From positions 1 to 27,093 of IMG/VR virus record IMGVR_UViG_3300027806_000816: 27,093 bases of DNA. One strand, 5' to 3'. The stretch's first letter is position 1, and every line of letters starts with the position of its first letter. The notes under the pieces are model-generated. The model searched no databases and was not told the DNA's origin. It saw only the letters and a list, made by a program, of their open reading frames with translations. This stretch comes from a virus. Taxonomy: Duplodnaviria; Caudoviricetes. Below are positions 1 to 27,093 of the stretch, one piece after another. Position numbers and translations under genes: made by a program.

Positions 1-256
1 ATGTTTCATTGTCTGTTTTCCAATATCGATCTTCATTATTCAGTTCTGGAATATTTTCTAAATCTACACAATCATAATATAATATTGGTTTGTTTTCGTC
101 ATCCTTTTTTATTTCCCATGTTCTATGGTTAGAGCAATCTGCTTCAAAATGATAAACACAAAACTTTTCACACTCTTTACAATTGTTATCAACTGAACAT
201 AATTTACGATTACGATTGAGTTTATTATAATAAAGCTTTTGTCTTGACCTATTCAT
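1..256 (-). CDS. Cys-rich hypothetical protein, N-terminal part (runs off window)
   Basis: Not in the ORF track. ATG at 256, open to the window edge: MNRSRQKLYYNKLNRNRKLCSVDNNCKECEKFCVYHFEADC...; starts 10 nt after the stop of 267..1871. Confidence 0.75.
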   Translation of the reverse strand, partial: MNRSRQKLYYNKLNRNRKLCSVDNNCKECEKFCVYHFEADCSNHRTWEIKKDDENKPILYYDCVDLENIPELNNEDRYWKTDNET

Positions 257-266
257 AGTAGTTTTT

Positions 267-1871
267 CTATTGGTTTTTTATAATAATTAATTTTTTTGTT
301 TTATCGTCTGGATCTAATTCTAGATTAGGAGTATAATCTTTAGATGGAACATATACGCTCTTATTTACATTCTCTTCTAAACGTCCACTACTATTTAAAT
401 TATTAACATAGGTAGCAGGATGCTCACCAAATTTATCCCATTCTCTAACCCATCCAACATTATCTATAAAAAATATTTGATTACCTTCTTGGTCGGTGGG
501 AGTTAATAGACTAGAATAAAAAACATTAGCATCAGAAGAATTTTCTTGTTTTATTGGATCAAGATTATATGGTCGAGACATATTTTTAGCATCAGAATCG
601 GTAAAAGAGGGTATATCATTGAGGTTAATATCTCGTGTTGGTTTATCAAAAACTATGCTTATAGTGCTTTGTTCCATACGATTATTAAGAACCGCAGATT
701 GCGCTATACTTATAGAAGATATATAGCATTCGTTGATTATGTCACAATCTGTAAATTGATAACAATAGCCAGTATATTTACATACTTTCTTATTATTATC
801 ACATTTTGGCATAACAGTAAAACTGCCTTGAATTTGATTTATTGTGTCTTGTAAAAGATTAGCTATTTTAATTTTATTTTGAATAATTATATTATCATTA
901 TGTGGCACTTGATTATTTTGAAATAGTTTAAAAAAATTATTCCACGTAAGAGAATTGAGATTTAAAACTTTCTCTAAATTATTTCTCATATATGCTACAG
1001 CTTCTTTTTTTGACCATTGTGTATTATAATCAGCTGGCATTTTAAGAGCTGGTATTATTGATGATTTGACATCGACTACTCTTTGCATACCTGGAGAATC
1101 TTTTGGTCCATCTGTTAGTGTAGAACTAAATACTTTATGATATTTAAGTTTAGCAAGAAGTTTTCCGTCTGGAATATTAATTTTATCAAAATATAATATA
1201 GCTGATGTTACTTCTTTAAAAGAGACTTTTATTACTATTTCTCTTTCTCTACTAGGATCAACTAGATTATTAAAACTACATAATAATTTAGCAGGCATAC
1301 CCCTATTATCATCGTCTGGACAACTAAATGATTGTGTGCAAGGTCTCATGTCTAGATCTAATGCTGATGGCGCTAAATATAAACTTAACCTCATCCAATC
1401 TGTAAAATTTAATTCTACTCTATCTTTATTACCAGTATCAATACTAAATAAAAGATTGAATTTTTCTTTTCCTTTATCATATAAACGGAGTGTTTTACTA
1501 CTTGGTAGTTTAAATGTTTTTGATTTATTATTAATATATGTCGTTATCCTAGATACGTTTTGTTCTTCAAAACATTGCTTAAATATATTTTCAAAATTAC
1601 TATTTTTTATCGAATGTAGTTGTGTTTCGTAGTTGTTGAGATATATGCTTGGAGATTGGGCTGGTTTTTTTCTCCAATATCCACCACAGTCACCATCGTT
1701 TGCTTCTCGTTGTTCTTCTTTTGGAATTCCTTTATCATTAACAGATGCAGCATCAAACGCATACTCATCATATCTAGGTTCACCATCAGAAAACAAGCCA
1801 TTATGGAGAATTATTAAATCAAAATCTTCTTTCATTTCTTCAATTTCTGCATCTGTAAAATTTTTTGACAT
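267..1871 (-). CDS. Hypothetical protein, 534 aa (possibly virion-associated)
   Basis: Long ORF, TAATG-coupled to the upstream gene; no motif recognised. Confidence 0.8.
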   Translation of the reverse strand: MSKNFTDAEIEEMKEDFDLIILHNGLFSDGEPRYDEYAFDAASVNDKGIPKEEQREANDGDCGGYWRKKPAQSPSIYLNNYETQLHSIKNSNFENIFKQCFEEQNVSRITTYINNKSKTFKLPSSKTLRLYDKGKEKFNLLFSIDTGNKDRVELNFTDWMRLSLYLAPSALDLDMRPCTQSFSCPDDDNRGMPAKLLCSFNNLVDPSREREIVIKVSFKEVTSAILYFDKINIPDGKLLAKLKYHKVFSSTLTDGPKDSPGMQRVVDVKSSIIPALKMPADYNTQWSKKEAVAYMRNNLEKVLNLNSLTWNNFFKLFQNNQVPHNDNIIIQNKIKIANLLQDTINQIQGSFTVMPKCDNNKKVCKYTGYCYQFTDCDIINECYISSISIAQSAVLNNRMEQSTISIVFDKPTRDINLNDIPSFTDSDAKNMSRPYNLDPIKQENSSDANVFYSSLLTPTDQEGNQIFFIDNVGWVREWDKFGEHPATYVNNLNSSGRLEENVNKSVYVPSKDYTPNLELDPDDKTKKLIIIKNQ

Positions 1872-2119
1872 TAATAATATATCCTGATTGGGTAATTGGG
1901 TGAAAATGTAATTATATTATTGTGTGATAATTCAGGAGATATTGATAGTGATCTATATAATATATTATTTCTACCAATAATAGATCTAGAATAATGAATA
2001 AAGCCATTGAAATTATTATTGTTGGTAATATTATTATTGGTACTATAATTTATAAATTGACCAAAATAAGTTATTAACTTATTATTATTTATAGTAGAAT
2101 TAATAATAAAATTAGACAT
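1871..2119 (-). CDS. Asn-rich hypothetical protein
   Basis: Fills the gap exactly and overlaps both neighbours. Confidence 0.65.
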   Translation of the reverse strand: MSNFIINSTINNNKLITYFGQFINYSTNNNITNNNNFNGFIHYSRSIIGRNNILYRSLSISPELSHNNIITFSPNYPIRIYY

Positions 2120-2756
2120 AATTAAGCTTTATGCTTTCTATTTGATTTGTACTAAATCCAAATGGTGACATTTTTTGAATATGTTGAATTTGATCATTTT
2201 TCCACACATTACCATTCACAATAGTATTAATACCTGTTTTATTATTTAAATAAGCACAAGCAATTATATTGTCATCAATATTATCTAAAAATAATCCAGT
2301 TGATGGATAAACAATATTTACACCACACTCTAATAATATTTCACAAGCTTTAATCAATAATTGGTGATCAAATTTGCGATATTCTAATATATATCTAAGT
2401 TGAATATTATGATTATTACATAATGCTATATTTTTTTTAATATCATCTCTAAATTTAGCGTATTTTCTATTTACTACGTTAAAGTATGGCATAGTAACAC
2501 TGACAAAATTTATGCCAATATTTATTGTATCTACGATTAGATCCTGTCTACGCTCTATATCAGAAGAAGCTAATGGATAATCTACAAAACAACCTAGTTG
2601 AATTTGAGATGATAATGAACAATTTTTTTTTATATATTTAATATGATGAATTGTTCCAAGAATACTAGATATTGGATACTGAATAACTGTTTCTATATTA
2701 TTTTTAATATCGATTTCTTTATCGTCAATATTATTAAGATAATATTCTATAAACAT
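2112..2756 (-). CDS. DeoC/DERA-like TIM-barrel protein, catalytic lysines missing
   Basis: CFVDYPLA ~ DeoC TVIGFPLG; LRYILE ~ LKVIIE; GVNIVYPSTG ~ GADFVKTSTG. Confidence 0.75.
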   Translation of the reverse strand: MFIEYYLNNIDDKEIDIKNNIETVIQYPISSILGTIHHIKYIKKNCSLSSQIQLGCFVDYPLASSDIERRQDLIVDTINIGINFVSVTMPYFNVVNRKYAKFRDDIKKNIALCNNHNIQLRYILEYRKFDHQLLIKACEILLECGVNIVYPSTGLFLDNIDDNIIACAYLNNKTGINTIVNGNVWKNDQIQHIQKMSPFGFSTNQIESIKLNYV

Positions 2757-3421
2757 TTAGTAAGTTTTTTCTTAATATGATCAATAGATTGATATGGACT
2801 TTCTCCAAAAATACCATCAGCAAAACCATAATACACCGATTCTTCCGAATTTAATATCCAATCAGATTTATTAGATAATTGAGAAGTTATATGTTTTTTT
2901 ACCATAGATCTCTTCCAGCTTTTTTCTTTAGCCATTGGGGATGTGATACTTTTTTCCGTAAAAATATCAATCATTTTAGAAGCTTCTTTTTCGGTCCATT
3001 TTAAATTACTCAATGCCGCTTTGTGTTCGCCATCCAAAGTTAATGAGCCGTAATGTATTAACATATAAGCATTGGGCATTAAAATTCTAATATCAGCAGC
3101 TTGAAAAATAACACCGCTAGCAGACTCGGCTTTAGCATAAGCTAAACAACCAATTGGAGATTCTGATTGTTGAATAGCGTCATAAATACCCAAACAATCA
3201 GACCAGTCTCCTCCAGGCATGTGCATATGAATAACTATTGGATCATATGATAATGTATTTAAATATCTTAAATTTTTTTCGAAAGCCACAGCACATCGAT
3301 AATCAACACCATTTTCGTCTTCACTGTCCATTAGGTAAGAATGCAAATAAATTTCTCTATTTTCTGGATCAATACCATAATGGTGCAAATTTGTAAGTTT
3401 TTGTTCAAAATTAGATGTCAT
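2747..3421 (-). CDS. clpP: ClpP-family (S14) serine protease
   Basis: HMPGGD..CLGIYDAI, AESAS (catalytic Ser), MLIHYG (His), SDWILNSEESVYYGFAD (Asp). Confidence 0.9.
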   Translation of the reverse strand: MTSNFEQKLTNLHHYGIDPENREIYLHSYLMDSEDENGVDYRCAVAFEKNLRYLNTLSYDPIVIHMHMPGGDWSDCLGIYDAIQQSESPIGCLAYAKAESASGVIFQAADIRILMPNAYMLIHYGSLTLDGEHKAALSNLKWTEKEASKMIDIFTEKSITSPMAKEKSWKRSMVKKHITSQLSNKSDWILNSEESVYYGFADGIFGESPYQSIDHIKKKLTKCL

Positions 3422-3822
3422 AAAAGTATTTCTTTGATTTTATGATTTATAGTATCCATAACTTTACGATCTTCAAATGCTTTACCAAAAGAAATTCTAA
3501 ATCTATATCTTGTAAAAATATCTAATGTTTCTACACCACTAATAGATTGTAATAATTCTGCAACAGTTTTAGTAATATCAAAATTAGTATGCCCAATCCA
3601 AAAATTAAAAATTTTAGTGCAATCTGTGTGTTCATTGAATGGGATGATACCCATAGTTGTTGCTAAAACATTATTTTTTTTGTATGTAGGTTGTTCTATA
3701 TATTCTTCATTATCCTCGATAATAGTGCTTTGATCATATCCTGGCCATTCAACAGCATCTGGATCACTACCATATGGATCTACCCATTTTTCCCAAATGA
3801 TAACTGGTTCAAGATTTAACAT
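3418..3822 (-). CDS. Hypothetical phage protein
   Basis: ATGA-coupled to clpP; aromatic motifs WEKWVDP, FWIGHTNFDIT, GVETLDIFTRYRFR. Confidence 0.8.
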   Translation of the reverse strand: MLNLEPVIIWEKWVDPYGSDPDAVEWPGYDQSTIIEDNEEYIEQPTYKKNNVLATTMGIIPFNEHTDCTKIFNFWIGHTNFDITKTVAELLQSISGVETLDIFTRYRFRISFGKAFEDRKVMDTINHKIKEILL

Positions 3823-4144
3823 TTTTTTGAAAAGTTTCTAGTGGTTTAATAATAGCTGTATTATTGTTTAATGTATAATAATGATTTAGTTTATTTAAAA
3901 TAAGATTAATAAAATGTTCATCGATATTATTCTTATCTTGTAAAGATTTAATAATAGCGTTAAACAATAAACCATTATTTATGGCATATAACATAATAGC
4001 AATTTGATTAGCACTATCATCAGAATAGTCATTATGATTAATAATAGTTTCAATACTGTCGTTGTCTATATGAAAAATTAGTTTAAAAATATTTTTAGAT
4101 TTAGATTTTTTGCGGGAAAATAAATTAAACATATTATAATCCAT
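3809..4144 (-). CDS. Hypothetical protein
   Basis: Overlaps both neighbours in the operon. Confidence 0.7.
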   Translation of the reverse strand: MDYNMFNLFSRKKSKSKNIFKLIFHIDNDSIETIINHNDYSDDSANQIAIMLYAINNGLLFNAIIKSLQDKNNIDEHFINLILNKLNHYYTLNNNTAIIKPLETFQKNVKS

Positions 4145-4523
4145 ATTTTATAGTGTCACCAATAATTGATAATTCATTTGGAATATTGGTATCTATAAAA
4201 TTAAAAGTTTTCCAAAAGTATCCATCATGAGTATCTAATGGGGGTAATGTTAAACCATATAGTATATTTATATTATTATTATCAAATAAATTATTTAATA
4301 TATCATTATTAATAGCTAATAATTGTACTCGATCTTCATAATTATCTATATATTTATCATTAATAAATATAGTTTTAATAAATGTAATGATATTTTTTTG
4401 TAAATTTTTATAATTATTTGGTGTAAATTTTGGAAAAATAATCTTATTTTGATCTATAGATAAAATATATTTTTCATTATTTTTTAAATTGGCACTAACT
4501 ATACTTAGAATAATATTAATCAT
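4134..4523 (-). CDS. Hypothetical protein
   Basis: Tight operon packing; only a vague Nudix-like N-terminus, no Nudix box. Confidence 0.7.
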   Translation of the reverse strand: MINIILSIVSANLKNNEKYILSIDQNKIIFPKFTPNNYKNLQKNIITFIKTIFINDKYIDNYEDRVQLLAINNDILNNLFDNNNINILYGLTLPPLDTHDGYFWKTFNFIDTNIPNELSIIGDTIKYGL

Positions 4524-4524
4524 A

Positions 4525-5172
4525 TTAATTACTCATATTACGAATTTTATCAATGGCTTTTTTAATCCCTTGTCTAACTGCTTCTCTAGTAATAGAAAAT
4601 TTTTGACCAATTTCAGCAAATGTTTTATTTTCAAAATAATACATTCTAATATATTCACATTGTTTTTCAGATAAAATATTATTTTTTGGCGATAATATTG
4701 TTTCAAAATATTCTTTGAGATTTTTATCACTTTCTGCTTTTAATATAATATCAACTGGATTTTGCTTTTCAACACATAAAATATCTAATAATGAACATTC
4801 TTCAGTATTGTCAAAACCACTATGAATGTCTATGCCTCTTTTGCTTTTTTTATTTTTTTTACGACTAACATAGCTTTTTATAGCCCATATCGCACATTGA
4901 TTTCGATATGAATATTTAGTTTTCTGTTGACCAGTTTCTCCTTTGCGGTCTTTATCCCATCTCCAATCTGCCATCATAATACAGTTGGCTACACTGGAAA
5001 TAGCATCTTCACTCTTCAGCATTTCTTTACCGATATTTCCTGGAAAATTTTTGCCAAATTTAGAGATAGCTTTTTGTGCTAGATTAATGTAAAAATCTAA
5101 AGATTCAAACTGTATATTTTGATGATCCTGATAAGCAAGTTTTCTATTACCAACAGATACAATATCTATCAT
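4525..5172 (-). CDS. Phage RNA polymerase sigma70-family factor
   Basis: Region-4 HTH LSEKQCEYIRMYYFENKTFAEIGQKFSITREAVRQGIKKAIDKIR; region-2-like WRWD...YSYRNQCAIWAI; SD AAGGA. Confidence 0.88.
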   Translation of the reverse strand: MIDIVSVGNRKLAYQDHQNIQFESLDFYINLAQKAISKFGKNFPGNIGKEMLKSEDAISSVANCIMMADWRWDKDRKGETGQQKTKYSYRNQCAIWAIKSYVSRKKNKKSKRGIDIHSGFDNTEECSLLDILCVEKQNPVDIILKAESDKNLKEYFETILSPKNNILSEKQCEYIRMYYFENKTFAEIGQKFSITREAVRQGIKKAIDKIRNMSN

Positions 5173-5226
5173 ATATTTTCCTTATTAAGAAGTCCTAATT
5201 TAATTATTATTTGAAGTCTAAACTAA

Positions 5227-6189
5227 TTACTTAGTTAATTTTTTCCATTGTTCTGGATCTGGTCTATCCGGATCGCCTGGTTTTGCAGGTCGATATTTTT
5301 TGCCTTCTCGTTCTTTTTTCTTTCTAATATTATCCCATAGTCCAGGTTTATCACCAGACATGGTTTCCTCAACAGGGGCGGTAACTATAGTATCGTCCTT
5401 TGAGGGTTGAAAAGTATAGTGCGGAAGATTTTTTATCTTAACTTTTTTTTTACGTTCAGATGCTTCTGTATCAGTCTCTGTGCGACCGAACATAACAAAA
5501 TTATGGATTGTTAACATATAGTCTTCCGTCACAGCAATTTTACCCTGTAGCCAGCTTTCTGTCAAGGCTTCTTTTACCGCAGGATTGTCTAATGCTTGTA
5601 ATATAATATTTGCATGTGTCGCAATAGATTTAATAGAACCCACACTCATTTCATAAAAATCATTTTTGTATTCCATAAGTTCTTGTTCTACTGTTTCTTG
5701 TTCCATCTCTTCAACCTGTGTAAAGTCTTGACCTTTAGATTTTTTAATTTCCATTAGTTTTTTCTTTAAAAGTTCTAATTCTATTTCTTTTTCAATTTTT
5801 TCCATTTCTATTTCTATTTGGTCATTTTCTTCTTCATCTTCCTTCATATCATTTTCATATTCATTATTCATTAATTCGCAAGCTTTAATATTTAATTTTT
5901 CTTTGGTAGCTTTTGGTAAAGCTGCGACAAATTCTGGGCCTTTCTTTTTAGCAAAGTTATAGAGTTTCTTTAAGAAAGCATCATAACTCATTTGACCCTT
6001 CATGCGACCAAAATTGCTGATAGCATCTGGAATATCTTGTGGACTAACAATTGGAAATGAGCGAGTTTGTGGAAATAAGAAATCGCTGTCCTTTAAATCG
6101 CTTCTTTTTTTGCCTTTGTATGTTTTTTGTGCAGCTTCTGACAATGTCTCATTTACTGAACCTAAAATATCTTTGATTCGCTCACTCAT
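5227..6189 (-). CDS. Modular highly charged phage protein (DUF6582-like N-terminal module)
   Basis: KRSDLKDSDFLFPQTRSFPI module, Glu-rich coil, ESWLQGKIAVTEDY and KPGLWDNIRKK..GDPDRP modules that recur in large-phage proteins. Confidence 0.75.
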   Translation of the reverse strand: MSERIKDILGSVNETLSEAAQKTYKGKKRSDLKDSDFLFPQTRSFPIVSPQDIPDAISNFGRMKGQMSYDAFLKKLYNFAKKKGPEFVAALPKATKEKLNIKACELMNNEYENDMKEDEEENDQIEIEMEKIEKEIELELLKKKLMEIKKSKGQDFTQVEEMEQETVEQELMEYKNDFYEMSVGSIKSIATHANIILQALDNPAVKEALTESWLQGKIAVTEDYMLTIHNFVMFGRTETDTEASERKKKVKIKNLPHYTFQPSKDDTIVTAPVEETMSGDKPGLWDNIRKKKEREGKKYRPAKPGDPDRPDPEQWKKLTK

Positions 6190-6211
6190 TATTTGCCCCT
6201 TTATAAATTAA

Positions 6212-6721
6212 TTACCATGCTTTGCAAGACCAATATCTTGCTTTCCACTTTGGACCAGGATTATCACAATTGTGTCTAGCTCTAAAACTTTTTCTACGTT
6301 CTGGAATATTCTTTTTGATAGTCATATTAGGATCGCCAAAATTAACTTTAACAACATTACCATTTTCGTTTTTAACATAAACACTAAATTTTTTAGGACC
6401 ATCTGGTGTTCTAAATGGCTTATTAAGAGTGACTTTACGGCCCTGATATTCTGATCCTAAAATTTTGCCTTCTTCATCATATATCTCTGAGGCTTCTATC
6501 TCCCATACAAACTCATCCCATTCATCATCCCATGAACAATTTTGTGCAAAAAGTTCATCATGAACTTCTTCTATTAAATTACCTTTTGTGCGCGTTTGAC
6601 CTAAACAAATAGCTACTCTTTGTTTAGTATCTGGATAATCCTTTTTCATTGTCTCATTACTCATACAGCGAGACACATACTTATTTTTATCTTCGTTTTG
6701 TTTTCTTTTTGGAATGGGCAT
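6212..6721 (-). CDS. Conserved viral basic protein (DUF5754/DUF6321-like C-terminus)
   Basis: MPIP...YVSRCM module plus VNFGDPNM...RRKSFRARHNC...ARYWSC motif; SD AGGAG. Confidence 0.8.
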   Translation of the reverse strand: MPIPKRKQNEDKNKYVSRCMSNETMKKDYPDTKQRVAICLGQTRTKGNLIEEVHDELFAQNCSWDDEWDEFVWEIEASEIYDEEGKILGSEYQGRKVTLNKPFRTPDGPKKFSVYVKNENGNVVKVNFGDPNMTIKKNIPERRKSFRARHNCDNPGPKWKARYWSCKAW

Positions 6722-6740
6722 ATATTATCTCCTTGATAGT

Positions 6741-6752
6741 ATATTATACACC
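6741..6752 (-). promoter_or_regulatory. Putative phage-sigma (late) promoter motif GGTGTATAATAT
   Basis: Intergenic; related motifs at 16205-16218 and 24808-24821. Confidence 0.5.
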
Positions 6753-6763
6753 AAATAATTGGT

Positions 6764-7834
6764 CTAATTATTCATATGATCATATATAATATTAGCTGTT
6801 TTTTGCCATGTTAAATTTTGAGCAGTTTTTAAGCCATTATTATTTGTTCTAATATTATTTTTATATACATATCTCATATATTCAATAGCTTGATCTATCT
6901 GATTTTGTCCGATAGTTGCCCAGTTGCCGCTCTTGCCATGAAACCATATATTATCAATAGCTGATTCTATTTGATCAATATTAATTAGATAAGAATTATT
7001 ACTATTACAATATTCTGTATGCGCTGAATAATTAGTTATAATAATAGGCTTATTCATAGCCATTAATTCTATAGCTTCATTATTCCATCCTTCACCCCTT
7101 GAAGGGAAAATACCACAATCAGCATAAGACATAACATTTGCTACAGTTTTTTGATTTGGTAATCTAGGGAAAAATCTAATTTTATCAGATAATTTACTAT
7201 TTTTATAAAATTCTATCCATTTGTTAGTTTGTTCTGTATTCAAAAATGGATTATGATTCACCATCCATAGTTCTACATCATCATGAGATTCGAACGCACT
7301 ATTAAATATTTCTATTAAAATATCATGACCTTTTCTAATTTCCCATTTACCTATATTAATAAATATATAAGTATTATTTTCTTTTTTATCTTCTGGTACT
7401 ATTCCATTAAAAATATTAGTATCTACTCCTTGTGGACATACTACTATTGGTTTGGTAATACCATTTTGTTCTAAAACGTTTTTAGCCCATTCAGAAGGCA
7501 TAAAAATTATATCTGCTAAATTATAACTTTTTTTATCTAGTTCTTGAATTTTGTCTGTTTCAAAAAATGATAATACTCCATATTTAGAATTACCATATGG
7601 CTTAGTAAAAAAATCATTACTATGCCACAGCTTAAAAGATGGTTGGTTTGGGTCAAAATGAATTTTATTATCAATACCATGTTTAATACAATCGGTATTC
7701 CAATCAGATTCTACATTAGGATGGGCTACAGGAAATAATACTGATTGATTATTTATATCAAATATATGCTTCCATATATTATATCCAGTAATACCATATC
7801 CAGTATAACAATCAATTGGCGAGACTATATTCAT
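6764..7834 (-). CDS. GT4 (GT-B) glycosyltransferase
   Basis: TGYG, PSEW, GVDTNIF, IGKWEIRKGHD, FPSRGEGWNNEAIELMAMNKPII (EX7E motif). Confidence 0.92.
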   Translation of the reverse strand: MNIVSPIDCYTGYGITGYNIWKHIFDINNQSVLFPVAHPNVESDWNTDCIKHGIDNKIHFDPNQPSFKLWHSNDFFTKPYGNSKYGVLSFFETDKIQELDKKSYNLADIIFMPSEWAKNVLEQNGITKPIVVCPQGVDTNIFNGIVPEDKKENNTYIFINIGKWEIRKGHDILIEIFNSAFESHDDVELWMVNHNPFLNTEQTNKWIEFYKNSKLSDKIRFFPRLPNQKTVANVMSYADCGIFPSRGEGWNNEAIELMAMNKPIIITNYSAHTEYCNSNNSYLINIDQIESAIDNIWFHGKSGNWATIGQNQIDQAIEYMRYVYKNNIRTNNNGLKTAQNLTWQKTANIIYDHMNN

Positions 7835-8970
7835 TTTTCATAAACCTTATTGTGAGTATTATTAACTTGTATAAAAGTTGTTTTTTTACCAAAATCTTTA
7901 ATATTGTTAGCGCCAATATAAGTACATGCGCTTCTTAGTCCACCATAGATATCTTGTATAATATCTTGTGCTGTTCCTTTGTATGGTACTATCACGCATT
8001 TGCCTTCATCTGTTCTATAATCCGCCACTCCATTATGGTGTTTATTCATAGCATCTTTGCTACTCATACCATAATATTTCAATGATACTTTTCTTTTTGG
8101 TGAGTTATTGCCTGGATCAAAAGGTTGCCAAAATAAATAATCTGTATCTTTGCCTCCCAAATATTCATATTGCCATTCTCCTTCACACTCGTCAACACCA
8201 GCAAACATACTTCCCAACATTACAAAATCCGCATTTCCACCAAGAGCTTTCGCAATATCTCCGACTACTTTACAACCTCCATCGCTACAAATATGACCAC
8301 CTAGACCATGAGCAGCATCGGCACATTCCATGACTGCGCTCAACTGTGGGTATCCAACACCAGTTTTTAAACGAGTGGTACAAACACTGCCTGACCCTAT
8401 ACCGACCTTGACTATATCCACACCTCCATGAATAATTAATTCTTCTGTCATTTCTGGGGTAACAACATTACCAGCCATAATTATAGAATTAGGAAAAAGT
8501 TTTCTTAAAGATGCTGCTTTTTTAACAAATTGTTCCGTATATCCGTTAGCCACATCTAAGCAAATATTAGGATATGGGTGATGATGTTGGATCGCACTAA
8601 ATACAGTTATAGCCTTTTCAAAGTCTTTATCACTAGTACCAATAGAGTAAAATACTAAATCTCTATATATGATATTGCTTTCTTTATCATATAATTCTTG
8701 TTTATAAAAATCAATATATTCTTGTGCTGAATAGTGTTTGTGTAAACAAGTTATGGCTTGGTGCTTACCTATTGATTTAGCCATTTGCATTGTTCCAACA
8801 GTATCCATATTAGCTACCATAATTGGTGATGCTAATAATTTGCGCTTAGAATATTTGAACTTATATTCTCGCTGAATACAAACCTCGGATCGACTATTTA
8901 GTGTGGATCTTTTTGGACGTATTAACACATCATCAAAGTCCAACTTTAATTCATTAATTATTTTTTGCAT
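7831..8970 (-). CDS. guaC: GMP reductase
   Basis: KLDFDDVLIRPKRSTLNSRSEV, ANMDTVGT, DVANGY, KVGIGSGSVCTTR (catalytic Cys), YGMSS, GGLRSACTYIGA. Confidence 0.97.
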   Translation of the reverse strand: MQKIINELKLDFDDVLIRPKRSTLNSRSEVCIQREYKFKYSKRKLLASPIMVANMDTVGTMQMAKSIGKHQAITCLHKHYSAQEYIDFYKQELYDKESNIIYRDLVFYSIGTSDKDFEKAITVFSAIQHHHPYPNICLDVANGYTEQFVKKAASLRKLFPNSIIMAGNVVTPEMTEELIIHGGVDIVKVGIGSGSVCTTRLKTGVGYPQLSAVMECADAAHGLGGHICSDGGCKVVGDIAKALGGNADFVMLGSMFAGVDECEGEWQYEYLGGKDTDYLFWQPFDPGNNSPKRKVSLKYYGMSSKDAMNKHHNGVADYRTDEGKCVIVPYKGTAQDIIQDIYGGLRSACTYIGANNIKDFGKKTTFIQVNNTHNKVYEK

Positions 8971-9493
8971 TGAAGAAATACCATCTTTTATGAGTATCTA
9001 TATTTTCAGAATTATTAATATGCTCTAAGTAGTGTTTGATTTCATCCCAATTGGAAAAAATCATTTGGTGAGGAATCATGCCGAATAACCAATCTGGAGC
9101 ATGATTTTTACCTTGAGCCATATGTATTATGATAGGTTTTTTCTGGCGGTTTGCCAGACTTATTTCTTCATATGTTCCACAAGCATAGTGATCTAAATCC
9201 AAATTAACTACAAGAAAATCACTTATATCAACCAGTCTTAAGTCTACTGCTCGTATAGTTTTCATCATAGCAGATAATTCATCATATCGTCCCATATGTT
9301 TTAATTTAGTTTTGATTTGATGAGTATCACTATCTTCTAATCCTATATCTGTTGGTTTGCTAATAGGATTAAAAACTATCACACCTAAATTTTCTAGAAA
9401 AGGAGTTATACTATCTCTCCATCCAGTACCACGGTCAGCAACCCTATCCATAGCACCAGCAAGATAAACTCTTTGATTTTTAAGTCTATTCAT
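8954..9493 (-). CDS. Nucleoside 2-deoxyribosyltransferase / nucleotide N-glycosidase-like protein
   Basis: VYLAGAM, VFNP, DLRLVDISD, GTYEE, KKPII. Confidence 0.82.
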   Translation of the reverse strand: MNRLKNQRVYLAGAMDRVADRGTGWRDSITPFLENLGVIVFNPISKPTDIGLEDSDTHQIKTKLKHMGRYDELSAMMKTIRAVDLRLVDISDFLVVNLDLDHYACGTYEEISLANRQKKPIIIHMAQGKNHAPDWLFGMIPHQMIFSNWDEIKHYLEHINNSENIDTHKRWYFFNAKNN

Positions 9494-9499
9494 AATAAT

Positions 9500-10147
9500 T
9501 TATTTTGGCTTTCTGAATATCCAGAAATTATTCTGATATATTTCTATGTCTTTTCCCAAGGAATCTTCTACTGCCTTCCCAACATCCTTCCAGGTTATCA
9601 TATCGTCACCGAACATGATTCCGCCTGGATTGAGCAACGGTATGTAATCTTGAATATCGTTCTTGACATCTACGTACTCATGCGATCCATCTATGTATAT
9701 TAGATCGGCCATTAGTCTATAATGGGAAAGAATTATGGAACCGATATGACTTGTATTGGGTATTGGTACTATTATATCCTGCATGCCATGCTCTATGACA
9801 TTGGACAAGAAATCAAAGTAAATCTGTGGGTATCCGTTCTTTATTTTAAGATTCCTTTCAGCATCGTTTTTACCCGTTGTCCAGAACTCTTCCGCTCCTA
9901 ACCAAGTGTCAACACAATATATCTTTATGTCAAGTGATATACTTTTAGCGTGATGGGCCATATTGATAGCAGATGCTCCTAGCCAAGTTCCGACTTCGAA
10001 TATAATGGATGGTCTAATCTCATCAATTAGCTTCATAAAGACTTCACTGTTGCTGTTCCATCCGGGAATTTCTTTGTTTCCAGATGGTACTATACCATCA
10101 TATAAGTCGTAAGGATGTATTAAGTTAGCCATTTGTTTGTTCATCAT
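9500..10147 (-). CDS. Class I SAM-dependent methyltransferase (Methyltransf_24-like)
   Basis: FEVGTWLGAS, CVDTW, DLIYIDGSHEY..V..D, LLNPGGIMFGDD. Confidence 0.92.
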   Translation of the reverse strand: MMNKQMANLIHPYDLYDGIVPSGNKEIPGWNSNSEVFMKLIDEIRPSIIFEVGTWLGASAINMAHHAKSISLDIKIYCVDTWLGAEEFWTTGKNDAERNLKIKNGYPQIYFDFLSNVIEHGMQDIIVPIPNTSHIGSIILSHYRLMADLIYIDGSHEYVDVKNDIQDYIPLLNPGGIMFGDDMITWKDVGKAVEDSLGKDIEIYQNNFWIFRKPK

Positions 10148-10216
10148 CTAGATATTATTGATTATTTATAGTTTGTATGGAATGAGAAAGATTATAAATA
10201 GTCATATTTAATTGTA

Positions 10217-10849
10217 TTAATTTAATATAAAGTTTTTATATTTATTAGATAGCTTAATATTATTATTAAATATATATAGCCATAATCTTTCAAAGATATA
10301 GCCTTCTATTGGATTAGTTTCATATGATACAAATTTAAGTAAAAATTCATAAAATTCACGAGGTCTACTCAATATAGCTTGTTTAGTACAAGCAAATTGA
10401 GCACCATATGTTACATTAACTGTTTGATTGATATCCATTTTAATACCAAATAATAAATCCATAAAATATGCTAAAAATAAACCATGTGGATGTAATGTTT
10501 TGTGTTTTCTATTTATAGAATATTCATTTTCTACTATGATAGTATTTAATGATAATATACCATTCTGTAAATTATTAATATTATCTATGATAGAATATAG
10601 ATTACAACAATGAGGAAAAGGATTTCCTTGTAAGAAGATAGTAATATCATTTAAATTATTATAATTATTAACTATATGATACAAATATGTGTGAGCCTCT
10701 CTGCCAACGTTCGGTAATTTTATATTTAACTCATAGAATTTATTATATAGATAAATATTTTTAATTATAGGATTAGATTTAATATTATTTATCCAGTCTA
10801 TATTTTCTTTATATCTAGATATGACAATATCAATATTTTGATAATTCAT
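10217..10849 (-). CDS. DUF3431-family (glycosyltransferase-like) protein
   Basis: VISRYKENIDW, LPNVGREAHTYLYHI, FLQGNPFPH, GAQFA, FERLW. Confidence 0.88.
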   Translation of the reverse strand: MNYQNIDIVISRYKENIDWINNIKSNPIIKNIYLYNKFYELNIKLPNVGREAHTYLYHIVNNYNNLNDITIFLQGNPFPHCCNLYSIIDNINNLQNGILSLNTIIVENEYSINRKHKTLHPHGLFLAYFMDLLFGIKMDINQTVNVTYGAQFACTKQAILSRPREFYEFLLKFVSYETNPIEGYIFERLWLYIFNNNIKLSNKYKNFILN

Positions 10850-10856
10850 AAATATT

Positions 10857-11579
10857 CTAATAAAAAATAGTATACCATAATCTTTCTAAGATATATGCAT
10901 GAACATCATCTTGTGAAGAAAAATCATATAATTTTTGATAAAATTTTAAATCATGCTGTATAATATTATCTTTTTTAACACCAAATATAGCTCCATAATT
11001 AAATTTAATAAATGTTGTAGTAATTTTATTATGTAAACCAAGAAGATCTTTTATATATGGTACTAAATAATCAATATTTTTAAGTTTATGTATTTTTCTA
11101 AAACGGTCTAATAAAGGAAATAAGCCATGATCTATATGAAAATATGGCATTAAATTATAATCGCATACATCCATATATATAGGATAATTTTTAATATAAT
11201 TAGATTTATCGTATAAAATATGATTTGGTGGCGGAACATTTGAATTTTCAAGCCAGTATGTAGTTAATGGTTGAAAATCACGATAACCATGAATATCACA
11301 ATATCGAATAATATCTATAAAATATTTAGAATGTTTAAATGGATCGGCCTGTGTAAATATTGTATAATCATCTAATCTATCATAATTATTAATTATATGA
11401 TATAGATATGTATGTGATTCTCTTCCTATATTTTTTAATGGAATAACTTTATATTTACTATTATTTAGATCATAGCCTTTATTATAAATAATAAATCTAT
11501 CTAAATCAGTAGAAAAATATTTATTTATCCAATCTACATTTTCTCTATATTTTGCTATTACTATTTTAGTATTATTCAT
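10857..11579 (-). CDS. DUF3431-family protein (tandem paralogue)
   Basis: VIAKYRENVDW, LKNIGRESHTYLYHI, FTQADPFKH, GAIFGV, LERLW. Confidence 0.88.
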   Translation of the reverse strand: MNNTKIVIAKYRENVDWINKYFSTDLDRFIIYNKGYDLNNSKYKVIPLKNIGRESHTYLYHIINNYDRLDDYTIFTQADPFKHSKYFIDIIRYCDIHGYRDFQPLTTYWLENSNVPPPNHILYDKSNYIKNYPIYMDVCDYNLMPYFHIDHGLFPLLDRFRKIHKLKNIDYLVPYIKDLLGLHNKITTTFIKFNYGAIFGVKKDNIIQHDLKFYQKLYDFSSQDDVHAYILERLWYTIFY

Positions 11580-12201
11580 ATAGTATTATATGCTTTTTAA
11601 ATTGTGGATGATATTGAAAATCATGAAATCCAAAAGAATGAAATTGATTATAGTCACCATATTCTGTAGAAAACTGATATGCAATTTCTGGAGGTGCATA
11701 TAAACAATTATGTTCAATAAATTTTTGTCTTGCTTGTATACATAATGATACATCATCTGGTAGGGTAGTATCTAGATCATTTATAATTTTAAGTTGGGTA
11801 TCAATAAATTTTTGGCTTTTTAGACAAAAGCCACCATTACCACACATAAAATAATACCAAGGCCACGCAGCACCGATATAGTCATAGTTTAAAAATTCAT
11901 CTGTCCAAGCATCTGGATTCACTATAAATCCATCCCAATGTATTGTTAAATAAAAATTTGATCTACCAGATAGATAGTATGGTAATTTTTTTAATACAAA
12001 ATAATCATAATCTTTAATAGAATTTAATTTATCTATATATATTCCAGATATTTGTTTATTAGTAATAAGGTGTGGGGTATCTGTAAAAAATAAAATTTCT
12101 TTGAAAGAGCATTGCTGCGTACAAATTTCTATTGCTTTCTGTGTTTCGTTTATTCTGTTAGAACTAATAGATAATAAAACGATATTACTTAAATCAAGCA
12201 T
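11572..12201 (-). CDS. DUF5672-family glycosyltransferase-like protein
   Basis: IHWDGFIVNPDAW..EFLNYDYIGAAW, GNGGFCLKS, FSTE, SFGFH. Confidence 0.88.
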   Translation of the reverse strand: MLDLSNIVLLSISSNRINETQKAIEICTQQCSFKEILFFTDTPHLITNKQISGIYIDKLNSIKDYDYFVLKKLPYYLSGRSNFYLTIHWDGFIVNPDAWTDEFLNYDYIGAAWPWYYFMCGNGGFCLKSQKFIDTQLKIINDLDTTLPDDVSLCIQARQKFIEHNCLYAPPEIAYQFSTEYGDYNQFHSFGFHDFQYHPQFKKHIILYE

Positions 12202-13294
12202 ATATTATATCCCCAGCCTGTTTCATCGCTGCTCCAATTATCTGATGCATATCATAATACTTATAAGATCCTAATCTGCCTCCAAAAGTAATATTATTAA
12301 GATTTTTTGTTAAACTTTGATATCTATTATATAGATCTGTATTATGCTTATTATTAATTGGATAATAAGGTTCGCTATTTTTAGTGAAATTGGCTGGAAA
12401 TTCCTTAGTAATTATAGTATGATGATTAATTAATTTATTATTAAAGTGTTTGTGTTCTATAATTCTAGTATATGGTATATTTTCTGATGTATAATTAATG
12501 ATAGCATTACCTTGATAATCTTCTATATTTATTTTTTCTGTTATGAACTCAAGACTTCGATAATCTAAATTACCATATATATAATTAAAATAACTGTCTA
12601 TACATCCAGTATAGATTATATGTTTTGCTAAATTATTCCAATAATCTTTATTTAAAAGATAATCAGTTTCTAATACTATTTCAATACCATCAATCATATT
12701 TAACATCATTTGAGAATAGCCATCTCTAGGTATACCCTGATATATATCATTAAAATAATTATCATCAAAAGTTAATCTAATAGGTAGTCTTTTAATAATA
12801 AATGATGGTAAATTTTTTGGTTCTGTATTCCATTGTTTTTTAGTGTATCCATATATAAATGTATAATAAATTTCTTCACCAACTTGACTTAGTATCCATT
12901 CCTCTAAGTTCTGTGGATTTTCAATTGGTATTCTTTCTTTTTCTAATTTAGTCTTAGCTTCTACTGGATTATTAATTCCCCATAATTGATATATAGTAAA
13001 TAAATTTATAGGAAAAGAATATATTTTATTATTATAATTTACTTTTGGCCTATTAATATAATTATTAAAAGTACAGAATTGATTCACATAATTCCATATT
13101 TTTTCATTAGAAGTATGAAATATATGAGGACCATATTTATGAATATCTATACCATTAATATTCTCTGTATAGCAATTACCGAAGGGGTGATTTCTTTTTT
13201 CTATTATTAGACATTTTTTTCCTTTTGATTTAGCTATATTGGCAAATGTACAAGAATATAATCCTGCGCCTACAAATAGAAAATCATATTTCAT
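12194..13294 (-). CDS. glf: UDP-galactopyranose mutase
   Basis: YDFLFVGAGL, GNCY, HKYGPHIFHT, YTKKQW, YFNDIYQGIP, PYTRIIEHKHF, EPYYP, GRLGSYKYYDMHQ. Confidence 0.97.
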   Translation of the reverse strand: MKYDFLFVGAGLYSCTFANIAKSKGKKCLIIEKRNHPFGNCYTENINGIDIHKYGPHIFHTSNEKIWNYVNQFCTFNNYINRPKVNYNNKIYSFPINLFTIYQLWGINNPVEAKTKLEKERIPIENPQNLEEWILSQVGEEIYYTFIYGYTKKQWNTEPKNLPSFIIKRLPIRLTFDDNYFNDIYQGIPRDGYSQMMLNMIDGIEIVLETDYLLNKDYWNNLAKHIIYTGCIDSYFNYIYGNLDYRSLEFITEKINIEDYQGNAIINYTSENIPYTRIIEHKHFNNKLINHHTIITKEFPANFTKNSEPYYPINNKHNTDLYNRYQSLTKNLNNITFGGRLGSYKYYDMHQIIGAAMKQAGDIIYA

Positions 13295-13295
13295 A

Positions 13296-13430
13296 TTATT
13301 TACCTAAAAAATAACTTAATAAGTTTTTACTAACTATAGTAGGCTCTATATGTTGTAATTTAATATGCGTAGAAATTATACCTACTATAAATCCAATTAC
13401 TATTAATAGTTGTAGTTTTATGGAGCTCAT
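13296..13430 (-). CDS. 44-aa small membrane protein
   Basis: Not in the track: MSSIKLQLLIVIGFIVGIISTHIKLQHIEPTIVSKNLLSYFLGK; ATGA overlap with the upstream stop; ends 1 nt before the glf ATG. Confidence 0.7.
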   Translation of the reverse strand: MSSIKLQLLIVIGFIVGIISTHIKLQHIEPTIVSKNLLSYFLGK

Positions 13431-13969
13431 TTTAAATAAATAAATGTATTATATTTATTCCATGAGTCACTAATTAATTCTGATATAAAAGACCAATTTC
13501 CTCCGGCCAATCCACTACCGAATTTTGGAGCATGAATTTCTACATCAAAATCACTATTTTGCTTTAAACTAGAAATATAATTAGTTATTTCGTTTATACA
13601 ATAAGATAATGCTATATAATTTAATGGTCTTGGATTTTTTGTTGATATAATACCATTTTGTGCTATCATATTGGCAAAAATAATTTGGTGACCATAGGAT
13701 TTATTAGTGTCAGCAATAACAAATTGTGTTTTGCCTAATTTTGCCGATTTTCCAAGCATATGAAAATTTTCGCCAACAATAGGATAATAAATATTTATGT
13801 CTTTAGTAAAACCACCACCAAAAACATTAATATTATTACACACATGAGGAACTATAACAGTACAGCCATTAACTTCTGCATTAATACGATCTTGAATAGA
13901 TTCAAAAATATTTCTTTTAGAATAAGAAATGTTTTGTTTTTGACTATTGTGTTGTTTAATTTTTGTCAT
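13427..13969 (-). CDS. Macrodomain (TARG1/Poa1p-like ADP-ribose processing) protein
   Basis: IVPHVCNNINVFGGGF, IFANMIAQ, IHAPKFGSGLAGGNW. Confidence 0.88.
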   Translation of the reverse strand: MTKIKQHNSQKQNISYSKRNIFESIQDRINAEVNGCTVIVPHVCNNINVFGGGFTKDINIYYPIVGENFHMLGKSAKLGKTQFVIADTNKSYGHQIIFANMIAQNGIISTKNPRPLNYIALSYCINEITNYISSLKQNSDFDVEIHAPKFGSGLAGGNWSFISELISDSWNKYNTFIYLK

Positions 13970-14220
13970 ACTATTTTATTCCATTTATTTAATGGACACT
14001 GTTGATCTGCCCATGCTAATTTATTCATAAATATTTTTTTATTATTTATATTACATCCACAAACATCACATTGAGATAATTCTATATTATATTTATCACA
14101 ACTTCTACATATATTATATCTTTCCTGTATTTGTTTTTTACTACATTTAGGAAATCCAGAATATATATGAAATATTAATGATTTAATAAATGTTGTTAAC
14201 TTTAACAAATATTTATTCAT
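13966..14220 (-). CDS. Cys-rich small protein (DUF6171-like); start probably MNKYLL at 14220 rather than 14262
   Basis: ERYNICRSCD..QCDVCGC..K...QQCPLNKW; the shorter start overlaps the upstream stop by 8 nt. Confidence 0.75.
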   Translation of the reverse strand: MNKYLLKLTTFIKSLIFHIYSGFPKCSKKQIQERYNICRSCDKYNIELSQCDVCGCNINNKKIFMNKLAWADQQCPLNKWNKIV

Positions 14221-14404
14221 GTTTATAAAGATCCCAATTTTTCCAGTCATCGTCATCCTCAATAATAGATTTTTTCTTATGTTTAAATTCTTTATTGATT
14301 TTTTGTTTCAAAAATTGATCTTCATCAAAAAAATGCTTTTGATGTTTTTTCTGATCTTTATTGATTTTTTTTCTGTTGTTTTTTTGATTATCGTCGTAAT
14401 TCAT
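14213..14404 (-). CDS. Small charged hypothetical protein (ATG 14404; track start 14416 is TTG)
   Basis: Lys-rich with acidic/Trp tail EDDDDWKNWD; directly downstream of a promoter-like sequence. Confidence 0.65.
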   Translation of the reverse strand: MNYDDNQKNNRKKINKDQKKHQKHFFDEDQFLKQKINKEFKHKKKSIIEDDDDWKNWDLYKHE

Positions 14405-14424
14405 AATATGGCTCAATACAAATT

Positions 14425-14452
14425 ATCATAGAAGCAAATATCAGAAAGTCAA
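14425..14452 (-). promoter_or_regulatory. sigma70-like promoter TTGACT-N16-TATGAT
   Basis: In one of the few intergenic gaps, oriented into the downstream operon. Confidence 0.6.
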
Positions 14453-14474
14453 GTGGTCTTAAAAAATTCCTGAC

Positions 14475-14503
14475 TTGACAAATAACACATTCATAAATAT
14501 ATA
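14475..14503 (+). promoter_or_regulatory. Divergent sigma70-like promoter TTGACA-N17-TATATA
   Basis: Perfect -35, 17-bp spacer, upstream A-tract; no convincing + strand gene follows. Confidence 0.45.
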
Positions 14504-14527
14504 TTATGCAGGTCCGGGATTAATATA

Positions 14528-15445
14528 CTAATACAGTACTGGGTTTATAATCCCATATCCTTCATATTCTCTCTTACCAGCGTATCTTTCATTTTTCAGT
14601 TTCGTTGTATTTTTCTTGAATAAATTTATGTAGTCTTGTTTATTTTTAAGTTGTACTTTTCTATGTTGTTTGTTATAGGATAATGCCAAACTAGCACAAC
14701 CAACAACAAATGGATTAGCCATACTGGTTCCACTCATTACTGCATAAGTATTATCTGGTACACAACTCATTATATCCTGTCCAGGTGCTAAAAAATCTAA
14801 TTCTTCTCCTTTGCAAGTAAAATCTGACCTATCAAAAAATCTATTTATTGAACCTATTGCTATTGTTTCATCATATCTTGCTGGATACATTATTGGACTA
14901 TTTATTCCGCTATTGCCAGCAGCACAAAAAATAACACAACCCTTATTAATAGCATATAAAATGCTATTATATAGATCTATTGAATGATCTGGTGAGCCTA
15001 AAGACATAGCAATAAAATCACAATTATTATCAGCAGCAAATTGAACTCCTTTAGCAATTATTTTATTATTTCCACTACCATCACCATTAAGGGCTTTAAT
15101 TGGTAATATTTTACTTTTTGGTGCTATGCCAACAATTCCTAACCCATTATTTTCTGCTGCAATAGTTCCAGCAACATGAGTACCATGACCATTATCATCA
15201 ATTGGATCTTTCTTAGGATTAATTAAATTAATACCTTGTATTAAATTATTTTTTAAATCTGGATGATCAATATCGCAACCTGTGTCTATTACTGCGATCC
15301 TTACGTTATCTCCGTCACTTTTATTCCATAATTTATCAATATTAAATTTAGTTATTTCCCATCCTAATATTTGACACTTATCAGGGGATAATCCATATAT
15401 ATTTTCTCTATAAAATGGCAATAAAGAACAATCATTTTTTTTCAT
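14528..15445 (-). CDS. Subtilisin-like S8 serine protease (no obvious signal peptide or prodomain)
   Basis: AVIDTG (Asp), NGHGTHVAGTI (His), AAGN, SGTSMANP (Ser). Confidence 0.96.
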   Translation of the reverse strand: MKKNDCSLLPFYRENIYGLSPDKCQILGWEITKFNIDKLWNKSDGDNVRIAVIDTGCDIDHPDLKNNLIQGINLINPKKDPIDDNGHGTHVAGTIAAENNGLGIVGIAPKSKILPIKALNGDGSGNNKIIAKGVQFAADNNCDFIAMSLGSPDHSIDLYNSILYAINKGCVIFCAAGNSGINSPIMYPARYDETIAIGSINRFFDRSDFTCKGEELDFLAPGQDIMSCVPDNTYAVMSGTSMANPFVVGCASLALSYNKQHRKVQLKNKQDYINLFKKNTTKLKNERYAGKREYEGYGIINPVLY

Positions 15446-16181
15446 ATCTATTCTCTATTATCCATGATCTAAATTTAGATATTCTGGTATGTCCGCTCTC
15501 GTCTGTGAATGTTGAGTCTGGTTTCTTGTCTATAGCCATCACGCAGGAATTGATACCAGCGAGTTTGCCGTCAATAAATAAACCTCCTCCACTGTCACCG
15601 CTAGCAATTAAAAACTCCAGACTGGTATGATTTTTGGATCCTTTGCGTGTTGGTGTGCAAATTAATAAATCTTTATTTATTTCATCAATTTTATTATATC
15701 CTGCTCGTCTTTTATTATCAGATTGTTTTGCCCCAGTATTAAAAGTTCCATATATTCCAAACCCAGATATAGAGCATAATTTACCAATTTCATCTTCTTG
15801 TTCATACAAGGATGGATAAAAATTCATATTAAAAGATATATCAGAATGACCAATTGCTATATCACACAAACCAAAAGTAGAACTAAATTCTGGATGTATT
15901 ATCATTTTTTCAATAATAATGGATTTATCATCTATATTAATAGTTAATGTTTTATAATTTTTGACAACATGAGCAGCAGTTAAAAAATTATGATTATCTA
16001 TCAATACCGCCGATGCACAAAATGGAGTATTATCTTTATATAAACCACATAATTTTACAACATATTTAAATTGTGATCCATACTCTAGATATTTAGAATC
16101 ATTATTTTCTGGATCTATAGTACCAGCGATACATATACAAGATAAAACTATAGATAGTAATAATATTATCAAGGGTTTCAT
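15432..16181 (-). CDS. Trypsin-like S1 serine protease with N-terminal signal peptide/anchor
   Basis: LTAAHV, DIAI, GDSGGGL; hydrophobic N-terminus. Confidence 0.93.
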   Translation of the reverse strand: MKPLIILLLSIVLSCICIAGTIDPENNDSKYLEYGSQFKYVVKLCGLYKDNTPFCASAVLIDNHNFLTAAHVVKNYKTLTINIDDKSIIIEKMIIHPEFSSTFGLCDIAIGHSDISFNMNFYPSLYEQEDEIGKLCSISGFGIYGTFNTGAKQSDNKRRAGYNKIDEINKDLLICTPTRKGSKNHTSLEFLIASGDSGGGLFIDGKLAGINSCVMAIDKKPDSTFTDESGHTRISKFRSWIIENRYEKK

Positions 16182-16204
16182 AATATACCCTATTTAAAAT
16201 GATA

Positions 16205-16218
16205 ATATTATTTACACC
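16205..16218 (-). promoter_or_regulatory. Putative phage-sigma promoter motif GGTGTAAATAATAT
   Basis: Intergenic, upstream of the protease pair. Confidence 0.5.
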
Positions 16219-17115
16219 TCAACTTAAATTTCCTATAATTCTGCCCTTTTGAGTTCTATAAACATAACCTTTTCTAACTAAGAATGGCTCTATACTATTT
16301 TCAATGGTTTCAATAGAAATACCAGTTAAAGAAGATATAGTTTTTAATCCTAATGGATTACCTTTATGCTTTTTTAAGGCTTCTAGATATAATCTATCAT
16401 ATACATCAAAGCCATATTTATCAATACCTTGAATATTGAATATTTCATCTATATTTTTTGTGTTTGATGTATCACATAATTTATAATTTTTATACCATTG
16501 TAATCTAGCATTTAAAATTCTTGGAGTACCTTTACTTCTCTTAGCAATTTCAATCAGATCATTTTCACAAAGTATTAGTCCAAGTTTTTCGGCGTTCAAC
16601 CCTGCTAGTTTAGCTAACTCATCGTCATTATAAAAAGACAGATGTTCTTTGATCGCAAATCTATCATAGAAAGGCTGACTGAGACTTCCACCACTAGTAG
16701 TAGCACCAATCAATGTAAATACTGGAATATCAATAGTTTCAGCATTACCATCAACTATCATACTCAATTTAAAATCTTCCATTACTGGATAAAGAAATTC
16801 TTCTACTAGTTTTGGCAATCTATGGATTTCATCAATAAATAATACTGATCTAGGTGCCATACCAGTTAAATATGGAATAATATTTTTAATACTTCTTAGG
16901 TTGGCCGCATTAGCTGTATATAAATTAGTACCCATTTCCTGTGAAATTGCATTTGCTATGGTAGTTTTACCAAGGCCAGGAGGTCCATCTATTAAAATAT
17001 GAGGAAGCACACTCGTAGACTGTTTGCATCCTATTACATTAACTTTGAGCCTCATAATAACATCAGACTGACCAATAATATCATCAAATTTTGATGGCCT
17101 TATACTATTTGACAT
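16219..17115 (-). CDS. ruvB: Holliday junction branch migration ATPase RuvB (start likely ATG 17115)
   Basis: IRPSKFDDIIGQ, GPPGLGKTT, FIDEIHRL, EEFLYPVMEDF, FTLIGATT, GTPR, IEPFL, RTQKGR; SD GGAGA. Confidence 0.96.
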   Translation of the reverse strand: MSNSIRPSKFDDIIGQSDVIMRLKVNVIGCKQSTSVLPHILIDGPPGLGKTTIANAISQEMGTNLYTANAANLRSIKNIIPYLTGMAPRSVLFIDEIHRLPKLVEEFLYPVMEDFKLSMIVDGNAETIDIPVFTLIGATTSGGSLSQPFYDRFAIKEHLSFYNDDELAKLAGLNAEKLGLILCENDLIEIAKRSKGTPRILNARLQWYKNYKLCDTSNTKNIDEIFNIQGIDKYGFDVYDRLYLEALKKHKGNPLGLKTISSLTGISIETIENSIEPFLVRKGYVYRTQKGRIIGNLS

Positions 17116-17142
17116 ATATATCTCCAATATTATTTTTGTAAT

Positions 17143-17583
17143 TCAATTTGTCTTGGGTTCTTCGTTTTTAGGTTGTGAATCAGATATCCAAAATACAAAG
17201 TCATTAGACTTATCATCATATGCTGTTTCTATCAAACCCTTATTTACCAAACTATTTAAAATGTTACTAACCATTCTATCATTAAGAGCATGAACAATAT
17301 TCATATATATTGATTCACTTACTAAGAATCTATTTTCTTTTGTTTTTTTATTAATTTGTTTTTTCAAAAATGGATTAATAATAGCTAATGATTCTTCATA
17401 AGATAATACTATATTCATTTCTGATTCATCATCAGTAGACATATTATTTATATTATCTAACATATCATCTATTACGTTTTGATCTTCTTCTGTAGTATTT
17501 TTGCCAAAACTTTGAAAAACCAAACGCCTTGAAGAATCAACAAATTCTTTTAAATCTTTTATTATAAACCATTCTTTATTCAT
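17143..17583 (-). CDS. Hypothetical phage protein
   Basis: SD AGGA; C-terminal winged-helix-like segment LNSLVNKGLIETAYD..FVFW. Confidence 0.8.
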   Translation of the reverse strand: MNKEWFIIKDLKEFVDSSRRLVFQSFGKNTTEEDQNVIDDMLDNINNMSTDDESEMNIVLSYEESLAIINPFLKKQINKKTKENRFLVSESIYMNIVHALNDRMVSNILNSLVNKGLIETAYDDKSNDFVFWISDSQPKNEEPKTN

Positions 17584-17592
17584 TTTTATTTC

Positions 17593-17991
17593 CTAATTAA
17601 GTATATCAAATAGTCCTTGATAATAGACTGGTTGTTCTACAAAGTGTTTAGCGTGCGCTTGTAGATGTAATCTATATTCATTATTTATTGGATCAGATAC
17701 GAAATATTTCTTTTTCCATATTGGACTACCCTGATAATTGGATCCCAAATACTGGAAGGAATTACCCTTCTCAGTATTGGAGTTCCAACTATTCACAGGA
17801 AACGACACAAAAGGAAAGCCAGGGATAGCAACATCTGATAGGGAATAATATAAGTCTATATCTTTAAAAAGATTATTGATTTGATCTATATCAAACTTAA
17901 AATAGAACTTGTATGGGTCATATTGATCATTATAATCATAATTATATTGATCATCATCATACTCATCATCTTCATCATATGGTTCGTTCAT
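17593..17991 (-). CDS. Hypothetical protein with Asp/Tyr-rich N-terminus
   Basis: SD AAGGA, operon packing; its centre overlaps a GC-rich structured stretch. Confidence 0.7.
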   Translation of the reverse strand: MNEPYDEDDEYDDDQYNYDYNDQYDPYKFYFKFDIDQINNLFKDIDLYYSLSDVAIPGFPFVSFPVNSWNSNTEKGNSFQYLGSNYQGSPIWKKKYFVSDPINNEYRLHLQAHAKHFVEQPVYYQGLFDILN

Positions 17992-18003
17992 ATTAAAATC
18001 CTT

Positions 18004-18071
18004 AAAAGTGAGGATGGAATCGAACCATCCAACGAGCCATACGGCACGTTACTCGTCCACAAGCCCACTTT
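18004..18071 (-). ncRNA. tRNA-like element lacking a D-arm and canonical anticodon loop
   Basis: Acceptor-like AAAGTGGG/CTCACTTT, T-arm GATGG-TTCGATT-CCATC, central helix ACGAG/CTCGT. Confidence 0.7.
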
Positions 18072-18089
18072 ACCTCCAACGATCAATAA

Positions 18090-18965
18090 TTAATACTGAT
18101 CGTTATAGTCCTCGTCATCTTCGTAAGGATCATAATCATCGTCATCATCTTCATCATCAAACTGATCCCAATAAGATTCATCTACATCATAATCTTCGTC
18201 ATCATATTCCTCTTCATGTTCATCATAACTAAAATTAGATGAATAAAGAGGCTTGAGTAGTTCGCCTTGATACTCTCCGACCACTTCATATCGGCAAGTG
18301 CGAAGTTTCTCACAGTTGCAATCACTTGGTACACTAACAACATCACGCGGATTAATCTTTACGATAACAATACGATCACCACTTTCAACACTACCATAGC
18401 CAGCAACATAATTCAATGCACCAGCATGAAGTCCATCAGAACAACCTCTTGCACGATCATCGTCAACCTTTGCTCTCTGCATCTTAACTACCTGACCAAC
18501 ACTGTTATCAAATACGCCACGATACTTATCCTTAAAGTCCCCCCTTACTGCTTTATAGGCCAAGAAATGACCATCCTCAGTAACAGGTAGATGTTCATGC
18601 TCAAGAAAATCATAGAGTTCTTTTTGACTCTGCATACTAGGATTTTCCATAAGATTATTTAGAAAATTAACAAGAGGCTGAAATGGCAGACCCTTGCTCA
18701 TAAACTCTAGAATACGCTTACTAATGCTACCATGAACAACTTCACCTTCATAAGTAACTTGACCATCCTTGATCTCAACTAGACCATCACTAAATGTAGC
18801 CACTGCCTTCTGAATATCTACAACCTTCAACAGTTCTTCCTCTGTAGCAGTAGGTAGGATATCGATAATCATCTTATAATTGAGATGATCTGGTAGAACC
18901 TGATAACTCTTATTATTAAGTACCAGCGTAAGATTACCATCAACAAACATAAACGGAACGCTCAT
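18090..18965 (-). CDS. rIIB: RIIB-like protein with acidic tail
   Basis: LVNFLNNLMENPS, ELYDFL, TEDGHFLAYKAV, VDDDR..GCSDGLHAG, VKINPRDVVSVPSD, KLRTCRYEV. Confidence 0.93.
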   Translation of the reverse strand: MSVPFMFVDGNLTLVLNNKSYQVLPDHLNYKMIIDILPTATEEELLKVVDIQKAVATFSDGLVEIKDGQVTYEGEVVHGSISKRILEFMSKGLPFQPLVNFLNNLMENPSMQSQKELYDFLEHEHLPVTEDGHFLAYKAVRGDFKDKYRGVFDNSVGQVVKMQRAKVDDDRARGCSDGLHAGALNYVAGYGSVESGDRIVIVKINPRDVVSVPSDCNCEKLRTCRYEVVGEYQGELLKPLYSSNFSYDEHEEEYDDEDYDVDESYWDQFDDEDDDDDYDPYEDDEDYNDQY

Positions 18966-19000
18966 AATTAAACTCCTTAGTGTGTTTAGTACCTGTGAAA

Positions 19001-21673
19001 TTACTTAATCAAACTGCTCAACTGAATTCTGAACAAATCAACATTGTTATCATTCATCTGACTTAGCCAATCGTTATTATTAGAATAATAACTACGAGTA
19101 GCACTGTTCAAATTAGAGATTGGATTTTTATTATTCAGTTCTCTAAGTTGACCAGTTACCCTATGAGTTCCCATAATATACTTGATCATCGGGTTGTTGT
19201 CAACCTCAACCTTAATCATTTTTCTCAAATCTGACAACCTATCTAGACTGTGCTTGATCTTGTTGGTATCAGACTTAAATTGATTAATATAAGGTTCTGA
19301 AGTAGTATATAATACATTAAGCATACCGATTAGACTATTATATTCAATATTAGTGGAACGAATAGTCTTACTGTTAATAGTAGAGATGCCAATATTATTA
19401 AGCAGATCATTGATGTGCTTAAAATAGTCCTCGCTCTTGAATATATTAATATCATACTTATTCATATGAACAGTATTGCTAAAGTAGTCCATAATAATAT
19501 ACGAATCAATAGCCTTGACCATATTGGTATTCTTGATGAACTTCTTATATTCAAGACCAAAGATATTTAACATATGATAGGCGAATTGGTGAACAATATC
19601 ACCTTCACTATACCAATTATATGAAACATTTTTATCTTTATCGTTAAATTCTTTACGACAAAATTCTACAACAGTATTGTAACCAGCAATATCTTCAAAA
19701 CGATCTTTGACAACATTCTTGAGTTTATTTTTCAAAAAATCATTGAACAGAATTAGATTCTTTTCATCTTTTAGAATCTTGACAGTACTAGATTTAATAG
19801 CATATATCTTAGTGTCGCCAATCATATCTTTAATTAGATTTGATAGAAATTCATTTGCGAATAGACTATTGATAGATTCAAGATTCGGTAGTTCCTCATT
19901 AGCAAAAGTGCTATCACTTTGATAACGGAGAATAGGAACATATACGATATCATCCTCATCATCAAAAGAATCTAGTTCGTCTTGTGTTAGTGTCTTTAGG
20001 TATCTAGCATCATTGTATGGGTTGCTAATCGCCCCACTATCTTTAGATGCCCCATGAATAAAAAATACGTCTTGATCACTAACTCTGCCATTACTAGAAC
20101 GAGAAGTAATGTTTCGTGGACTATTACTCTTGATCAAGTCCTTAAATTCTGAAATCTTAACGATATTTTCGGCACCAACATCAGCAATTAGATCCTCAAA
20201 ACCTTTATTTGAATCATTGATATTCTTGCTATCAATCATTAGATAAGCAAAACAATCATTATCATTACAATAGCGAATAGCAATCTTCTTTGCAGTTTCT
20301 TCGCTCTTTACGTCGCAAACAAAAAATGTGAGTTTACCTGTTTTACGAGAACCATAATAATATTCTCCTTTACCAGAAAGAGTATTGATATGGATACTAT
20401 TAGTCAGATAAACCATTCGTCTTGAACGATACCCAGCGGTTCTATAATTAATAGCATACAAATTTTTGTTAGCAGCAAATTTATATTCTAGATCATGCCC
20501 GGTATTAATATCATGTGACTTACCCTTGGCGTCTGTCCATGTAGCACCAACACCCCAACCACCAGCAAGATCATTCATAGCATAATAAGTCTGAATTGCC
20601 TCGACCTTGGTTTTAGCACCAGCAATTTTCTTACTGAATTCTTCCTTCATTTCCATGTAGATATCTTGAGTCTTACTACGAAGTGCCTTAATAACATCCT
20701 TCGTATACTGTAGACCCTCACGACTTACATCCATTTCAAGTTCACCAATATCAAAATCAAGTTCTAGATAAAGATTCTGGTTAAGAATTTCTGACACGAA
20801 GTTCTTCCAGTTATCAATGTCTGCCTTGCCAAATGCCCTATTCCATTTTTGGATATGGTCTGATTGTTCAGCCTTTTGCTCGCCAATCAATTGAGATACT
20901 ACAACAGGATATGCAATATTCCCCATCAATGCAATAACACCACTATCAATATGATGATGAACATTTGGAAACTTATTTGTATCATTACTCAAACGACATA
21001 CTCTCCAACCATCACCACTAATAACAATATTCTTATTGCTATAAGCATGATCCTTGAGAGATGGATTAACTCCACCCTCAATAATTGGCTTCATCTTAAA
21101 ATAGTGGAAAATACGAATAGCCTTGCTACTAAACTCATTAAAATCATATTGCTTTACAGCAAAACTAATTTCAAGACCATTAGCCTCATTTGTGTCAGAA
21201 ATATTGAACAGATTTAGTGCTGGAACACCGTTATCATCAATAGATGCAACATAAGTATACTTTTTGCCATTAAAATAAGAAGCAGTTGTAAAACTCTTGG
21301 TATAAGCAAAAGGACTCTTAGAACCTAGACCAAGACAACCAACAAAATCATTGCTATCATTCTTATTAGAAGCACCATATGTTGTATAAAGGTTCTCCAT
21401 ATCGGCTTGACTAAGACCAGTACCATAATCACGCACGCTAAAATTAGGATTAGCAGCAGTAGGCAGAGTAACCTTAAAAGGGTTCTTATTTCCCGCACTA
21501 ATATGACTGTCATAAGCATTAGTAGACAGTTCACGAATAACCGCCATCACTTTATCTGAATACAGTGAATCAGACAAAATCTTAAACATTTTACTGGTTT
21601 GTGCAATTGTAAAACCCGATGCACTACGAACACCAGAACTATGAGTATCAATAACTCTATCTGCCAACTTCAT
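19001..21673 (-). CDS. rIIA: RIIA-like protein (N-terminal GHKL/Hsp90-like ATPase)
   Basis: ILSDSLYSDK..AVIRELSTNAYDSH, VRDYGTGLS, YGASNK, GCLGLGSKSPFAYT, SREGLQY; adjacent to rIIB. Confidence 0.93.
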   Translation of the reverse strand: MKLADRVIDTHSSGVRSASGFTIAQTSKMFKILSDSLYSDKVMAVIRELSTNAYDSHISAGNKNPFKVTLPTAANPNFSVRDYGTGLSQADMENLYTTYGASNKNDSNDFVGCLGLGSKSPFAYTKSFTTASYFNGKKYTYVASIDDNGVPALNLFNISDTNEANGLEISFAVKQYDFNEFSSKAIRIFHYFKMKPIIEGGVNPSLKDHAYSNKNIVISGDGWRVCRLSNDTNKFPNVHHHIDSGVIALMGNIAYPVVVSQLIGEQKAEQSDHIQKWNRAFGKADIDNWKNFVSEILNQNLYLELDFDIGELEMDVSREGLQYTKDVIKALRSKTQDIYMEMKEEFSKKIAGAKTKVEAIQTYYAMNDLAGGWGVGATWTDAKGKSHDINTGHDLEYKFAANKNLYAINYRTAGYRSRRMVYLTNSIHINTLSGKGEYYYGSRKTGKLTFFVCDVKSEETAKKIAIRYCNDNDCFAYLMIDSKNINDSNKGFEDLIADVGAENIVKISEFKDLIKSNSPRNITSRSSNGRVSDQDVFFIHGASKDSGAISNPYNDARYLKTLTQDELDSFDDEDDIVYVPILRYQSDSTFANEELPNLESINSLFANEFLSNLIKDMIGDTKIYAIKSSTVKILKDEKNLILFNDFLKNKLKNVVKDRFEDIAGYNTVVEFCRKEFNDKDKNVSYNWYSEGDIVHQFAYHMLNIFGLEYKKFIKNTNMVKAIDSYIIMDYFSNTVHMNKYDINIFKSEDYFKHINDLLNNIGISTINSKTIRSTNIEYNSLIGMLNVLYTTSEPYINQFKSDTNKIKHSLDRLSDLRKMIKVEVDNNPMIKYIMGTHRVTGQLRELNNKNPISNLNSATRSYYSNNNDWLSQMNDNNVDLFRIQLSSLIK

Positions 21674-21719
21674 CTTAATATCTCCAATGTTTCCTGTGAA
21701 TCAACCCTGTGATGCTACG

Positions 21720-21748
21720 AGTATACCATCGGCAAACCCGCTTGTCAA
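21720..21748 (-). promoter_or_regulatory. sigma70 promoter of rIIAB, TTGACA-N17-TATACT
   Basis: Near-consensus boxes with upstream A-tract. Confidence 0.85.
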
Positions 21749-21990
21749 CCTTGATTCTTTTTTTGTTTTGTTCGCTGAATACTTATATATCCAAAGTAGA
21801 TTGGTATTAATCCTATATACCATATTGGAATACCTATCGAACAGAACCAAATACCCTGAATTATAGATAGGATAGATAATAGATAAATAATAAAAGATGG
21901 AAAATTTAATCTAGATAATAAATATGCTAGTGGTCCAATAAGTAGCGTTACTAATATTATTAATGAAACTATGAACGCTAAACTAGCCAC
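21745..21990 (-). CDS. Small multi-TM membrane protein
   Basis: Two to three hydrophobic segments, basic C-terminus, GTG start overlapping the upstream TAG. Confidence 0.75.
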   Translation of the reverse strand: MASLAFIVSLIILVTLLIGPLAYLLSRLNFPSFIIYLLSILSIIQGIWFCSIGIPIWYIGLIPIYFGYISIQRTKQKKNQG

Positions 21991-22322
21991 TAACTTTCAT
22001 CCTCACGACTACTCCATTCATCATCTTGATAATCATCGTCATTATTTTCGTAATTAAAATTACGCTCATCATAAGGAGTCCAATCTTCTTCATCGTCTAA
22101 CTCTTCTTCATTTTCGTCCACTTCTTCGATAAAAACAGTTATATTATTCAGCATTTCAAATACTTTTTCTAGAGTCTCGTCAATTCTAGATAGTTTATAT
22201 TCTATAGTCTTGATTTGCTTACTAAGATCAGATATCTCTTTAGACAAACCCTTATCAAGATTATGTAGTTCTTTATTACTTTTCATTACTTCTTTCATTA
22301 TACTATCAATGTCTCTTGACAT
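21990..22322 (-). CDS. Coiled-coil protein with acidic tail
   Basis: Heptad pattern followed by a D/E-rich tail; SD AGGAG. Confidence 0.8.
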   Translation of the reverse strand: MSRDIDSIMKEVMKSNKELHNLDKGLSKEISDLSKQIKTIEYKLSRIDETLEKVFEMLNNITVFIEEVDENEEELDDEEDWTPYDERNFNYENNDDDYQDDEWSSREDES

Positions 22323-22331
22323 GGTTTTCTC

Positions 22332-22643
22332 CTAGTTAAGTTTTTTATACTCTTTTATATCTCCATTTTCCAATATCTTATTATTTTCATAATTTTCGGC
22401 CACTCTTCTATAAAATTCTTGCTTTATATTTTCTAATACACCAGTTATCATAGCAATTTTATTATAAGATGGTTCTTTCATAAGACCTGCTAAAACCCTG
22501 CTAAAACAGTAATTTATTCGTCCCAAATAATTCTGAAAATCATGGGGATTATTTAATGATGTTTTATTATTATAGATACAATCTATCATTGAATCAATAC
22601 AAATATCCAGGTCTGGTCTTTCTTCTTCTTTAATATATGGCAT
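22332..22643 (-). CDS. Conserved phage protein (DUF6899-like); start MPYIK at 22643
   Basis: MPYIK..R, GRINYC, GVLENIKQEFYRR..ENYEN.K..ENGDI; SD GAGG. Confidence 0.82.
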   Translation of the reverse strand: MPYIKEEERPDLDICIDSMIDCIYNNKTSLNNPHDFQNYLGRINYCFSRVLAGLMKEPSYNKIAMITGVLENIKQEFYRRVAENYENNKILENGDIKEYKKLN

Positions 22644-23154
22644 AATAATCCTCACATAAGCAGTTATATTTATTACATTCATTACAAAATGGGCCAGGAG
22701 TCCCCATACCCCAGGCATCACTTAAACTATCAAAACTTTCTTTTCCAGTATCTATGCAAACATATTTTTTATTAATTATACCAATATTATATTCGTGACA
22801 ATCCCAAAAAGATAGTCGGGTCTTTTTACGAATATCATCAACTAGTTTTTGTATCTTTTGACGAGATAATTTTTTTCTAATTTTAACAATTTGAGTCAAA
22901 AATCCCCAGCCAGTATATTCAAGCCACCTATCTCCATAGAAAGATCTATTCTCTATTTGTATTTGACAAATTTTACCATAAACTTTTGGTGCTAAACCAA
23001 GTTTTGCTAATTTTAGTTGTGTTTTATATGCAAAAGTGGCATCTTTTTTTGAAAAAAACTCTTTGAACCCTATTGTTTTAGATTCTTTTAAAGTATAAAA
23101 TCCTGCTGAACCACCCTCGTCTGTGAGGAATTTTGCAGTAAATTTAGTCCTCAT
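22630..23154 (-). CDS. Minimal protein-kinase-fold protein with Cys-rich tail
   Basis: EGGSAGFY (G-loop), GFKEF (Lys), GLAPKVYG, DCHEYNIG (catalytic loop), CIDTG (DFG-like). Confidence 0.78.
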   Translation of the reverse strand: MRTKFTAKFLTDEGGSAGFYTLKESKTIGFKEFFSKKDATFAYKTQLKLAKLGLAPKVYGKICQIQIENRSFYGDRWLEYTGWGFLTQIVKIRKKLSRQKIQKLVDDIRKKTRLSFWDCHEYNIGIINKKYVCIDTGKESFDSLSDAWGMGTPGPFCNECNKYNCLCEDYYAIY

Positions 23155-23497
23155 GGTTTTCTTTTTTATAAATAGGCACTTCTGTTTCGGTTATTTTATT
23201 CCCAGTCAGATGTTCTACTAAAGATATCGCCTGATGTAAATACTCAAAAGATGCGATAAACTTAGAGGATTCCTTAAAATCAATTTTTAATGATCCATAA
23301 ACTAGGTAGTACGGCTCTCCAATCCTCTCATCATTAAAATAATAATCTTCTATATTAGAGACTCTTTCTATAAAAGAACCTCCATTATAATCATTTAAAT
23401 CATGTACGGTTTCTATAATATAGTGCCTAAAGTGCGATCTAATATTTCCATCATTAGAACAAAAACCATAAAAGAATCTATTTGCGTTAGTTGTCAT
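23144..23497 (-). CDS. Hypothetical protein
   Basis: Overlaps both neighbours. Confidence 0.75.
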   Translation of the reverse strand: MTTNANRFFYGFCSNDGNIRSHFRHYIIETVHDLNDYNGGSFIERVSNIEDYYFNDERIGEPYYLVYGSLKIDFKESSKFIASFEYLHQAISLVEHLTGNKITETEVPIYKKENHED

Positions 23498-23759
23498 TTT
23501 TCCACAACTTGTATGAATTTTTATCGTAATAAATAGGCATAACCGTATTTGGATCTACATGAGGATTATGATATAATCTTAGATCATATGGATCACCATT
23601 TTGGTTGATTCTGGCCCAGCCTAAAATCTCAAAACGATCTGTTTTAGATCGTAGTTTTATTAGTTCGTCTTTCGCATTAAGAATATCAAAAGTTGATGGA
23701 ATTAAACCTTGTTCACAACAATTGAGGATGTAGTCAAGAGGATTAGCGTCTTTATTCAT
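23487..23759 (-). CDS. Hypothetical protein
   Basis: ATGA coupling to the upstream gene. Confidence 0.75.
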   Translation of the reverse strand: MNKDANPLDYILNCCEQGLIPSTFDILNAKDELIKLRSKTDRFEILGWARINQNGDPYDLRLYHNPHVDPNTVMPIYYDKNSYKLWKNDN

Positions 23760-23974
23760 GCAAAACCTATCCTAGTTTTTTCATCGGTTGTCATAACTAG
23801 TTGAGATGGGACAAAAGTATCTCTTGTATAAGATCGTCCACTCCACCATCCAACCTGATATGTTATAGAATTATTATGAGATATATTTATGCCAATAATA
23901 GTACCAACAACATCATCTTCTAGTTTAACCTTAGTTCCTATAGCATTTAGTTCGATTGTTTCTGGCTTTTTCAT
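23756..23974 (-). CDS. Small beta-rich (SH3-like) hypothetical protein ending RIGFA
   Basis: IGTKVKL..VGTIIGI..YQVGWW; SD AAGGA. Confidence 0.78.
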   Translation of the reverse strand: MKKPETIELNAIGTKVKLEDDVVGTIIGINISHNNSITYQVGWWSGRSYTRDTFVPSQLVMTTDEKTRIGFA

Positions 23975-24025
23975 AATATTTCCTTTGATTTCAAATGTAA
24001 CTGATAATTACCGTGGAAAAATAAG

Positions 24026-24098
24026 TAGGAGCGGTGAGAATCGAACTCACACTTGAAGGATTTTAAGTCCTTTGTCTCTGCCGTTGGACTACGCTCCC
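24026..24098 (-). tRNA. trnL: tRNA-Leu(UAA), 73 nt, short variable loop, CCA not encoded
   Basis: GGGAGCG/CGCTCCT acceptor, D-loop CAACGGCAG, AAGGA-CTTAAAA-TCCTT anticodon arm, GTGAG-TTCGATT-CTCAC T-arm, discriminator A. Confidence 0.93.
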
Positions 24099-24099
24099 G

Positions 24100-24191
24100 T
24101 ATAAGACAACCAACTACAATAGTCTATTTAACTGAGGTTGATTATGCGTTTGTGGCCTAGTCATTTAAACTAATGTAGTCAGTTGCTTATA
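24100..24191 (-). ncRNA. 92-nt imperfect hairpin RNA with an anti-RBS loop
   Basis: Helices TATAAG/CTTATA, CAACTGACTACA/TGTAGTTGGTTG, TAGTTTA/TAGACTA, TGACT/AGTTA, AGG/CCT; 4 G:U pairs fix the strand; 18-nt loop. Confidence 0.8.
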
Positions 24192-24208
24192 GTTTTAAAT
24201 CATGGCTT

Positions 24209-24490
24209 TCAGCCGTTAGCATGAGCCTTCAAACGACGCACAAACTCTGCCATAGCCTCACTATTATCAACAGTCTTTGTTGGCTTGGCACGTTCCATAC
24301 TTGGAAGTTCCTCACCCTTCTTAGCAAGAGCGGCCTTTGTACGAGCATAACGAGCCATTGTGGTGGCTACCTTTTGGCCCGTCTTAGCAGCAACTTCCGC
24401 ATAAGTCTTAGACGAAAAAACTGCCTCTAGAAACTGTTCATCAGAACAACGAACACGCTTTTGCTTTTCAGCAACATTAACATCAGTCAT
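24209..24490 (-). CDS. 93-aa putative HTH DNA-binding protein (start ATG 24490)
   Basis: SD GGAGG-N6-ATG; SDEQFLEAVFSSKTYAEVAAKTGQKVATT is HTH-like; GC-richer codons than its neighbours. Confidence 0.8.
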   Translation of the reverse strand: MTDVNVAEKQKRVRCSDEQFLEAVFSSKTYAEVAAKTGQKVATTMARYARTKAALAKKGEELPSMERAKPTKTVDNSEAMAEFVRRLKAHANG

Positions 24491-24516
24491 AATCAACCTC
24501 CAAAATCATTCCAATT

Positions 24517-24561
24517 TACAACTCAGTCCCAATCACGCGACTGGCTCAATCCTGTGTTGTA
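24517..24561 (-). promoter_or_regulatory. Structured 5' leader of the HTH gene
   Basis: TACAAC/GTTGTA, CAG/CTG and CCAGTC-GCGT-GATTGG helices starting at the predicted TSS. Confidence 0.6.
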
Positions 24562-24566
24562 TCCTA

Positions 24567-24594
24567 ATTGTACTCTGTTGTATCGTCTTGTCAA
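24567..24594 (-). promoter_or_regulatory. sigma70 promoter TTGACA-N16-TACAAT
   Basis: Near-consensus; 15 bp identical to the promoter at 26159-26173. Confidence 0.8.
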
Positions 24595-24613
24595 CACCCC
24601 AAACTTGAATTTT

Positions 24614-24781
24614 TTATGCTGCTACTAGATCGTTTTTTTGTTCTAGATATTCAACAATCTTTTTTAAACTTTTATTTTCTGTCTCTAAAACCTTGATAAT
24701 ATCTTGTGCTTGCTCTAGTGCTTTATGTAGATGGTAGACTTTGTTGCTCAGTTCATCTGCCACATAATTTTTCATTATCAT
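24614..24781 (-). CDS. 55-aa coiled-coil protein ending DLVAA
   Basis: Not in the track; SD GGAGG; MIMKNYVADELSNKVYHLHKALEQAQDIIKVLETENKSLKKIVEYLEQKNDLVAA. Confidence 0.82.
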   Translation of the reverse strand: MIMKNYVADELSNKVYHLHKALEQAQDIIKVLETENKSLKKIVEYLEQKNDLVAA

Positions 24782-24807
24782 TTTAGCCTCCATTAGTTTT
24801 TGAGACT

Positions 24808-24821
24808 ATATTAGATACACT
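24808..24821 (-). promoter_or_regulatory. Putative phage-sigma promoter motif AGTGTATCTAATAT
   Basis: Overlaps a gene end just upstream of the 55-aa gene; matches RGTGTA-N0-2-TAATAT. Confidence 0.4.
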
Positions 24822-25110
24822 TATTAAGGAACTCTTTAAGATTTTGTATCTGATTTTTTTCTAAAACTATTTGGTCACTATATGATCTATTATGGCGAAT
24901 AACTTGCCAGATATATCGTAACTTTTGACGCCAACTCATTTTATTTCTAAAAGAAACACTATGCTCATAAATAGCCAAATCCATTAGGCCAATTTCTTTA
25001 TCATATTCTAAAACCAAAACTTCACTTTTGCAACCACAAAGTTCAAAATGAATATTATTTTTTAGATCGTTTTGTTTTGGATTTTTCCCGAATCCCAAAA
25101 ATCCTTTCAT
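24811..25110 (-). CDS. Hypothetical phage protein
   Basis: CGCKSEVL, SWRQKLRYIW; SD GGAG. Confidence 0.75.
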   Translation of the reverse strand: MKGFLGFGKNPKQNDLKNNIHFELCGCKSEVLVLEYDKEIGLMDLAIYEHSVSFRNKMSWRQKLRYIWQVIRHNRSYSDQIVLEKNQIQNLKEFLNKCI

Positions 25111-25183
25111 AGTTTTTCTCCCATGTTTTATAGTCTACGTTTTTTGGTCTACGTTTAGACCCTTTACCATTTTCGCTCATCAT
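25055..25183 (-). CDS. 42-aa basic phage peptide (GKGSKRRP...YERIF type)
   Basis: Not in the track: MMSENGKGSKRRPKNVDYKTWEKNYERIFGIREKSKTKRSKK; SD GAGG; overlaps the next gene by 56 nt. Confidence 0.75.
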   Translation of the reverse strand: MMSENGKGSKRRPKNVDYKTWEKNYERIFGIREKSKTKRSKK

Positions 25184-25227
25184 TATTCCTCAAGAATAAA
25201 ACTCTAGTATCGATTATACTCTTTCTT
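25183..25227 (-). pseudogene. Relic 3' end of the glycosylase gene
   Basis: Reads K-K-E-Y-N-R-Y-*-S-F-I-L-E-E-* versus the intact end NKSDSRYWSYVFEE*. Confidence 0.65.
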
Positions 25228-25384
25228 AGTTGTTTATAAAAAATGTGTTACCAACAATAAATCCTAGTATAAACCCCATCGACAATATTACTAAAAACGG
25301 GTCGCGTGACCAAAAACAAGAACCCATAAAAATAGCAGTAGCTATATATAATATTATCAGTTTGTGTTTTTCTTGTTTAGTCAT
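25226..25384 (-). CDS. 52-aa two-TM membrane protein
   Basis: Not in the track: MTKQEKHKLIILYIATAIFMGSCFWSRDPFLVILSMGFILGFIVGNTFFINN. Confidence 0.72.
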   Translation of the reverse strand: MTKQEKHKLIILYIATAIFMGSCFWSRDPFLVILSMGFILGFIVGNTFFINN

Positions 25385-25414
25385 GCCAATCCCTTTGACT
25401 CATTTAAAAATACT

Positions 25415-26116
25415 TTATTCTTCAAATACATATGACCAATAACGAGAATCACTTTTGTTTTGTTTGGCGTCCCAAAAAATAGATCGTGCAATATACGCAG
25501 GAACACCTATTTTGCCACAATTAACACTCCAGTGTCTTTCCATTTTCTTATACAAATCAAGACCCTTTTTGGATTGATACGTTAATGTTTTCATACCATA
25601 AAGTTCCAGCATATGAGTATCTCCGCAAAAAACTCTACACTCATTAGGATGGGACTGCTCAAGAGCAAAAGACACTTTAGCAGTTCCTAGACCAGATATA
25701 TTATTCACAATCCAGTCTCTTTTCTTAACATGATATTTTTTAGTTGTCAGATAAAAGTTTTTAGGATTGGCCCAAAACTTATCTTTGAAATCCCAAATAA
25801 ATTTTGTGCGGTTATTGTAAAGTCCGCATCCACTATTCTTGATCTTTTCTCTTAGAAGTTCTTTATTGTCTAGCCAGTCACCGAAATTCTTAATGGCATT
25901 ATATCCAGCAACATTAGATTTCCATGTTGTATGGACACTCATAAAACTAAATAGATAACGACGAAAAATTTCGTCATTGTTATTTGGACGAATACTCTCC
26001 CAATATTCCTTATAACTAACAACTTTATCTTTAGGAAAACTCTTAAAGAAAAGATCTGCTTTAGTGGTATCCATAGTAGTATTCTGAACCGGAATAACTG
26101 TGTTATCAACAATCAT
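25415..26116 (-). CDS. HhH-GPD DNA glycosylase, OGG2-like (start ATG 26116)
   Basis: LFSFMS, GLYNNRTKFI, RDWIVNNISGLGTAKVSFAL ~ OGG2 REWLVKNVKGIGYKEASHFL, GDTHML ~ LDRHIL; SD GGAGG. Confidence 0.78.
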   Translation of the reverse strand: MIVDNTVIPVQNTTMDTTKADLFFKSFPKDKVVSYKEYWESIRPNNNDEIFRRYLFSFMSVHTTWKSNVAGYNAIKNFGDWLDNKELLREKIKNSGCGLYNNRTKFIWDFKDKFWANPKNFYLTTKKYHVKKRDWIVNNISGLGTAKVSFALEQSHPNECRVFCGDTHMLELYGMKTLTYQSKKGLDLYKKMERHWSVNCGKIGVPAYIARSIFWDAKQNKSDSRYWSYVFEE

Positions 26117-26144
26117 AGTTTCCTCCAAATGTGACGATACTACG

Positions 26145-26173
26145 ATTCTACCTTGCTAGTATCGTCTTGTCAA
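26145..26173 (-). promoter_or_regulatory. sigma70 promoter TTGACA-N17-TAGAAT with overlapping 10-bp inverted repeat
   Basis: Boxes seen directly; IR gacgatacta 26133-26142 / tagtatcgtc 26157-26166. Confidence 0.82.
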
Positions 26174-26184
26174 GACCCGTTTCT

Positions 26185-27093
26185 TTAGATAGTTCTCTCA
26201 GAACCATGCAAAAATTTAAAAGTAGGGAAACGTAAACTCAAGCCACCTTCTTGGTTTTTAGTTTCTTCAAAATACTGCACGGTTATTTGCTTGCCGCGAA
26301 TCTTATTCGGATTCTTATAAAAGTCTTGACGTTGATCAATAGTGAAACCACTACCTACTCTTACGTCATAGCCTTTATGTTTAATGGTTACACAACTTAG
26401 CATAATTTCTTCGTGTTCTTTTCCATCAAGAACATAACGAAATGGCCCCATTTCAATATCAATCACTTCATATTCGTCATCAAAGAATTTCTTAACTTTG
26501 AGCAAGTCTTTGCTACGCTTACCTTTATATGGCTCATCTGCTCGTAGCATAACTCCTTCCCAACCATTATCTGCTGCTTCTTTGACCCATTCCTGAAAAT
26601 GTTCATTATTATGAATCAGTTCTTGTTCAAGTACAGTCAAGCATGGACATTCGTTGGTTTGCATCACAGAACAGAGATTAGAGTATCTGATAGAATATGG
26701 TCTATTTCTCTCGCCCTTTTTACTATAAAATTCATCAATAGTAATCATATCAAAAATCTTGAATGAGGGATTGGGAATAGTATGATCTTTCTTACGAAGT
26801 TCTTTCATTACTCCTTGAAAATCCTCGTTACCATTCTCATCAACCAAACAAAGTTCCCCGTCCAATACTACATTAGAAATTCCAAGACTCTTAATGCCGT
26901 CCCGAACAACATCAAGTGTATCAAAAATTTTGCCGGTACGGGAATAGAAGGTAGTATCACCGCTGCTATCAACAATGCCGATACATCTAGCACCATCAAT
27001 CTTTCTGCTAACATACCAACCATCCTCCCAGTCTACAAGTTTAGGTTCATATTTATCAGCAAGAGCCACACTAAATTCTGGAATATGATCCTT
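26185..27093 (-). CDS. lig: ATP-dependent DNA ligase (5' end outside the window)
   Basis: SRKIDGARC (motif I), VLDGEL, FDMI, EGVMLR, KRSKDLLKVK, VGSGF, SLRFPTF; frame stays open upstream of 27069. Confidence 0.96.
   Translation of the reverse strand, partial: KDHIPEFSVALADKYEPKLVDWEDGWYVSRKIDGARCIGIVDSSGDTTFYSRTGKIFDTLDVVRDGIKSLGISNVVLDGELCLVDENGNEDFQGVMKELRKKDHTIPNPSFKIFDMITIDEFYSKKGERNRPYSIRYSNLCSVMQTNECPCLTVLEQELIHNNEHFQEWVKEAADNGWEGVMLRADEPYKGKRSKDLLKVKKFFDDEYEVIDIEMGPFRYVLDGKEHEEIMLSCVTIKHKGYDVRVGSGFTIDQRQDFYKNPNKIRGKQITVQYFEETKNQEGGLSLRFPTFKFLHGSERTI

Follow-up and report, generated by a model that had tools for sequence, protein, structure and literature searches.

A 3'-UTR hairpin complementary to the ribosome-binding site of its own gene in freshwater phages

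The locus and its relatives

The stretch of DNA analysed here (the window; 27,093 nucleotides) is an AT-rich 27-kb virus record whose minus strand carries phage-type genes. The initial annotation had placed one predicted transcript on this strand, running from a sigma70 promoter through a structured leader, a 93-aa gene, a 92-nt hairpin and one further nucleotide to a tRNA-Leu, and all of these parts are present in the order given. The features are as follows.

24614..24793, minus strand: upstream 59-aa coiled-coil-like ORF, on the same RNA contigs as the cassette
24567..24594, minus strand: sigma70-type promoter, TTGACA-16-TACAAT, with 11 of 12 consensus matches (best of 10 matches in 23400-25400)
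24517..24561, minus strand: 5' leader stem-loop, beginning at the predicted transcription start (about 24560)
24488..24501, minus strand: ribosome-binding site (RBS), consisting of GGAGG, the spacer UUGAUU and AUG, the target of the hairpin (from the ORF list and the inverted-repeat search)
24209..24490, minus strand: 93-aa ORF for a basic, hydrophilic, all-helical protein (from the ORF list)
24100..24191, minus strand: long 3'-UTR hairpin with a covarying lower stem, internal loops, a short upper helix and an apical loop
24156..24159, minus strand: internal partner of the anti-Shine-Dalgarno (anti-SD) motif, an SD mimic that half-cages CCUC (UAGG in the window, GAGG in most relatives)
24134..24146, minus strand: anti-RBS CAUAAUCAACCUC, a 9-nt loop toehold plus the anti-SD CCUC
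24025..24098, minus strand: tRNA-Leu(UAA), 74 nt, with a short variable arm and no encoded CCA, separated from the hairpin by one base (24099)

Relatives lie on IMG/VR contigs of up to about 240 kb, and the promoter, leader stem-loop, 93-aa gene, long hairpin and tRNA-Leu are kept in freshwater phages; the stretch is also present in freshwater metatranscriptome runs. A total of 363 sequences were examined (362 loci and the window, chance pattern matches included), 247 of which contained the complete gene with flanks and yielded 117 distinct loci: 83 with long hairpins of the window's type ("A/other", here type A), 20 with long hairpins of a sister type (type B), and 14 short-spacer loci with a short hairpin or none. 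An enlarged set of 152 distinct loci was used for new variants and for a swap test only, its class counts being unreliable (four short-spacer loci fall into class A, and G:U-rich lower-stem helices were often picked). Genome-collection matches comprised five contigs in unrelated metagenome bins and indicated no host, and a distant homologue (P0122) used as a query returned only four loci, all unrelated.

The promoter spacer holds a conserved (G/C)(A/C)CGATA element, and 93 of the 117 distinct loci fit a promoter pattern that includes it. The element follows the -35 box; a phage or host factor, perhaps the 93-aa protein itself, might bind there. Two promoters of the window have TTGACAAGACGATA in common (24581-24594 and 26160-26173), and behind the second CGATA promoter lies the gene (25415-26128) for a 237-aa protein with an 8-oxoguanine glycosylase HhH domain (Pfam PF22175, above the cut-off). 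Downstream of the cassette promoter, the inner 6-bp helix of the leader is conserved, with two-sided changes at five of six pairs (19 leaders).

The upstream 59-aa ORF adjoins the gene in 45 of 116 relatives. Single contigs in all four of the four metatranscriptome runs span the RBS, the gene and the loop and reach this ORF, with the reservation that a contig is not a transcript and that such contigs cannot show strand, ends or level. These contigs begin at 24783-24871, ahead of the sigma70 promoter and at the 59-aa ORF or shortly before it, a hint that transcription may also start further upstream. Their other ends fall at 24137 (the border of loop and stem, in two runs of different studies), 24111 and 24035, and do not constitute evidence of processing. 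A GTGTAT-N4-TATA motif at 24807-24820 was not significant (20 of 100 shuffles), and its looser form was found in only 5 of the 45 relatives having the 59-aa ORF. Contigs in all four RNA runs also cover the gene (21990-22322) for a 110-aa coiled-coil protein with a very acidic tail.

For the 93-aa protein, 669 homologues were detected at E<=0.001, and the nearest Atlas clusters are viral and unnamed. Structure prediction (pLDDT 79.7) gave a three-helix HTH-like N-terminal bundle followed by a C-terminal helix, with helices predicted at residues 17-26, 30-37 and 41-58; the N-terminal half is nearly invariant among relatives. The label of HTH gene given in the initial annotation is no more than suggested by this model and by the weak family and structure matches, which are mostly to HTH proteins, while a significant match is lacking: none reaches E<=0.001, the Pfam match to Sigma70_r4_2 (E=0.013) is below the cut-off, and Foldseek returned no match for the model at E<=0.001. 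It is plausible that the protein is a transcription regulator. A type I toxin was rejected, as the protein is soluble and basic (GRAVY -0.66, best 19-residue window 0.29, 18 K+R, no membrane segment) and not a small hydrophobic membrane peptide. Within the gene family, TTA accounts for only 12 of 493 Leu codons.

The hairpin and its match to the ribosome-binding site

The 92-nt hairpin is predicted to fold at -33 kcal/mol (z=-6.9), and 0 of 200 shuffles were as stable. In the predicted fold, the nine nucleotides CAUAAUCAA lie within an 18-nt apical loop, CCU of the anti-SD is paired with AGG while the last C is bulged, and the stem includes four G:U pairs, so that the toehold, the 3-bp helix with its bulge and the G:U pairs are recovered as originally described. 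GAGG is found in the 5' arm of 71 of the 79 matching loci and is absent in 8, and the helix that it forms with CCUC is 92.8% paired. An alignment of the lower stem was made from 38 of the 64 distinct type-A hairpins; over its 17 bp, 15 pairs show two-sided changes, far above slid controls, and 93.9% of cells are paired. This covariation marks the lower stem as a genuine RNA structure. The spacer between the stop codon and the stem is A/U-rich and conserved.

Covariance-model searches assigned neither the hairpin nor the leader to an Rfam family, the sole Rfam match in the window being the tRNA; matches in five relatives were to tRNA and a group I intron (E<=0.1). A pattern scan for the hairpin gave 122 listed matches, 18 of which lie in the hairpin, all behind this gene, and the other 104 are chance matches without the gene; no hairpin in another gene context was seen among the matches listed.

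The 13-mer at 24134-24146 and its exact complement at 24488-24500, reported in the initial annotation as covering the SD, spacer and AUG of the gene, form the single perfect inverted repeat in 23900-24700. The chance of such a 13-mer in a 110-nt spacer is about 4e-6, and in the same complement test on the 43 minus-strand ORFs of the window, the next best reaches 9 nt. After opening costs, the net binding energy is -13.1 kcal/mol to the gene's own RBS versus -4.2 kcal/mol for the best of 42 other ORF starts; across 22 type-A loci, net binding of the intact hairpin is weak (> -3 kcal/mol) in five (L049, L060, L246, L277 and L286). The 10-mer GAGGTTGATT occurs nine times in four genomes (718 kb), seven of these at this RBS or hairpin, and its reversed control occurs five times. 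As a shared RBS class offering targets in trans, the 8-mer is not enriched in the window (17 matches versus 14.3 expected), nor is the 10-mer in the four long genomes. From the contrast in binding energy and the placement of the 10-mer, we infer that the anti-RBS element is private to its gene.

Conservation and co-variation of the pairing

At least nine contiguous Watson-Crick pairs to the gene's own -22..+3 region are present in 73 of 83 type-A loci, 0 of 20 type-B loci and 0 of 14 short-spacer loci. When each locus was compared with its shuffles, no more than 2 of 100 did as well or better in 75 of 83 type-A versus 2 of 20 type-B loci. The match is missing in 38 of the 117 distinct loci with the gene present, and four type-A loci (L245, L286, L290 and L277) are without a good match. 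The match is thus optional, being absent from the sister hairpin type (20 loci) and from the 14 short-spacer loci. Retention of the stem with loss of the complementarity, which the initial annotation had named as the observation that would speak against its reading, is seen in the 20 sister-hairpin loci and not in the main clade, where the match is kept and co-varies with the RBS.

Within type A, GAGG:CCUC is unchanged in 34 of 34 distinct RBS/loop combinations (80 of the 83 loci anchored), and as the internal GAGG of the hairpin is missing in 8 of 79 loci, CCUC is maintained by something apart from the hairpin itself. Around this core, four lineages show concerted changes of RBS and loop. Two of these, L035 and L246, carry the matched substitutions GAGGUUUAUU/AAUAAACCUC (G-to-U with C-to-A) and belong to separate branches with different stems and leaders; in the other two, L363 and L388, a base has been lost from both RBS and loop. 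In four more lineages (L055, L217, L261 and L264), the register has moved upstream to UUGGAGG/CCUCCAA, and three of the four carry a quite different stem. One subclade has its longest perfect helix just upstream of the SD, then a one-base bulge and 7-8 pairs over GAGGUUGA, and L379 has a partial match; L363, L388 and L379 come from the 152-locus set.

Swapping hairpins among nine variant lineages, which were hand-picked for RBS variation with L275 used in place of its sister L277, showed that the summed cognate duplex energy beats random pairings (p=7e-5); the cognate hairpin ranks first in only two of the nine RBS rows. The RBS of L275/L277 changed without compensation in the loop, and L286/L290 lost the match. 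Mismatches between RBS and loop include more G:U (9) than A:C (3), yet there are 30 of other kinds. A test for co-evolution of presence and absence on the tree had no power, as there were only two supported independent pairs. GAGGTTGATT is present at the RBS of 71 of 83 type-A, 9 of 20 type-B and 0 of 14 short-spacer loci, a distribution that would be expected if the loop constrains the RBS spacer, with the proviso that the sequences are related. The median SD strength is -13.0 kcal/mol in long-hairpin versus -8.7 kcal/mol in short-spacer loci. The conservation of the match in the main clade, together with its co-variation with the RBS, makes it very likely that the RBS-loop pairing is under selection.

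Type-B hairpins were considered as a shifted form directed against the leader. Several of them, including L203, L212 and L080, have a 9-nt match between the hairpin's upper 3' arm and the leader (-28..-20), and in L080/L234 a match of 10-11 bp that includes G:U pairs still extends over the spacer and AUG; the anti-leader candidate was rejected, since binding of the hairpin to its own leader was no better than shuffles in 20 of 20 loci. These matches may represent a decaying or shifted form, and overall they do not rise above shuffles. The RBS can also be fitted to the 3' arm of the lower stem over 11 bp rich in G:U pairs, a pairing that is weak and buried and was likewise discounted. Different combinations of leader type, gene lineage, hairpin type and tRNA type occur across loci (L230, L273, L315, L359 and L222), suggesting frequent recombination within the cassette.

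Folding behaviour and candidate functions

Pairing of the RBS with the loop of a closed hairpin is a pseudoknot and lies outside the folding programs used, so that the following probabilities refer to nested folds only. For window transcripts ending 0-22 nt beyond the anti-RBS, the probability of RBS:anti-RBS pairing is 0.99; it drops to 0.11 at 27 nt and reaches 0 when the whole stem is present. With the coding region held open, the nested models gave 0-2.3 leader pairs with the intact hairpin in 26 of 26 loci, and 10-25 leader pairs in 25 of 26 loci once 20 nt of the 3' arm had been removed. When the nicked hairpins were compared with shuffles, no more than 1 of 25 shuffles did as well in just 45 of 83 type-A loci, and type-B loci gained pairs too, yet 0 of 20 beat their shuffles; the gain on removing the 3' arm is partly compositional. 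In these models, the completed hairpin looks like a cage with a toehold rather than an automatic off switch. This would invert the timer originally proposed, in which the gene is silenced once its hairpin has been transcribed, and indicates processing as a possible gate. After stem closure, as modelled, fold-back needs either a loop-kissing pseudoknot or a cut in the stem.

Taking the sequence evidence together, we consider it fairly probable that the hairpin is a cis-acting 3'-UTR brake on the strong RBS of its own early phage gene, resembling icaR and hbs; such a brake is a tuner and not an essential switch. The mRNA would begin with a stem-loop and a very strong RBS and end in the long hairpin, with its 3' end presumably set by tRNA processing or, where the tRNA is missing, by a U-rich tail. 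Ribosomes loading during transcription could then give an early burst of protein. The hairpin apex, complementary to the SD-spacer-AUG region and co-evolving with it, would offer the loop as a toehold, from which the RBS could displace the hairpin's own GAGG mimic; with SD and start codon covered, re-initiation would fall and decay would probably be faster. According to the computed folds, an intact lower stem would limit the pairing to a loop-kissing pseudoknot, and full fold-back would require that the stem has not yet closed or that its 3' arm has been nicked or trimmed. More speculatively, processing might set the strength of the brake.

A stronger form of the same idea, which we regard as possible though doubtful, is a processing-gated pulse generator: the finished hairpin and its SD mimic would cage the anti-RBS, so that the mRNA can still be translated, until the cut that matures the tRNA and a subsequent nicking or trimming of the 3' arm release it, and the mRNA would then shut its own SD and AUG. 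If this were true, an early phage regulator would be timed by host RNA processing and tied to delivery of tRNA-Leu(UAA), as a natural toehold strand-displacement switch repeatedly re-tuned in evolution.

Partly compatible with the cis brake is the much less probable explanation that the hairpin is mainly a processing or stabilising signal, whether an RNase III-type stem, a protector of the 3' end after tRNA removal or a partial terminator, with the anti-RBS as a small-effect addition or as serving mRNA decay or end-to-end closure rather than repression. The long covarying stem with its conserved core is present in all long-hairpin loci, match or not, its base lies 0-6 nt before the tRNA in 97 loci, and a short hairpin before the tRNA is often kept even in outgroup loci. 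RNase III substrates comprise about two helical turns, with coaxial stacks allowed (PMC1540722; background on the enzyme in PMC3074117, PMC7049713, PMC8708148 and PMC3867540), and in hbs a 14-nt 5'/3' pairing modulates cleavage and leaves the SD uncovered (PMC5737220). This explanation leaves the co-change of RBS and loop, and the constant coverage of the SD by the duplex, unaccounted for.

It is less likely again that the hairpin is excised as a stable small RNA repressing the gene's mRNA in trans, as delayed negative feedback, its 3' end coming from RNase P and its 5' end from another nuclease, or its apex being freed by a double RNase III cut. The accessible loop toehold and the favourable bimolecular binding (net -13.1 kcal/mol) would suit such an RNA, as would the stem's nearness to the tRNA (0-6 nt), and the conserved A/U-rich spacer could be a cut site. 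Against it, no separate conserved promoter was found: a candidate internal promoter for hairpin and tRNA (24169-24141, 9/12) was rejected, being at background level with a -10 box not kept in many relatives. In addition, the RNA contigs, which cannot show ends, run unbroken through gene and loop, and the gene itself is the sole target found among the ORF starts of the window and in the four genomes. Furthermore, no tRNA lies within 170 nt behind 5 of the 79 matching hairpins, which have a U-rich tract instead; the tRNA is usual behind a matching hairpin but not required, and a place in a pre-tRNA leader is not obligate.

An improbable reading treats the loop as a general anti-SD decoy, mimicking the 16S rRNA 3' end for many phage or host mRNAs or for a protein, with the match to its own RBS arising because loop and RBS both resemble the SD consensus. 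The strong SDs of the long-hairpin loci would fit, as would AUCAACCUC, which we take to resemble the 16S tail. The loop nevertheless copies the gene's private spacer, including an extra U that departs from the 16S tail, it follows the substitutions and deletions of that spacer, and GAGGTTGATT lies at this RBS or hairpin in seven of its nine occurrences (reversed control, five). Scarcely credible is a role of the 13-bp inverted repeat as DNA, as paired operators for the HTH-like protein (looping) or as the ends of an invertible segment: a perfect repeat does flank a gene for a basic HTH-like protein, but shifted registers, bulges and changes compatible with G:U suit pairing of RNA and not recognition by a protein, the two copies change in step while the protein is nearly invariant in its N-terminal half, and a stem arm stands in front of the gene in 0 of 247 loci.

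For the cis brake, the nearest phage precedent is probably, by analogy, T7 gene 1.1/1.2 with the RNase III site R1.3. Saito and Richardson are said to have described in 1981 a 3'-end hairpin of a T7 early mRNA that is complementary to an upstream RBS on the same mRNA, and one versus two RNase III cuts at R1.3 reportedly decides fold-back and the block of translation. The phage cassette likewise has a long double-stranded 3' stem with internal loops (the 17-bp covarying stem plus stacked helices); it differs in being monocistronic and followed by a tRNA, and in that its evidence is co-variation rather than genetics, with cleavage only hypothesised. In the type I toxin mRNAs hok/Sok and aapA/IsoA, a 3' element pairs with the 5' region and 3' processing alters the fold. 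The initial annotation drew its fold-back precedent from these mRNAs, and 3'-to-5' pairing over the RBS is indeed known there and shared by the phage cassette, but it also occurs beyond toxins (icaR, hbs and probably T7). The analogy does not extend to the protein, which is soluble and basic, nor to the gene, which exists without the element in 38 of 117 loci; processing in the phage cassette would switch expression off rather than on. No antisense antitoxin gene was seen, promoter matches on the plus strand being only at background (the contigs carry no strand).

Among mRNAs with 3'-5' pairing, hok is also mentioned in the paper on Staphylococcus aureus icaR, in which an anti-SD motif of the 3'-UTR pairs with the gene's own SD region, blocking the initiation complex and producing a substrate for RNase III, and the choice between cis and trans is left open (PMC3868564). 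The phage cassette shares with icaR a 3'-UTR complement of its own SD region and a small regulator gene (here a plausible regulator). Unlike icaR as presented there, the phage motif occupies the tip of a long covarying hairpin that also contains an SD mimic, is complementary to SD, spacer and AUG, has a tRNA behind it, and is known here from sequence alone. The Bacillus subtilis hbs mRNA has a 14-nt interaction of 5'- and 3'-UTR overlapping an RNase Y site in the leader (PMC5737220). Both hbs, which encodes a DNA-binding protein, and the phage cassette have perfect 13-14-nt long-range pairing across a gene for a small basic protein, but the phage pairing covers SD and AUG, whereas that of hbs covers the RNase Y site. 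B. subtilis reporters further indicate that a distal anti-SD at 500 nt pairs with the RBS and lowers translation and mRNA level (PMC12697547); unlike that element, which is synthetic and counter-selected in coding sequence, the phage element is natural, conserved and structured.

Few bacterial mRNAs are documented to have natural control of the RBS from the 3'-UTR, and most of these cases come from single species. More than 100 natural variants are supplied by the widespread freshwater phage family, among them matched mutations, shifts of register and losses, and they serve both as evolutionary evidence for the pairing and as a ready allelic series for reporter tests. Should cleavage of the stem gate the pairing, tRNA maturation would be linked to the timing of an early phage regulator, and the arrangement would offer a compact natural template for synthetic circuits with delayed shut-off. 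The literature searched, with supplements and subscription journals outside it, yielded no description of the phage element; catalogues of structured phage RNAs may contain it.

The tRNA of the relatives alternates among short-arm, long-arm and intron-bearing versions. ARAGORN placed an anticodon-loop intron of roughly 200 nt in 42 of the 117 distinct loci, the window copy being intron-free, and Rfam identified the intron as group I, above the cut-off in L011 (1916-2104) and just below it in L264 (1292-1481). In 10 of the 14 short-spacer loci, tRNA-Leu(CAA) takes the place of tRNA-Leu(UAA).
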